Assembly: GCA_026709815.1 (NCBI GenBank)
Contig: JAPOSH010000196.1
Span: forward strand, 1 to 52,116
Reading direction: 5' to 3'
Source of the DNA: a bacterium
GTDB lineage: Bacteria > Actinomycetota > Acidimicrobiia > Acidimicrobiales > Bin134
Length of the DNA: 52,116 nucleotides
The translations under genes and the position numbers were made by a program. Under the pieces are notes generated by a model. That model was not told where the DNA came from. It saw only the letters and a program-made list of their open reading frames with translations, and searched no databases. This document shows positions 1-52,116 of the stretch, piece by piece; within the stretch, counting starts at the first letter, position 1, and each line of letters opens with the position of its first letter.

Positions 1-373
1 ACGTCGAGGAAGCCGCATCCAGCGCCCTCAGCGACACAGAGTGAGGCACGCCGTGTTCGGTCCTCTGGGCGGCGATGAACCCGGCCATCTCGCCGGTCAT
101 CGCGAAGCCTCGTTCACCCAGCCGACCACGGATCGTTTGAGGACATCGCGCTCCATCTCCAGCTCAGCGACCCTCTTGCGGAGCTTCGCCAGCTCGGCCC
201 GCTCATCCGCGGTCAGCCCGCTCGGCGCGGTCCTGGCGCACCCAGTTCCCGAGCGTGCCCTCACACACGCCCAGCTCCCGGGCCACGCGGGCCGCCGGCC
301 TGCCGGTCTCGTTCACGACCCGAACAGCCCCATCACGGAACTCCCGATCGAAACTCCTTCCCAATCTGGACAT
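1..373 (-). mobile_element. IS3-family insertion sequence fragment: transposase orfA with an internal frameshift plus the 5' end of orfB, which runs off the window
   Basis: Minus-strand translation from the ATG at 373 gives [49 protein letters not shown], an IS3 OrfA-type HTH, and stops at 203. The coiled-coil part [40 protein letters not shown] continues in a different frame to the stop at 97-99. orfB starts at 100 in an ATGA overlap ([22 protein letters not shown]...) and leaves the window. These pieces are too short for the supplied ORF track. Confidence 0.7.
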
Positions 374-585
374 AGCCCCTCCTCACAGAGCACGCCTCCA
401 CAAAAAGGGGGGAACCTCGCTGATTTCCGCGTTTACCGCTACGGCCCTGACAGATCACAGGCCTTCGTGGTCAAACCCTGAACCCGTCACAAGCCCTGTG
501 GCAGCCGCCGCGATGAGGCTGCCTGCTAGATTGCCGCTGATCGGGCCGATGGTTGTCGCTGCCGAGTGGGAGGCGAGGTGAGGCA

Positions 586-1587
586 ATGGAGTACGGGGTA
601 GTCCTTCAGACCGACCCCCCGGCGTGGCGGGTGGTGGAGTTGGCCAAACGGGCCGAGACCCTCGGCTTCCGCTACGGCTGGACGTTTGACAGCCACGTTT
701 TGTGGCAAGAGCCCTTCGTGATCTACAGCCAGATGCTCGCCGCCACCAACCGCATGGTGGTCGGGCCCATGGTCACCAACCCCGGCACCCGGGACTGGAC
801 GGTGACCGCGTCGCTGTTCGCCACCTTGAACGATATGTTCGGCAACCGCACCGTGTGCGGTATCGGCCGGGGCGACTCGGCCATGCGGGTGATCGGCCGC
901 AAGCCTTGCAGCCTGGCCACCCTGAGCGAGTCCATGCGGGTGATCAAGGATCTCGCTGAAGGCCGTGAGACCACCTGCAACCGCACGCAGCAGCGCCTCG
1001 GTTGGGCCGGTGAATCGGAGCTCAAGGTGCTGATGGCGGCCTACGGCCCGAAGGCCCTTCATGTGTGCGGCAGCGAGACTGACGGGTTCATCCTCCAGCT
1101 GGCCGACCCCGCCATCGCCGAGTGGACCATCGCCGCCGTCCGCCGGGCGGCCGAGCAGGCGGGCCGAGATCCCGACAGCCTCTACATCTGCGTGGCCGCG
1201 CCCGCCTATGTGGGCCACGACATCGCCCACCAGCGGGAGCAGTGCCGGTGGTTCGGCGGCATGGTGGGCAACCACGTGGCCGACCTGGTGGCCCGCTACG
1301 GTGACCAGGGCAAAGGCGTGCCCCAGGCGCTCACCGACTACATCGCCGGGCGACAGGGCTACGACTACCGCGGGCACGGCAAAGCGGGCCACGAGCACAC
1401 CGACTTCGTGCCCGACGAGATCATCGACCGCTTCTGCATTCTCGGTGGCGAGGACGCCCACCGGGCCAGATTGCGGGAGTTGGAGTCCCTCGGCGTGGAC
1501 CAGTTCGCCATCTACCTCATGCACGACCAGAAGGACGAGACCCTCAACGCGTATGGCCAGCGGATCATCCCGGCGATGGGCGGTTGA
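586..1587 (+). CDS. LLM-class (luciferase-like) F420-dependent oxidoreductase
   Basis: The ORF 553..1587 has a likely ATG at 586 (MEYGVVLQTDPP...) preceded by GGAGG. The TIM-barrel LLM pattern GWTFDSH...GPMVTNPGTRDWTVTAS...GIGRGDSA is typical of actinobacterial F420-dependent LLM enzymes. Confidence 0.8.
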   Translation: MEYGVVLQTDPPAWRVVELAKRAETLGFRYGWTFDSHVLWQEPFVIYSQMLAATNRMVVGPMVTNPGTRDWTVTASLFATLNDMFGNRTVCGIGRGDSAMRVIGRKPCSLATLSESMRVIKDLAEGRETTCNRTQQRLGWAGESELKVLMAAYGPKALHVCGSETDGFILQLADPAIAEWTIAAVRRAAEQAGRDPDSLYICVAAPAYVGHDIAHQREQCRWFGGMVGNHVADLVARYGDQGKGVPQALTDYIAGRQGYDYRGHGKAGHEHTDFVPDEIIDRFCILGGEDAHRARLRELESLGVDQFAIYLMHDQKDETLNAYGQRIIPAMGG

Positions 1588-1599
1588 GGGCGAAACAGC

Positions 1600-2577
1600 G
1601 TGCCGAATACCGACGCCATGGCTGAGGCGCACGATCCCCTCGTTTTCGAGCACCGTCTCAAGCAGCAGGCGGCCCTCGAGCAACGCCGCGACGCCGTGAT
1701 GCGAATCGTCCGCCAGACGGTGACCTTCACGGTATTCTTGGCTCTGCTGGTCGGCTTGTACACCGGCTACAAGGCGTTCGGCCAGTCCATCGACGACGCC
1801 CAGCACGACTGGGCCGTGATCGGGTCGGTGCTGCCCCGCACCGACGACCTGAACATGCCTCCGGTGAGCGAGATATTCGGCCAGTTCGGCGAGACGCCCG
1901 GAGGCCAAGACCAGATCTACGCGCGGATCCTGTTCGGCGAGGCCCTCTTCACCTTGAGAGAGGCCTTTGCCGGTTTCTTGGTGGGTTTGGTGATCGGCAT
2001 GGTCATCGCTTTGGCCCTGGCCCAGTGGCGCCGACTCGAACAGGGGCTGCTCCCCTATGTGGTCGCCAGCCAGACCGTTCCGCTCATCGCCATCGCCCCC
2101 ATCATCGTGATCTGGGGCCGCAAGAACTTCGATGTGTTCCCGTGGGAGTGGCAGGACTGGATGTCGGTGTCTGTCATCGCCACCTACCTCACGTTCTTTC
2201 CGGTGGCCGTCAACGGGCTGCGCGGGCTGCAGTCGCCCCGACCGGAGAACCAGGAGCTGATGGCCTCGTATGCGGCCACTTGGTGGCAGGCGCTGTGGCG
2301 CCTGCGCCTTCCCGCGTCGTTGCCCTACTTGTTCGCCGCACTCAAGATCGCGGCCACGGCCAGCATCGTGGGGGCCATCGTGGGCGAGATATCGGCCGGG
2401 GTTGAGGGCGGGCTCGGGCGTCGGATCCTGCGCGAGGCGTTCAATTACACAACCGGCCCGGACCGCTTGTTCGCCAGCGTGCTGGGTGCCGCGGTGTTGG
2501 GGATCTTCGTCTTCCTAGTGGTGACCGGAGTGGAGCGGCTGGTGGTCGGCCGCCATGGCGGGGGGGCCGCGACATGA
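1600..2577 (+). CDS. ABC transporter permease (NitT/TauT-type)
   Basis: 325 aa polytopic protein with the permease EAA-like region (SQTVPLIAIAPIIVIWG...). It sits directly upstream of, and overlaps, the ATPase gene. Confidence 0.85.
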   Translation: MPNTDAMAEAHDPLVFEHRLKQQAALEQRRDAVMRIVRQTVTFTVFLALLVGLYTGYKAFGQSIDDAQHDWAVIGSVLPRTDDLNMPPVSEIFGQFGETPGGQDQIYARILFGEALFTLREAFAGFLVGLVIGMVIALALAQWRRLEQGLLPYVVASQTVPLIAIAPIIVIWGRKNFDVFPWEWQDWMSVSVIATYLTFFPVAVNGLRGLQSPRPENQELMASYAATWWQALWRLRLPASLPYLFAALKIAATASIVGAIVGEISAGVEGGLGRRILREAFNYTTGPDRLFASVLGAAVLGIFVFLVVTGVERLVVGRHGGGAAT

Positions 2578-3341
2578 ACGCCATCGATGTCCGGGGGGTG
2601 GCCAAAGTCTTCAACCCGGGGAGAAGCAATCAGGTAGAGGCCCTGTCCGGGATCGATCTGTCGGTGGAGTCGGGGGAGTTCATCACGCTCATCGGCCCGT
2701 CAGGATGCGGCAAGAGCACCTTGCTGCGGCTCATCGCCTCGTTGCTCTCTCCGTCCGCCGGTTCGGTGCAGGTCAACGCCAAGCCGGCGGAGCAGGCCCG
2801 GCTCGACCGGGACTACGGCATGGCCTTCCAGACGGCCGGTCTGTTCGATTGGCGCACTGTGGCCAAGAACATCGAGTTGCCGCTCGAGCTGATGGGCTGG
2901 TCGAAAGGCGACCGGCGCCGAAGGTCCGCAGAGATGCTGGATCTCGTCAAGCTCGGCGAGTTCGCCAAGCACCATCCCTCCGAGCTGTCGGGCGGGATGC
3001 AGCAGCGGGTGGCCATCGCCCGAGCCCTGGCCTTCAGCCCATCGCTGTTACTGATGGACGAGCCGTTCGGGGCGCTCGACGAGATGACCCGCGAGCACAT
3101 GCAGGACGAGCTGCTGCGGATCTGGGGGGAGACCGGGACCACCGTGGTGTTCGTCACCCACTCCATCCCCGAAGCGGTGTACCTGTCCACTCGTGTCGTG
3201 GTGATGTCGCCCCGGCCCGGGCGGATCGCGGCGATCATCAACGCCGACCTCGGCGATCGCACCGCGGCCACCCGAGATGATACGGCGTTTTTCAAGAAGG
3301 TCACCGAGGTGCGCGTCGCCCTGAGGGACGTGGAAGGGTGA
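2574..3341 (+). CDS. ABC transporter ATP-binding protein (NitT/TauT-type)
   Basis: Walker A GPSGCGKST, ABC signature LSGGMQQRVAIARAL and Walker B LLLMDEPF. Both ends overlap the neighbouring genes by 4 nt. Confidence 0.95.
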   Translation: MNAIDVRGVAKVFNPGRSNQVEALSGIDLSVESGEFITLIGPSGCGKSTLLRLIASLLSPSAGSVQVNAKPAEQARLDRDYGMAFQTAGLFDWRTVAKNIELPLELMGWSKGDRRRRSAEMLDLVKLGEFAKHHPSELSGGMQQRVAIARALAFSPSLLLMDEPFGALDEMTREHMQDELLRIWGETGTTVVFVTHSIPEAVYLSTRVVVMSPRPGRIAAIINADLGDRTAATRDDTAFFKKVTEVRVALRDVEG

Positions 3342-4117
3342 ACGCGCTCAAGGGGCTCTCCGCCCCCCTCGCGGCCGGTGTGGTGATCTTCGGCTTGTGG
3401 CAGGGCGCCCTGTCTTTGCTCGACCCCGACGGCTTTGTCCTGCCCGCCCCCTCCGAGATCGTCGGCGCCCTGATCGACAACTGGGACGAGGTGTATCAGG
3501 GCACTCGCATTACCGGCTTCGTCGTGGTGTCCGGGCTGCTCGCCGGGATTCTCCTCGGCGCCGCCGCCGCTTTGCTGGTCACCCGCTTTCGGACCGCCAA
3601 CGAGACCATCACGCCCCTGGCCGTGGCGGTGAACGCCATTCCCATCATCGCCCTGGCGCCGATCTTCAACAATTGGTTCGGGCTGACCTCGCCCCGGTCG
3701 AACCAGGCCATCGTGGTGGCGCTGGTTTTCTTCCCCGTGTTCATCAACACCGCCAGGGGCCTCGTCCGGGTGGATCCAAGCCAAGTCGAGCTCATGGAGT
3801 CCTACGCCGCCAACCGCTGGCGCATCACCCGCGAAGTGCGGATTCCCAACGCGATGCCGTTTTTCTTCACCGCGCTGAAGCTGGCCACCTCGCTGGCCGT
3901 GATCGCCGCCATCGTGGCCGAGTACTTCGGCGGCCGACAAGACGCCCTGGGCCCCATGATCACACAATCGGCGGGTCTCACCCGATACGACGAAGCCTGG
4001 GCCGCGGTGCTGGCCGGTGCTGCCATCGGGGCGGTGCTGTATGGTGTCGTGCTTGTGTTCGAGCGGGTGGCCATGCCCTGGCACTCACTGATCAGATCTC
4101 ATAGAGAAGAGCCATGA
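3338..4117 (+). CDS. ABC transporter permease (second subunit)
   Basis: 259 aa polytopic protein, paralogous to 1600..2577 (AVNAIPIIALAPIFNNWFG). Its GTG start overlaps the ATPase stop. Confidence 0.85.
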   Translation: MNALKGLSAPLAAGVVIFGLWQGALSLLDPDGFVLPAPSEIVGALIDNWDEVYQGTRITGFVVVSGLLAGILLGAAAALLVTRFRTANETITPLAVAVNAIPIIALAPIFNNWFGLTSPRSNQAIVVALVFFPVFINTARGLVRVDPSQVELMESYAANRWRITREVRIPNAMPFFFTALKLATSLAVIAAIVAEYFGGRQDALGPMITQSAGLTRYDEAWAAVLAGAAIGAVLYGVVLVFERVAMPWHSLIRSHREEP

Positions 4118-5277
4118 AAGGAAGAGATATGACCGCACGAAGAATCTGGCGTCTGCTGGCCGTCTTGCTCGTCTTCGGTCTCGTGGCCGCGTCCTGCGGT
4201 AATGACGACGATGACGCGAGCGAGCCCGCGCCCGCCACTGAGGCTGCTGAGTCGATGGAGATGCAGGAAGTCTCGCTGCAACTCCAGTGGGTGCCGCAGT
4301 CTCAGTTCGCGGGCTATTTCGCGGCCCGCGACCTCGGGTTCTACGAGGACGTCGGCCTTGAGGTGACCATCGTGGATGGCAGCGTCGACATCGTGCCGGC
4401 CACGGTTCTGGACTCCGGGGCCGCCGACTTCGCCATCTCGTGGGTGCCGCGTGGCCTCGTGCCCCGCGAGGAGGGGCTGAACATCACCAACATCGCCCAG
4501 GTGTTCCAGCGCAGCGGCACTTTGCAGGTGTCGTTCGCCGACGCTGGCATCACCGGTCCGGACGACCTCGAGGGCACGCTGGTGGGCAACTGGGGCTTCG
4601 GCAACGAGCTGGAGATGTTCGCCGGCCTCAACAGCGTGGGCCTCGACCCGCAGTCCGACGTGACCCTGGTGCAGCAGGACTTCAACATGACCGCGCTCAT
4701 CAACGGCGACATCGACTCCGCCCAGGCGATGATCTACAACGAGTACGCTCAGGTGCTCGAGACGATCAACCCCGACACCGGCGAGCTCTTCCAGCCCGAG
4801 GACTTTTCCGTCATCGACTGGAATGACGTCGGCACGGCCATGCTGCAAGACGCCATCTGGGCCGACGCCGACAGGCTGGAGACCGATGCCGAGTACCGCG
4901 ACATGGCGGTTCGCTTCGTGGAGGCGTCGTTGCGGGGCTGGATCCACTGCCGCGACAACTTCCAAGAGTGCGTCGACATCGTGGTGGCCGCCTCACCGCC
5001 CTTCGGCGGGCCGGGGCACCAGGCGTGGATGATGAACGAGATCAACGCCCTCATCTGGCCGTCGCCCGGCGGCGTCGGGGTCATGGATCAGGCCCTGTAC
5101 GACCAGACCATCGACGTGGCCACCTCTCAGGGCATCCTCCAGGCCGCTCCCGATGCCGGCGCATTCCGAACGGACATCGCCGAAGAGGCGGTAGCCAACC
5201 TGCAAGCCGCGGGCCTCGACGTATACGGCAACGACTTCGCTCGCCGCACCGTCGAGCTGACAGAGGGCGGCAACTGA
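4114..5277 (+). CDS. ABC transporter substrate-binding lipoprotein (NMT1/THI5-like, SsuA/TauA class)
   Basis: Signal peptide with lipobox LVAASCGNDDDD. The pattern LQLQWVPQSQFAGYFAA...GFY is typical of NMT1/THI5-like periplasmic binding proteins. The start could be 4114 or 4129. Confidence 0.8.
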   Translation: MKGRDMTARRIWRLLAVLLVFGLVAASCGNDDDDASEPAPATEAAESMEMQEVSLQLQWVPQSQFAGYFAARDLGFYEDVGLEVTIVDGSVDIVPATVLDSGAADFAISWVPRGLVPREEGLNITNIAQVFQRSGTLQVSFADAGITGPDDLEGTLVGNWGFGNELEMFAGLNSVGLDPQSDVTLVQQDFNMTALINGDIDSAQAMIYNEYAQVLETINPDTGELFQPEDFSVIDWNDVGTAMLQDAIWADADRLETDAEYRDMAVRFVEASLRGWIHCRDNFQECVDIVVAASPPFGGPGHQAWMMNEINALIWPSPGGVGVMDQALYDQTIDVATSQGILQAAPDAGAFRTDIAEEAVANLQAAGLDVYGNDFARRTVELTEGGN

Positions 5278-5281
5278 ACGC

Positions 5282-6205
5282 ATGAAATACAGCTTCGGGT
5301 TTCCGCTGATGGCCCATCCGCAGAACCCCGAGTTCCTGACCGCGGCGGCCATTGCCGAGTTGGCCCAGGCGGCCGAGGCCGCGGGGTTCGACTGCTGCTG
5401 GCTGACCGAGCACCCGCTGCCCGGCGACCGCTGGCTGGCCAGCGGGGGCCACGATGCCCTGGACCCTTTCGTGGGCCTGGCCGTGGCGGCCGGCGCCACA
5501 TCGCGGCTGCGGCTGCTCACCAACCTGAGCCCGCTGCCGTATCGCAACCCGGCCATCTTGGCCAAGACGGTGGCCACCTTGGATCGCCTCAGCGGCGGCC
5601 GGGTCGTACTCGGTGCGGGGGTGGGCTACCTGGAGTCGGAATACGAGGCGGTGGGGGTGGACTTCGAGCGGCGCAATGCCCTGTTCGACGAGAGCCTCGA
5701 AGTCATGCGACTGATCTGGACCGGAGAGACGGTGAACTACCAGGGGCTCAACTTCACCATTGCCGACAGCACCGGGCTCCCCACGCCGGTGCAGTCACCG
5801 GTGCCGGTGTGGATCGGGGGCAACTCCAAGCTGTCCCGCCGCCGGGTGGCGGAGAAAGCCCAGGGGTGGATGCCCATGCCAAACCCGGCGGCGCTGGCGT
5901 CGCGCCGCCGCTCGGCTCATTTGGAGACCCTTGAGGATCTGGCCGCCATGATCGCCTATCTCCGAGACCATGCCGCCTCGGTGGGCCGAAGCGACCCCAT
6001 CGACATCAAGTACATGGATCTCGAAACCGGGGCCGTGGGAACGCCGGGCTGGAATCCCGACCGGCACTTGGAGAACATCGCCGCGCAGGGCGCCATCGGG
6101 GTGACCAGCATGGCGGCGCCCATTGCCGGGGAGACTCGCTCGCAGTTTGCCGATGCCCTGCACCAATACGGTGAGGAGATCATCGCCTATCGTGAGAGCC
6201 ACTGA
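5282..6205 (+). CDS. LLM-class F420-dependent oxidoreductase
   Basis: WLTEHPL...LLTNLSPLPYRNPAILAKTVATLDRLSGGRVVLGAGVGYLESEY matches the LLM F420-dependent oxidoreductase pattern. Confidence 0.8.
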   Translation: MKYSFGFPLMAHPQNPEFLTAAAIAELAQAAEAAGFDCCWLTEHPLPGDRWLASGGHDALDPFVGLAVAAGATSRLRLLTNLSPLPYRNPAILAKTVATLDRLSGGRVVLGAGVGYLESEYEAVGVDFERRNALFDESLEVMRLIWTGETVNYQGLNFTIADSTGLPTPVQSPVPVWIGGNSKLSRRRVAEKAQGWMPMPNPAALASRRRSAHLETLEDLAAMIAYLRDHAASVGRSDPIDIKYMDLETGAVGTPGWNPDRHLENIAAQGAIGVTSMAAPIAGETRSQFADALHQYGEEIIAYRESH

Positions 6206-6244
6206 GCGCGGCATCTGTTGCGGTTGCCGGGAAAGGAGATTCCC

Positions 6245-6916
6245 ATGTTGAGGTTCGTTGAAGAGATTCTCCTGTTGTTGTTGCGTGACGATAACGGAAA
6301 GTTCATCAACGTCACGCAATCTTCCATCGATCGGGCGGTGGCCGGGGCCGTGCTGATGGAGCTGGCCATGGAAAACCGGATCGACACCGACTTGGACCAG
6401 CTCGTCTTGCTCGATGCCACCCCGGTGGGCGACAGCCTCCTGGATCCGACGCTGGCCATGATTGCCGAGGGGCAGGGGGCCGAAGGGGAAAAGAGCGATG
6501 CCCGCCAGTGGGTGGGCCAGACCGCGCAGATGGCGTCGGGGATCCGGGAGGCGGCGCTGGACCGGTTGGTGGAGCGGGGCATTCTGGAGCGCCAGGATGA
6601 CCGCTTTTTGTGGGTGTTCCGGTCGCGCCGCTATCCCACCGTCGACGGCGAGGCCGAGAGAGAGGTCAAGCTGCGGATCATGGGGGTGCTGTTCAGCAAT
6701 GAAATCCCCAGCCCCCGCGATGTGGTGATCATCAGCCTGGCCCATGCCTGCGGCATCTTCAGCGAGCTGCTCTCCCGGCGGGAGCTGGAACAAGCCGGCG
6801 CCCGTATCGAGCAGGTGCGCAAGCTCGACCTCATCGGGCAGGCCATGTCCCAGTCGATCCAAGACTTCGAGGTCTGGCTGGCCAACGCTGCGATCCAAGG
6901 TCGCGGCTTCTTCTAG
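6245..6916 (+). CDS. GPP34 (GOLPH3-like) family protein
   Basis: The ATG at 6245 follows GGAAAGGAGA. MLRFVEEILLLLLRDDNGKF...AGAVLMELAMENRI...LVERGILERQDDRFLWVFRSRRYP matches the bacterial GPP34 family pattern. Confidence 0.7.
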   Translation: MLRFVEEILLLLLRDDNGKFINVTQSSIDRAVAGAVLMELAMENRIDTDLDQLVLLDATPVGDSLLDPTLAMIAEGQGAEGEKSDARQWVGQTAQMASGIREAALDRLVERGILERQDDRFLWVFRSRRYPTVDGEAEREVKLRIMGVLFSNEIPSPRDVVIISLAHACGIFSELLSRRELEQAGARIEQVRKLDLIGQAMSQSIQDFEVWLANAAIQGRGFF

Positions 6917-6951
6917 GCGGTGGCCATCGCCGGCCCCCCTGCGGAGGCACG

Positions 6952-7806
6952 ATGAGTTGGTTCGACGGTTCGCCCTTGGCCCACAAGGTGGCCTTGGTCA
7001 CCGGGGCCAGCCGGGGCATCGGCAAGGGATGCGCCCTGGAGCTGGCCGCCGCCGGGGCCGCGGTGTACGTCACCGGGCGCACCACCGGCGCCGGGCAACA
7101 CCCGTTGCCGGGCACGGTGCAGGCCACCGCCTCCGAGATCGAGGCTGCGGGCGGCGCCGCGGTAGCAGTGGCCTGTGATCACCGCGACGACGACGCTGTG
7201 CGGGCGGTGTTCGAGCAGATCGCCGCTGAACAGGGCCGACTGGACGTGCTGGTGAACAACGCCTTCGCCATTCCCGACGAGCTGACGGCCATGCTGCCGT
7301 TCTGGGAGGTGCCCATCTCCAACTGGGACGACATGATGGACGTGGGCACCCGCTCGGCCTATGTGGCGTCGGTGCTGGCCGCCCCGGTGATGATCGGCCA
7401 GGGCGACGGGCTGATCGCCAACATCAGCTCCTCAGGGGCGGTTGAGTACGCCTGGCATGTGGCCTACGGGGTGGGCAAGTGCGCGCTCGACCGCATGACC
7501 GCCGACTGCGCCCGAGAGCTGGCGGACACCGGGGTGTCGATGGTGTCGGTGTGGCCCGGTTTCGTGCGCACCGAGCGCATCAATGCCGCCGTCGATTCCG
7601 GGGTGGAGCTGCCGCCGAGCCTGGACGTGTCGGCGGCCGAGTCGCCCCGGTTCACCGGACGGGCGGTGGCCGCGCTGGCCATCGACGCCGACCGGTCTCG
7701 CCGCACCGGCCAGGCGGTGTCGGCCCGGGCCCTGGCCGACGCCTACGGCTTCACCGATATCGACGGCCGTTTGCCTTCCGGCCCCTTGCACGACCGCACC
7801 GGCTGA
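6952..7806 (+). CDS. SDR family oxidoreductase
   Basis: Rossmann motif VTGASRGIGKG, NNAF, and catalytic YGVGKCAL (YxxxK). Confidence 0.9.
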   Translation: MSWFDGSPLAHKVALVTGASRGIGKGCALELAAAGAAVYVTGRTTGAGQHPLPGTVQATASEIEAAGGAAVAVACDHRDDDAVRAVFEQIAAEQGRLDVLVNNAFAIPDELTAMLPFWEVPISNWDDMMDVGTRSAYVASVLAAPVMIGQGDGLIANISSSGAVEYAWHVAYGVGKCALDRMTADCARELADTGVSMVSVWPGFVRTERINAAVDSGVELPPSLDVSAAESPRFTGRAVAALAIDADRSRRTGQAVSARALADAYGFTDIDGRLPSGPLHDRTG

Positions 7807-7822
7807 TTGCCGGGAGGGGCCA

Positions 7823-8950
7823 TTGACCGCGGTCGAGCCGTTCGCCATCGAGGTGGCCCATGAGGTGCTCGATGACCTGCATCGACGCCTCGACGCCACC
7901 CGGTGGTTCGACCCGCTGGCCGGCGCCGGGTGGGACGAGGGCATCGATTTGGATTACCTCAAGGAGTTGTGCCGCTACTGGCGCCACGACTTCGACTGGC
8001 GTGCCGTCGAAGCCCGGCTCAACAGGCTTCCCCAGTACACCACGGTCATCGACAGCCAGCGGCTGCACTTCATCCACGCCCGCAGCCGCAATCCCGACGC
8101 CATGGCGCTTGTTGTCCACCACGGGTGGCCCGGCTCTGTCACCGAGTTCGCCAAGGTGGTCGAGCCGCTGAGAGAGCATTTCCACGTGGTGTGCCCGTCG
8201 CTGCCCGGCTACGGCTTCTCCGGTCCTACCGCCGAGCCCGGCTGGACGCCCCGGCGGATGGCCGCCGCTTCGTTGAAGCTGATGAGCCGCCTGGGTTACG
8301 AGCGGTTCGGCGCGCAGGGCGGAGACTGGGGGGCCATGGTCACCGCGCAAATGGCCTTGGGCGCTCCAGAACGGCTGGCGGGCATCCACCTGAACCTGAT
8401 GATCACCCCCGAGCCCCCGCCCGGCGCCGTGCGCGATTTGACCGCGGAGGAGTTGGCCGACCAGGCCGAGGCCCGGGCTCGCAACCGGCTGGAGCGGGGT
8501 TATCGGGAGCAGCAGGCCACCCGGCCGCAGTCGCTGTCGGTGGGGCTGAACGACTCCCCGGCCGGGCTGGCCGCCTGGATTGTGGAGAAGTTCCGGGCCT
8601 GGAGCGACATCGGCCCCGACAATGACATCGGGGCCGCCTTCACCAAGGACGAGCTGCTGGCCAATGTGATGGTCTACTGGGTGACCGGCACCATTGCCTC
8701 GGCCAACCGCCTCTACTACGAGACGCGTGTCGGCGGACGGGGCTCTTCGGCGCCGGATCGGCGGGTGGAGGCGCCCACCGCCTATGCCCGTTTCCCCGGC
8801 GACGGCATCAGCCCCCTGCGGCACTGGGCGGAATACTGGTACAACATCGTCCGCTGGACCGAGATGCCCCGTGGCGGCCACTTCGCCTCCCTCGAAGCGC
8901 CCGACCTGTATGTCGCTGAAGTGGTCGAGTTCTTCGATAGCCTCAGATGA
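7823..8950 (+). CDS. Epoxide hydrolase (EHN N-terminal domain plus alpha/beta hydrolase fold)
   Basis: PFAIEVAHEVLDDLHRRLDATRW...LKELCRYWRHDFDWRAVEARLN...HFIHARS...HGWPGS. The likely TTG start at 7823 follows GGGAGGGG. The longer ORF from 7583 overlaps the SDR gene. Confidence 0.85.
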   Translation: MTAVEPFAIEVAHEVLDDLHRRLDATRWFDPLAGAGWDEGIDLDYLKELCRYWRHDFDWRAVEARLNRLPQYTTVIDSQRLHFIHARSRNPDAMALVVHHGWPGSVTEFAKVVEPLREHFHVVCPSLPGYGFSGPTAEPGWTPRRMAAASLKLMSRLGYERFGAQGGDWGAMVTAQMALGAPERLAGIHLNLMITPEPPPGAVRDLTAEELADQAEARARNRLERGYREQQATRPQSLSVGLNDSPAGLAAWIVEKFRAWSDIGPDNDIGAAFTKDELLANVMVYWVTGTIASANRLYYETRVGGRGSSAPDRRVEAPTAYARFPGDGISPLRHWAEYWYNIVRWTEMPRGGHFASLEAPDLYVAEVVEFFDSLR

Positions 8951-8987
8951 TGCTAGCGCGACGACCAAGACGCGGGCGCAAAGAGAG

Positions 8988-11423
8988 ATGAGCCGTTTTT
9001 TCAATGCGTACGGAAGTTTCGTGGGCCGCCGCCCCCGAACGGCGTTGGCCCTGGTGGTGGCCATTACCGCGGTGGCCGTGTTCGGCTTCACGCTGACCGC
9101 CGATCTGGCCGACGACCAAGACGCATTTCTGCCCGATGGCAGCGAGCTGGTGGCCGCCATGGACAAGCTGGCTGAGAGCTTCCCCGAGTCGGCTCAGCTC
9201 GAGGCCGTGCAGGTGGTGCTGCGCGGCGATGTGCTGAGCCCTCGCGGCGCAGCGGACTCGATGGCCGCCACCGATGCCGTGGCCTCGCATCTGCAACTGG
9301 CCCGCTACCTGTTCTCGGCCCGCCCGCCGACCTCGCCCGGCCATGTGCTGTCGGCCATGTTCGCCGGTCCCGACGGCGATCCGAGCAGCGTCGACCTGGC
9401 CGCCTTCTCGCAGAGCGACATCGACGCCGCCATGGCCGACGAGGCCAACGCCGAGCTGGTGTCGGTGCTCGACGAGCTGGTGGCGTTGGACGACGACGGC
9501 TCGGTGGCGGGGGGAATCGGCGTGGTGACGGTGAACGCCGCCGGCGACGACGAAGGCCTCGCCGAGGCCCAGGTTTCCGCTGACGACGCGGTGCAGGCGC
9601 TGACGCTGGGCGGGCTGGATTCGGCCCGCACCTTGTCTTCGGGCAAGGTCGAGAAAGAGTCCAGCGACTCGTCGAGATCGTCGCTGGGCCTTCTGATGGC
9701 GCTGGCTTTCGTGGTGATTGCCGTGCTGTTGGTGCTGTTCTACCGGCAGGTCAGCGACGTGCTGTTAAGCCTGGGCGGGCTGGTGCTGACCATCGTCTGG
9801 GCCCTGGGCTTCCAGGGCTTGTTGGGCCCCGACGGGCTGGATCTCATCGGAGCGCCCAGCGTGTTGGGCCAGATGGTGCCCGTGATGCTCATCGGCCTCT
9901 GCGTCGACTACGGGATCCAGGGCACGTCGCGCTACCGCGAGATACGGGCGGAGGGCGCCGAGGCGTCAGAGGGCATCTCGAGGTCGGTGGCCGCCGTCAT
10001 GCTGCCGCTGGGCCTCGCCGGGGTGACCACCATCGTCAGCTTCCTCACCAACCTGTTCGGAGAGATCTCCGGTCTGGCCGATTTCGGCGTGGTCGCCGGG
10101 GTGGGTGTGGCTTGCGGGCTGTTCGTCTTCCTCACCGGGGTCCCCGCGGTGCGAGTGCTGCTTGACCGCCGCAGCCAGGCCCGGGGCAGACAGCCGGTGG
10201 TCCGCCCCATTGAGCAGGCCATTCCAGGAGCGGGACGCCTGGTGGGGGCCATCGGCGCGGCCACGGTGCGCAAGCCTGCGGCCATCTTGGTTCTGGCCGG
10301 TGTGGTCACGCTGTTCTTCGGAGTCATGGCCGCCAGGCTGGGCACCTCGTTCAACTCGACTGATTTTCTGCCCGACGGCACCGAGAGCAAAGAAGACGTG
10401 GTGTTCGTCACCGACAAGCTCGGTGGCAACACCGAACCGGTCACGGTGATCGTCGAAGCGGAGATATCCAATGACCGCACCATCCGCAACCTTCTGGACT
10501 TCGCCTCGGCCATCGAAGACCCCTTGCAGCGCCCCGAGGCGGTGAGCAGCGGCATAACGCAGTCGATGGGCACCTACTACGAGGGCCTGCCGGCGTCGAT
10601 CACCGCCCAGGTGGAAAGCGAAATCGCTCTGAACCGCGCCAATCCCCTGGTGGTGGAGCAGGCAGCCATCGACAGGGCTTTAGACCTAATCCGCTCCCAC
10701 GACCCAGCCAGGTTCGACTCCGTGGTCGCCCTCGGCGCTGACGGCGCGCAGGACCGCACCATCTTGCAGTTCAACGCGCTGACCGGCGACGCCGAGCGCA
10801 CTCGCGATCTGTTCGCCCAGGTGGACGGCTTGTGGTTCGGCGACGACGAGGACATCACGCCGATTGCCGGTGAAATCACATCGCTGGAGGTTTCCGACAG
10901 CCTGACCGACAGTCAGGCCACCTCGATCGCGTTGACCATCGTGGCTGCCCTAGTGGTGCTGGTGCTCTTCTTCTGGTTCACGGAGTTCCGCCCCATGCTG
11001 GCCATCCTCGCGGTGCTGCCCATCTTGTTGGTGCTGGTTTGGGTGCTGGGCACCATGACGCTGCTGGGCTTCGATTACAACGTGGTGACCGCTCTCATCA
11101 CCGCCTTGTCCATCGGAATCGGTGTGGACTACACCATCCACATCACCCACCGTTTCATCGAGGAGCGCGAGCATCGCGGCCGGTCGATCGGCGAGGCCAT
11201 CAACACCACGATGCGCACCACCGGCGGGGCGCTGATCGGCTCCGCGCTGACAACCGCCCTGGGCTTTGCGGTCCTGGTGTTCAGCCCGATCCCCCCAATG
11301 GGCCAGTTCGGCCTGCTCACCGCCATCACCGTCTCGTATTCGCTGATCGCCGCGGTCGTGGTGCTGCCTCCCATGCTGGTGACCTGGGCCGCCTATCACC
11401 ACTGGCGCCGGTCCCAGGGCTGA
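8988..11423 (+). CDS. MMPL-family (RND superfamily) membrane transporter
   Basis: The ATG at 8988 (MSRFFNAYGSFVGRRPRTALALVV...) opens an 811 aa protein. It has two blocks of about 6 TM helices separated by large soluble domains, the typical MMPL architecture. Confidence 0.85.
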   Translation: MSRFFNAYGSFVGRRPRTALALVVAITAVAVFGFTLTADLADDQDAFLPDGSELVAAMDKLAESFPESAQLEAVQVVLRGDVLSPRGAADSMAATDAVASHLQLARYLFSARPPTSPGHVLSAMFAGPDGDPSSVDLAAFSQSDIDAAMADEANAELVSVLDELVALDDDGSVAGGIGVVTVNAAGDDEGLAEAQVSADDAVQALTLGGLDSARTLSSGKVEKESSDSSRSSLGLLMALAFVVIAVLLVLFYRQVSDVLLSLGGLVLTIVWALGFQGLLGPDGLDLIGAPSVLGQMVPVMLIGLCVDYGIQGTSRYREIRAEGAEASEGISRSVAAVMLPLGLAGVTTIVSFLTNLFGEISGLADFGVVAGVGVACGLFVFLTGVPAVRVLLDRRSQARGRQPVVRPIEQAIPGAGRLVGAIGAATVRKPAAILVLAGVVTLFFGVMAARLGTSFNSTDFLPDGTESKEDVVFVTDKLGGNTEPVTVIVEAEISNDRTIRNLLDFASAIEDPLQRPEAVSSGITQSMGTYYEGLPASITAQVESEIALNRANPLVVEQAAIDRALDLIRSHDPARFDSVVALGADGAQDRTILQFNALTGDAERTRDLFAQVDGLWFGDDEDITPIAGEITSLEVSDSLTDSQATSIALTIVAALVVLVLFFWFTEFRPMLAILAVLPILLVLVWVLGTMTLLGFDYNVVTALITALSIGIGVDYTIHITHRFIEEREHRGRSIGEAINTTMRTTGGALIGSALTTALGFAVLVFSPIPPMGQFGLLTAITVSYSLIAAVVVLPPMLVTWAAYHHWRRSQG

Positions 11424-11493
11424 CCCCACGGCAGCGGCGCCGCATTGCCTGTTTCGCAGATCCCCGACCGCTCGGGTGGCGCCGGGGGCGCTT

Positions 11494-12441
11494 TCAGTCG
11501 ATGAGCCCGCACTGGCGGGCTCGGTCGAGGGTCACCTCGAACAGCCGGGTGGTGGCGGCGTCGATCATCATGCCCTTGTAGTTGGCCGCGCCCTGGCCTT
11601 GGGCCTCTGCGGCCCGTACCGCGTCCACCACGCCCCGGGCCTCGGCGATCTCCTCGGGGCTGGGAGCGAACACCCGGTTGGCCACTTCGATCTGGCTGGG
11701 ATGGATGCACCACTTTCCCACCCCGCCCAGCATCGAGAAGGTGGCCGCGCTCTTCTCGTAGCCGCCGGGGTTGGCGATGTTGGCATACGGCCCGTCGATG
11801 GCGTCGATGCCCGCCGCCCGGCAGGCGATGATCATGCGGGTCCGGGCGTAGTGCCACACGTCGCCGGGGTAGCGCAGGGCGGCTTCGCCGTCGGTGACCC
11901 CGATGTGGCCGAGGCGCATCCCCTGGCTGGCCGACAGGTCGCCCACTCCCAGGGTGAGGGCTTCTAGCCGGGGGCTGCACCGGGCGATCTCGTCGGCGGT
12001 CTGGATGGCCTCGACTTCTTCCACCAGGCACTCGATGCCGATGCGGCCCACCTCGAGGCCCAGCTTGAGTTCGAGCTGAGTCAGCATGTCGTCCACGAAC
12101 CACACCTCGCGGGGCCCTTTGATCTTGGGCACCATGATCACGTCGATGTTGGCCCCGGCGCCGGTGACCACCTCGGCGATGTCGTCGTGGCACCACTGGG
12201 TGTGGACGCCGTTGATGCGATACGAGCGGATCTTGCGACCCCAGTCCAGTTCGTTGAGCCCGGCGATGATGTTGCGGCGAGCCCCTACCTTGGCCGCCGG
12301 GGCCACCGCGTCCTCAAGGTCCAAGAACACCATGTCGGCCTCGCTCTGGGCCGCCTTGGCGATCATCTTGGCGGAGTGGCCGGGGGTGGACAGCTCCGAT
12401 CGCCTCATGTGGGTCCGCCTTTCCCGTCGCTCTTGGCTCAT
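11494..12441 (-). CDS. HpcH/HpaI-CitE family CoA-ester lyase (malyl-/citramalyl-CoA lyase-like)
   Basis: RSELSTPGHSAKMIAKAAQSEADMVFLDLEDAVAP...VMVPKI...WCIHPSQIEVAN is the CitE-like/Mcl-like pattern. The start at 12441 overlaps the upstream stop as ATGA. An internal ATG (MRRSEL) is an alternative start. Confidence 0.85.
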   Translation of the reverse strand: MSQERRERRTHMRRSELSTPGHSAKMIAKAAQSEADMVFLDLEDAVAPAAKVGARRNIIAGLNELDWGRKIRSYRINGVHTQWCHDDIAEVVTGAGANIDVIMVPKIKGPREVWFVDDMLTQLELKLGLEVGRIGIECLVEEVEAIQTADEIARCSPRLEALTLGVGDLSASQGMRLGHIGVTDGEAALRYPGDVWHYARTRMIIACRAAGIDAIDGPYANIANPGGYEKSAATFSMLGGVGKWCIHPSQIEVANRVFAPSPEEIAEARGVVDAVRAAEAQGQGAANYKGMMIDAATTRLFEVTLDRARQCGLID

Positions 12442-13703
12442 TGGCTCTCCTTTGACTTCAATTCGGCTGCCTTCAATTCAGCCATCACCTCGTCGGTGTG
12501 CTCGCCCAGCTTGGGCGCGGGGCGGTACACCCCAGTGGGCGACTCGGCGAAGCGGATCGGCGTGTTGGGGGTCACCACCGGTCGGGCGGAGCCGGGGTGA
12601 TCCACTGCCACCAGCATCTTGCGGGCCTTCACCTGCTCGTTGCCAGCCAGGTCGGCGGCGTTGTTGACCGGCCCGCAGGGCACCTGATCGGCCAGAGCGT
12701 CCACCACCTCGGCCTTGGTGCGCCCGCCGGTCCACGCGGTGATCGCCTCGCGGACTTCGTCGCGGTGCAGCACCCTCCGCCGGGCGCTCTTGTAGCGGTC
12801 GTGGTCGATCATGTCCTCCCGCCCGATGATCCGGCACAGCCGCTCCCAGTGCCGGGGGCCGGGCGCGGCGATGGCCACCTGACCGTCGGCGGTGTCGTAC
12901 AGCTCGAACGGGCACAGCGAGGGGTGCTCACTGCCGCGGGGGGCTTGGATCTCCCCGGTGTAGGTGTAGCGCCAGGTCATCGACTCGCACAGCGCCATCA
13001 GGGCGTCCACCATCCCCACGTCCACGAACTGCCCCTCGCCGGTGCGGCGGGCGTGGTGGAGGGCGGCCAGAATGCCCGACACCATCATGGCGGCGGGATA
13101 CAGATCACCCACGCTGGGGCCGCTGGCCACCCGGATGCCGTCTTCGGTGCCGGTGTAGCTGATGAGCCCCGACATCGATTGGGCCACGATGTCGTAGGCC
13201 GGCCAATAGGTGTAGGGCCCCTCGCCGGTGCGGGGATCGCCGAACCCCCGGATGGCGCCGTACACCAGGCCGGGCCGGCGCTCTCGCAGCACCTCATAGC
13301 CCAGGCCGAGCTGGTCCATGACCCCGGCCCGATAGTTCTCGACCACCACGTCGGCCGTCTCCACCAGCCGGAGGAAGGCCTCTGCGCCGTCGGGTTCTTT
13401 GAGGTCGAGCACGACACTGCGCTTGTTGCGGTTGTTGCTGGCGAAGTATCCGCCGAAGAAGTGATCCTCGTCGGCCTCGGTATAGGGGCCGATCACCCGG
13501 ACCGAGTCGCCGTGGGGAGGCTCCACCTTGATCACGTCGGCGCCCATGTCGGCCAAGATCATGGTGCAGAACGGCCCGGCCAGCGCCTGGGTGAGGTCCA
13601 CGATGCGAACATCGGCCAGCGGCCCGGAGCGCCCGGGGATCATCGACGCGGCATGCTCATGGGCGGTGAGGTAGCGGCCCGATTCGTCGAAGGCGGCGCT
13701 CAC
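12438..13703 (-). CDS. CaiB/BaiF family (class III) CoA-transferase
   Basis: LADVRIVDLTQALAGPFCTMILADMGADVIKVEPP...NRNKRS...ENYRAGV is the family III CoA-transferase signature. The GTG at 13703 overlaps the upstream stop as GTGA. The listed 828 aa ORF is an upstream read-through in a shadow frame. Confidence 0.9.
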   Translation of the reverse strand: MSAAFDESGRYLTAHEHAASMIPGRSGPLADVRIVDLTQALAGPFCTMILADMGADVIKVEPPHGDSVRVIGPYTEADEDHFFGGYFASNNRNKRSVVLDLKEPDGAEAFLRLVETADVVVENYRAGVMDQLGLGYEVLRERRPGLVYGAIRGFGDPRTGEGPYTYWPAYDIVAQSMSGLISYTGTEDGIRVASGPSVGDLYPAAMMVSGILAALHHARRTGEGQFVDVGMVDALMALCESMTWRYTYTGEIQAPRGSEHPSLCPFELYDTADGQVAIAAPGPRHWERLCRIIGREDMIDHDRYKSARRRVLHRDEVREAITAWTGGRTKAEVVDALADQVPCGPVNNAADLAGNEQVKARKMLVAVDHPGSARPVVTPNTPIRFAESPTGVYRPAPKLGEHTDEVMAELKAAELKSKESQ

Positions 13704-14188
13704 TGCGGCCCCCAGTGGCTGCGCCGCTTGATCAGCACCAGCCGCTCGATCTCGCACACCACGTCGCCGTGCTGGTTGCGGCCCCAGTGCTTGAACCGCA
13801 CCACCCCGGCGTCGTCGCGCTCGGGGTCTTCGGCGGTGTCGAGCACTTCGGTGTAGGCGGTGATGGTGTCGCCGTGGTGTACCGGCCTCTTGAACCGCAC
13901 GGCGTCGAGACCCAGCTCGCAGAGCGCGTTCTCCGCGGTGTCCTGGCTGGCCAGCCCCACCGTCATCGAACCGGTGATTAGCCCGAACACCAGGCGTCCG
14001 TCGCCCAGGGGCGAGCCGGCCATGATCTCCTCGTTCCAGTGCGACTGGGCGGTGTTCATCACCTGCTTGGAGAGGTAATTGTTCTCCACCTCGTCGATGG
14101 TGGCCGACCGGGCGTGGCGCATGCGCCGGCCCACCGCGAAATCCTCGAAATAGTTGCTCGACCCGGTGAGGTTTGTGAGCGAGTCCAT
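13700..14188 (-). CDS. MaoC-family (hot-dog fold) acyl-/enoyl-CoA hydratase subunit
   Basis: 162 aa single hot-dog domain (FEDFAVGRR...VRFKRPVHHGDTITAYTEVL). Confidence 0.8.
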   Translation of the reverse strand: MDSLTNLTGSSNYFEDFAVGRRMRHARSATIDEVENNYLSKQVMNTAQSHWNEEIMAGSPLGDGRLVFGLITGSMTVGLASQDTAENALCELGLDAVRFKRPVHHGDTITAYTEVLDTAEDPERDDAGVVRFKHWGRNQHGDVVCEIERLVLIKRRSHWGPQ

Positions 14189-14197
14189 TGTGTTCGC

Positions 14198-15409
14198 CTA
14201 TCTCAACGGGGAGGGGGGCAGCAGATGGTCGGACACGATGCGCTGCATGATCTCGCTGGTGCCCTCGAATATCTTGGTGAGGCGGGCGTCGCGCCAGTAG
14301 CGCTCGACGGGGAAGTCGGTGGTGTATCCCGCGCCGCCGTGGATCTGGAGCGCCTCGGAGGTGACCCGCTCCGACATCTCCGATGCCAGGTACTTCACCA
14401 TCGCGCCGCTCATGTCGGATTTCTCGCCTGCGTCGGCGTTGGCGGCCACCTGGTACATGAGGGCGCGACACGCTTCGATCTCCGACGCCATGGCAGCGAT
14501 CTTGAACCGGGTGACTTGGAAATCTCCGATCGGCCGCCCGAACTGCTCCCGCTGTTGCGCATAGGCGATGGAGTCCTCCAGCGCTCCCCGGGCGAGGCCG
14601 ATGGAGCGGGCCGCGGTGTGGATGCGGGGGGTGGCCATGGCGGCCGCGGCCCGCTTGAACCCGTCGTCGGCCTCGGCCTCGGCCCGCTCGCGTCCGATGA
14701 GGCAGTCGTCGGGCACGAAGCAGTCGTCGAACGAGAGCTCGAAGGTGCGCCAACCGTGATAGCCGATCTTTCTGATCGGATTGGCTGACACGCCCCCGGG
14801 GAACCCTCCCGGCGCCTTGTGCACCGCGAACTGCCGGATTCCCGAATGGCGCTTGTCGGGGTCGTAGGGCTTGTTGCGGGCCACCACCAGGATGCAGTCG
14901 GCCTGATCGGCGAACGTGCACCACATCTTCTGGCCGTTGAGCAGCCAGCCCCCGTCAACCTTGGCCGCCCGGGTCCTCACCGACGCGATGTCCGACCCTG
15001 CGCCGGGCTCCGACATGGCAAAGCACCCCAGCCACTCGCCCCGGGCGGCCAGCGGCAGAAACCTCTCGCGTTGGGCGGGGTTCAGCCACAGGGCGATTCC
15101 CGAGCGGGCGATGATGCTGGCCACGCTCAACCACGCCCGCGACAGCTCCTCGGTGGCCAGCGCGTACTCGAACACGCCCAGCCCCAGCCCGCCGCAGCGC
15201 TCCGGCATCATGATGCCGAAGAATCCCAGCTCGCCCATCTCCTCGCGCAGCCCGTCGGGGATGAGGCCACGCTCGGGGTCGAGCCGATTGGCGATGGGCA
15301 GCACCTTGTCCATGGCGAAGCTGCGGGCCATCTCCTGGATGGCTTCCCGCTCATCGGTGCGGTAGGGCGCCGGGATCGTCGGGCGGGGTTCTACCAGGGT
15401 TCGGGCCAT
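14198..15409 (-). CDS. Acyl-CoA dehydrogenase
   Basis: The ATG at 15409 (MARTLVEP...) opens a 404 aa protein with CFAMSEPGAGSD, QKMWCT, a catalytic region ending IFEGTSEIMQ, and QREQFGRPIGDFQ. Confidence 0.9.
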   Translation of the reverse strand: MARTLVEPRPTIPAPYRTDEREAIQEMARSFAMDKVLPIANRLDPERGLIPDGLREEMGELGFFGIMMPERCGGLGLGVFEYALATEELSRAWLSVASIIARSGIALWLNPAQRERFLPLAARGEWLGCFAMSEPGAGSDIASVRTRAAKVDGGWLLNGQKMWCTFADQADCILVVARNKPYDPDKRHSGIRQFAVHKAPGGFPGGVSANPIRKIGYHGWRTFELSFDDCFVPDDCLIGRERAEAEADDGFKRAAAAMATPRIHTAARSIGLARGALEDSIAYAQQREQFGRPIGDFQVTRFKIAAMASEIEACRALMYQVAANADAGEKSDMSGAMVKYLASEMSERVTSEALQIHGGAGYTTDFPVERYWRDARLTKIFEGTSEIMQRIVSDHLLPPSPLR

Positions 15410-15411
15410 GC

Positions 15412-15909
15412 TCAGTCCCGCGACGCCCGGCGCCGCTTGGCTACCAGATTGGTGCGCTGGTACTCGAGCACCAGTTCGCCCCGCTGGTTGCGGGCCTCGG
15501 TGTGCCAGGTGACGATCCCGGTGCTGGGCCTGCTGGCGGACTCCCGGGCCTCGAGCACCCTGGAGCCGGCCGTCAGCGTGTCGCCCGGGTAGACCGGCTG
15601 GTGGAACCGGACGCCCTCCATGCCCAGGAACGGCCCCCCCGTCTCGCTCAAATCCTCCACCGACAGCCCGACCACGGTACACAGCACCAGCATGGGGTTC
15701 ACCACCACGTCGGGATGGCCGTGGGCCCGGGCGAACTCCGCGTTGAGGTGCATGGGGTTCCAGTTGCAGGTTGCGGTGGAGAACAGCGCATTGTCGCCGC
15801 TGGTGATAGTCCGCCCCCAGTGGTGGCCGAACGCCCGGCCTGCCGGGAAATCTTCGAACTGGTTGCCGTGGGGCACCAGCGGAAAGCTCTCGAAATCGGG
15901 CTCGCCCAT
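15412..15909 (-). CDS. MaoC-family (hot-dog fold) hydratase subunit
   Basis: 165 aa (FEDFPAGRAFGHHWGRTITSGDNALFSTATCNWNPMHLN...VRFHQPVYPGDTL). This is the MaoC dehydratase pattern seen in mesaconyl- and itaconyl-CoA hydratase-type enzymes. Confidence 0.8.
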   Translation of the reverse strand: MGEPDFESFPLVPHGNQFEDFPAGRAFGHHWGRTITSGDNALFSTATCNWNPMHLNAEFARAHGHPDVVVNPMLVLCTVVGLSVEDLSETGGPFLGMEGVRFHQPVYPGDTLTAGSRVLEARESASRPSTGIVTWHTEARNQRGELVLEYQRTNLVAKRRRASRD

Positions 15910-15967
15910 CAGCCTCCGACGCTAACAACTTCTTGACAATCGCGCGTCGGCGATCAACCATTGGTCC

Positions 15968-16771
15968 GTGACCGTGGAGGCTGTTGCGGCGCACGAGGCG
16001 TTCCACCACCGGATTCTGGAAGTGGCCCGCACTCTCACCGAGGCCGAGCAGATCGCGCCGTCGGCGTGTGCGGGGTGGCGGGTGCGCGACGTGGTGGCTC
16101 ACATCGGCGCCGGTGCCCGCAACCTGATCGACCCGCTTCCGGTGCCCGATGAGCGGCTGCCCCTGCCCTCAGTGCGCGAGCGGGAGCACGACGTGCATGT
16201 GGACATCCGCCGAAGCTGGCCGATGGCCGAGGTCGTCGAAGAGCTCGACCACTACGGCGCTGAGCGGCTGGCCCGGCTTTCGGCCCTCCAAGAGGAACCG
16301 CTGGCCTCGGCGCCGCTGGAGGTCCCCGGCTTGGGCACCTACCCCATGCATGCGGCGGCCAACGGCTTGGCCTTCGACTGCTTCTGCCACCTCTACCACG
16401 ACATCGCCGCACCCGGCGGCCCCGTTCAGCGAGAGCTGCCCGCGCCCGCCCACGAGGAGCTGTATCCGGTGGTGCAGTGGATGATGTGGGGGCTGCCGCA
16501 GATGCAGGGGCCCGAGCTCGACGAATCGCTCATCGCGCCGATCACCATCTGCCTGACCGGCCCCGGCGAGAGCATCTGGACGGTCCGCCGCCCCGATCCC
16601 GACGGCGGCCTGGTTGTCGAGGAAGCAGGAGGGGGCGATGCGGCGGTCACCTCTGCTGCCTTCGACTTCGTGTCGTGGGGAACGGCCCGCACCCCGTGGC
16701 GGGCGGCCTGCGAAATCGATGGCGACGCAGGTCTGGCATCCGGCTTCCTGTCCACCCTGAACATCGTCTGA
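15968..16771 (+). CDS. Maleylpyruvate isomerase-family (DinB-like) mycothiol-dependent enzyme
   Basis: The N-terminal pattern ...TEAEQIAPSACAGWRVRDVVAHIG... is typical of the TIGR03083/MDMPI_N family. Confidence 0.6.
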   Translation: MTVEAVAAHEAFHHRILEVARTLTEAEQIAPSACAGWRVRDVVAHIGAGARNLIDPLPVPDERLPLPSVREREHDVHVDIRRSWPMAEVVEELDHYGAERLARLSALQEEPLASAPLEVPGLGTYPMHAAANGLAFDCFCHLYHDIAAPGGPVQRELPAPAHEELYPVVQWMMWGLPQMQGPELDESLIAPITICLTGPGESIWTVRRPDPDGGLVVEEAGGGDAAVTSAAFDFVSWGTARTPWRAACEIDGDAGLASGFLSTLNIV

Positions 16772-16799
16772 GCGGCGATCCACAAGCGGAGGTGCCCAA

Positions 16800-18044
16800 A
16801 TGAGCCTTCAACCCGGTGCTGTCAACCTGGCCAAGCAGGACGACATCGCCCGTTTCGGCGCTGCGCCCTATGAGTACTTCGAGGTGCTGCGCCAGCAGGC
16901 GCCGGTGTTCTGGAACCCGCCGCCCGAGCCCCAGAACCCCGGGTATCTGCCGTGCCCCGGCTTCTGGGTGCTGTCGAAGTACGAGGACGTGGCCCTGGCC
17001 TCCAAAGACCACGAGCGGTTCTCGGCGTGGGAGAACTCCGTGCTGTGGACCAACGTGCGGGAAGACCCGGCCGAGCTGGCCGCCCAGCGGGCGGGGTTGT
17101 TGGGCATGGACCCGCCCCAGCACACCCAGTTCCGCCGTCTCATACAGCCGGGGCTGACCCCCCGCAAGGTGGCCGACCTGGAGCCCTTCATCCGCGGGCA
17201 CGCTCAGGAGGTGGTCGCAGAGCTGACCGAAAAAGACCAGGTGGAGTTCGTCTTCGACGTGGCCGCCGAGTTGCCGATGATCCTGTTGTGCCAGCTCATG
17301 GGCGTCCCCCAGGACCAGCGCCACGAGTACATGCGCCTGGGCAACAAGGCGGCCAGCTTCGAGCACAACCCGGAGTTCCAGAACGACATCTTGGAGCTCT
17401 ACCTGTTCCTCGACGAGGTGGTGAAGTCGCGCCGCGACGCCCTCGGCGACACCATGCTGTCGAAATATCTGGACGGCGAGGTAGACGGGCGGCACCTCAC
17501 CAGAGACGAGATCACCCAGTTCTTCTTGACGCTGTCGATCGCCGGCCACGAGACCACCCGCAACACCACCGCCCACTTCGTGCGCCTGATGGACGAGCAC
17601 CCCGACCAGAAGGCGCTGCTGCTCGAAGACCTCGATGGACGGCTGCCCAACGCGATAGAGGAGGTGCTGCGGCACTCCCCGCCGGTCATGCAGTTCTGCC
17701 GCACCGCCACCTGCGACATCGAGCTGCGCGGCGTCACCATCCCCAAAGACGACAAGGTGTATCTGTCCTACGTCTCGGCCAACCGCGACGAGGAGGTGTT
17801 CGACGACCCGAACCGGTTCGACATCGCCCGCCCCAACGCCGATCTTCACCTGGCCTTCGGCACCGGCCCCCACTTCTGCCTCGGCGCCTCTTTGGCCCGC
17901 ACCCAGCTCCGGTGCGTGCTCGGCGAGCTGTACCGGCGGCTGCCCCACATCGAGCTGGCCGGTCCGCCCACGCCCATGAACAGCGTTTGGTTCAACGGCT
18001 TGAACGCCATGCCCCTCAACGTCTGCCCGGTCTCATCCAAGTAA
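16800..18044 (+). CDS. Cytochrome P450
   Basis: Heme-binding loop FGTGPHFCLGASLAR, I-helix AGHETT and ExxR (EEVLRH). SD-like GGAGG lies upstream. Confidence 0.95.
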   Translation: MSLQPGAVNLAKQDDIARFGAAPYEYFEVLRQQAPVFWNPPPEPQNPGYLPCPGFWVLSKYEDVALASKDHERFSAWENSVLWTNVREDPAELAAQRAGLLGMDPPQHTQFRRLIQPGLTPRKVADLEPFIRGHAQEVVAELTEKDQVEFVFDVAAELPMILLCQLMGVPQDQRHEYMRLGNKAASFEHNPEFQNDILELYLFLDEVVKSRRDALGDTMLSKYLDGEVDGRHLTRDEITQFFLTLSIAGHETTRNTTAHFVRLMDEHPDQKALLLEDLDGRLPNAIEEVLRHSPPVMQFCRTATCDIELRGVTIPKDDKVYLSYVSANRDEEVFDDPNRFDIARPNADLHLAFGTGPHFCLGASLARTQLRCVLGELYRRLPHIELAGPPTPMNSVWFNGLNAMPLNVCPVSSK

Positions 18045-18070
18045 CAGGCATTGATGTCTCGCGGTTGTCA

Positions 18071-19336
18071 GTGAACTCGCGCCTCCCCGATCCCGAGGAG
18101 TTCGCCGCGGTATGTGCCGCCGACGGCGAGCTGCGCCTTGCGGTACGGCATTGGACCGGGGGGCTGCGCCTAGAGGCCGGCCGCCGATGCACGGGTTTCA
18201 CCGTCGCCGACGGCCAGATCACCGCCGGGGTGCCTGAACCCGGCGAGGGGGTTGTCACCATCACCGGTCCTGAAGAGGTCTGGGCCCCGCTGTTGGCGCC
18301 CGTGCAGCCGCGGTTCGCACAGGTCTCGGTGCTGACGGCCAGCGGCGAAGCGGGCCTTCAGCGGGGGCTCACCGACCCGCTGCTTTGGTGGCAGTACCTG
18401 CCTGCGGTGAAGCGGGCCGTGGAGCTGCTGCGGGCCCCGGGCCCAGCCGAGGAAGCGGCGATTTTGGAGACCGGCCCGGTGCCCCGCCACGACAGCCCGG
18501 TCGGGCGGTATGTCCATGTGGAGCTCGACGGGTCGGACCACCGCGTCTACTACGAAGAGGCTGGTGCGGGCATCCCTGTGTTGCTCCAGCACACCGCCGG
18601 GGCCAACAGCCTCCAGTACCGCCACCTGTTCGAGGCGCCCGAGATCACTCGCCGCTTCCGTCTGATCGCCTACGACCTGCCTTACCACGGCAAATCGGTG
18701 CCCCCGGTGCAGCAGCGCTGGTGGGAGCGCGAGTACCGGCTCGAAGGCGGCTTTCTGCGACAGGTGCCCCGGGCGCTGGCCCGGGCGCTGAATTTGGACC
18801 GGCCCGTGTTCATGGGCTGCTCGGTGGGTGGGCTGTTGGCCCTCGATTTGGCGCTTTGCCACCCCGAGGAGTTCCGGGCCGTCGTCTCCCTCGAGGGCGC
18901 GCTGCACATTCCCGGCGACCGGGAGGCGTTCTTGGGATTCTGGCATCCGCAGGTCAGCAACCACGCCAAGGCGGCGTTGATGGAGGAGCTCTGCTCTCCC
19001 ACCGCCCCGCAGCCCTACGTCAAAGAGGTGTCGCAGGTGTACGCATCGGGCTGGCCTCCCTCGTTTTGGGGCGATCTCTACTACTACCTGGCCGACTTCG
19101 ACATCCGCGACCGCGCCGGCGAGATCGACACCGATCTCACCGCAGTCCACATCATGAACGGCGAGCACGATTTCTCCGGCACGGTCACCGCCGGTCTCGA
19201 TGCTCACCGGGCCATCGCGGGATCCACGCACACGGTGATGGAAGACGTGGGGCACTTCCCCATGCAGGAGAATCCCGAGGCGTTCATCCGCTACTTGCTG
19301 CCGGTGCTCGAGCTGATCGAAGCCCGGTCGCACTGA
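18071..19336 (+). CDS. Alpha/beta-fold hydrolase with an N-terminal domain of about 140 aa and unknown function
   Basis: The C-terminal part carries IPVLLQHTAGANS...MGCSVGG (nucleophile elbow)...GHFPMQENPEAF. The start is uncertain: GTG at 18071 or TTG at 18065. The listed ORF from 16952 is a shadow-frame extension over the P450 gene. Confidence 0.75.
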   Translation: MNSRLPDPEEFAAVCAADGELRLAVRHWTGGLRLEAGRRCTGFTVADGQITAGVPEPGEGVVTITGPEEVWAPLLAPVQPRFAQVSVLTASGEAGLQRGLTDPLLWWQYLPAVKRAVELLRAPGPAEEAAILETGPVPRHDSPVGRYVHVELDGSDHRVYYEEAGAGIPVLLQHTAGANSLQYRHLFEAPEITRRFRLIAYDLPYHGKSVPPVQQRWWEREYRLEGGFLRQVPRALARALNLDRPVFMGCSVGGLLALDLALCHPEEFRAVVSLEGALHIPGDREAFLGFWHPQVSNHAKAALMEELCSPTAPQPYVKEVSQVYASGWPPSFWGDLYYYLADFDIRDRAGEIDTDLTAVHIMNGEHDFSGTVTAGLDAHRAIAGSTHTVMEDVGHFPMQENPEAFIRYLLPVLELIEARSH

Positions 19337-19358
19337 GCCAAACCAACAGGAGAAAGCC

Positions 19359-20237
19359 ATGGGAGCACAGATCGCGGGAAGGCCGGTGGTGGTCACCGGC
19401 GGGGCAAGCGGTATCGGCGCTGCCTTGGCCGTCGAGGCCGCGGCCCGGGGCGCGTCGGCGGTGGCGGTGGCAGATGTGGACGTCGAAGCCGCCGAGACCG
19501 TCGTTCGAGCCATCGTCGACAACGGCAGCGAGGCCCGGGCCTACCAATGCGACGTCACCAGCCCCGAATCGGTTGCAGAGGCGGCCGACGCGGTGGCCCG
19601 AAACCACGGCGCACCTGCGCTGGCCTGCGCCAACGCGGGCGTCATGGCCTCTCTGGCGCCCTTGCTGGAAAGCTCCCACGCCGATGCCGAGTGGACGATG
19701 AGGGTCAACGTCTTGGGCACGCTCCACACCCTCCAGAGCTTCGGGCGGCTCATGGCCACCGGCCAAGAGGCCGGATGGCTCATGGCCACCGGCTCTGAGC
19801 ACTCCGTGGGCGTTCCCCACGTCGGCGCCGGGGCCTACACCGCCTCCAAGCACGCCGTGCTCGCCCTGTGCGACGTGCTGCGAGGCGAGCTGCCGCCCCA
19901 TGTGGGCATCAGCGTGGTGTGCCCCGGCCTCACCGCCAGCCGGCTGTGGGACTCAACCCGCCATCGCCCCGGCCAATACGGGGGCGCGGCCGACAGCGAC
20001 CCGGCCGCTGGGATGCTCATGGAGCAGAAGGGGATGAGCGCCGCCACCGTGGCCCAGAGGGCCTTCGACGGGGCGGCCGCAGGCCGTTTCTTGATCCCCA
20101 CCCACTACCACATCCGGCACTATGCCCAGCGGCGGGCCGATGAGCTGGCCGAGGCGTTCGAGCTCCTCTCGGCCATCGACACCACCGACTACGACCTCGC
20201 CACCGTTGTGGCCCAATTCCAATCCGAGTCCGGCTAG
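19359..20237 (+). CDS. SDR family oxidoreductase
   Basis: VVTGGASGIGAA and YTASKHAV (YxxxK). It contains an in-frame 30-nt tandem duplication (see findings). Confidence 0.85.
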   Translation: MGAQIAGRPVVVTGGASGIGAALAVEAAARGASAVAVADVDVEAAETVVRAIVDNGSEARAYQCDVTSPESVAEAADAVARNHGAPALACANAGVMASLAPLLESSHADAEWTMRVNVLGTLHTLQSFGRLMATGQEAGWLMATGSEHSVGVPHVGAGAYTASKHAVLALCDVLRGELPPHVGISVVCPGLTASRLWDSTRHRPGQYGGAADSDPAAGMLMEQKGMSAATVAQRAFDGAAAGRFLIPTHYHIRHYAQRRADELAEAFELLSAIDTTDYDLATVVAQFQSESG

Positions 20238-20372
20238 CGCGGGAGCGGCGACGGGCCTCTCGCGGCGGCCGCGGTGCCCGAATCTCGATCCTGGCCGGTT
20301 TTCGGCCCGCCGCGTCACCGGATCGGGCTAGCCTGGCGTTGGAATGCGAGCTTCAGGGGATAGAGGTCGAAG

Positions 20373-21662
20373 ATGGAACTAGATGAACTGATCTTGGTCA
20401 GCGTGGACGACCATGTGGTCGAGCCCCCCGACCTGTTCGAAGGGCGCCTGTCGCGGGCGGCTGCGGATCGGGCACCCTACGTGGCCAGGCTTGAAGGCGG
20501 GCGGGACGCGTGGGTGTTCGACGGCGATCCTCTGCCCAGCGTGGGGCTCAACGCCGTCGCCGGCCGCGTGCCCGAGGAGTACGGCCTCGACGCCACCTCG
20601 TTCGACGAGATGCGAGCGGGCTGCTATGACGTTCACGAGCGCATACGCGACATGAACGTGAACGGCGTGCTGGGCTCGATGAACTTCCCCAGCCTCACCG
20701 GCTTCTGCGGCCAGCTCTTCTACTCCTGCGACGACAAGGCGGTGGCGCTCGAGCTGCTGAGGGCCTACAACGATTGGCACATCGAGGATTGGTGCGGCGC
20801 TTACCCGGGGCGGATGATCCCGCTCGCCATCCCGCCGCTGTGGGATCCGCTCTTGATGGCCGCGGAGGTTCACCGGGTGAGCGCCAAGGGCTGCCACGCC
20901 GTCACGTTCAGCGAGAACCCCGAGAAGCTGGGTTTGCCGAGCCTCCACAGCGATCACTGGGATCCCTTCTGGGAGGCGTGTTGCGATGCCGAGACGGTGG
21001 TCAACATGCACATCGGCTCTTCATCGCAGATGGTACAGACCTCTTCCGACGCTCCGATCGACACCCTCATGACGCTTCAGCCGATGAACATCGTGCTGTG
21101 CGCCACAGATCTGGTGTGGTCGCCGGTCTTGCGGAAGTACCCCGATCTCAGGATTGCGCTGTCCGAGGGGGGAATCGGCTGGATCCCGTACTTCTTGGAG
21201 CGCATCGACTACACCTACGCGCACCATCACCGCTGGACCAATCAGGACTTCGGCGGTCTGCGGCCCAGCGAAGTCTTCAACCGGAACGTCCTCACCTGCT
21301 TCATCGACGACGCGGTCGGGGTGGAGACCAGGCACCACCTCAACATCGACCACATCCACTGGGAGTGCGACTACCCCCACTCCGACTCCTCATGGCCCAA
21401 TGCCCCCGAGACGGTGATGAGGTACCTTCAAGGTCTTCCCGACGAACAGATCAACAAGATCACCCACCTCAACGCGATGAGCAATTTCTCTTATGACCCG
21501 TTCGCCCATATCCCGCGCCAGGACTGCACCGTCGGTGCGCTGCGGGCCCAGGCCGCCGACGTGGATACCACATTGGTCTCCTATGGCACCGCGAAGTTCC
21601 AAGCCGAGGGCATCGTCACCGCGGTGACGCTGGCCGAGCGGATGGCGTCCCAACACCGATAG
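20373..21662 (+). CDS. Amidohydrolase-2 (ACMSD-like) family metal-dependent hydrolase
   Basis: The N-terminal ILVSVDDHVVEPPDLF and internal HWECDYPHSD motifs are typical of actinobacterial amidohydrolase family proteins. Confidence 0.75.
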   Translation: MELDELILVSVDDHVVEPPDLFEGRLSRAAADRAPYVARLEGGRDAWVFDGDPLPSVGLNAVAGRVPEEYGLDATSFDEMRAGCYDVHERIRDMNVNGVLGSMNFPSLTGFCGQLFYSCDDKAVALELLRAYNDWHIEDWCGAYPGRMIPLAIPPLWDPLLMAAEVHRVSAKGCHAVTFSENPEKLGLPSLHSDHWDPFWEACCDAETVVNMHIGSSSQMVQTSSDAPIDTLMTLQPMNIVLCATDLVWSPVLRKYPDLRIALSEGGIGWIPYFLERIDYTYAHHHRWTNQDFGGLRPSEVFNRNVLTCFIDDAVGVETRHHLNIDHIHWECDYPHSDSSWPNAPETVMRYLQGLPDEQINKITHLNAMSNFSYDPFAHIPRQDCTVGALRAQAADVDTTLVSYGTAKFQAEGIVTAVTLAERMASQHR

Positions 21663-21678
21663 CAAAGGGGGAGACCCG

Positions 21679-22584
21679 ATGGCAGATTACGATTTCATCA
21701 CCTACGAGAGCCTCAGCGCAGGACGGGTGGTCCGCATCATGATGAACCGGCCCGATGCCCGCAACGCGCAGAACCGCGGCCTCCTCGTGGAGTTGGACGA
21801 CGCCTTCATGCGAGCCGAGCGCGACGACGACGTGCGCGTGGTGATCCTGGGCGGGAACGGCAAGATGTTCTCCTCGGGCCACGACATGGGCTCAAAGGTG
21901 GCCCTCGAGGAGTACGCCACGCACCCGACGCGGTTCATCAACGGCGGGAGCCGGGTCGGCACCGAGAGCATGGTGCTGCAGGAGTGGCACTACTACTTCC
22001 AGAACACGCTTCGATGGCGGAACCTCCGCAAGATCACGGTGGCCCAAGTGCACGGTCCGGTCTACTCCGCGGGGCTGATGCTGGCGTGGTGCTGCGACCT
22101 GATCGTCGCGGCCGACGACACGACCTTCGCCGATGTGGTCGGCACCCGGCTGGGCATGGCCGGGGTGGAGTACTACGCCCATCCCTGGGAGTTCGGTCCC
22201 CGCAAGGCCAAGGAGCTGATGCTCACCGGCGATTCCCTGGATGCCGATGAGGCCCACCGGCTGGGGATGGTGAGCAAAGTGTTCCCGCGCCAGGAGCTCG
22301 CAGAGCGCACGGTGGAGTTCGCCGAGCGGATCGCGGTTGTGCCCACGTCCGCCGCGCTGCTGATCAAGGAGTCGGTCAACCAGACGATGGACGCGATGGG
22401 CTTCACCAATGCCCTCCAGTCGTGCTTCACGATTCACCAACTCAACCACGCCCACTGGGCGTCGATCTCCAACGGCCAGCGGCAAGTGGGCGTGGCCGAG
22501 TTCGACGAGGGAGTCCAAGACTGGCGCACCGCACCTCCCGTGCAACCCGCTCAGAAGTCCGAAGTCGGCGGCAAACCCGCCTGA
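21679..22584 (+). CDS. Enoyl-CoA hydratase/isomerase (crotonase) family protein
   Basis: VVRIMMNRPDARNAQN...GNGKMFSSGHD...AQVHGPVYSAGLMLAWCCDL is the crotonase fold signature. Confidence 0.85.
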   Translation: MADYDFITYESLSAGRVVRIMMNRPDARNAQNRGLLVELDDAFMRAERDDDVRVVILGGNGKMFSSGHDMGSKVALEEYATHPTRFINGGSRVGTESMVLQEWHYYFQNTLRWRNLRKITVAQVHGPVYSAGLMLAWCCDLIVAADDTTFADVVGTRLGMAGVEYYAHPWEFGPRKAKELMLTGDSLDADEAHRLGMVSKVFPRQELAERTVEFAERIAVVPTSAALLIKESVNQTMDAMGFTNALQSCFTIHQLNHAHWASISNGQRQVGVAEFDEGVQDWRTAPPVQPAQKSEVGGKPA

Positions 22585-22703
22585 GCCCATTCGCTAGCCC
22601 AATCACAACCCGCAACCGGCGGAGTTCATCCCTTTCTAAGAGGGTGCGCGGATAGGCGGCGTCGTTTTTGGCCGGTTTTAGCTCGGCGGTTCAGCCCGGC
22701 GGT

Positions 22704-23176
22704 TCAGCTGAGCAGCACGGGGATGGCCTGGTCGGGCTGCCAGTTGGTGGTTCCGGTGTCGGGGAATGGGTCGGGCGGTGGTGCGACGCGGTGTTTGCCG
22801 GTTTGGGGGTCGGTTTTGATTTGGTGGTGGTGTTCGTGGATGTCGTGGTGGCAGTCGTTGCAGACGGTGACGAGGTTGGGGTAGTCGGTGTTGCCGCCGT
22901 TTTGCCAATGGTCGATGTGGTGGGCGAAGCTGCGGTTGGCGTCGGCCCCGCATGGCGCTTCACCGTTTTCGCCAGCTCGTCGTAGGTCTGGGTCTTGGCC
23001 GCCTCCACCAGTTCGGCCTCGCCGATCGGCCCCTCAGACGACGCCCGGGCGATCAGCCGGGCATGCTCAGCGGGCACCTCCCCCGATGCCAGAGCCTCAG
23101 AAGTCGCCACCAGCCCAGCCAGCCGCTCGGCCGCCTTCACATCGTTATACGCCCGCGACGGAGACGACCGCAGCAC
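22704..23176 (-). pseudogene. HNH endonuclease (DUF222 / 13E12-repeat type) remnant with internal deletion and frameshift
   Basis: The frame of ORF 22691..23176 begins with a DUF222-like piece (...ALASGEVPAEHARLIARA...TYDELAKTVKRH) and then degenerates into T/P-rich low complexity. A different minus-strand frame over about 22704-22950 reads CGADANRSFAHHIDHWQNGGNTDYPNLVTVCNDCHHDIHEHHHQIKTD...PVLLS*, a clean HNH motif. The two halves are therefore out of frame, and most of DUF222 is missing. Confidence 0.7.
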
Positions 23177-23288
23177 CTCCCGGGCTACCCGCTTGTTCGC
23201 TGCTGTAGGTGAAGAGCGCTTGTCCGCCCTTGCCGTCTGAGACGGTTCCAGCCCGCTCGCCGTGGATGGAGACTTCGAGATCAGCCAT
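23145..23288 (-). pseudogene. hipA-like toxin N-terminal stump (47 codons)
   Basis: The ATG at 23288 overlaps the stop of the upstream HTH gene. MADLEVSIHGERAGTVSDGKGGQALFTYSSEQ... resembles the HipA N-terminal (couple_hipA) beta-strand region. It terminates after 47 aa at the junction with the HNH remnant. Confidence 0.45.
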
Positions 23289-23601
23289 CGCCCATGATCG
23301 TTTTCAGGTGGTCTTCGAGCCTGAACCTGGTGTGGTCCACGGGATGCACTTCCATCTCGCAGTCGAGACTTCTCAGCAAAGCGATGAGCGTCGACGCTTT
23401 CGGGTCAGCCCTGGCTGACTCAATGGCGGATATCTGGGGTCGGGCGACACCGGACTTCTTGGACAGCTCGGCTTGGGTCCAGCCGAGCTCTTTGCGGGCT
23501 TGTCGGATAGCCTGCCCCAATCGGGGCCCGGAGGTGATGGCTCGGCTGGGACGCCGACCTATTTCAGCGTCGCCCCCCAGCCGTTTTTCTGTAGCCTTCA
23601 C
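23281..23601 (-). CDS. XRE-family helix-turn-helix protein (HipB-like antitoxin candidate)
   Basis: LGQAIRQARKELGWTQAELSKKSGVARPQISAIESARADPKASTLIALLRSL is a classic Cro/C1 HTH_3 domain. Confidence 0.8.
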   Translation of the reverse strand: MKATEKRLGGDAEIGRRPSRAITSGPRLGQAIRQARKELGWTQAELSKKSGVARPQISAIESARADPKASTLIALLRSLDCEMEVHPVDHTRFRLEDHLKTIMGDG

Positions 23602-23704
23602 GCTACAAGCATAGCGGATTGGCAGAATGTCGCCTGCGGCTTACACGACGCTCGATCTGCCTCGCAGCCAGCAGCGTTACAGCTGGCATCGTGCATAGCC
23701 CGAT

Positions 23705-23728
23705 CAGGCGTTCATCTGAGAACGCCTG
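23705..23728 (-). other. 9-bp stem-loop immediately 3' of tRNA-Glu
   Basis: CAGGCGTTC (23705-23713) pairs with GAACGCCTG (23720-23728) around a 6-nt loop. No U-tract follows, so it is not a canonical intrinsic terminator. Confidence 0.4.
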
Positions 23729-23732
23729 GAAG

Positions 23733-23805
23733 CACCCCCAACGGGATTCGAACCCGTGTTACCGCCTTGAAAGGGCGGCGTCCTAGGCCGCTGGACGATG
23801 GGGGC
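23733..23805 (-). tRNA. tRNA-Glu (anticodon UUC)
   Basis: The minus strand reads GCCCCCATCGTCCAGCGGCCTAGGACGCCGCCCTTTCAAGGCGGTAACACGGGTTCGAATCCCGTTGGGGGTG. This is a 73-nt cloverleaf with anticodon loop CTTTCAA and T-loop GGTTCGAATCC. CCA is not encoded. Confidence 0.93.
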
Positions 23806-23902
23806 TCTCGGTCTGCGGAGGCGAGGCTACGGTAGCAGCCCTCCCCGGCGGAACCGCATCGAAAAACGGATATGATGCTCCCGAGCGCGAAAGGGGCGCA
23901 AG

Positions 23903-24376
23903 GTGGAGAACGAAGTCTGGCGCTGGCTTTGGACCGGCGCCGCAGTGGTCTTCTCGCTGGCCGAGGTGTTCACCGCCGGGTTTTTCCTGCTCCCCTTCGC
24001 CATTGGAGCAGCGGCCGCCGCGGTTTTGGCCTGGGTGGACGCCCACGTCCTGCTGCAGTGGCTGGCCTTCTTCGCGGTCTCCGCGGTGAGCTTCGTCGTT
24101 TTGCGCCGCTTCGTCCGCCGCCAGAACGATGTAGAGCAGCCCCGGGTGGGCGCGTTCCGCCTCATCGACGCCCAGGGCAGGATCATCGAGCGGGTGGACG
24201 AGGACGAGATGACCGGGATGGTGCGAATCGGCGGTGAGCAGTGGCGGGCCGCCTCCAGCGAGGTCATCGAGGAGGGCACCCGGGTGGTGGTCACCGAGAT
24301 CGACGGCACCCGCCTGGTGGTGGCCCCCATTCCTCGAGAGCAAGTCTCAGAGAACTCCGAGAACACAGAAAGCTAG
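23903..24376 (+). CDS. NfeD-family membrane protein
   Basis: Two or three N-terminal TM helices followed by a C-terminal OB-fold-like region (GMVRIGGEQWRAASSEVIEEGTRVVVTEIDGTRLVV). It sits directly upstream of an SPFH gene, the usual pairing. Confidence 0.8.
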   Translation: MENEVWRWLWTGAAVVFSLAEVFTAGFFLLPFAIGAAAAAVLAWVDAHVLLQWLAFFAVSAVSFVVLRRFVRRQNDVEQPRVGAFRLIDAQGRIIERVDEDEMTGMVRIGGEQWRAASSEVIEEGTRVVVTEIDGTRLVVAPIPREQVSENSENTES

Positions 24377-24385
24377 GTAGAACCC

Positions 24386-25324
24386 ATGGAACCCGTTATC
24401 GCCCTGTTCGCCATCATCGCCCTTGCGCTCATCCTCATCGCCGCGCTGGGAATCCGCATCATCCGGCCCTATGAGCGAGGCCTCATCGAGATGCTGGGCC
24501 GCTACCAGCGCACGGTGGACTCCGGTCTGCGGTGGATCCTCCCGTTCGTCCAGCGCCTGAGCAAGGTGGACATGCGAGAGCGGGTCATCGACGTGCCTCC
24601 CCAGGAGGTCATCACCAAGGACAACGTGGTGGTCACGGTGGACGCGGTGATCTTCTTCGAGGCCACCGACCCGGTGAAGCTCAAGTACAACGTGGGCAAT
24701 TTCCAGCTCGCGGTCACCAAGCTGGCCCAGACCAACCTCCGCAACGTGGTCGGCGACCTCGACCTCGATGCCGCCCTCACCTCCCGAGAGCTGATCAACG
24801 GCAAGCTGCGCCAGATCCTCGACGACGCCACCGACAAATGGGGCACCAGAGTGGTTCGGGTTGAGATCCAGCGCATCGAGCCGCCCCCCGATGTGACCGA
24901 GGCCATGCACCGCCAGATGAAGGCCGAGCGGGACCGGCGGGCCATCGTGACCGAGGCCGAGGGCGAGAAGCGGTCGGCCATCTTGCGCTCGGAGGGCCAA
25001 AAGGAAAGCCAGATCCTCGAGGCCGAGGGCGAGGCCGAGGCCATCAAGCGGGTGGCCGACGCGGAGCGCTACCAGTTCGAGACGGTGGCCCAGGGCGAGT
25101 CCAGAGCCATCGAGCTGCTGTTCAACGCCATACACGCCGGCGATCCCACTCCCGACCTGATTGCGATCCGCTACCTGGAGGCGTTGAAGAACGTGGCTGA
25201 CGGCAACGCCACCAAGATCTTCTTGCCCCTCGACACCAGCGGCCTCACCAACGCCGTGGCCTCCCTGTCCGAGATCGCCCGAGCAGGCCAGGGCTCCCCG
25301 GCCGTCCGGGAGGCTGAGGAGTAG
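24386..25324 (+). CDS. SPFH/Band 7 (stomatin-like) protein
   Basis: N-terminal TM helix, then [21 protein letters not shown]...[13 protein letters not shown]...[10 protein letters not shown] and a coiled-coil region. Confidence 0.9.
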
Positions 25325-25328
25325 CGCG

Positions 25329-25805
25329 CTACAGCTCCGTGGCCGATGCCTCCACCAGATGCTCCAATAGCCAGCCCAGGTACCAGTAGGCCGCCCGGGC
25401 CGCCGATTCGGGATCGGCGCCCTCCGCATCGTCGAACTCGTCGTCCTCGGAGACGTCCAGCCGGGTTCCCAGCACCAGCCGGATGTCGTTGACCGCGCCC
25501 ATCCACGCCGCGAGCTGCTCCCGGTCCAATACCGTGGCCTCGACCAGCTCGGTCACCGCGGCCAAACGAGACCTCCGTTTGGCCACCAGCTCGTCTCGCA
25601 CCATCTCCCGGAACTCGGCCTCGGCTTCGGGATCGTCGGGCCGAGCGGTGGGGAACAGCCGGATCAAGATCTCATCGCCGGGATCGTCGGCCAGCAGTCC
25701 CTCCAAATCGGCGACGATGGCCGCGAGCACCGCCCGCTCCTGCGCCGCCAGCTCCAGGCGAAAGGTGCCGTCCCCATTGGGTCTGATCGGCTGGCGGGGG
25801 GCCAT
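25329..25805 (-). CDS. DUF2017-family protein (ClpS-associated)
   Basis: The ATG at 25805 opens FRLELAAQERAVLAAIVADLEGLL...RLFPTA...EAEAEFREMVRDEL...WMGAVNDIRLVLGTRL, the DUF2017 pattern. The gene lies downstream of clpS, as in other Actinomycetota. Confidence 0.7.
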   Translation of the reverse strand: MAPRQPIRPNGDGTFRLELAAQERAVLAAIVADLEGLLADDPGDEILIRLFPTARPDDPEAEAEFREMVRDELVAKRRSRLAAVTELVEATVLDREQLAAWMGAVNDIRLVLGTRLDVSEDDEFDDAEGADPESAARAAYWYLGWLLEHLVEASATEL

Positions 25806-25866
25806 CAGGCTCTCGCCCTCGACGGGCGCCCAGAGGCCGCAGCGGGCCGGTCGGACGGCGCGGGCA

Positions 25867-26175
25867 TCAGTCGTCGTGCTCCATGGTGGCCCACAGACCG
25901 TGCTCGTGCAGCCGGAAGACATCCATTTCCGCCTTCTCCTTGGGGCCGTCCGACACCACCGCCCGCCCCTTGTGGTGGACGTCCAGCATGAGCCGGGTGG
26001 CCTTCTCCTTGCTGTAGCCGAACAGCTTCTGGAGCACGAAGGTCACATACGACATCAGGTTGATCGGGTCGTTCCACACGATCACCTTCCACGGCCGGTC
26101 GGCCCGAACGTCGACGGCGTCGTCGGACTCCAGTACTTCGCCGGGGGCGATCTCCACCGGAGCGGCGGGGGTCAT
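25867..26175 (-). CDS. clpS: ATP-dependent Clp protease adaptor ClpS
   Basis: [46 protein letters not shown] is the ClpS core. The ATG at 26175 overlaps the ctaA stop as ATGA. Confidence 0.92.
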
Positions 26176-27074
26176 GCCGGTACCGCCGGGGCGAACTCGG
26201 TCTCGGCCCGCATCAGCGGGCCTCTGGCGTTGAGCCAGAAGAACACGGTGGTAACCCACAGCCCGGCGGCGCCCGCGATGTGCGCGCCCACCAGCAAGAC
26301 CGGCACCCCGGTGAAGTACTGCACATAGCCGATCAGCCCTTGGGCCAGGGCCACCACCAGCATGGTCCGGCCCCACCACTGGACCTGCTCGGCGGCGCCC
26401 TGCTGACGCAGCCACCACACCGCACCGGACAACGCCAAAAGCAGCGCCACCACTGTGGCGCCGTGGATTCGGGCTACATCCCTCACCGCCACATCGATGC
26501 GCTCGGCATCCTCGTCGCCACTGTGGGGCCCCGCGCCGGTGACAACGGTGCCGGTGACGACCACCACCGAGGTGAGCGCCGCCACCGCGTTGCCCAGCCA
26601 ATGGGGGCGGCCCGCAGGGCGCCCGTCTTGCTCTGATGCCCGCCATAGCAGCACCACCGCGTTCCACAGCAGCACCATCGACAGCAAGAAGTGGCCGATC
26701 ACCAGCGCCGGGGGCAGTTCGTAGAGCACTACCAGGCCGCCCAGCACAATCTGGGCCAGGACCCCGGCCACCAAACCCCACGACAGCCACACCAGGTCGG
26801 CCCGGCGGGGCACCCGCCAGTGAGACCCCAGCACGGCGGCGATGACGATGGCCGATACCAGTCCGGTGATGAGCCGGTTGATGAACTCGATCATGGCGTG
26901 GGTCTCCAGCGGCGCCACCAGCTGATCGTTGTCGCACGCCGGCCAGTCAGGGCAGCCCAGCCCCGACCCGGTGAGCCGGACTGCGCCCCCGCTCACGATG
27001 ATCAAGGCCAGAAGGGCCAGTGCCCAGACCGTGATCTTGCGATAGGAGGCGGGGGAGACCCGGGGCTGGATCAC
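26172..27074 (-). CDS. ctaA: Heme A synthase (COX15/CtaA family)
   Basis: [19 protein letters not shown]...HAMIEFINR... with paired His-containing helices. The start is uncertain: GTG at 27074 is preferred, since the longest ORF reaches 27209 and would overlap ctaB. Confidence 0.85.
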
Positions 27075-27207
27075 GCCTGGAATTGTACGGGTCGCCCCCG
27101 CAAGACCGTTATCTGGGCCCGGCGATTTTGAAAGTCGACTGCCAGGGCGTCGGCGCCTTCTGGATACCTTGGCCTGCCCAGCGCCGAAACCGTACTCTGT
27201 GCTGGTC

Positions 27208-28110
27208 ATGGGTCTCGCCCAATTGTCTGCTCGCAGCCGCTCTCACACTGCTCGGACCTACATCGCTCTCACCAAGCCTCGCATCATCGAGCTGTTGCTG
27301 GTGACCACGGTGCCCACCATGGTGGTGGCCGACAGGGGCATCCCCTCGGTGTGGCTGATGGCGGCCACCGTGATCGGCGGCACCTTGGCCGCGGGCGGGG
27401 CCAACGCCATCAACATGTACGTCGATCGCGACATCGACCGGCTGATGGATCGCACCAAGCACCGCCCCCTGGTCACCGGGGAGATCGCCCCTCGCCGAGC
27501 GTTGGTATTCGCCATCGTCTTGGAGGCGGTGGCCTTCGCCTGGCTCTGGGGGTTCGTGAACCTGCTCAGCGCGGTGCTGGCGGTATCGGCCACCGCGTTC
27601 TACGTGTTCGTCTACACGTTGTGGCTCAAGCGCACCTCCACCCGCAACATCGTCATCGGCGGGGCCGCGGGCGCCGTCCCGGTCTTGGTGGGCTGGTCGG
27701 CGGTGACCAACAGCTTGGACTGGGCCCCCTTGGTGCTGTTCGGCGTCATCTTCTACTGGACCCCGCCCCATTTTTGGGCCCTGGCCATCCGCTATCGGGA
27801 CGACTACCGGGCGGCGAGCGTGCCGATGCTGCCCGCCGTGGCCAGCACCCGCACCACCGCGGTGCGGATGGTGGGCTACACCGTTGTGCTGTGGGGGCTG
27901 TCGGTGTTGTTCGGCGCGGTCGGCGGGATGGGGCTGGTGTACTTGGTGAGCGCCGCAGTGCTGGGCGCGGTGTTCTTGTTCTACGCCGTCCAAGTGCTGC
28001 GCACCCAGGCCGCGGCATCGGCTATGCGGCTGTTCTCCTACTCCATCACCTACATCACCCTCCTGTTTGCCGCGATGGCAGTCGACCAGGTGGTGCGCAC
28101 CGGTGTTTGA
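27208..28110 (+). CDS. ctaB: Protoheme IX farnesyltransferase (heme O synthase)
   Basis: YIALTKPRIIELLLVTT...GANAINMYVDRDIDRLMDRTKHRPLVTG...YWTPPHFWALA is the UbiA-family CtaB/CyoE signature. The start is 27208 or 27169. Confidence 0.92.
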   Translation: MGLAQLSARSRSHTARTYIALTKPRIIELLLVTTVPTMVVADRGIPSVWLMAATVIGGTLAAGGANAINMYVDRDIDRLMDRTKHRPLVTGEIAPRRALVFAIVLEAVAFAWLWGFVNLLSAVLAVSATAFYVFVYTLWLKRTSTRNIVIGGAAGAVPVLVGWSAVTNSLDWAPLVLFGVIFYWTPPHFWALAIRYRDDYRAASVPMLPAVASTRTTAVRMVGYTVVLWGLSVLFGAVGGMGLVYLVSAAVLGAVFLFYAVQVLRTQAAASAMRLFSYSITYITLLFAAMAVDQVVRTGV

Positions 28111-28218
28111 AGCAGATTGGCCCCGCCCTGAGGAGCGCGACGGGCTGAATCGTCTGATGCGAAGAACGGCTCAGGCGATGTGTAGAGTTCCGATCAACAC
28201 CCGCCTTCGTGGAACACG

Positions 28219-29922
28219 ATGACCCTCACCGAGACTAATCCACCCGCAGAAGCGGTCGCGGCCGGCGACGACTTGGGGCCACCAACAGGCGCAGTCGCGG
28301 CCGGTGACGACTTGAGCCCGGCCACCCGGGCATCGGTCCCCCAGTGGACGCCGCCGACCGGTTTGGCCCGAATTCTGAGTTCCGGCGACTATTTGACCGT
28401 CGGCCGGATGTATGTGGCGTTCTCCCTGCTCCTATCGGGGCTGGCCCTGGCCCTGGGGGTGTTGATCGGCATTGAGAAGGCCGATATCGACGGGGGCTTC
28501 GGAGTTTTCGCCAACTCCAACGAGCTCTTCCAGATGTTCGGCCTGTACCGGATCACGCTGATCCTGTGCGGGCTGGTTCCGCTGTTCTTAGGCCTGGCCA
28601 CCGTTGTGATCCCCCGGCAGCTCGGCGCTGGTTCGCTGGCCTTCCCCCGAGCCGCCGCCGCCGCGTTCTGGACTTGGCTGGTGGGATCCATCGCCCACAT
28701 CGCGGCCACCTTCTCCTACGGCGGTCTAGGCTCGATCGAGGCCGGCGCCGCCCGAGGCCAGTCGGTGGAGCTCACCGTTTTGTCGCTGGGCATGATCGGA
28801 CTGGGCTTGCTGGTGGGATCGGGTGTCGTCTTCACCACCCTGGTGACCCAGCGCCCCCCGGGCATGGATCTGCTCCAAATGCCGGCCTTCTCGTGGTCGA
28901 TGCTGGTGGCTGCCGGGGTGTGGCTGTTCTCTTTGCCGGTGCTGCTGGCCAACCTGACCATCTCCTGGGTGGATATGCGGGGGTCCGACGCCGTGGGCTT
29001 CGGCGCCGCCGAGGTGCCGTTCGAGATGGTGGCCTGGGCATTCGACGCCCCCCAGGTGTACGCATGGACCATCCCGCTTTTGGGCATCATCGCTGAGGTC
29101 TTCGCCGCCGCCCATCGCAGTGTCCCCAAACTGTTCGAGCCCATGGCCTTCATCGTGGGGGCCTTCGGGTTCTTGTCGTTCGGGGCCTGGGCGCAGAGCT
29201 TCTTCGACAGCGCCGATCCGCGGGCTGCCGATGCCCACGTCGTGACCGACGAGGTGCTGTTCACCGTGTTCGCCCTGGCGATCGCCCTGGCAGTGCTGGC
29301 CTACGGCGGATGGCTGGCGTTCAACGCCTACGCCGCCGGGCGGCGCCCCGAGATCACCCCGCAGTTCGCCTTGGCAGTCGTCTCCGGGGCTTTGCTGACC
29401 TTGGCCGCGGTGGCCGGCGTGCTGCGGGTGGCCGAGCCGGCGCTGGGGGTGCTGCGGGAGGCCGACGGCGATATCTGGCGGGGGTTTTTCGACGCCATGG
29501 ACGATCTGGAGGGCTCCAGCCTGGTCACCGGGATGATGAGCTTTGCGGTGCTGGGCGGGCTGCTGGCCGCGGTGGCCGGCCTCTTCCACTGGGCGCCGCG
29601 GCTGCTGGGCCGCCCCCTCAGCGCCCCTCTGGGGTTCCTGTCGGTGCTGCCGCTGGCCGGCGGGGCGATCCTCATCGGGGCGACCGATGCGCTGAGCGGT
29701 TTCTTCGACCAGCCGGCCCGGCCTTATGAAGCCGGGAACCCGCCGTATGGGCCCGGCCACTTCGATGAGATCGACGCCTTGGGCTTCGTGGAGGCCATGA
29801 ATGTGATCGGACTCATCGGCGCTATCGCCGTTTTGGGCGGTTTGGCCCTGGTGGCTGCGAACGCCGCCCGCGGCCTTGTCGGCATGCCGACGGCCGAGTC
29901 TGACCCGGGGGAGGACTCCTGA
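28219..29922 (+). CDS. Heme-copper oxidase subunit I-like membrane protein lacking all canonical heme and CuB ligands
   Basis: 567 aa, about 12 TM helices. It aligns by eye with the bona fide CtaD at 32771: PRQLGAGSLAFPRAAAAAFW vs LQIGARDVAFPRLNAFSFW, WAFDAPQVY vs WIFGHPEVY, GAWAQSFF vs GVWAHHMF, LVTGMMSFAVLGG...GLFHWAPR vs VVAHFHYVIFGG...GLHFWWPK. All ligand histidines are substituted (see findings). Confidence 0.8.
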   Translation: MTLTETNPPAEAVAAGDDLGPPTGAVAAGDDLSPATRASVPQWTPPTGLARILSSGDYLTVGRMYVAFSLLLSGLALALGVLIGIEKADIDGGFGVFANSNELFQMFGLYRITLILCGLVPLFLGLATVVIPRQLGAGSLAFPRAAAAAFWTWLVGSIAHIAATFSYGGLGSIEAGAARGQSVELTVLSLGMIGLGLLVGSGVVFTTLVTQRPPGMDLLQMPAFSWSMLVAAGVWLFSLPVLLANLTISWVDMRGSDAVGFGAAEVPFEMVAWAFDAPQVYAWTIPLLGIIAEVFAAAHRSVPKLFEPMAFIVGAFGFLSFGAWAQSFFDSADPRAADAHVVTDEVLFTVFALAIALAVLAYGGWLAFNAYAAGRRPEITPQFALAVVSGALLTLAAVAGVLRVAEPALGVLREADGDIWRGFFDAMDDLEGSSLVTGMMSFAVLGGLLAAVAGLFHWAPRLLGRPLSAPLGFLSVLPLAGGAILIGATDALSGFFDQPARPYEAGNPPYGPGHFDEIDALGFVEAMNVIGLIGAIAVLGGLALVAANAARGLVGMPTAESDPGEDS

Positions 29923-29983
29923 TGGGCGGGCGGCGCAGACTCGGGGCCGGTCAGGCCCGCAGGAGTCGGGGAGGGCGGCGGTA

Positions 29984-30580
29984 ATGGCCGACATCGTAGT
30001 GGGAGCGCCCCTGGCCGCACCCCCTTCTCGCCCACGCACTCTGTTGGTGGGCACGGTGTTCGGGACCGCGGCGTCGCTCATGTACTTCGCCGCGTTGCTC
30101 GGCGTGTACCTGCGGGAGCGGGCCGATGCGCTGTCCGGGGGCGGGGATTGGATCCCGTCGAGCGCCGACATTCAGCTGGCCCAGCCCACCGTGGCGGCGT
30201 GGACCATGCTCATGTCGGCAGTCACCATGCAGTGGGCGGTATACGCCATCGCCCGCGACGACCGGGCCCACGCCCTCATGGCCACCGCGCTGACCGCGCT
30301 GTTCGGCCTGTCGGTGGTGGTCATGACCTCGTTCCAGTACACCGAGATGGGCTTGGCGGCCGACGAGTCGGTGGCGGCCGTGTTGATCTACGCCATCTCG
30401 GGGTCGCACTTGGCCATGATCGCCGTCGGCCTGGTGTTCCTCTTGCTCATGGCGTTCCGGGCTCTGGCCAGCCAGTACAGCAGCCGTCAGACCGACGGGT
30501 TCGTGGCCGCGTCCATCTATTGGTATGCCGTTGTATTCGTCTATGTCGTCATCTGGACGGCGATTTTCGTGCTGAAGTAG
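29984..30580 (+). CDS. Heme-copper oxidase subunit III-like membrane protein (divergent)
   Basis: The ATG at 29984 follows GGGGAGGG. 198 aa, 5 TM helices. IYAISGSHLAMIAVG vs FYALTGFHGAHVTIG, and SIYWYAVVFVYVVIW vs GLYWHFVDIVWIVIF, in the canonical CtaE at 34806. Confidence 0.7.
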   Translation: MADIVVGAPLAAPPSRPRTLLVGTVFGTAASLMYFAALLGVYLRERADALSGGGDWIPSSADIQLAQPTVAAWTMLMSAVTMQWAVYAIARDDRAHALMATALTALFGLSVVVMTSFQYTEMGLAADESVAAVLIYAISGSHLAMIAVGLVFLLLMAFRALASQYSSRQTDGFVAASIYWYAVVFVYVVIWTAIFVLK

Positions 30581-30637
30581 GCGCTGCGTGTTCACCGTTG
30601 AGCTGATCCCCCGCGATCCAAGCCAGGCAGGCTTTTA

Positions 30638-31474
30638 GTGCTCACCCCGGGATTCCGCTTGTTCTTCGGCTTTGCCCTCGCCGCGGTGGCCTCGGCTGCC
30701 GTCTACGGGGTAGCCAGCGGCAGCGCAGGCGAGACCGAGTATTTCGCGGTGCTCAACGTGGAGACCTGGGTGGGCGTGCTCAGCCTGGGCTACAAGGGGG
30801 GCATCGGCGATCATGTCGGGTACGTGGCGCTGATGGCGTTCGCGGTGCTGTCGGCGTTGGTGGCGCTGTTCTTGGTGGCCTTCCGGGACGCGGACGCCGA
30901 GTCGGTGGGCGAACTGACCGGAGACGGCCGGATCCCCGAGCCCCAAGCCGACCTCGAGGCCAACTACTGGCCGGCGGTGGCCGCCTTCGGACTGGGGGCG
31001 ATGATCGTGGGCCTTGCCACCCACGCCACCATCTTCGTGATCGGCCTGGTGATCGTGGGCGCGGCGATTTTCGAGTGGATGCTGGCCGCTTGGGCCGACC
31101 GGGCCACTGCCGATCCGGTGGTCAATCGCAACCTGCGCAATCGCATCATGAGACCGGTGGAGTACCCGGTCACCGCCGCCCTCGGGGTGGCGGTGCTGGT
31201 TTTGGCCCTGTCGCGGGTGTTTTTGACCGTGTCCAAGTTCAGCGCCGTGATCGTGGCCGGTGTGGTGGCCACGGTGATTTTCCTCGTCGCGGTGGTATTC
31301 GCGGTGGCGCCCAAGATCAGCCGGTCGGCTATAGCCGCAACGGTGGCCCTGATGTGTGCCGGCGTCTTGATCGCGGGGGTGGTGACCGCGGCCGTGGGCT
31401 CGCGTGATTTCCACCACAAAGGACCGGTCTCAGAGCACGGTGAACATGCCGACGACCATGGAGGGTCCGAGTGA
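30638..31474 (+). CDS. Polytopic membrane protein of unknown function with a subunit III N-terminal-like two-helix module and a His/acidic tail
   Basis: GTG start, 278 aa, about 8 TM helices. NYWPAVAAFGLGAMIVGLATHATIFVIGLVIVGAAIFEWML aligns without gaps to SYWPIVLSGGILLVGYGLIYNLWLVAAGMVLLVGAMYGWIL in the CtaD C-terminal extension. The C-terminus is HHKGPVSEHGEHADDHGGSE. Confidence 0.6.
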   Translation: MLTPGFRLFFGFALAAVASAAVYGVASGSAGETEYFAVLNVETWVGVLSLGYKGGIGDHVGYVALMAFAVLSALVALFLVAFRDADAESVGELTGDGRIPEPQADLEANYWPAVAAFGLGAMIVGLATHATIFVIGLVIVGAAIFEWMLAAWADRATADPVVNRNLRNRIMRPVEYPVTAALGVAVLVLALSRVFLTVSKFSAVIVAGVVATVIFLVAVVFAVAPKISRSAIAATVALMCAGVLIAGVVTAAVGSRDFHHKGPVSEHGEHADDHGGSE

Positions 31475-31490
31475 TGGTCGAGACATCGAG

Positions 31491-32768
31491 ATGCGGCGTC
31501 CGATGAGCAGTCGGCCGAGAGCGCTGGTATGGCTGTCGAGCCTGTTGGTGATTGCCGGCACGGTGGCATTGATCGTGGTGGCCATCGTGGTCGACGACAA
31601 TCATCCGCTGTCCACCCTGTCTCCGGTCGGGCGCCAGGGCCGCGACATCGCCGCGCTCATCAACCCCATCTTCATCGTGGCCGGCGTGGTGTTCTTCCTG
31701 GTCCAGGGAGCGGTGCTGGCGTTGTGGTGGCGGTACCGGGTCTCTGGATCCGATGACGGCGATGGCGAGTTCGGGTACTACGAAGACGAGGAGTTCCCCG
31801 AGCAGGTCCACGGCAACAACCGCCTTGAGATCGCCTGGACCATTGTGCCGACCGTGCTGCTGGCCGTCATCTCGGTGTTCACCCTGGTGGCGCTGTTCGC
31901 CCTCGACGACGTGGAGGCCTCTGACGAGGAGCTGGCTGTCACGGTGATCGGCCAGCAGTGGTGGTGGGAGTATCAGTACCACTTGGACGGCGACACGTCC
32001 ACCCCGCCTGATTTCGTGACCGCCAACGAGCTGGTGATCCCCGTCGGAGTGGATGTGCCGCTCGACATCAAATCGCGCGACGTAATACACGCGTTCTGGA
32101 TACCCAAGCTCAACGGGAAGAGGGACGCGGTGCCGGGCCGTTCCCACGATTGGGTCATCCAATCGAACAAGACCGGCACCTTCCGGGGCCAGTGCACCGA
32201 GTTCTGCGGTTTGTCCCACGGCTATATGAAAATGGTGGCCGTGGTGCTCACCGCCGACGAGTTCGCCGAATGGCGGGACAATCAGATGAAGCCGGCCGAC
32301 GCTCCCGAGGAAGGCACAGCCGCTGCTGCCGGTTGGGAGAGCTTCAACCAGCAGTGTGCCAACTGCCATGTGGTCAACGGGCTCACCTCGGCTGCCACTC
32401 GAGGCGGCGACCCCTCCTCGCCGCCCGACGACTGGAGCATTTACGGAGCGTTCAACGGCGACAATGCCGGTCCGGTCCTCACCGAGGATTTGGTGGCCGG
32501 CGCCGCTCCCAACCTGACCCACCTCATGACTCGGAGCACGTTCGCCGGGTCGATATTCGACCTCTACCTCAATGCCGGAGCACACGTTCCCTACTTGGAT
32601 CTGTCCGAGCGGGCAACGCTCAATCGAGGCGAGTTGGAGTCCTGGATCTACAACGCCCCCGAGCGCAAGCCGGCCGCCGCCGACGAACTTCGGGGCATGC
32701 CCGCCCGTACCGGTCTGAGCCCCGTCGACATCGACAACATCGTTGCCTTCCTGTCCACCCTTGACTGA
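31491..32768 (+). CDS. ctaC: Cytochrome c oxidase subunit II with fused C-terminal cytochrome c domain (caa3-type)
   Basis: Two N-terminal TM helices, CuA site CTEFCGLSHGYM, then the heme c motif CANCH. The likely ATG is at 31491 (MRRPMSSRPRAL...). Confidence 0.92.
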   Translation: MRRPMSSRPRALVWLSSLLVIAGTVALIVVAIVVDDNHPLSTLSPVGRQGRDIAALINPIFIVAGVVFFLVQGAVLALWWRYRVSGSDDGDGEFGYYEDEEFPEQVHGNNRLEIAWTIVPTVLLAVISVFTLVALFALDDVEASDEELAVTVIGQQWWWEYQYHLDGDTSTPPDFVTANELVIPVGVDVPLDIKSRDVIHAFWIPKLNGKRDAVPGRSHDWVIQSNKTGTFRGQCTEFCGLSHGYMKMVAVVLTADEFAEWRDNQMKPADAPEEGTAAAAGWESFNQQCANCHVVNGLTSAATRGGDPSSPPDDWSIYGAFNGDNAGPVLTEDLVAGAAPNLTHLMTRSTFAGSIFDLYLNAGAHVPYLDLSERATLNRGELESWIYNAPERKPAAADELRGMPARTGLSPVDIDNIVAFLSTLD

Positions 32769-32770
32769 TT

Positions 32771-34801
32771 GTGATTGAGATGACCGTCGCCGATCGCACG
32801 ATCACCGCCCCCGAGGAGACTCTGGCGCTGCCCGCGGGTCCGGCCATCGCCCGCCGGCCCCTCGGCGTCTTCAGCCGCCCCCAGGGCAGCGAGGGCTGGC
32901 AGAGCTGGCTGTTCACCGTCGATCACAAGCGCATCGGCATCATGTACGGCGCCGCCGCGCTGTTCTTCTTCCTCGTCGGCGGCGCCGAAGCCCTGTTCAT
33001 CCGCCTCCAGCTCGCCGTTCCCAACGGCTCGGTCATCGGCGCCGGCACCTACAACGGCGTGTTCACCATGCACGGCGTGACCATGATCTTCCTCGTGGCC
33101 ATGCCCATGGCGGCCGCATTCGCCAACTACCTGCTTCCCCTTCAGATCGGGGCCCGAGACGTGGCCTTTCCCCGTCTCAACGCCTTCAGCTTCTGGTGCT
33201 TTTTGGCCGGCGGTCTGCTGCTCACCTCCTCAATGCTCATCGGGGGCTGGTTCCAGAACGTCCCCGATGGGGGTTGGTTCAACTACGCCCCCAACAGCGG
33301 TCTGCTCTTCTCCCCCCATAAGGGCATCGACTTCTACGCGGTGGGATTGCAGATAACCGGCATCGCCTCGCTGGTCAGCTCCATCAATCTGATCGTGACC
33401 GTGCTGAACATGCGGACACGGGGGATGAGCCTGTTCCGCATGCCGGTGCTCACCTGGATGCTGCTCATCACTCAGTTCCTTTTGCTGTTCGCCATCCCGG
33501 TCATCACCGTGGCCCTGTTCTTGTTGATGTTCGACCGGCTTTGGGATGCCAACTTCTTCAACGTGGCCGCCGGGGCCGATCCCCTCCTGTGGCAGCACCT
33601 GTTCTGGATTTTCGGCCACCCCGAGGTTTACATCCTGGTGCTGCCCGCATTCGGAATCGTCTCAGAGATCATTCCCACGTTCTCCCGCAAGCCGATCTTC
33701 GGCTACAACTTCATGGTCGCCTCCGGCATCGCCATCGGCTTCATGGGCTGGGGAGTGTGGGCCCATCACATGTTCACCTCCGGCGTGGGACCGCTGGCGG
33801 TGGCGGCGTTCTCGGTGTCCACCATGTTCATCGCCGTTCCCACCGGGGTGAAGGTTCTCAACTGGCTGGCCACCATGTACGGGGGCCGGCTGCGCTTCAC
33901 CACCCCGATGCTGTATGCCGTGGGCGTGGTGTCGATGTTCACCATCGGAGGGCTTTCGGGGGTGACGCATTCCATCGCCCCTTCCGACACCCAGCAGACC
34001 GACACCTATTACGTTGTGGCCCACTTCCACTATGTGATCTTCGGCGGGATCATCCTCGGCTTGTTCGGGGGCCTCCACTTCTGGTGGCCCAAGATATTCG
34101 GCTACATGCTGGACGAGGGCTGGGGCAAGGCGGCCTTTTGGGTCATCCTCATCGGCTTCAATTTGACGTTCGGCCCCATGCACATTCTCGGCTTGCAGGG
34201 GATGTCCCGGCGCATTGCCACCTATCGGGCCGATGAGGGCTTCGCCTTCTGGAACATGGTCGCCACCGTCGGGGCTTTCGTGATCGCCGCCGGTGTGGCC
34301 ATGCTGTTGTGGAACATCTACAAGAGCACCCGCGATTGGAAGCGGGCGGGGCGGCCCGACGTGGGGCCCGACCCGTGGGACGCCCGGAGCCTGGAGTGGA
34401 TGACCGCATCGCCTGCGCCCGAGCACAACTTCGACCGGGAGATCGAAGTCGAGGGCCAAGATGAGTTCTGGCATCGCAAGTACGGCCGAGACGAGAGCGG
34501 GCGGGTGGTGCGAGCCGCTACTGCCTCTGAGATCGCCCACGACGGCAGCAACACCAAAGTTCACCTGCCGTCGCCGTCGTACTGGCCCATCGTCTTGAGC
34601 GGGGGCATCCTGTTGGTGGGCTACGGCTTGATCTACAACCTGTGGCTGGTAGCGGCGGGAATGGTGCTGTTGGTGGGCGCCATGTACGGCTGGATCCTGG
34701 AGCCGGCCGACGACCCTGAGGCCGCCGGCCACCACGGGGAGCACGAAGACGGCCGCGATGACGGCGGCCGCGATGACGAGGAGGCTGTGACCGTTGGCTG
34801 A
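32771..34801 (+). CDS. ctaD: Cytochrome c oxidase subunit I with a C-terminal two-helix extension
   Basis: All canonical motifs are present: FTMHG, WIFGHPEVY, WAHHMF, VVAHFHYV. The extra C-terminal segment HLPSPSYWPIV... resembles the N-terminus of subunit III. The tail is acidic and His-rich. Confidence 0.95.
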   Translation: MIEMTVADRTITAPEETLALPAGPAIARRPLGVFSRPQGSEGWQSWLFTVDHKRIGIMYGAAALFFFLVGGAEALFIRLQLAVPNGSVIGAGTYNGVFTMHGVTMIFLVAMPMAAAFANYLLPLQIGARDVAFPRLNAFSFWCFLAGGLLLTSSMLIGGWFQNVPDGGWFNYAPNSGLLFSPHKGIDFYAVGLQITGIASLVSSINLIVTVLNMRTRGMSLFRMPVLTWMLLITQFLLLFAIPVITVALFLLMFDRLWDANFFNVAAGADPLLWQHLFWIFGHPEVYILVLPAFGIVSEIIPTFSRKPIFGYNFMVASGIAIGFMGWGVWAHHMFTSGVGPLAVAAFSVSTMFIAVPTGVKVLNWLATMYGGRLRFTTPMLYAVGVVSMFTIGGLSGVTHSIAPSDTQQTDTYYVVAHFHYVIFGGIILGLFGGLHFWWPKIFGYMLDEGWGKAAFWVILIGFNLTFGPMHILGLQGMSRRIATYRADEGFAFWNMVATVGAFVIAAGVAMLLWNIYKSTRDWKRAGRPDVGPDPWDARSLEWMTASPAPEHNFDREIEVEGQDEFWHRKYGRDESGRVVRAATASEIAHDGSNTKVHLPSPSYWPIVLSGGILLVGYGLIYNLWLVAAGMVLLVGAMYGWILEPADDPEAAGHHGEHEDGRDDGGRDDEEAVTVG

Positions 34802-34805
34802 CACC

Positions 34806-35417
34806 ATGGCCGCCGAGGCCGCCACTCATTCCGCGCCCCGCGAGGAGCACCGCACCAGCACCGGCATCTCCAACGAGAAGCTGGCCATGTGGGTGTTCCT
34901 GGGCTCGGAGTGCCTGCTGTTCGGCGGGCTCATCTCCACCTACATGTTCAACAAGGGCCGCATCGGCCCCGGCGATATCGGCCCCGCCGACGTATTCGAC
35001 ATCCCCTTCACCTCGGTCAGCTCGTTCGTGCTTTTGATGAGCTCGCTGACCATGGTGTTCGCGGTGTCGTCCATCGTCCGGGGCGATCTGCGGGGCAACC
35101 GGATCTGGCTGGCCACCACCGCTGCGCTGGGGGCCACCTTCGTGGCCGGGCAGGTGTACGAGTTCACCGCCTTCTACAGCGAGGGGCTCGGCTTCACCAC
35201 CAACCTGTTCGGCTCCTCCTTCTACGCGCTCACCGGTTTCCACGGCGCCCACGTCACCATCGGCATCATCATGCTCATGTCGCTGTTCGTGATGTCGCTG
35301 CGGGGCAACCTCGGGCCCGAGCGAGCCGAGAAGGTGGAGATCATCGGCTTGTACTGGCACTTCGTCGACATCGTCTGGATTGTGATCTTCACGATCGTGT
35401 ACCTCTTCCCGCAGTAG
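34806..35417 (+). CDS. ctaE: Cytochrome c oxidase subunit III (5-TM type)
   Basis: FYALTGFHGAHVTIG and GLYWHFVDIVW motifs. The start is ATG at 34806, or TTG at 34794 overlapping the ctaD stop. Confidence 0.9.
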   Translation: MAAEAATHSAPREEHRTSTGISNEKLAMWVFLGSECLLFGGLISTYMFNKGRIGPGDIGPADVFDIPFTSVSSFVLLMSSLTMVFAVSSIVRGDLRGNRIWLATTAALGATFVAGQVYEFTAFYSEGLGFTTNLFGSSFYALTGFHGAHVTIGIIMLMSLFVMSLRGNLGPERAEKVEIIGLYWHFVDIVWIVIFTIVYLFPQ

Positions 35418-35425
35418 GACTCGCA

Positions 35426-35776
35426 ATGGCCACCGTCACCCCCGATCCCCAAGACACGGCCCACGCCTCCGACGAGCACGCGTCGGGCGGCGGTCACGCC
35501 CATCCCACCGACTGGCTCTATGTGAAGGTGGCCATTGCTCTCGCCGTGCTCACCGCCTTCGAGGTCTTCACCTACTTCGAGTCGCTCCACGGGTGGGGCG
35601 ACACCGCCCTCATCATCATGCTGGTGCTGATGATGCTGGTGAAGTTCTTCTTAGTGGTGGCCTTCTTCATGCACCTGAAGTTCGACGCTCCGATCTTCTG
35701 GCGATTGTTCATGTTCGGGGTGGTCTTGGCCATGGCGGTGTACATGCTCATGTTGACCGCGTTCCGCTTCTGGTAG
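35426..35776 (+). CDS. ctaF: Cytochrome c oxidase subunit IV (prokaryotic COX4_pro/CtaF-like)
   Basis: 116 aa, 3 TM helices, with LVKFFLVVAFFMHLKFD typical of bacterial caa3/aa3 subunit IV. The N-terminus is His-rich. Confidence 0.8.
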   Translation: MATVTPDPQDTAHASDEHASGGGHAHPTDWLYVKVAIALAVLTAFEVFTYFESLHGWGDTALIIMLVLMMLVKFFLVVAFFMHLKFDAPIFWRLFMFGVVLAMAVYMLMLTAFRFW

Positions 35777-35783
35777 AGCTCTG

Positions 35784-36695
35784 ATGGCTTTTGCCGCCGA
35801 CACCGACATCTGGCGGTACCAGCCCCACGCAGAGGTGTGGGTCATATTGGCAGCCGCTGTCGCCATGGCTTGGTACACCGCCCGGGTCATCGCTCCCAAA
35901 GCTGCGCCCGGCGGACGGGCTCCGTTCGCCCGCCGCCACAAGCTGGCCTTCATCGGGGCGATGGCGGCGTTATGGGTGGCCAGCGACTGGCCGATGCACG
36001 ACATCTCCGAGGAGTACCTGTACTCGGTTCACATGATCCAGCACCTGCTCATCACCTTTGTGGTGCCCCCGCTGCTGTGGGCGGCGATTCCCGAGTGGCT
36101 GGCTCGGCTGATGTTCAGCGACGACGGCAGTGTGGGCGTGTGGGTGCGCCGGCTGGCTCGGCCGGTGGCGGCCGGGTTGGCGTTCAACTTCATGGTGGCG
36201 GTGAGCCACATCCCCTGGGTGGTCAACACCTCGGTGGAAAACGGCGCCCTGCACTACTTCGTGCATCTGCTGCTGGTGGCCTCGGCCATGGCGATGTGGC
36301 TGCCGGTGTGCGGCCCGGTTCCCGAGCTGCGCATGGGCGCTCCCGGCAAGATGGTCTACCTGTTCTTGATGTCGGTGGTGCCCACCGTGCCCGGCGGGTT
36401 CTTGACCTTCGCTCAGGGCGCGGTGTACAGCGCCTATGACCACCAGGTGCGGCTGTGGGGCATCGGCGTGCAGGCCGATCAGCAGGCCGCCGGGCTCATC
36501 ATGAAGCTGGTGGGCGGCATGTATCTCTGGGCGTGGATCGGAGTGCTGTTCTTCCGCTGGTCTGGCGCCCAACAGCAGGCCAACACCCGGATGCGGGTCG
36601 TGACCGCCGCGGCGCAGGGGCCAGCGGCCTCCGATGCCCGAGTGCTGGCCCCGTCTCAGTCCAACGGCGCTGGCTCGTCCAACGGATCGCAATGA
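35784..36695 (+). CDS. ctaG: Cytochrome c oxidase assembly factor CtaG (Caa3_CtaG family)
   Basis: Polytopic protein. WPMHDISEEYLYSVHMIQHLLITFVVPPLL matches the Bacillus-type CtaG family. Confidence 0.8.
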   Translation: MAFAADTDIWRYQPHAEVWVILAAAVAMAWYTARVIAPKAAPGGRAPFARRHKLAFIGAMAALWVASDWPMHDISEEYLYSVHMIQHLLITFVVPPLLWAAIPEWLARLMFSDDGSVGVWVRRLARPVAAGLAFNFMVAVSHIPWVVNTSVENGALHYFVHLLLVASAMAMWLPVCGPVPELRMGAPGKMVYLFLMSVVPTVPGGFLTFAQGAVYSAYDHQVRLWGIGVQADQQAAGLIMKLVGGMYLWAWIGVLFFRWSGAQQQANTRMRVVTAAAQGPAASDARVLAPSQSNGAGSSNGSQ

Positions 36696-37966
36696 TCGAT
36701 CTGCGCCTGGTGCGCAACGACTACGGCGCGGTGCGGGCTTCGTTGGCCCGCCGGGGGATCGACCTGTCCGAGCTGGAGCAGGTGGCCGCTCTCGACGAGC
36801 GCCACCGCAGCCTCATCACTGAGCGGGACTCCATGCGCCATGAGATCAAGGAGCTGTCTCAGCAGGTCGGCCGGCTGAAACGCGACGGCCGCCACGACGA
36901 GGCCGATGCGGTGGCCGCTGAGAGCCGGATGCGGGGTGAGCGGGAAAAGGCTTTGGCTGCTGAGGCTGATGCGGTGGCCGCTGAGGTCCGCGACCTGCTG
37001 CTGCGCATTCCCAACCTGCCCGCCGCCGACACCCCCGACGGTGTCGATGAGAGCGACAACCCGGTGCTGTGGGTGGAGAACTTCGACCCCGACGGCTACG
37101 GCGAGCACCAGCGGGTGCCTCACTGGGAGTTCGCGGTGGAGGCCGGCTGGTTGGACATGGAGCGGGCGGCCAAGCTGTCGGGGTCGATGTTCGCCATGCT
37201 CCGGGGCCCGGGGGCATCATTGGCCCGGGCGCTGGTCCAGTACGGTCTCGACCGCAACGCCGACCGCTACGAGGAGATCCGCCCGCCCACCCTGGTCCAC
37301 AGCGAGGTCATGGTGAGCACCGGCCAGCTCCCCAAGTTCGCCGACGACGCCTACTGGTTGGAGCGAGACGACCTGTGGGCCATCCCCACCGCCGAAGTGC
37401 CGCTCACCTCGCTGGCCTCCGGGGAGATCCTCGACGAGGCCGATCTGCCGATCAGGATGATGGCCCACACCCCCTGCTATCGCCGGGAGGCGGGCGCGGC
37501 AGGGCGCGACACCCGGGGCCTGCTGCGGGTTCACGAGTTCGACAAGGTGGAGATCTTGGCCTACGCCGCTCCTGAACAGGCGCCGGCGGTTCACGCCGAG
37601 ATTCTGGAGCGGGCCACCGCTGCCGTGGCCGATCTGGGCCTGGCCCATCGGATCGTGGACATCTGCGCCGGCGATCTGGGCCAGGCCCATCACCGGTCGT
37701 GGGATGTGGAGGTGTACGCCCCTGGCGCCGGCCAGTGGCTGGAGGTTTCGTCGTGCTCTTGGTACTCCGACTACCAGGCCCGGCGGGCCGGCTTGCGCTA
37801 CCGGCCCACCGGGGAGAAGGGCACCCGCGTCCTCCACACCCTCAACGGCTCGGCGTTGGCCGTTCCCCGGGTGTGGGCCGCCCTGGTGGAGACCCACCGC
37901 CGGCCCGACGGCGCCGTGGCCGTCCCCGAAGCCCTGCGCCCCTACCTCGGCCGCGACGTCCTCTAA
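36692..37966 (+). CDS. serS: Seryl-tRNA synthetase
   Basis: MIDLRLVRN..., an N-terminal coiled coil, and class II motifs (TAEVPL, FRVHEFDKVE, SSCSWYSDYQARR, TLNGSALAVPR). The ATG at 36692 overlaps the ctaG stop as ATGA. Confidence 0.95.
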   Translation: MIDLRLVRNDYGAVRASLARRGIDLSELEQVAALDERHRSLITERDSMRHEIKELSQQVGRLKRDGRHDEADAVAAESRMRGEREKALAAEADAVAAEVRDLLLRIPNLPAADTPDGVDESDNPVLWVENFDPDGYGEHQRVPHWEFAVEAGWLDMERAAKLSGSMFAMLRGPGASLARALVQYGLDRNADRYEEIRPPTLVHSEVMVSTGQLPKFADDAYWLERDDLWAIPTAEVPLTSLASGEILDEADLPIRMMAHTPCYRREAGAAGRDTRGLLRVHEFDKVEILAYAAPEQAPAVHAEILERATAAVADLGLAHRIVDICAGDLGQAHHRSWDVEVYAPGAGQWLEVSSCSWYSDYQARRAGLRYRPTGEKGTRVLHTLNGSALAVPRVWAALVETHRRPDGAVAVPEALRPYLGRDVL

Positions 37967-37982
37967 CACCACTAGTGCCCAG

Positions 37983-39134
37983 TCAGGTCAGCTCGCCTTG
38001 CCAGAGCCGCTGGGCGAAGTCGGCGGCGGGCAGGATGTCGATGCCGTCATCGGTGCGGCGGGGGCGGGGTTCGAGGCATACCGCCATTCGGCGGACGCCG
38101 GGATGCTCTTCGGCCAGAGTGCGGAGGCCTTTGAGGTGCCTGCGGGTGATGCTGGAGGTTGCCTTCGCCTCGAAGGCCAGGCGCATGTCGCCGATCACGA
38201 AGTCGACCTCGATGCCGCTGGGGAGCCGCCAGTAGGTGAGCTGCTCGTCGAGGTCGCGGTAGGAGACGAATGCGGAGAGCTCATGGAACACCCAGTTCTC
38301 GAACGCCTTGCCGTACCGGTCCGAGCCGCGTTCGACCTCGCCTCGGCGGGCCAGACGGTTCACCACGCCCACGTCCTCGAAATAGAGCTTCGGCGCCCCG
38401 GCGAGGCGGCGCTTGGCTCGCCGTTGCCAGCGCGGGAGCCATCGGGCCAGCAGCGTGTCGGTGAGGATGCCGAAATACGCCTTGGCGGTGGGGCCCGACA
38501 CGCCGCACTCGCGGGCGATGTTCGAGTAGTTGACGGGGTCGCCGTCGCTCAGGGCGGCCGCGTCGAGGAAGCCCGAGAAAGCAGGCAGGTTTCGCACGAG
38601 GCCCTCGGCGGCTACCTCCTCGCGCAAATAGTCGGAGATGTAGGCGTCGAGCAGCGGCCGGGGCCTTGCCGACTCGTAGACTCTGGGCAGGTAGCCGTGG
38701 TTGAGCGCCCGGTCGAGGTCGAAGGCGTCCCCTATCTCCCCTGCAGTCAAGCCCCTCATCTCGTAACGGACAGCACGCCCGCCGAGCAGGTTTGCCGCCC
38801 CCCGGCGCACTTTTCTCGCGCTCGACCCGCAAAGCGCAAAGCTCAATCTTCGGTTCTCCATCAACCAGTGCACTTCGTCGAGCAGTGCGGGAACCTTCTG
38901 GATCTCGTCGATGACCACCTGCTGAGAGGGATCGGGTCCCGATGCCTCCAGCTCCTCCCGCAGCAACTCAGGACGGGCCATATAGCGGCGAAACTCATCT
39001 GCTTTCAGGAGATCGACCCACACGCCGTCGGGATAGAGCTGCTGGAGCAGGGTGCTCTTGCCTGTTTGCCGCGGCCCCCACAGGAAAAAGGTCTCAACTC
39101 CTGGCTTGGGCAGCGACAGCAATCTTTGAAACAT
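37983..39134 (-). CDS. AAA-family ATPase with DUF4143 C-terminal domain
   Basis: Walker A GPRQTGKST and Walker B VVIDEIQKVP (AAA_14-like), followed by a DUF4143-like C-terminal region (YFEDVGV...WRLPSGIEVDFV). Confidence 0.8.
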   Translation of the reverse strand: MFQRLLSLPKPGVETFFLWGPRQTGKSTLLQQLYPDGVWVDLLKADEFRRYMARPELLREELEASGPDPSQQVVIDEIQKVPALLDEVHWLMENRRLSFALCGSSARKVRRGAANLLGGRAVRYEMRGLTAGEIGDAFDLDRALNHGYLPRVYESARPRPLLDAYISDYLREEVAAEGLVRNLPAFSGFLDAAALSDGDPVNYSNIARECGVSGPTAKAYFGILTDTLLARWLPRWQRRAKRRLAGAPKLYFEDVGVVNRLARRGEVERGSDRYGKAFENWVFHELSAFVSYRDLDEQLTYWRLPSGIEVDFVIGDMRLAFEAKATSSITRRHLKGLRTLAEEHPGVRRMAVCLEPRPRRTDDGIDILPAADFAQRLWQGELT

Positions 39135-39202
39135 CTACTTTAAAATATCATGATAATCAAAAGCAATGCTTTGTTTTCTCTGGCCTTATAGCCTGAGTGC
39201 TC
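39135..39202 (-). promoter_or_regulatory. AT-rich intergenic patch with two palindromes upstream of the DUF4143 ATPase gene
   Basis: Sharp local AT-richness in an otherwise GC-rich window. There is a perfect 10-bp palindrome TATCATGATA at 39146-39155 and AAAGCAaTGCTTT at 39160-39172. Confidence 0.4.
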
Positions 39203-40312
39203 TTATAACCCGAGTGCGCTGCCGCTGCGGGGCCGAAAGCGAATCCACAGCACGATGCCTGCGATCACCGCAGCCAGCGCCTCCCAGAGCACCGGCCACC
39301 GACCGGGCTCGGTGAACCAGTTGCCCATCCGCTCGGGGATATCGGCGATGGTCCGAAGAACAGGCAGCATCAGCAAGTCGCCCCGGTATTGGACTGCCTC
39401 TGACAAGGCGTATCCCACCGCAACCACCAGCGCGGCCGCCATCAGCCAGGGCCGGGGGATGCTGCGGCGGAACGACCACACCAGCGCGGCCAGCACCACG
39501 ATGGCCACAGCCAGGCCGAAGCGGTTGCCGCCCACGTCGATGATCCAGTTCTCCAATCGGGCCGACACTCGGGTGGAGGCCTCCACGAACGGGTTGGTGG
39601 CTTCGAAGTCGTTGCGCAAAAGGACTTGGACCTCCCACCAGCCGTAGAACCCCAGCACCACACCGGCCACCACCAGGAAACCGCCCGAGATCTTGTTGAT
39701 GTGGGGCAGCAGGCGGCGCATGTGGGTGGTGACCCCTGAGCGTCCCATGGCCACGGCGAGAGTCAAGAAGGTGATAACCAGCCCCATCCCCAGGGCGTAG
39801 GCCAAAAACCGCACCGTTCCCTCCCACACCCCGTCGGTGCTGAACGAGCCGCTCACGCTGCCGAAGAACACCGGGCTGGCGCATCCCAGCGACACCACTG
39901 CGTAAGACACTCCGAACAGGAACATGGAGACGAGGCCCTGGCTGTCGCCTCCCTTGGATAGCCGGGGCACGGAGATCTTGGGCTCGAAGCCGGCCAGCAT
40001 GGCGATTCCTAGCACCACCATGAGCCCGCTGATCGCCAGCGTGATCCATGGGCCTCGTTCGGCGATGGTGGAGGTGGAGATGAGCGACGAGGTGAGCGCG
40101 CCGATGATGCCGAAAAAGGCCACGAATCCAGCAGTGAGGGTGAGTCCGACCAGCAACCCGCGGAGGATGTTTCGCCCGGCATCGCCGGTCTGATCCGTGC
40201 CGCCGATACCCAGGAAATAAGCCAGGTAGGCCGGGAGCATGGCAAAGCCGCACGGGTTTACAGCCGCGACCAGGCCGGCGCCGAATGGAACGGCGAGATC
40301 AAGGTCGAACAC
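39203..40312 (-). CDS. ccdA: Cytochrome c biogenesis protein CcdA (DsbD-family thiol-disulfide transporter) with a C-terminal membrane extension
   Basis: GLVAAVNPCGFAMLPAYL and a second conserved Cys region (VVSLGCASPVF). 369 aa, longer than I would expect for a typical CcdA. Confidence 0.8.
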   Translation of the reverse strand: MFDLDLAVPFGAGLVAAVNPCGFAMLPAYLAYFLGIGGTDQTGDAGRNILRGLLVGLTLTAGFVAFFGIIGALTSSLISTSTIAERGPWITLAISGLMVVLGIAMLAGFEPKISVPRLSKGGDSQGLVSMFLFGVSYAVVSLGCASPVFFGSVSGSFSTDGVWEGTVRFLAYALGMGLVITFLTLAVAMGRSGVTTHMRRLLPHINKISGGFLVVAGVVLGFYGWWEVQVLLRNDFEATNPFVEASTRVSARLENWIIDVGGNRFGLAVAIVVLAALVWSFRRSIPRPWLMAAALVVAVGYALSEAVQYRGDLLMLPVLRTIADIPERMGNWFTEPGRWPVLWEALAAVIAGIVLWIRFRPRSGSALGL

Positions 40313-40322
40313 GACTCGAAGG

Positions 40323-40847
40323 TTACGAGATCAGATACGCGTCTATGTGCTCAGTGATCTGACGGGCGGTCAGGCCGCCGGTATGGCGGTAGACGATTTC
40401 CCCGTCGGGGGCGAGGAACAGCGTGGTGGGCATGCCCACAATCTTGTAGGCATTCCCGATGCCAGAGCCGGGATCCACTCCGGTGGCATAGGTCACCTCG
40501 GTCTCGGCCACGATCTGCTGGGCTCTGGCGGGGGTGTCGTTGACGGCGAGGCCGACGACGGCGACGTCGGGGCGCTGTTGGTGGATTGACTCCAGTGCGG
40601 GCATCTCGGCCCGGCACGGTGTACACCACGAGGCGAAGAAGTTGAGCACGACGGGCCGGTCGAGGAAAGCGCCCACCGTGGTTGTGCCGCCGTCCAGCAA
40701 TGCAAATTCGATGTCGATGGCTGAGACGTCGTCGCCGGCGCCCGATCCGCAGGCGCCGGCGACGATCAGCGCCGCCGCGGCCACCAGCGCCGCCGCCCGG
40801 CGCCGCCGCCCGGCCCGCGGGCCGTCAGGCCGAGCGGAGACGCTCAC
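40323..40847 (-). CDS. TlpA/ResA-family thioredoxin-like thiol:disulfide oxidoreductase (lipoprotein)
   Basis: Signal plus lipobox RRRRAAALVAAAALIVAGAC, and redox motif FFASWCTPCRAEMP. Confidence 0.85.
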   Translation of the reverse strand: MSVSARPDGPRAGRRRRAAALVAAAALIVAGACGSGAGDDVSAIDIEFALLDGGTTTVGAFLDRPVVLNFFASWCTPCRAEMPALESIHQQRPDVAVVGLAVNDTPARAQQIVAETEVTYATGVDPGSGIGNAYKIVGMPTTLFLAPDGEIVYRHTGGLTARQITEHIDAYLIS

Positions 40848-41163
40848 GCAGGTGTACGGGCACCGGTACCTGAAGGAACTCGTCCTCAGGGCGGGGCACT
40901 TTGGCCGGACGACCCCGGCGCCGCTTGCTGGTCAGCACTTTGCCGTTGCGAAACAGCTGGCCGCCCCACACTCCCCACGGCTCGCGGCGGGCAATGGCGC
41001 CTTCGAGGCACTCGGCCATGACCGGGCACTCAGCGCAGATGGCCTTGGCCTGAGAGATGTGCTGGAGCTCGTCGGAGAAGAAGATCTCCCCTAGCGAGGC
41101 GTCGATGGTGCGGCACGCCGCATCGAAGCGCCACGGTGCGTTCTCAAAGAGCAGCGCCTCCAT
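40825..41163 (-). CDS. whiB7: WhiB-family Fe-S transcription factor, WhiB7-like (C-terminal AT-hook)
   Basis: Four Cys (C-x25-C-x2-C-x5-C), REPWGVWGGQLF, then KRRRGRPAK. This closely matches the M. tuberculosis WhiB7 pattern AEPWGVWGGEIF...KRPRGRPRK. Confidence 0.8.
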   Translation of the reverse strand: MEALLFENAPWRFDAACRTIDASLGEIFFSDELQHISQAKAICAECPVMAECLEGAIARREPWGVWGGQLFRNGKVLTSKRRRGRPAKVPRPEDEFLQVPVPVHLRERLRSA

Positions 41164-41240
41164 GTTTCTCTCCTTTCAGGGGTCTTCGGTTGGATGCTTC
41201 CCATGGTTTGTCGGCCATGGTCTGTCAGATGGTGGTTGCA

Positions 41241-41273
41241 AACTGAAAAGGCCGCCGGATTTTTCCGGCGGCC
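41241..41273 (-). terminator. Intrinsic-terminator-like hairpin in the leader of the whiB7-like gene
   Basis: The minus strand reads GGCCGCCGGA-AAAA-TCCGGCGGCC followed by TTTTCAGTTT. The 10-bp GC stem spans 41250-41273, about 80 nt upstream of the whiB ATG and about 240 nt downstream of the MBL gene stop. Confidence 0.65.
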
Positions 41274-41514
41274 TCGGTAGGTATTGATCCTTGTAGTCGA
41301 TCTACGTGGACCCTCCCCGAGGCCTGGTGCCGGCGGTCTTCTGGCCGAACACGCACGATGTGTGGTCGGCTGGCCAAGAGCCGTCGGCCATGCCGGCCAT
41401 AGCTACGCGCGCGCCACGGCCTGACAAGCCGATGGCGAGAGAACCTCTGGCGAACATGTCCACTACTCAACAGCCTATCGAAGGCGATGTCAACTTGTTT
41501 GGCCGGCCAATTGC

Positions 41515-42591
41515 CTAGAATCCGGGTTTCAGCTCAAAGGTTGCCAGCCCGTCGGGGGTGACGTCTTGGCGGGCTTCGCCGATCAGCTTGAGATGCACAA
41601 GGTGGGCAAAGGTCTCGCTGGCGGCCATGTTGCCCCAGGCTCGCTCGCTGAACAGCACCCGCATGTACTCCTCCACCGTGGCGCAGCCCAGCTCGTGGCC
41701 GGCCTGGCGCAGGACGTTCAAACGCTCGTGGTGGTGGTTGCAGATATCGACGGCGCGGCCCCCGAGGTCGGAGAAAGGGTGTCCATGGGCGGGCAGGGCG
41801 ATGGTCGTCCCTTCCAGAGCCCACATCCGCTCAAGGGAATCGAAGAACTCGGCCAGCGAGTCATCGGTGTCGTTGTGGCCCGCGATGTGGGGGGTGATGG
41901 TGGGCAGCACATGATCGCCGGACAGCACTGCCCCGTGCTCGGGGTCGTAGAGGCACAGGTGATCGCCGGTGTGGCCGGGGGTGTGGAGCGCCACCCATTC
42001 CCGGCGGGCGAATCGGACGATCTGGCTGTCGACCACCTTGACCGTCGGCTCGGGGGTCTGAAACCAGCGGGCCTGGAATCTATCCCTGGTCCGGAACCGC
42101 TCGATGTGCTCTCGGCTCGGCGGGGTCCGCTCCGTGCCCCACGGAGTGAGTCGGCGGAAGCTGTTCTCGATCCGCTCCAAGATCTCGTCCTCGGAGGCGT
42201 TGGCCTCGGCGTCGTGGCTTTCCGCGGCCTCGCGGCGCTCCCAAACCGGGCGGAAGCTCTCATGGGTCAAAATGTCGGCGCCGGTCTCTTCTCGAAGCCG
42301 CTCGGCGCCGCCGAAGTGGTCGAAGTGGGAGTGGGTGATGATGGCGGTGTGTACGTGGCCCACCTTGTAGCCCGCTCGGCCCAGCCGGTCCACCAGGGCG
42401 TCCCAGGAGTCGGGGCCGGGCAGGCCGGGGTCCACCACGGCGATCCCCCGCTCGTCTTCCATCACATAACAGTTCACATGGCCCAGCCCGGGCAGGTTCA
42501 CTGGCAGCATGGTGCGAAGCACCCCGGGCGCCACCTCGGTTATTTCAGCCGTGGCTTGCTCTTGCTCCTGTTTGCGGGGACGCTCGCTCAT
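41515..42591 (-). CDS. MBL-fold metallo-hydrolase
   Basis: The ATG at 42591 overlaps the orn stop as ATGA. HxHxDH motif ITHSHFDHFGG. 358 aa. Confidence 0.85.
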   Translation of the reverse strand: MSERPRKQEQEQATAEITEVAPGVLRTMLPVNLPGLGHVNCYVMEDERGIAVVDPGLPGPDSWDALVDRLGRAGYKVGHVHTAIITHSHFDHFGGAERLREETGADILTHESFRPVWERREAAESHDAEANASEDEILERIENSFRRLTPWGTERTPPSREHIERFRTRDRFQARWFQTPEPTVKVVDSQIVRFARREWVALHTPGHTGDHLCLYDPEHGAVLSGDHVLPTITPHIAGHNDTDDSLAEFFDSLERMWALEGTTIALPAHGHPFSDLGGRAVDICNHHHERLNVLRQAGHELGCATVEEYMRVLFSERAWGNMAASETFAHLVHLKLIGEARQDVTPDGLATFELKPGF

Positions 42592-43163
42592 CGGTCCGGC
42601 TGTGTGGGCGCCACAAGACCTGCGGGGGCGGGAATCGAGAAAAACGTGTCCCGGTAGTGGCGCAACTCGCTCAGGCTCTCCCGGATGTCGTCGAGGGCCC
42701 GATGGCCCTTGGCCTTCTTGGGCGCCTGCTGAAAAGCCGCCGGTTTCCACCTCCGGGCCAGTTCCTTGACGGTGGAGACGTCGATGGAGCGATAATGCAG
42801 GTAGTTCTCCACTTCAGGGAGCTGGGCGGCCAAGAAGCGGCGGTCGACTCCAATGGAGTTGCCGCACAGAGGCACGGTCTGGGGCTTTTGGATGTGCTCT
42901 TGGAGGAACTCCAAGGTCATCTCGCCCGCGGCTTGAAGGCTGAGCGTGGATGCGGCGATCTGCTCCAGCAGCCCGCTTTTGGTGTGCATCTCCACCACGA
43001 CGTCTTCCATGGAGGCCAAGGCTTCGGGCGGGGTGTGAACCACGAGGTCCGGGCCTTCTGCCACCAGTTCCAAGTGGTCATCGGTGATGAGGGTGGCGAT
43101 CTCCACGATCACATCGGTGGCGGGGTCCAATCCCGTCATCTCCAAATCCATCCACGCCAGCAT
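42588..43163 (-). CDS. orn: Oligoribonuclease
   Basis: [10 protein letters not shown]...[12 protein letters not shown]...[12 protein letters not shown]...[11 protein letters not shown] are the DEDDh exonuclease motifs of Orn. Confidence 0.9.
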
Positions 43164-43264
43164 GCTGGATTGACCATAGAGCCTTCTCGGGGGCGAACCC
43201 GCACCGGCGGGTATCCGGCTCAGACCGCAGGAAACGTCTCTCACCAGCGGGTAGTGTCACCGCG

Positions 43265-43702
43265 GTGCTGGAGATACCCATTGTGCGCAGCCGTCCCGAC
43301 CTGCCGTTTCCCCGCTACGCCACCGAGGGCGATGCCGGAGCGGACCTCGTCGCCAGCGAAGAGGTCGTCTTGGCCCCGGGCGGCGGCCGCGGCCTCGTGC
43401 CCACCGGCACGAGCATCGCCATTCCCGAGGGGTATGCCGGGTTCGTGCAGCCTCGAAGCGGACTGGCGCTGCGCCATGGGGTCACCTGTTTGAACACGCC
43501 GGGGCTTATCGACTCCGGCTATCGGGGGGAGTTGAAAGTGCTGTTGGTGAACACCGATCCGGCTGAGCCTTTCACCGTGCGCCGGGGTGACCGGATCGCC
43601 CAACTCGTGCTGCAAAAGGTGGAGCAGGCGAACTTCTTCGAGGTGGAGGAGCTGCCCTCCACCACTCGGGGCTCGGGAGGGTTCGGCTCAACCGGCGTTT
43701 AG
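43265..43702 (+). CDS. dut: dUTP diphosphatase
   Basis: [11 protein letters not shown]...PRSGLA...[10 protein letters not shown]...RIAQLV...[10 protein letters not shown] are the five dUTPase motifs. GTG start. Confidence 0.93.
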
Positions 43703-44070
43703 AGGGGGTTGGCCGACTTCTGGAGCCACAGCCGATGATCGTCGGGGTCGAGCTTCCAGGAGTCCACCAGCGACCCCGCGGCGGTCTCGAACCTGTCTAC
43801 CCGGTCATGGGAGAGGGGCTTGCTCCCCGCCTGTTCGACTCGGGCTTCAATGGCCACGATTCCGGCCTTGCTCTGATAGTCGAACGCCATTGACCCCTCG
43901 GACAGTTCCGGGTCTAGCAACAACAGCACGGTTTCCTTGACGGCTCGGCTGAGGTTGGCGATGTGCTCGGGGGGGAATCCCTGATGGGCGGCGGCGTGTT
44001 CGGCGGCGATCTCTGCCATGCGGCCGAACTCCAGGGTCGCGGGCAGCTTGATCCGCACGTCGCCGTTCAC
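43699..44070 (-). CDS. Hypothetical protein (about 120 aa)
   Basis: High-GC3 coding frame ([25 protein letters not shown]...[10 protein letters not shown]). The start is uncertain: GTG at 44070 or 44058. I do not recognise a secure family. Confidence 0.5.
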
Positions 44071-44175
44071 GGCATTCAGCCTGCCACGCGAGCCGGGCCC
44101 ACGCCCCGAGGGTACCAACTCGGGGTCGGCTCGGCCGGGGCAACGCTGCCCGGGCACCGAAGATATCCTGGCTCG

Positions 44176-44955
44176 GTGCTTCGAGTCGGCCTGATCGGGT
44201 GCGGGGCCATCGGATCGGTGGTGGCCCGCGAGCTGTCGCGAGGGGCAGTGGGCGGCGCCGAGCTGACCGCGGTGTTCGATCTCGTCGTCGACCATCCGCT
44301 GCGAGTGGAGAACAGGGATTCGCTGCTGGCGCGATCTGATGTGGTGGTGGAGGCGGCTGGTCATGGGGCGCTGCGCGAGCACGGTACGGCGGTGCGGGAA
44401 GCGGACACCGATTTGCTGGTGGTGAGCATCGGGGCTCTGGCCGATCAGGATCTCGAAGCCGAGCTCAAAAGTGCCGAGGGGGGGCGGCTGTTCCTGTGCA
44501 CCGGCGCCATCGGCGGGTTCGACATCCTGCGGGCGGCCATGCTCCTCGGCCCGCTGGACGAAGTGTCCATCACCAGCACCAAGCCGGCTGCGGCGCTGTG
44601 CCGGCCGTGGATGGACGAGGCGGTGCAGGAGGCCTTGGTCCGCGGCTCAGAGCCGGTCACGGTGTTCGACGGCCCGGCCCGGCAGGCCTGCGCCCTGTTC
44701 CCGGAATCGGCCAACGTGACCGCCACCTTGTCGCTGGCCACCATCGGGTTCGACCGAGTGCGAGTGCAGATGACAGGCGACCCGGCGGCGGCGGGGGTGC
44801 GCCATGTGGTGGCCGCCTCCGGGCGGGCGGGGGCCTACGAGCTGTCTTTTCAGAACGCCGCCTCCCCGGACAACCCTCGCACCAGCGCGGTCACCGCCTA
44901 CTCCGTTCTGCGGGCCCTCGGCGACATTCGCCGTCCTCCGGTCTTATTCCTGTGA
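44176..44955 (+). CDS. nadX: L-aspartate dehydrogenase-like (NadX/DUF108 family)
   Basis: GLIGCGAIGS Rossmann start, GAIGGFDILRAA, FPESANVTATLSLA and SPDNPRTSAVTAYSVLRAL resemble Thermotoga NadX motifs (GAIGGLDVL, FPRNINVAST, SPENPKTSMLTVYSILRAL). Confidence 0.8.
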   Translation: MLRVGLIGCGAIGSVVARELSRGAVGGAELTAVFDLVVDHPLRVENRDSLLARSDVVVEAAGHGALREHGTAVREADTDLLVVSIGALADQDLEAELKSAEGGRLFLCTGAIGGFDILRAAMLLGPLDEVSITSTKPAAALCRPWMDEAVQEALVRGSEPVTVFDGPARQACALFPESANVTATLSLATIGFDRVRVQMTGDPAAAGVRHVVAASGRAGAYELSFQNAASPDNPRTSAVTAYSVLRALGDIRRPPVLFL

Positions 44956-45050
44956 GGGCACGGTCCTTGTATAGACCGGCGGGCACCGGTAATTTGGCCC
45001 CCCAACAGCCGCGTGCCTTCGAGCGGGCATACGGGCGATAGGGGGGTCTC

Positions 45051-46325
45051 GTGGTAGAGCTGCCGGAACAGTTTATCTTCAACACCTTTGCCTTTTTGGT
45101 CTGGGGCGCGTTGGTGATGTGGATGTGCGCGGGATTCACGATGCTGGAGTCCGGCGCAGTTCGCACCAAGAACGCCTCCATGATCTGCCTGAAGAACATC
45201 GGCGTCTACTCGATCGCCGGGCTGGCCTATTTCATCATCGGCTACAACATCATGTACGTCGATGTGGGCGACCTGATCGGCTCCTTCGAATTCCTCTACG
45301 GTCCCTCGGGCGCCGAGAAGGCGCTGCTCAACGATAATCTGGATGCGGTCGCCAGCGTGGTGGACAACGGATACGCCGTGATGTCCGACTGGTTCTTCCA
45401 GATGGTTTTCGTGGCCACCGCCGCATCCATCGTGTCGGGGGCCATTGCCGAGCGCATCAAGCTTTGGTCGTTCTTCGCCTTCACCTTGATCTTGACCGCG
45501 TTCATCTACCCCATCGTCGGTGCTTGGACCTGGGGAGGCGGTTGGCTGGCCGAAAGGGGCTTCCAAGACTTCGCCGGATCCACCATTGTGCACGGCACCG
45601 GTGGCTGGGCGGCGCTGGCCGGGGTGCTGGTGGTAGGCCCCCGACTGGGCAAGTTCAAAGCAGACGGCAGTGTGAGGTCGACCCCCCCCTCCAACGTGCT
45701 GGTGGTAACGCTGGGGGTGTTCATACTGTGGCTGGGCTGGTTTGGATTCAACGGCGGCTCCCAGCTGGCCTTGGGCACTCCGAAGGATGCGGTAGCGATG
45801 ACCATCGTGCTGGTGAACACCAATCTGGCCGCGGCAGCCGGGGTGCTTGCCGCCTTGGCTGTCTCCCGGTCGATTTTGGGCCGGATCGATCTCTTCGCCG
45901 GCCTGAACGGCGCCATCGCCGGGCTTGTGGCCATCACTGCGGGCCCCACCATGGTGGACCATTGGTGGGCGATGGTCATCGGCGCCATCGGCGGGCTGTT
46001 GTGCACCCTGGCCATCAAGGCGCTGGAGCTGGCCAAGATCGACGATGTGGTCGGGGCCATTCCCGCCCACCTCGTGGCCGGCATCTGGGGCACCCTGGCG
46101 GTGACCATTGCCGCGGGCGGGCGGTTCCACATCCAGCTTCTGGGCGTCGTCTCCGTGGGGGCGTTCGTATTCGCTGTATCGCTAGTGGCGTGGAAGGCGC
46201 TGGACGCGCTGATGGGCCTGCGGGTGTCTGAGGAGGTCGAGCGCATGGGTCAAGACGTCGGCGAGCTGGGCATTGAGGCGTATCCCGAATTCGTGCTGAT
46301 GCCCGAACCCAGCGATTTGGACTGA
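45051..46325 (+). CDS. amt: Ammonium transporter (Amt family)
   Basis: FTMLESGAVRTKN, DFAGSTIVHGTGGWAALAG and FGFNGGS motifs. 424 aa, 11-12 TM helices. Confidence 0.93.
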   Translation: MVELPEQFIFNTFAFLVWGALVMWMCAGFTMLESGAVRTKNASMICLKNIGVYSIAGLAYFIIGYNIMYVDVGDLIGSFEFLYGPSGAEKALLNDNLDAVASVVDNGYAVMSDWFFQMVFVATAASIVSGAIAERIKLWSFFAFTLILTAFIYPIVGAWTWGGGWLAERGFQDFAGSTIVHGTGGWAALAGVLVVGPRLGKFKADGSVRSTPPSNVLVVTLGVFILWLGWFGFNGGSQLALGTPKDAVAMTIVLVNTNLAAAAGVLAALAVSRSILGRIDLFAGLNGAIAGLVAITAGPTMVDHWWAMVIGAIGGLLCTLAIKALELAKIDDVVGAIPAHLVAGIWGTLAVTIAAGGRFHIQLLGVVSVGAFVFAVSLVAWKALDALMGLRVSEEVERMGQDVGELGIEAYPEFVLMPEPSDLD

Positions 46326-46372
46326 TCGCCCTTCGCCTCCGGTCTGTTGTCGCCGGACCGGGCGGGGCGAGA

Positions 46373-47134
46373 TCAGTTGCAGGGCTCGGTGGGGGCCACG
46401 GCGGGGAGCCGGCCCGCCCTCATCGAGGTCACCGACGTGCTGTCGGTTTCCCAGATAACCCGGTAGTCGGCATCGCCCTCGTCAACCGGTACGAACTGGA
46501 TGGAGTTGCCGCTGCCGTCGGCCCTGGGGGAGACCACCAGCCGCTCCCCGAACAGTTCTTGGAGCTGGGCCTCGGTGCTGCCCACGCTAGCCCCCGACCG
46601 GGTGGAGATGGCTGGGTTGGTGATGTCCACCCGCTCAATGCTGCTGTTGTACACCGTGAACACCAGACCCTCGGGGCCATTGGCCGGCGCCAGCAGATAG
46701 CAGCGGGGGGTGCTGTCCTCAGCGCCGCCCGTCCATACGGTGGGGATCGCCTCGGCGGCCTCTTCGGGGCTCATGCCGAAGTAGAGGGACCCGAGTCCCA
46801 CAGTGCTGAGCTTGTCGGAGCTGCTGAAGGCCGGATTGCTCAGATCAACCGGCTGGGGCCGATCCAGTGGCTCGGCGGTGGAGACGAGAATGGGCGTGGG
46901 CTCTGCTTGGGGCCCTGGGGTGGGCTCGGTCTGCGGCGCCGGCTCGGGCACGTCGAGATCAATGTCCTCAATGGCGACGGGCTCTTCCACGGCCGCCGGA
47001 GTGGCGGCCGGCGTCGGTTCTTCGCCAGCCGCAGTGGACTCCGGCGCGGTCTCCTCGGTGGAGTCGCCATCGTCGTTCCCGCAGGCGGCGAAGAACACGG
47101 TCAGCACGGCCAACAGGGCAATCAAGCGTCGCAT
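46373..47134 (-). CDS. Secreted lipoprotein of unknown function
   Basis: MRRLIALLAVLTVFFAACGND (signal plus lipobox), a Pro/Glu/Thr-rich linker, then a globular C-terminal domain. Confidence 0.6.
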   Translation of the reverse strand: MRRLIALLAVLTVFFAACGNDDGDSTEETAPESTAAGEEPTPAATPAAVEEPVAIEDIDLDVPEPAPQTEPTPGPQAEPTPILVSTAEPLDRPQPVDLSNPAFSSSDKLSTVGLGSLYFGMSPEEAAEAIPTVWTGGAEDSTPRCYLLAPANGPEGLVFTVYNSSIERVDITNPAISTRSGASVGSTEAQLQELFGERLVVSPRADGSGNSIQFVPVDEGDADYRVIWETDSTSVTSMRAGRLPAVAPTEPCN

Positions 47135-47176
47135 GGCAGCGAGCGTACTAGGAACAACAACAGCGTGTGCGTCGTG

Positions 47177-47249
47177 TAGGCCGCCTGGGACTCGAACCCA
47201 GCACCTTGAGATTAAAAGTCTCCTGCTCTACCTGATGAGCTAGCGGCCC
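47177..47249 (-). tRNA. tRNA-Lys (anticodon UUU)
   Basis: The minus strand reads GGGCCGCTAGCTCATCAGGTAGAGCAGGAGACTTTTAATCTCAAGGTGCTGGGTTCGAGTCCCAGGCGGCCTA. This is a 73-nt cloverleaf with anticodon loop CTTTTAA. Confidence 0.9.
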
Positions 47250-47299
47250 GCCCACACTGTATCGCCCAGAGCCCGGGGCAAGGTCAGTAAAATGCCCCG

Positions 47300-47494
47300 G
47301 TGGACTCCTGGGAAACCCTGCTCGACGAAGTGGAGGCCGAGGTGATCGATGTGGAGTCGGTGCTGGCCGAGCTCGACGACCTCGATCTTGACGCCCTGCG
47401 TGTGCGGGTCCAAGCGGCCACCGCCGACGGCAGCATCGCCCGGCGCCCCGTCATCCAGCGCTGCGCCGAGTTGACTCGCAGCCGAACCGACTAG
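47300..47494 (+). CDS. Small acidic hypothetical protein (64 aa)
   Basis: GTG start with strong GC3 bias consistent with coding. No recognisable family. Confidence 0.4.
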   Translation: MDSWETLLDEVEAEVIDVESVLAELDDLDLDALRVRVQAATADGSIARRPVIQRCAELTRSRTD

Positions 47495-48102
47495 CCGAAT
47501 TTGGCCGGGGGGACCGGTGCATCCGCCTCTTGGAGGTCCGCGCCGTCGAGGGGGCGGAAGCGCTCGCCTGCTGCCATCTGGCCGTTGGCCACCGTTACCC
47601 ACCGACCGCTCATGTTGGCCACCCGGTCCGGACGGCAGCCCAGATGGCCTTCCAGCGAACGGATCACCCCCCCGTGGGTGACCACCGCCGCGGTTTGCTC
47701 GCTGACCAGCGCCGCCAATCTTTGGAGACCGGCCAATACCCGGGCCAACAGCGCGTCGTCTTGTTCCCAGCCCGGCGGCCGGCGCCCTTCTTCTAGGAAC
47801 CCGGGGTAGCGCTCTTCGATCTCGGCGCGGGTCAATCCGGAGAACTCCCTCACGTCCCGCTCGATCAGCTCGGGCATCGGGATCGGCGGGTCGCAGCCCG
47901 TGATCTCGGCGATGATCTCCGCGCTCACCCGGGATCGCTGTAGGGTAGAGGCGGCGATCACATCCACCGGCTCGAGCCGAGCTGCGGCCGCTGCGGCCTG
48001 CCGGCGGCCGAGCGGTGACAGCGGCGGGTCGGCTTGGCCCTGCCAGCGCCCGAGAGCATTCCACTCCGACTGCCCGTGTCTGAGCAAAAGGAGGCGGGCC
48101 AT
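47491..48102 (-). CDS. Histidine phosphatase (phosphoglycerate mutase-like) family protein
   Basis: The ATG at 48102 opens MARLLLLRHGQSEWN (RHG catalytic motif) and ...VVTHGGVIR. The remainder of the listed 597 aa ORF lies antisense to mshA. Confidence 0.85.
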   Translation of the reverse strand: MARLLLLRHGQSEWNALGRWQGQADPPLSPLGRRQAAAAAARLEPVDVIAASTLQRSRVSAEIIAEITGCDPPIPMPELIERDVREFSGLTRAEIEERYPGFLEEGRRPPGWEQDDALLARVLAGLQRLAALVSEQTAAVVTHGGVIRSLEGHLGCRPDRVANMSGRWVTVANGQMAAGERFRPLDGADLQEADAPVPPAKFG

Positions 48103-48159
48103 GGCGCTTAAAAGTACCGGACGGTGGTTGCGCTCGGTGATTCCCGTACACTCTGGTAG

Positions 48160-48396
48160 ATGGCCACGCTGCGCCTGTTCGCTCATGTCAGAGAAGCGGC
48201 GGGCACTGGAAGCGACGAAGTGCCCGGTGCCACCGTGGAGCAAGTGCTCGCTGCTGCGGCGGATCGCTATGGGGCGGCTTTCGCCGATCAGCTTCAGATC
48301 TGCCGGGTGTGGCTCAACGGTGAGCCGGCAACCGGCGCCGAGCCGGTGGCCGACGGCGACGAGGTGGCGGTGCTGCCCCCCGTCTCCGGGGGCTAG
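48160..48396 (+). CDS. MoaD/ThiS-family ubiquitin-like sulfur-carrier protein
   Basis: 78 aa ending ...DGDEVAVLPPVSGG, the beta-grasp C-terminal Gly-Gly. Confidence 0.75.
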   Translation: MATLRLFAHVREAAGTGSDEVPGATVEQVLAAAADRYGAAFADQLQICRVWLNGEPATGAEPVADGDEVAVLPPVSGG

Positions 48397-48408
48397 GGTC
48401 GCATAGCG

Positions 48409-49638
48409 GTGACCCAAGACCCTGTGACTCGAGATGTGGCCGTCTTGTCGCTGCACACCTCGCCGCTGAAGCAGCCGGGCGTGGGTGACAGCGGCGGCAT
48501 GAACGTCTATGTGCGGGAGATGGCCGCCGCGCTGGCCCACGCGGGCAGCGCGTGCCGGGTGTATGTGCGTCGGGACCGTGATGGGCTGGCCGATGAGGTT
48601 GCCATCGAACCGGGCGTCACTGTGGTCCACGTGGACGCCGGTCCCTTCGGGTTGAAAAAGGAAGGCCTCCCTGAGGTGGTGGACGAGTTCGCCGCAGGAG
48701 TTCTGGCTCATTTCCGCCGCCGCGGCCATCCCGACGTCATCCACGCCAACTACTGGCTGTCGGGGGTGGCCGGCCACCGGGTCAAGCACGCGGTGGATGT
48801 GCCTTTGGCCGTGACCTTTCACACGCTGGCCCGGGTGAAGGAGGCCGCGGGCGATCCTGAGTCGGAGCAGCGGGCCCAGGCCGAATCTGAGGTGATCGGC
48901 TGCGCGGATGTGGTCATCGCCTCCTGCGAGCCGGAAGCCCACCAGCTTCAGCGCTTCTACGATGCACCGCCGGAGCGGATCGAGCTGGCGCCGCCGGGGG
49001 TTGAGCATGCGCTGTTCTCTCCCGGCGACCGGGAAGGCGCTCGGGCTGCCCTCGGCTTGGGCCGCGGCCCGGTTTTGCTCTTTGTGGGCCGGATCCAGCC
49101 GCTGAAGCGGCCACTGGCGGCGGTGGAGACGCTGGCCTGTCTGGCGCGCCCAGAGGTGCGCCTGCTGATCGTGGGCGGGCCCAGCGGCCCCGACGGCGAA
49201 GCGGAGTATCGGCGCCTGCGAGACCGCATCCAGTCGCTGGGGCTCACAGACCAGGTGACGCTGGTCCCGCCCCGTCCTCACCACTTGCTGTCCACGTACT
49301 ATCGGGCCGCCGATGTCGTTCTCGTTCCCAGCCGCAGCGAGTCATTCGGGCTGGTGGCCCTGGAGGCCGCGGCCTGCGGAACCCCGGTGGTGGCCGCGCC
49401 GGTGGGGGGCTTGCGCTCGGTGGTGGACCACGGCCGCACTGGAATTCTGGTAGAAGACGCCACCCCGGCGGCTTTCGCGGCCGAGACCGCCGCTTTGATC
49501 GATAATCCGCTTCTCGCCGCCGAGATAGCCATGAATGCGGCCGATCGGTCCCGGTCCTTCTCCTGGGCCGCCATGGCCCGTTCCCTGCGAGCCGCCTACC
49601 GCAAGGTCCAGTCCCTCGTCCCCATCAGCTGCTCGTGA
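48409..49638 (+). CDS. mshA: D-inositol-3-phosphate glycosyltransferase (mycothiol biosynthesis, GT4)
   Basis: VAVLSLHTSPLKQPGVGDSGGMNVYV is the MshA N-terminal signature. C-terminal E-x7-E region (PSRSESFGLVALEAAACGTPVVA). Confidence 0.88.
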   Translation: MTQDPVTRDVAVLSLHTSPLKQPGVGDSGGMNVYVREMAAALAHAGSACRVYVRRDRDGLADEVAIEPGVTVVHVDAGPFGLKKEGLPEVVDEFAAGVLAHFRRRGHPDVIHANYWLSGVAGHRVKHAVDVPLAVTFHTLARVKEAAGDPESEQRAQAESEVIGCADVVIASCEPEAHQLQRFYDAPPERIELAPPGVEHALFSPGDREGARAALGLGRGPVLLFVGRIQPLKRPLAAVETLACLARPEVRLLIVGGPSGPDGEAEYRRLRDRIQSLGLTDQVTLVPPRPHHLLSTYYRAADVVLVPSRSESFGLVALEAAACGTPVVAAPVGGLRSVVDHGRTGILVEDATPAAFAAETAALIDNPLLAAEIAMNAADRSRSFSWAAMARSLRAAYRKVQSLVPISCS

Positions 49639-49677
49639 TGTTGCCAGGGCCATGATGCCGTCGATGTCGTCGCGGTC

Positions 49678-50175
49678 ATGATGTCGCCAGGGTCGAACTC
49701 GGCGCAAAACGGCGAGGGCTCGCCGCTGTCGGTTGAGGAACTAGCTGCGGTGGAGGCAGATGTCGATGTTTGGCTGGAGGATCAGCTCCAGACCAATCCC
49801 ACCGTGCTCACCGTGGACCGAGGCGAGCCCGGCCAACGTCGCTGGCATGTGCGAATGGTCGGAGAGGAGAAGACGGTTTCGACTGTGTGGCTCACGCTCG
49901 GCCAGCGCCAGTTGCATTGCGAGTGCCATTTCATGCCCGCGCCCGAGGAGAACGAAGGCCGGCTGTACGAATACCTGCTGCGTCGCAACCGCGAGCTCAC
50001 CGGGCTGCGGTTCGCCATCGGCGCGGAGGACGCCGTGTACCTTGTGGCCGAGCTGCCAGCCCGCGCCGTGACCGAAGCGGGGATAGACCGGCTCCTGGGC
50101 TCGTTCTATGCCTACTCGGAGCGGTGGTTCCGCCCCTGCATGCGAATCGGCTACCAGACTCGGTTCAAGGCCTAG
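49678..50175 (+). CDS. YbjN-domain protein
   Basis: WHVRMVGEEKTVSTVWLTLGQRQLHCECHFMPAPEEN...LRFAIG. The gene lies directly downstream of mshA, as the YbjN-like gene does in mycobacteria. Confidence 0.65.
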   Translation: MMSPGSNSAQNGEGSPLSVEELAAVEADVDVWLEDQLQTNPTVLTVDRGEPGQRRWHVRMVGEEKTVSTVWLTLGQRQLHCECHFMPAPEENEGRLYEYLLRRNRELTGLRFAIGAEDAVYLVAELPARAVTEAGIDRLLGSFYAYSERWFRPCMRIGYQTRFKA

Positions 50176-50232
50176 AAATTTTTATTATATAAAAATTATT
50201 TTCATTGTTTTTGAATAAATAGCAATATATGC
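50174..50232. promoter_or_regulatory. Extremely AT-rich intergenic patch upstream of proC
   Basis: TAGAAATTTTTATTATATAAAAATTATTTTCATTGTTTTTGAATAAATAGCAATATATG is about 60 nt of almost pure A/T in a GC-rich window. Confidence 0.4.
50177..50197. repeat. Perfect 9-bp inverted repeat with 3-nt spacer
   Basis: AATTTTTAT (50177-50185), tat spacer, ATAAAAATT (50189-50197). Confidence 0.85.
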
Positions 50233-50335
50233 TGCTGATGCAGTGCTCCGGGCCGGGAGAGAGGATCGGGGAAGTCCCCTCACCGGCCGGAGCATTTGCC
50301 CGCCAAAAGGGGCGCCGGCCTGCTATAGCAGTGAG

Positions 50336-51130
50336 ATGGCACGAAAACTGCAACTCATCGGCGGGGGCCGCATGGGAGAGGCCCTGCTCGGCGGCCTTCT
50401 GGCCGGTGGCTGGGCGGCGCCGGGCGAACTGGCTGTCGTGGAGAAGATCCCCGACCGGCGGAAAGCCCTGGCCGGGCGCTTCGCGGGCGTGACGGTGGCC
50501 GACGAGATCCTCGAGCCGGCTGACGCCGTTCTGGCGGTCAAGCCCGATGATGCCGTCCTCGCCGCCGGCAGCCTCAAAGCCGCGGGGGTGGGCCGAGTCC
50601 TCAGCATTGCGGCCGGTGTGACCACCGCGTTCCTCGAAACGGTGCTCCAGCCCGGCACCCGGGTCGTCCGGGCCATGCCCAACACCCCTGCGCTGGTGGG
50701 CGCCGGTGCGGCGGCAATCGCCCCGGGCCGGTTCGCCGACGAGGGCGATCTGGATTGGGCCACCGGCGTGCTCGAGGCGGTGGGCACGGTCGTGGTGTGC
50801 CAAGAGCCGATGCTCGACGCGGTCACGGGGTTGTCCGGTTCGGGACCGGCGTATGTGTTCTGGTTGGCGGAGGCGCTCATGGCCGCCGGCGAAGAGGTCG
50901 GCCTCTCCGCTGACATGGCCGATGCCCTCACCCGTCAGACCCTTTTGGGGGCGGCCCGGCTGCTGGTGGAGTCGGGAGAGCATCCGAGCGACTTGCGGGC
51001 CGCGGTCACCTCTCCGGGGGGCACCACTGCTCGGGGCATAGCTGAACTAGAAGCCCGCCACGCGGCCGCGGCGTTTGCGGCCGCCGTTGCCGCGGCCACC
51101 CAGCGCAGCCGGGAACTGGGCGGTGGCTGA
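50336..51130 (+). CDS. proC: Pyrroline-5-carboxylate reductase
   Basis: IGGGRMGEAL Rossmann start, RAMPNTPALVG, LSGSGPAYVF and VTSPGGTT motifs. The ATG at 50336 is preferred over the ORF start at 50243. Confidence 0.92.
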   Translation: MARKLQLIGGGRMGEALLGGLLAGGWAAPGELAVVEKIPDRRKALAGRFAGVTVADEILEPADAVLAVKPDDAVLAAGSLKAAGVGRVLSIAAGVTTAFLETVLQPGTRVVRAMPNTPALVGAGAAAIAPGRFADEGDLDWATGVLEAVGTVVVCQEPMLDAVTGLSGSGPAYVFWLAEALMAAGEEVGLSADMADALTRQTLLGAARLLVESGEHPSDLRAAVTSPGGTTARGIAELEARHAAAAFAAAVAAATQRSRELGGG

Positions 51131-51246
51131 CAAGGCCAACCTCAGACAAAGCGGGCATTTCCTGCTTCTGGACGAGCGGGGGTAGCGCACCGCGGGCGAG
51201 TCCGCGTAAGGTGAGCGGCGCACAGCGGAGTGAGGGGTGTGTTGGC

Positions 51247-51441
51247 ATGGCAAAGCCAGAACGGCGGGAAAAGCTCATGACCGTGGCAGAGGTTGCCGCA
51301 CTCATGAGAGTCTCAACGATGACGGTCTATCGGCTCATCAAAGCCCGGGACTTGCCCGCGGTGAGGATCGGCAAGTCGTACCGATTGCACGAAGCCGACG
51401 TCGACCGCTACCTAGCCAGCCGCTATACCCAGGCCGGCTGA
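51247..51441 (+). CDS. Excisionase-family (MerR-like) helix-turn-helix DNA-binding protein
   Basis: LMTVAEVAALMRVSTMTVYRLIKARDLPAVRIGKSYRLHEADVDRYL. This is the conserved small HTH gene found after proC in Actinomycetota. Confidence 0.8.
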   Translation: MAKPERREKLMTVAEVAALMRVSTMTVYRLIKARDLPAVRIGKSYRLHEADVDRYLASRYTQAG

Positions 51442-51484
51442 CACTGCCGCTGCCCTTTGGCCTCAACACCGCGTCGGCCACGCC

Positions 51485-52116
51485 GTGACGCTGCGGTACA
51501 GCACCGTCTCGTTCTTGTCCGATTACGGCCTGAGCGACGAGTTCGCCGGGGTGGTGAAGTCGGTTATCCGCTCGATCGCCCCTGATGTGGCGGTGGTGGA
51601 CATCACCCATGACATCGCCCCCCATGATGTGCGGGCCGGGGGTTTGGCCCTGGCCCGCAGCGCCCAGTACCTAGCGGCCGGTGTGGTGCTGGCGGTGGTC
51701 GATCCCGGTGTGGGCGGCAATCGCCGGGCCGTGGCGGTTGAGGTGGGCGACGGCAGCTCGGTGTTGGTCGGCCCCGACAACGGTTTGCTGGCCCCGGCCG
51801 CGGCCATGGTGGGGGGTGCCTCTCGAGCGGTTGAGCTCACCGCTGAGCGCTTTCACCTCCCGTCGGCCGGTCCGACTTTCGCAGGCCGCGACGTGTTCGC
51901 TCCCGTGGCGGCCCATCTGTGTCTAGGCGCCGACTTCGCGGCATTGGGGAGGCTCATCCCCACCCATTCGCTGACTCCCGGCGTGGTGCCGGTGAGCCGG
52001 GCCGACGGGGAGTCGATTCACGCCGAGGTTTTGTGGATCGACCGGTTCGGCAATGTGCAGCTCAACTTGGACCCGGACGAGATCGCGCCCTGGGGGGACG
52101 CCGTGCGGCTCACGGC
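51485..52116 (+). CDS. SAM hydrolase / SAM-dependent halogenase family protein (DUF62), 3'-truncated by the window edge
   Basis: My own translation from the GTG at 51485: MTLRYSTVSFLSDYGLSDEFAGVVKSVI...VVDITHDI...LAVVDPGVGG...GPDNGLL...FAGRDVFAPVAAHL. It is not in the ORF track because no stop codon falls inside the window. Confidence 0.8.
   Translation, partial: MTLRYSTVSFLSDYGLSDEFAGVVKSVIRSIAPDVAVVDITHDIAPHDVRAGGLALARSAQYLAAGVVLAVVDPGVGGNRRAVAVEVGDGSSVLVGPDNGLLAPAAAMVGGASRAVELTAERFHLPSAGPTFAGRDVFAPVAAHLCLGADFAALGRLIPTHSLTPGVVPVSRADGESIHAEVLWIDRFGNVQLNLDPDEIAPWGDAVRLT

Follow-up and report, generated by a model that had tools for sequence, protein, structure and literature searches.

We describe a full-length paralogue of the catalytic subunit I of heme-copper oxidases that is almost certainly a maintained, non-catalytic protein functionally tied to the caa3 oxidase encoded beside it. 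Few enzymes of aerobic life are as highly conserved as heme-copper oxidase subunit I, whose six His ligands are treated as defining; surveys of the superfamily usually drop subunit I sequences that lack them. The gene was found in a window of 52,116 nucleotides, by which we mean the whole stretch of DNA analysed, from a member of the Acidimicrobiia, which abound in oceans, sponges, soils and wastewater (Microthrix). We refer to its product as pI (pseudo-subunit I), to the product of the following gene as pIII (pseudo-subunit III) and to a 278 aa membrane protein encoded after these as orf278. The results indicate that the ligand-free subunit I represents an old and selected family rather than a stray sequence and that, with a matching degenerate subunit III, it is fixed in the oxidase operon of the Acidimicrobiia. 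Literature searches, including searches on Acidimicrobiia oxidases and on pseudoenzymes, returned nothing relevant on a ligand-free or inactive oxidase subunit I of this kind; the original prediction, made from the letters of the window, likewise knew of no characterised example.

Fold and lost cofactor sites of pI

The pI gene opens with an ATG codon, its start being set by an N-terminus (MTxTExxP) common to the whole family, and the product scores 114 bits against Pfam COX1 (PF00115; E 9.2e-33, cut-off 34.8), which places it by homology among the subunit I proteins in the superfamily of heme-copper oxidases. The fold agrees with this placement. The AlphaFold2 model (pLDDT 79, pTM 0.84) consists of 12 long helices and superposes on solved subunit I chains in Foldseek with TM-scores of 0.72-0.80 over about 530 columns. 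BLASTP aligns pI with the genuine CtaD encoded 3 kb downstream at 27% identity over 379 residues (E 3e-25). The original prediction had described a full-length subunit I paralogue alignable with CtaD, and had named a match to the subunit I family and a comparison of predicted structures as ways to check it; all three results uphold it. The uninterrupted 12-TM frame, the retained fold residues and the normal GC3 that it reported are borne out as well, the GC content at codon positions 1, 2 and 3 being 0.68, 0.50 and 0.86, similar to that of the neighbouring genes, and the fold-defining residues being invariant across the pI family.

Within the superfamily, pI reaches 130.5 bits against TIGR02891, the CtaD/CoxA equivalog model with a cut-off of 670.75, and thus falls outside the A-family proton-pumping oxidases as that model delimits them. 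Membership of the cbb3, NOR or quinol oxidase groups was ruled out, since the best profile matches are to the A-family and actinobacterial CtaD; the solved structure best matched by the family profile is mycobacterial CtaD 6adq_F (262 bits). The names given to pI in databases are generic only ('cbb3-type cytochrome c oxidase subunit I'), and 'cbb3-type' is here a generic domain name.

The six positions that hold the His ligands in subunit I are occupied in pI by Y110, S441, M439, A277, Q326 and S327. A profile alignment with the six sites tabulated, as the original prediction had proposed, finds no His at any of them, and pI consequently lacks the set by which a functional oxidase or NO reductase is recognised. 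In helix 2 the heme a His of CtaD (FTMHG) aligns in the family alignment with Y110, as predicted; pairwise BLAST gives F108 instead, and neither residue is His. The same site reads FSLHQ or FTLHG in relatives that keep the ligand. The replacements of the CuB His and gating Glu in helix 6 (A277 and Q279, with the cross-link Tyr kept as Y281), of the CuB His pair in helix 7 (Q326 and S327) and of the Asp and Asn at the D-channel entrance (S139 and A146) had all been called correctly. In helix 10 the original prediction was right that the ligands are lost, there being no His in either register, but the residues it named (G438 and M440) were offset by one; M439 and S441 are assigned from family alignments, and the conclusion is unchanged by the shift. 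Its list also omitted the heme-propionate Arg pair, which is absent from pI, and further losses in the D and K channels.

Of the D- and K-channel residues tested, pI keeps only two, the Tyr as Y281 and the Ser equivalent to S201, and almost all are replaced throughout the family, with apolar residues at the canonical proton-path positions. The cognate subunit II expected of an A-family oxidase is missing too, since the cluster contains only one ctaC, which adjoins the genuine ctaD. Without metal-binding and proton-channel residues pI cannot be an oxidase. Judged from its sequence, it should carry no heme, no copper and no D or K pathway, and cannot reduce O2 or pump protons by the known mechanism. 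The database label over-counts oxidases in these genomes, and pI is not to be scored as a second terminal oxidase in metabolic reconstructions of Acidimicrobiia.

Table 1. Genes of the cta cluster in the window and replaced functional sites within pI
Feature	Position	Strand	Description
ctaA	26172..27209	-	Heme A synthase; divergent from ctaB
ctaB	27169..28110	+	Heme O synthase of the UbiA family; immediately upstream of pI
pI	28219..29922	+	567 aa; 12-TM paralogue of heme-copper oxidase subunit I, lacking metal ligands and proton channels
FGLYR, pI residues 107-111	28537..28551	+	Helix 2 heme a His site, here Y110
AGSLAFPRAA, pI residues 137-146	28627..28656	+	Helix 2-3 loop; AFPR fold motif kept; D-channel Asp replaced by S139, Asn by A146 (CtaD ARDVAFPRLN)
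WAFDAPQVY, pI residues 273-281	29035..29061	+	Helix 6; CuB His replaced by A277, gating Glu by Q279; W273 and Y281 kept (CtaD WIFGHPEVY)
WAQSFF, pI residues 324-329	29188..29205	+	Helix 7; CuB His pair replaced by Q326 and S327 (CtaD WAHHMF)
LVTGMMSF, pI residues 435-442	29521..29544	+	Helix 10; heme a3 His replaced by M439, heme a His by S441 (CtaD VVAHFHYV)
pIII	29984..30580	+	198 aa; 5-TM paralogue of CtaE, motifs degenerate (WYAVV in place of WHFVD)
orf278	30638..31474	+	278 aa membrane protein; about 7 predicted helices, putative CtaF-like hairpin (residues 83-151), His- and acid-rich C-terminal tail
ctaC	31491..32768	+	Genuine subunit II with fused cytochrome c domain (caa3 type)
ctaD	32771..34801	+	Genuine subunit I; all ligands, fused CtaF-like C-terminal hairpin
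ctaE	34794..35417	+	Genuine subunit III, 5 TM
ctaF	35426..35776	+	Small subunit IV, COX4_pro type (ctaF of caa3 oxidases); Pfam PF03626, E 4.6e-10
ctaG	35784..36695	+	Caa3_CtaG assembly factor

Spread and selective constraint of the pI family

Relatives of pI occur in at least 587 species-level genomes, which among the matches listed are all Acidimicrobiia or unclassified. Clustering at 50% identity gives more than 150 clusters that score above 279 bits, and the proteins matching at E<=1e-30 number 644. A cultured carrier was sought in two cluster look-ups, where the sources were MAGs and metagenomes only. The family probably arose by an old duplication of actinobacterial-type ctaD and ctaE in the Acidimicrobiia lineage. 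In a set of 245 members, 187 are without His at any of the six ligand sites, and 20 (about 8%) retain both His of the low-spin heme. Of the four His of the binuclear centre each member has two at most, so that no member keeps that centre. The retention of the low-spin pair suggests that the cofactors were lost stepwise: the binuclear centre went first, and the low-spin heme site followed later in most lineages, including the present one. Relatives with the low-spin site only offer a natural series for the study of stepwise cofactor loss in a membrane protein.

The same retention raises the question of residual redox activity, in which pI would bind heme by unconventional ligands (Tyr110 and Met439/440) and take part in electron transfer. 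Heme binding may indeed persist in the part of the family that keeps the bis-His site, and in pI itself Y110 and the two Met stand at or beside former ligand positions. However, these residues vary across the family, with Y, F, S, G, A or V at the helix 2 position and M, V, L or Q and N, Q, D or S at the helix 10 positions; moreover, the propionate-binding Arg pair is gone and pI has no subunit II partner from which to receive electrons, which makes such a protein very unlikely. Alternative conserved ligands were ruled out by a scan of His columns across the 245 members: only the cytoplasmic DHK motif has His in more than 50% of sequences, and the family accordingly has no alternative conserved ligand set.

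The median dN/dS of pI is 0.18 (559 pairs), within the range of 0.11 to 0.185 found for its neighbours (0.11 for ctaD, 0.185 for ctaC). At the level of protein identity pI is the fastest-evolving gene of the cluster, with about 35-40% identity where ctaD has about 70-75% (about 35% and about 70% across an order-level divergence), and in remote relatives it has lost even the helix 6 Trp. Loss of every catalytic residue combined with the highest divergence in the cluster is what a decaying pseudogene, or a functionless annotation artefact, might display. Such an explanation is extremely improbable, given that orthologues are intact across order-level divergence, with full-length matches in 82 genome loci and no frameshift or internal stop noticed in the loci examined, that relatives exist in hundreds of species, and that the dN/dS value, the invariant fold residues, the confident fold prediction and the normal codon-position GC all speak for a functional gene. 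So far as sequence data can do so, these observations refute it. The original prediction had argued for a maintained non-catalytic protein, a view to which frameshifted orthologues or neutral evolution would have been fatal, and the intact orthologues and dN/dS support it.

The constraint is unevenly distributed along the protein. Conservation equals that of CtaD in helices 3 and 5, in loop 4-5 and in helix 12, and there is strong relaxation in helices 7-10, which form the binuclear centre in real oxidases, and in the outer loops 5-6, 7-8 and 9-10; this is the pattern expected of a body that keeps its subunit III side without an active site or a subunit II of its own. A more radical interpretation is that the subunit I fold has been repurposed without cofactors, so that pI (with pIII) works as a machine of its own and not as inert ballast, for example a channel, a transporter, a conduit for ions, gas or lipid, or a sensor gating or positioning the neighbouring oxidase, with its heme pockets empty or refilled and only co-regulation linking it to respiration. 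Strong purifying selection on a protein without any catalytic residue would fit this interpretation, as would the polar residues conserved specifically in the family, namely Q326 (Gln in 83% of members), Gln at the gating-Glu position, Q105, E86 and R63, and the three Gln that most members have around the former active site where CtaD has His, Glu and His. We consider it unlikely nonetheless, because the canonical proton-path positions are apolar, because constraint is lowest in the helices of the former active site, which would be unexpected had a new site formed there, and because pI was always found in the cta operon and never away from it among the loci retrieved, nearly all of which were chosen via pI or the adjacent ctaD.

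Operon context and companion genes

The pI gene lies inside the cta operon, between ctaB and ctaC, and not at the head of the oxidase locus, where the original prediction had put it. Wherever the flanking DNA sufficed, the gene order was ctaA / ctaB - pI - pIII - orf278 - ctaC - ctaD - ctaE - ctaF - ctaG, and the series ctaB-pI-pIII-orf278-ctaC-ctaD-ctaE-ctaG was identical in 82 of 82 genome loci (contig ends allowed for), in two remote loci and in about 39 metagenome loci. The start of ctaC is uncertain (31446-31491) and lies at, or at most 17 nt from, the orf278 stop; in relatives, stop and start codons overlap at both the pI/pIII and the orf278/ctaC junctions. A scan of the window for intergenic promoter- or terminator-like signals found none, and an Rfam scan returned two tRNAs only. 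The genuine ctaD product scores 515 bits against Pfam COX1, matches PF12270 and reaches 684 bits against TIGR02891 (cut-off 670.75).

Two companions of pI go unmentioned in the original prediction, namely an equally degenerate subunit III paralogue directly after it and then a membrane protein with putative similarity to CtaF. The first, pIII, belongs to the subunit III family by its match to Pfam COX3 (PF00510; 49.8 bits, E 5.5e-13, cut-off 23.8), reaches 74.6 bits against NCBIfam aa3_CtaE_Actin, under the cut-off of 190, and is 25% identical to CtaE (E 8e-15). In all loci that extend far enough, pIII comes immediately after pI. The second, orf278, matches no Pfam family, and its database names are all 'hypothetical protein'. 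Its putative relationship to CtaF is one of profile-profile and HMM evidence only: hhalign pairs it with the C-terminal PF12270-like hairpin of CtaD (probability 94.7%, E 6e-8), and the orf278 family HMM matches CtaD ORFs at E 2e-7 to 8e-4. Against PF12270 itself (actinobacterial subunit IV/CtaF) the window protein is sub-threshold (9.4 bits, E 1.5), and two of 20 orthologues match at E of about 4e-4, below the 26.9-bit cut-off. The AlphaFold model is of low confidence (pLDDT 61); its top two Foldseek matches, which are not significant, come from the bcc-aa3 complexes of Mtb and C. glutamicum (chains of 139 and 143 aa), and a PDB profile search with orf278 returned nothing.

About 13 related cta clusters, with CtaD 56-67% identical, are without pI and pIII, and an oxidase of this type therefore does not need them in principle. 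An orf278-like gene stands right after ctaG in these clusters, which weakens the case for orf278 as a strict third member of a module with pI and pIII.

Candidate roles and comparison with known systems

The reading that we prefer, and hold tentatively as one that may well be right, is that pI and pIII make up a redox-silent I'/III' module serving as a stable structural partner of the caa3 oxidase. We infer that pI is expressed, that it pairs with pIII and that it associates physically with the oxidase in a structural role; operon linkage makes it a putative stable subunit of the enzyme. The original prediction had offered a structural, an assembly or a regulatory subunit as possibilities. Pairing with pIII would involve the face of helices 3 and 5 that is conserved as in CtaD; from published oxidase structures, we take helices 3-5 to be the subunit III contact face. 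The resulting I'/III' body, produced from the same operon as CtaC, CtaD, CtaE and CtaF, would attach to the active oxidase, whether as its counterpart in a dimer-like arrangement, to stabilise it, or as an adaptor towards the complex that donates electrons. In the Mycobacterium (actinobacterial) supercomplex, CtaE/CtaF form the docking surface for the partner complex, and in the ACIII-caa3 supercomplex the five-helix subunit III region is the surface on which the partner complex docks (PMC8361435). The fast evolution of pI and the loss of the helix 6 Trp in remote relatives are more easily reconciled with a role under loose constraint than with a tight stoichiometric interface.

The main rival to a structural partnership is a transient role in assembly, which we regard as possible but doubtful. 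According to this explanation the cofactor-free I'/III' body, with or without orf278, is a chaperone or placeholder in caa3 biogenesis that is absent from the mature enzyme, and it might hold CtaC, CtaE or lipids until hemylated CtaD is ready. Genes of biogenesis do surround pI, with ctaA and ctaB upstream and ctaG downstream, and since these share the cluster with the structural genes, operon membership cannot tell subunits and assembly factors apart. In two loci (L084 and L087) the orf278 homologue and ctaC are separated by a thioredoxin-like gene, the position of orf278-like genes after ctaG where pI and pIII are missing is in keeping with biogenesis, and fast sequence evolution is common for such factors. 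On the other hand, pI has no conserved set of His, Cys or Met with which to hold heme or copper; its outer-face loops, which in real oxidases lie under the subunit II domain, are the least conserved; related oxidases assemble without pI and pIII; and a 12-helix protein with a 5-helix partner would be a costly chaperone.

If the preferred reading holds, with pI stably associated with the active enzyme, pI would bear on oxidase dimerisation and supercomplex docking. It would also be the first 'dead' paralogue of a catalytic subunit built into a terminal oxidase, as we know of no earlier one.

The CtaD of Mycobacterium smegmatis (PDB 6ADQ chain F), of the actinobacterial aa3 type, shares with pI the 12-helix fold (TM-score about 0.7). 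Actinobacterial CtaD and pI are both encoded in a cta operon and have in common the motifs DHK, PLQxGA, AFPR, RxxGM...PxFxW, DR, W..F..P.V(Y/F) and WxPK and, in most relatives, the C-terminal DPWxGHTLEW...PPP..NF. In contrast to CtaD, pI is without the six His, the gating Glu, the Arg pair, the D and K channels and a subunit II of its own, and it evolves about twice as fast. CtaE and CtaF of actinobacterial oxidases together correspond to the canonical subunit III. As a 5-TM homologue pIII resembles CtaE but has lost its canonical motifs, and orf278 has a putative CtaF-like hairpin but differs from CtaF by three extra helices, a His-rich tail and a PF12270 score below the cut-off. A further parallel is NorE, an accessory protein resembling subunit III that nitric oxide reductase operons encode and which like pI is a cofactor-free oxidase-subunit paralogue kept as a non-catalytic accessory in an operon of the heme-copper superfamily. 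NorE, however, derives from subunit III, which never bore redox metals, whereas in pI it is the catalytic subunit itself that has become cofactor-free. Non-catalytic paralogues also occur in other energy-converting complexes, where duplicates are kept as structural or scaffold partners, such as F1-ATPase alpha relative to beta and NifEN relative to NifDK. These are analogies only: F1-ATPase alpha and NifEN keep nucleotide or ligand binding, whereas in pI no binding site can be recognised and any association with the oxidase is putative.

Homology, fold and ligand positions of pseudo-subunit I

Pseudo-subunit I (pI) matches the Pfam COX1 profile over profile positions 2-328 (E 9.2e-33) and aligns with the genuine CtaD of the window at 27% identity (pairwise BLAST, E 3e-25). 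Its closest NCBIfam model is CtaD/CoxA, where its 130 bits lie far under the equivalog cut-off of 670 that the downstream CtaD clears with 684. The AlphaFold2 model of pI, computed with 22 family members as input (pLDDT 79, pTM 0.84), contains 12 long helices and is superimposed by Foldseek on solved subunit I chains from mammals, Paracoccus, Rhodobacter, E. coli bo3 and mycobacteria with TM-scores of 0.72-0.80 over ~530 columns. The profile match, the CtaD alignment and the model superposition leave no doubt about homology and fold.

The original prediction that the metal ligands of pI are replaced was confirmed, all six His positions being occupied by other residues. The heme a His in helix 2 of CtaD corresponds to Y110 (F108 in the pairwise BLAST alignment), the CuB His in helix 6 to A277, the CuB His pair in helix 7 to Q326 and S327, and the heme a3 and second heme a His in helix 10 to M439 and S441, respectively. 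By eye, helix 10 had been placed one residue away (G438 and M440); neither register contains a His. The gating Glu is replaced by Q279 and the cross-link Tyr is retained (Y281). The heme-propionate-binding Arg pair is absent, the K-channel Thr and Lys are substituted, and so are nearly all of the D-channel residues tested (equivalents of N121, D132, N139, S142, S197, S200 and N207), mostly by apolar residues in the window protein and the whole family alike. With these losses, pI can act neither as an oxidase nor as a canonical proton pump.

Two features concern the N-termini. In pI, the disordered N-terminus contains a tandem duplication of 39 bp that encodes AVAAGDDLGPPTG / AVAAGDDLSPATR and explains 13 of the residues by which pI exceeds the 554 aa form seen in many close relatives (547 aa in others); it is not among the repeats reported by Tandem Repeats Finder. 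The listed GTG start of ctaD yields MIEMTVAD..., and orthologous CtaD proteins as well as pI start with MT...E.P; judging by these sequences, this motif is common to both paralogues and the true start is probably the ATG at 32780.

Cofactor loss, constraint and selection

A protein search found 245 relatives, with 63-99% identity in Candidatus Poriferisocius and other sponge- or marine-associated Acidimicrobiia and 34-42% in other Acidimicrobiales. No His occurs at any of the six ligand positions in 187 of them, both low-spin-heme His are retained in 20 (~8%; for example P0131 and P0244), and not one has more than two of the four binuclear-centre His. The bis-His proteins may be single-heme proteins and intermediates of cofactor loss, and in remote metagenome loci the genes at the pI position are more degenerate still, some lacking the helix 6 Trp. 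The pattern agrees with a duplication after which the O2-reducing centre disappeared early, the remaining heme site being lost later and repeatedly.

In real oxidases the binuclear centre is enclosed by helices 7-10, and the outer loops lie beneath the subunit II domain. We take helices 3-6 to be the third of subunit I that carries no cofactor and lies where subunit III binds. Judged by per-column entropy, with both proteins taken from the same 79 loci, pI is as conserved as CtaD in helices 3, 5 and 12, in loop 4-5 and in the N-terminal segment; its strongest relaxation is in loops 6-7, 9-10, 7-8 and 5-6 and in helices 7-10. This distribution fits a protein that has kept the subunit III face and the overall fold without active site and subunit II. 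Residual heme binding by pI, or a new independent function of pI and pseudo-subunit III (pIII), finds little support, because the channel residues are replaced, the active-site helices are relaxed and a conserved alternative His set is lacking: no alternative ligand set is visible in the alignment of the 245 relatives, and the sole column with more than 50% His belongs to the cytoplasmic DHK motif, where the window protein has Tyr.

A scan with one genome per species placed a pI relative in at least 587 genomes, and the 80 carrier genomes listed all belong to the Acidimicrobiia, to the Acidimicrobiales (Ca. Microthrix and Sva0996 among them) or to unclassified Actinomycetota or bacteria. When 1.8 billion representatives were searched exhaustively with a profile, 644 proteins reached E<=1e-30 and more than 150 clusters (50% identity) scored above 279 bits. 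Within the Poriferisocius clade, pI has a median pairwise dN/dS (Nei-Gojobori) of 0.18, compared to 0.185 for ctaC, 0.16 for ctaA, 0.14 for pIII, 0.13 for orf278 and 0.11 for ctaD. With relatives in hundreds of species, this dN/dS and normal codon-position GC, the possibility that pI is a pseudogene is rejected, in support of its earlier reading as a maintained, non-catalytic paralogue.

Gene order and the neighbours of pI

The cluster order is ctaA(-) ctaB pI pIII orf278 ctaC ctaD ctaE (COX4_pro) ctaG. It is constant in 82 of 82 genome loci, contig ends allowed for, and recurs in two remote loci and ~39 metagenome loci found via CtaD. Every gap in the window cluster is short, no intergenic terminator-like site was seen within it, and relatives show overlapping stop and start codons at both the pI/pIII and the orf278/ctaC junction. 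The pI-pIII spacer measures 3-12 nt in close relatives, the codon overlap being found in remote ones. The subunit III paralogue pIII is 25% identical to genuine CtaE, with WYAVV in place of the WHFVD motif. The fastest-evolving gene is pI (35-40% identity where ctaD has 70-75%, pIII 50-55%, and orf278 and ctaC ~50%). Among CtaD relatives of 56-67% identity, ~13 clusters contain neither pI nor pIII; the enzyme type thus does not require the pair, which is an addition specific to the lineage. The CtaD C-terminal extension is present where pI and pIII are and absent in clusters without them.

Features of the window and of related loci (L numbers; other genomes or metagenomes)
Feature	Position	Strand	Remark
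tRNA genes	23733-23805, 47177-47249	-	only Rfam matches in window
putative ClpS - DUF2017 pair	25329-25922, 25867-26937	-	region 25329-26200
pI	28219-29922	+	567 aa
39-bp duplication	28252-28329		in pI
pI-pIII spacer	29923-29983		61 nt, G+C-rich; stop to start
pIII	29984-30580	+	198 aa, directly after pI; Pfam COX3 E 5.5e-13
orf278	30638-31474	+	278 aa membrane protein, after pIII
orf278 C-terminal tail	31400-31474		His-/acid-rich
ctaD	32771-34801	+	listed GTG start
CtaD C-terminal extension	~34720-34801		long, His/Asp/Glu-rich
DsbD_TM/CcdA-like gene	39203-40312	-	~2.5 kb downstream of cta cluster
P0131	L083:9001-10722		bis-His low-spin site kept; synteny as other pI loci
P0244	L084:9001-10677		bis-His low-spin site kept; synteny as other pI loci
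orf278-like gene	L090:13632-14672		after ctaG; no pI/pIII
orf278-like gene	L093:9656-10642		after ctaG; no pI/pIII
orf278-like gene	L095:4577-6238		after ctaG; no pI/pIII
orf278-like gene	L096:13635-14279		after ctaG; no pI/pIII
orf278-like gene	L098:3762-4814		after ctaG; no pI/pIII
orf278-like gene	L108:9265-10050		after ctaG; no pI/pIII
orf278-like gene	L126:9447-10799		after ctaG; no pI/pIII
thioredoxin/AhpC-TSA-like gene	L084:12338-12904, L087:8285-8662		between orf278 homologue and ctaC

orf278 has no Pfam family, and its direct PF12270 matches are all sub-threshold. Its segment 83-151 aligns with the two-helix extension at the C-terminus of genuine CtaD (hhalign probability 94.7%, E 6e-8), for which the Pfam name is Cyt_c_ox_IV, i.e., CtaF, and the orf278-family HMM matches CtaD ORFs with E 2e-7 to 8e-4. 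The structure model is poor; its best two Foldseek matches, both non-significant, are chains of 139 and 143 aa in the M. tuberculosis and C. glutamicum bcc-aa3 complexes. In mycobacteria, CtaE plus CtaF is equivalent to the canonical subunit III, helices 1-2 coming from CtaF (PMC8361435). A core of subunits I and III without subunit II thus has its counterpart in pI, pIII and the CtaF-like segment of orf278. The seven orf278-like genes directly after ctaG (E 3e-7 to 2.5e-16) occur in related cta clusters without pI or pIII; the orf278 family thus extends beyond the pseudo-subunit pair, and orf278 may serve this oxidase type as a general accessory or assembly protein instead of being strictly the third component of the shadow module. 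The orf278 tail HHKGPVSEHGEHADDHGGSE keeps its composition among orthologues, and metal binding by the tails of orf278 and CtaD is possible. In remote loci L002, L083 and L084 a ClpS - DUF2017 gene pair adjoins ctaA on its upstream side, and two window ORFs, with a ClpS-like sequence, look like the same pair. The DsbD_TM/CcdA-like protein downstream is of the cytochrome c biogenesis thiol-reduction type.

Role of the pI/pIII pair

The best-supported explanation of the sequence evidence is that pI and pIII constitute a redox-silent I'/III' module, a structural partner of the caa3 oxidase. The main rival is a transient role in oxidase assembly, favored by biogenesis genes in the neighborhood and by the thioredoxin-like gene beside orf278 homologues in L084 and L087, an insertion suggestive of a connection with the maturation of CuA or heme c. 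Database names of pI and orf278 relatives are all generic ('cbb3-type cytochrome c oxidase subunit I', 'heme/copper-type cytochrome/quinol oxidase subunit 1' or 'hypothetical protein'), and the full-text literature searched, whose coverage is incomplete, yielded no account of a subunit I family devoid of ligands. Such a protein, whose function we infer, would surprise a bioenergetics specialist, and its proposed role is directly testable. As a structural partner, the I'/III' module would be produced together with the caa3 oxidase and attached to it; in actinobacterial III2IV2 and ACIII-caa3 supercomplexes, the docking surface is the subunit III region (PMC8361435).

Follow-up and report, generated by a model that had tools for sequence, protein, structure and literature searches.

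A paralogous, non-catalytic oxidase core encoded just upstream of ctaC in Acidimicrobiia, a plausible accessory module of the caa3 oxidase

Gene order at the locus

The window, i.e., the whole stretch of DNA that was analyzed, comprises 52,116 nucleotides of an Acidimicrobiia genome (Acidimicrobiales, Bin134; GenBank assembly GCA_026709815.1, contig JAPOSH010000196.1). It carries the genes of a functional caa3 oxidase and, on the same strand between ctaB and ctaC and with gaps of about 60–110 bp, three further reading frames (ORF1, ORF2 and ORF3) that encode a shadow set of oxidase subunits, here called the trio:

26172–27209 (−): ctaA, heme A synthase, divergent from ctaB
27169–28110 (+): ctaB, heme O synthase, directly 5′ of ORF1
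28219–29922 (+): ORF1, shadow subunit I (I′), 567 residues, 12-helix COX1 fold without heme or CuB ligands
29984–30580 (+): ORF2, shadow subunit III (III′), 198 residues, five TM helices
30638–31474 (+): ORF3, shadow subunit IV (IV′), 278 residues, about seven TM helices
30956–31087 (+): two-helix module of ORF3, residues 107–150 (NYWP...EWML)
31406–31471 (+): His/Asp/Glu-rich C-terminal tail of ORF3, FHHKGPVSEHGEHADDHGGSE, from the alignment of ORF3 orthologs
31404–32768 (+): ctaC, functional subunit II with fused cytochrome c domain (Pfam COX2, COX2_TM, Cytochrom_C)
32771–34801 (+): ctaD, functional subunit I with a two-helix C-terminal extension (Pfam COX1, 2.3e-154)
34529–34702 (+): C-terminal extension of CtaD, residues 587–644, counterpart of the ORF3 two-helix module
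34794–35417 (+): ctaE, functional five-TM subunit III (Pfam COX3, 1.5e-20)
35450–35776 (+): ctaF, Bacillus-type subunit IV (COX4_pro, Pfam PF03626, 3.7e-10)
35784–36695 (+): ctaG, caa3 assembly factor (Pfam Caa3_CtaG, 8.1e-39)

The ctaC product, the start codon of which is uncertain (31404 or about 31491), matches TIGR02866 above cut-off, CtaD scores 684 bits against TIGR02891, likewise above cut-off and with all ligands present, and the top solved-structure match of CtaE is QoxC (141 bits). The C-terminal extension of CtaD matches Pfam PF12270 (7.8e-7, profile positions 69–125), and its alignment to the QoxB model extends through residue 642. On the other side of the trio, ctaA keeps its position in loci L001–L080 of the comparison set and has a PF02628 (COX15-CtaA) ortholog in L166; the position of ctaB is conserved as well, with orthologs annotated as PF01040 (UbiA) in L081, L083 and L166. 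GC3 of ORF2 and ORF3 is 0.86–0.88, the same as in the adjoining genes. A scan of the intergenic DNA for promoters and terminators separating the trio from ctaC returned none, all terminator-like matches lying inside coding sequence; as evidence, this carries little weight.

The three shadow subunits

ORF1 is a cofactor-less subunit I with the full 12-helix fold. It matches Pfam PF00115 (COX1) with an E-value of 9.2e-33 (114.2 bits, cut-off 34.8), shares 27% identity with the neighboring CtaD and reaches 130 bits against TIGR02891, for which the cut-off is 670. The AF2 model is confident (pLDDT 87, pTM 0.89) and gives Foldseek TM-scores of 0.70–0.79 against A-family subunit I. The six His positions that ligate the low-spin heme, the high-spin heme and CuB are occupied by Tyr, Ala, Gln, Ser, Met and Ser; of the proton-channel residues, D132 is replaced by Ser, E286 by Gln and K362 by a non-basic residue (Tyr or Ala, depending on the alignment), and among all these positions only that of Tyr288 is kept. 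None of 119 distinct shadow subunit I sequences retains a CuB ligand and 105 have none of the six His residues, while a few retain the low-spin heme His pair; cofactor loss has gone to different degrees in different members of the family. The residue at the second CuB His position is Gln in 116 of the 119 sequences, at the first in 72/119 and at the E286 position in 95/115, and this frequency suggests selection for a polar interior over plain hydrophobic filling. The conserved Gln residues hint at a specific polar site, for which a pure scaffold would have no need. ORF1 evolves faster than CtaD, with 33–41% identity where CtaD has 68–76%.

The preliminary description of this DNA had read ORF2 as a five-TM subunit III homolog with altered hallmark motifs, and the profile search against the subunit III family bears this out. 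ORF2 has five hydrophobic helices and matches Pfam PF00510 (COX3) above cut-off (E 5.5e-13, 49.8 bits versus 23.8; residues 31–195 on profile positions 87–254 of 258), and BLASTP aligns it with the window CtaE at an E-value of 8e-15 (25% identity over 173 residues). The top NCBIfam model is aa3_CtaE_Actin (NF050119; E 6.7e-21), at 75.4 bits below its cut-off of 190 bits, and the top solved-structure matches are mycobacterial CtaE. Read directly from the sequences, the CtaE motifs TGFHGAHV and YWHFVD correspond to SGSHLAMI and YWYAVV in ORF2. The functional subunit III motifs (GFHGxHV, YWHFVD and the acidic residue in helix III) are absent from ORF2, including the Glu of VYEFT; the replacements are common to 117 orthologs, and the family has conserved motifs of its own.

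ORF3 is laid out as a CtaF-like N-terminal four-helix domain followed by three extra helices and the His/Asp/Glu-rich tail. The top BLASTP segment pairs ORF3 residues 83–149 with CtaD residues 578–643 (E 0.004), and the ungapped alignment of NYWP...EWML with SYWP...GWIL of CtaD, noticed at the outset with about 12 identities, holds 12 identities in 41 positions by our own count. The homology goes beyond chance, since a profile–profile comparison (hhalign) of the ORF3 family with 108 CtaD C-terminal extensions yields a probability of 95.7% (E 1.1e-8, ORF3 residues 107–166). Canonical subunit III is matched weakly, with long-variant profile positions 79–123 aligning to COX3 residues 8–57 at E 0.04–0.4 (7o37_c, 1m56_C), and the link to its helices 1–2 is made through CtaF, which is structurally equivalent to them (PMC8361435). 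Judged by these alignments, ORF3 residues 107–150 appear equivalent to subunit III helices 1–2, CtaF helices 3–4 and CtaD helices 13–14.

The window ORF3 has no match in Pfam (E ≤ 0.1) or NCBIfam; PF12270 (Cyt_c_ox_IV) is matched by 10 of 25 ORF3 homologs at E ≤ 1, the best at 2e-5, and the long variant P0403 reaches 31.1 bits (cut-off 26.9) over profile positions 5–124 of 132. Solved CtaF chains are reached only by the long-variant profile (7q21_F, 5e-6; 6adq_H, 0.0019), the profile of the short ORF3 family having no match among PDB sequences, and the long variants align colinearly with the window ORF3 (hhalign 100%). The AF2 monomer model, built from a 25-sequence alignment, is poor (pLDDT 62, pTM 0.45), and its Foldseek matches in the PDB are noise (best E 3). 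The description that probably fits ORF3 best is an actinobacterial subunit IV homolog (CtaF, PF12270) extended by three helices; the subunit III helix 1–2 module recognized earlier stands, and it forms part of this fuller identity, to which orthologs often add a cupredoxin domain. The idea that the three C-terminal TM helices, with or without the cupredoxin, represent a degenerate subunit II, by which the shadow set would become a full copy of the oxidase, was rejected: hhalign against the CtaC alignment gives a probability of 0.4–0.5%, no subunit II chain is among the 60 matches listed for the long-variant profile, and the cupredoxin matches type-1 copper proteins. The ORF3–CtaC comparison (0.5%) likewise agrees with the early statement that no CuA-type subunit II is duplicated. 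Together, the homologies and the loss of ligands uphold the initial picture of a paralogous, non-catalytic oxidase core, consisting of I′, III′ and a carrier of subunit III helices 1–2, just 5′ of ctaC.

Conservation, residual cofactor sites and origin

Related loci were drawn from sponge, marine, freshwater and soil Acidimicrobiia genomes and from related metagenome contigs, the latter scanned with an alignment of 11 sequences. Co-occurrence and synteny of the trio across Acidimicrobiia, set beforehand as a refutation test, hold at all sampled loci and contigs with sufficient flank. Among loci chosen by the presence of ORF3 and counted where the flank sufficed, the genes for I′ and III′ lie 5′ of ORF3 in 114/114 with enough upstream DNA, and ctaC lies 3′ in 130/130 with enough downstream DNA. 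No reading frame of the trio is disrupted at the examined genome and metagenome loci, and all three genes are under purifying selection, with dN/dS of 0.15–0.24 for ORF1, 0.13–0.22 for ORF2 and 0.10–0.12 for ORF3, the same range as for ctaB, ctaC, ctaD, ctaE, ctaG and serS. Motifs are strongly conserved within each of the three families, which also have invariant residues of their own. The words "degenerate" and "drifted" in the preliminary description are therefore misleading for genes with family-specific motifs and dN/dS values (0.10–0.24) like those of catalytic genes. That the trio might be decaying, functionless duplicates is suggested by the missing hallmark catalytic motifs and the faster evolution of ORF1; however, the intact frames, dN/dS values, conserved synteny, invariant residues and confident ORF1 fold effectively refute pseudogene decay.

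Many ORF3 orthologs are long variants with a C-terminal blue-copper domain (Cupredoxin_1), which matches 6kol_A (4.5e-8) and auracyanin A (2.4e-7); the window ORF3 lacks this domain and has the 22-residue His/Asp/Glu-rich tail in its place. The long-variant domain resembles auracyanin and other membrane-anchored type-1 copper proteins, and some copies keep His-Cys-His-Met, but its fusion partner is a CtaF-like membrane protein with seven helices, and most copies in the family are without copper ligands. The Cys-His-Met motif is present in 7 of 50 long representatives, with the upstream His ligand also kept in the six of them included in the alignment. At the four sequenced loci with an intact type-1 copper site in ORF3 (L082, L165, L166 and L167), subunit I′ keeps the low-spin heme His pair in every case, and in that of L166 D132 and the propionate-binding Arg pair of the heme site are present as well.

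The same subunit set as in the trio is found in the actinobacterial aa3 oxidases (CtaD-CtaE-CtaF of the Mycobacterium smegmatis and Corynebacterium glutamicum bcc-aa3 supercomplexes; PDB codes 6ADQ, 6HWH and 7Q21), which combine a five-helix subunit III with a PF12270 CtaF providing the equivalents of subunit III helices 1–2. Unlike these enzymes, the trio has no heme or copper ligands, proton channels or partner subunit II, the NCBIfam scores of ORF1 and ORF2 are far under the cut-offs of the respective families, and ORF3 adds to CtaF three helices and a loop insertion, with a blue-copper domain in relatives. Placement of the two N-terminal helices of subunit III on another polypeptide is also seen in Escherichia coli bo3 (CyoB/CyoC), Bacillus subtilis QoxB/QoxC and the I+III fusion of Thermus caa3. 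In the window this split is realized twice, through the C-terminal extension in CtaD and through ORF3 in the shadow set; however, the arrangements in bo3, Qox and Thermus caa3 serve an active oxidase, whereas here one of two copies in the operon is cofactor-free.

In score rankings, ORF1, ORF2 and the ORF3 family come out highest with actinobacterial aa3 CtaD, CtaE and CtaF, whereas the functional CtaD and CtaE score highest with Bacillus Qox-type subunits. This difference bears on the local tandem duplication of the I/III core that was proposed initially: loss of catalysis is confirmed by the missing ligands, in a form graded across the family, but duplication of the adjoining ctaD and ctaE is not the sole possible origin and perhaps not the best one, and the trio may instead be the relic of an actinobacterial aa3 oxidase.

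Possible role and significance

The reading we prefer, with a probability of roughly one half, is that the trio forms a non-catalytic pseudo-oxidase subcomplex, structurally partnered with the caa3 oxidase; an accessory-module or scaffold role, as suggested early on, is plausible. I′ would contribute the 12-helix fold without heme or copper, III′ the five-helix subunit III, and the CtaF-type IV′ the equivalents of subunit III helices 1–2. The three proteins would assemble through the conserved I–III–IV interfaces and, judging from the spacing, the genes are probably co-transcribed with ctaCDEFG. The subcomplex could stabilize the oxidase as a scaffold or, as an adaptor, provide its docking to the bcc complex, from which it receives electrons. 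Such docking would be analogous to the situation in mycobacteria, where the III2–IV contact of M. smegmatis is mediated by CtaE and CtaF (PMC8361435). The module is predicted to perform no redox chemistry in the source organism, and it may pass electrons in some relatives that have kept the low-spin heme site together with a type-1 copper domain.

A wider formulation, which we regard as tentative and on balance doubtful, takes the trio for an unrecognized branch of the heme-copper superfamily, a three-subunit pseudo-oxidase met at several stages of cofactor loss, perhaps derived from an ancestral actinobacterial aa3 enzyme, and forming the obligatory structural half of an oxidase/pseudo-oxidase supercomplex. 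The stages would run from type-1 copper plus low-spin heme through heme alone to no cofactor, and a retained bcc-docking surface of CtaE and CtaF could, for example, explain why the core survives while a Bacillus-type caa3 enzyme carries out the chemistry.

A precedent for structural use of dead enzymes is provided by the peptidase-derived core proteins of the mitochondrial bc1 complex, catalytically dead paralogs kept as structural subunits. Like the trio, they are retained under selection in a respiratory system without catalysis; however, each is a single soluble-domain subunit of a characterized complex, whereas the trio amounts to a whole three-subunit membrane core with a putative partner. 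Altered active sites within the superfamily are known from eNOR, bNOR, sNOR, gNOR and nNOR, divergent families to which NO reduction has been assigned (Murali et al. 2024, PMC11214002). Shadow subunit I resembles them as a divergent member that does not reduce O2, but differs from these families as described in having no metal ligand at all in most of its members.

The trio is flanked by the heme O/A synthesis genes ctaB and ctaA on one side and by the structural genes on the other, and ctaG belongs to the cluster too. This position would also suit a biogenesis platform instead of a permanent partner, in which an I′/III′/IV′ trimer, mimicking subunit I, transiently binds CtaC, CtaE or the delivery factors for heme A and copper during cofactor loading of CtaD, and copper could be handled by the periplasm-side tail of ORF3 or by the cupredoxin in relatives. 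We consider this rather unlikely: no paralog of subunit I, III or IV is known among oxidase assembly factors (review, PMC9145763), the joint conservation of three full-size membrane subunits looks more like a stable complex, and the copper ligands are lost from most cupredoxin domains of the family. The Gln residues lining the former active site of I′ could alternatively form part of a path along which protons, ions or a small molecule pass, which would make I′ a channel or transporter with a non-redox role independent of the oxidase. The canonical D- and K-channel residues are gone, however, the strict linkage to ctaC–ctaG favors an oxidase-tied role, and to our knowledge no member of the heme-copper superfamily functions as a transporter, which together make this reading clearly improbable. 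An electron relay from type-1 copper via the low-spin heme to the caa3 oxidase would account for the coincidence of both sites at the four loci above and for the likeness of the cupredoxin to auracyanin, an electron carrier, but with 105/119 orthologs of I′ fully ligand-free it has very little chance of describing the family, and it is impossible for the window, since ORF1 has no ligand His and ORF3 no cupredoxin domain.

Few membrane enzymes have been studied as thoroughly as the heme-copper oxidases, and sponges, oceans, lakes, soils and activated sludge all harbor abundant Acidimicrobiia. No report of a cofactor-less subunit I paralog or of such an Acidimicrobiia operon was found in the literature, of which subscription journals were largely uncovered, so that absence is not proof; nor were described heme-copper families found that lack hemes and copper or iron. 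The trio is apparently a non-catalytic offshoot, hitherto undescribed, of an O2-reducing enzyme family. In public records ORF1 goes under "cbb3-type cytochrome c oxidase subunit I", while "cytochrome c oxidase subunit 3" is the name given to ORF2, annotations that can inflate terminal oxidase counts in metabolic reconstructions. Purification or modeling of an Acidimicrobiia caa3 oxidase or supercomplex should expect three extra proteins. With a class-wide, selected, cofactor-free I/III/IV core, the heme-copper superfamily would have its first clear pseudoenzyme branch; such a core would show that the protein framework is of use outside oxygen and NO chemistry, and would offer a natural series of intermediates for how a respiratory enzyme becomes a structural subunit.

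Operon context and conservation of the shadow genes

Upstream of ctaC in the window, three consecutive genes encode conserved membrane proteins that are homologues of the oxidase-core subunits I, III and IV; these shadow subunits (I′, III′ and IV′) lack cofactor sites in the window organism and are always encoded with the caa3 oxidase genes.

Genes of the cta cluster (window coordinates, strand, product)
26172-27209, minus: ctaA, divergent from ctaB
27169-28110, plus: ctaB, heme O synthase
28219-29922, plus: ORF1, shadow subunit I
29984-30580, plus: ORF2, shadow subunit III
30638-31474, plus: ORF3, shadow subunit IV (CtaF-like)
31404 or ~31491 to 32768, plus: ctaC, COX2 plus cytochrome c
32771-34801, plus: ctaD, functional subunit I
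34794-35417, plus: ctaE, functional subunit III
35450-35776, plus: ctaF, COX4_pro type
35784-36695, plus: ctaG, assembly factor
after ctaG, plus: serS, neighbour gene

Third-position GC in the three ORFs is 0.86-0.88, high as in real genes. They are publicly annotated as 'cbb3-type cytochrome c oxidase subunit I', 'cytochrome c oxidase subunit 3' and 'hypothetical protein', respectively, and the source names of near-identical proteins assign the window to Candidatus Poriferisocius, an Acidimicrobiia lineage associated with sponges, or to its vicinity. The longest ctaC frame opens with GTG at 31404 and shares ~70 nt with the 3′ end of ORF3; starting instead at a Met near 31491 would avoid the overlap.

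The genome scan, at one genome per species, found an ORF3 relative in 255 genomes, 80 of which were retained; all retained records that specify at least a class belong to Acidimicrobiia, a few being titled only 'bacterium' or 'Actinobacteria bacterium'. The order ctaA (minus strand), ctaB, ORF1, ORF2, ORF3, ctaC, ctaD, ctaE, ctaF, ctaG is kept wherever the locus is long enough, and recurs in contigs of soil, freshwater and marine origin, both in a metagenome scan run with the long variants and in direct look-ups. Co-occurrence and synteny in relatives, on which the preliminary description had staked its reading of a shadow oxidase core, hold throughout: where 2.7 kb or more of upstream sequence is available, subunits I′ and III′ are encoded ahead of ORF3 in every case (114/114), and where 1.5 kb or more is available downstream, ctaC always follows it (130/130). 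Comparison with close relatives puts dN/dS at 0.15-0.24 in ORF1, 0.13-0.22 in ORF2 and 0.10-0.12 in ORF3, the range of catalytic and housekeeping genes.

Several neighbouring features were also recorded. Beside ctaA, on the minus strand of 25329-26200, lie a DUF2017 gene (Pfam 9e-37) and, just downstream, an ORF that is ClpS-like by eye in its C-terminal part; a ClpS-DUF2017 pair flanks the cta cluster at three relatives' loci too (L081, L083, L166). At 23903-25324 the gene for an SPFH/Band 7 protein follows one for an NfeD-like membrane protein, a typical paired operon, and 6218-6916 encodes a bacterial homologue of the GPP34 family of Golgi phosphoproteins known from eukaryotes (PF05719, 7e-46). 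At another relative's locus (L068:9805-12044), and probably likewise at L078, an insert of ~2 kb separates ctaC from ctaD; that of L068 contains one ORF resembling DNA methyltransferases (SPPF motif) and another of 192 residues, and thus looks like a restriction-modification cassette within the cta operon.

Identity of subunits III′ and IV′

The profile search proposed beforehand, together with BLASTP, confirms the homology of ORF2 to subunit III: Pfam COX3 matches over its curated cut-off (E 5.5e-13), NCBIfam aa3_CtaE_Actin matches with E 6.7e-21, and BLASTP against the adjoining CtaE gives E 8e-15. The drifted motifs quoted in the preliminary description (GFHGAHV to GSHLAMI, YWHFVD to YWYAVV) are present and fixed in 117 orthologs, which share conserved motifs of their own, e.g., S.VTMQWAVY.IARDDR and LMAFRAL.GQ.

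Window ORF3 has no match in Pfam or NCBIfam; PF12270 (actinobacterial subunit IV, CtaF) matches 10 of 25 of its orthologs. An exhaustive profile search yielded 1071 cluster representatives, including a long form of 345-400 residues; among ten long forms examined, four carry an N-terminal PF12270 covering nearly the whole profile and six a C-terminal Cupredoxin_1 domain. Short forms, which lack the cupredoxin and include that of the window, are colinear with long ones (hhalign probability 100%) except for a loop insertion of about 28 residues in the short form. This conserved insertion, in the first loop (within ORF3 residues 29-62; SLGWKGGVGDHVGY, with a nearly invariant His59), is absent from most long forms. 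The window protein ends in a His/Asp/Glu-rich tail at the site of the relatives' cupredoxin. The long-form profile matches CtaF in solved structures (C. glutamicum 7q21_F, 5e-6; M. smegmatis 6adq_H, 0.0019), its third and fourth helices match canonical subunit III residues 8-57 marginally (E 0.04-0.4), and its C-terminal domain matches blue-copper proteins (6kol_A, 4.5e-8; auracyanin A, 2.4e-7); no relation of ORF3 to subunit II was detectable by hhalign.

Within CtaD, the best match of ORF3 is the C-terminal extension (BLASTP E 0.004), and when the ORF3 family is aligned, profile against profile, to 108 such extensions, the outcome (probability 95.7%, E 1.1e-8) shows that the likeness is not chance. 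An ungapped alignment with about 12 identities had been described here, and we count 12 over 41 positions; the two-helix module proposed for ORF3 was right, given its CtaD-extension, CtaF and marginal subunit III matches. More precisely, ORF3 probably belongs to the CtaF family, lengthened by three predicted helices. The last two helices of functional CtaD itself (residues 587-644; window 34529-34702) match PF12270 (7.8e-7) and are also spanned by the alignment to the QoxB model, so that the equivalent of subunit III helices 1-2 is fused to subunit I in this caa3 oxidase, as in Qox/Cyo enzymes.

Graded loss of cofactor sites in subunit I′

ORF1 is a subunit I homologue that lacks all six His ligands, and D132, E286 and K362 are substituted too. 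Its AF2 model is confident (pLDDT 87, pTM 0.89) and superposes on A-family subunit I with TM-scores of 0.70-0.79 over >500 columns. The ORF1 C-terminus (29800-29922) lacks the 'DDPWxGHTLEW...SPPPxGNF' motif found in the consensus of a 66-sequence shadow subunit I alignment and in functional subunit I.

Across 119 distinct sequences of subunit I′, 105 keep no His at the six ligand positions, nine keep one and five keep both low-spin heme ligands; no CuB ligand is kept in any, and the second CuB position is Gln in 116. A Cys-His-Met copper motif occurs inside the cupredoxin domain of 7/50 long ORF3 representatives, with the upstream His ligand also kept in each of the six included in the alignment. 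At the four readable copper-motif loci (L082, L165, L166, L167; 4/4) both His ligands of the low-spin heme are present in subunit I′, accompanied in L082 by the high-spin heme His and in L166 by D132 and the Arg pair; L088, L122 and L126 keep the low-spin pair without a cupredoxin. The family thus ranges from members that may have retained heme and copper binding to members, the window's among them, that are unable to bind either. L082, whose ORF3 keeps the type-1 copper site, also has a separate 128-residue cupredoxin gene (Cupredoxin_1/Copper-bind; L082:3683-4069, minus strand) between ORF3 and ctaC, on the opposite strand.

Origin and proposed role

ORF1 scores best against actinobacterial CtaD (89 bits; QoxB 75, bo3 62), ORF2 against mycobacterial CtaE (64; CyoC 33, QoxC 22) and the ORF3 family against actinobacterial CtaF; functional CtaD scores best against B. 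subtilis QoxB (553; actinobacterial CtaD ~505) and CtaE against QoxC (141; actinobacterial CtaE 95-108), rankings that are only suggestive as to origin because the sequences are highly divergent. Of the tandem duplication and subsequent loss of catalysis envisaged earlier, the loss is borne out by the missing ligands; for the local tandem origin the rankings suggest an alternative, in which the shadow genes would derive from the actinobacterial aa3 oxidase, silenced and lying beside a Bacillus-type caa3 operon.

In our preferred reading, to which we give a probability of about 0.5, I′, III′ and IV′ would assemble via ancestral interfaces into a pseudo-oxidase subcomplex, co-transcribed with ctaC-ctaG and serving the caa3 oxidase, or its supercomplex, as a structural partner. 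That the trio serves as an assembly platform is unlikely; the conserved Gln residues of subunit I′ hint at a channel-like role independent of the oxidase, which is less probable again. An electron relay is plausible in the heme/copper-retaining relatives and very improbable in the window organism. Decaying copies are hardly credible in view of dN/dS of 0.10-0.24 across the trio, the confident ORF1 fold and the syntenic conservation; by the same evidence, the three genes are functional and code for proteins that fold.

The literature searched describes neither a subunit I paralog devoid of cofactors nor this feature of the operon. The most wide-ranging recent survey of heme-copper oxidoreductases reports new families with differing active-site residues, assigned to NO reduction, and does not mention a cofactor-free member (PMC11214002). 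We rate the trio, whose genes encode an entire core of three subunits, as a pseudoenzyme branch of the heme-copper oxidase superfamily.
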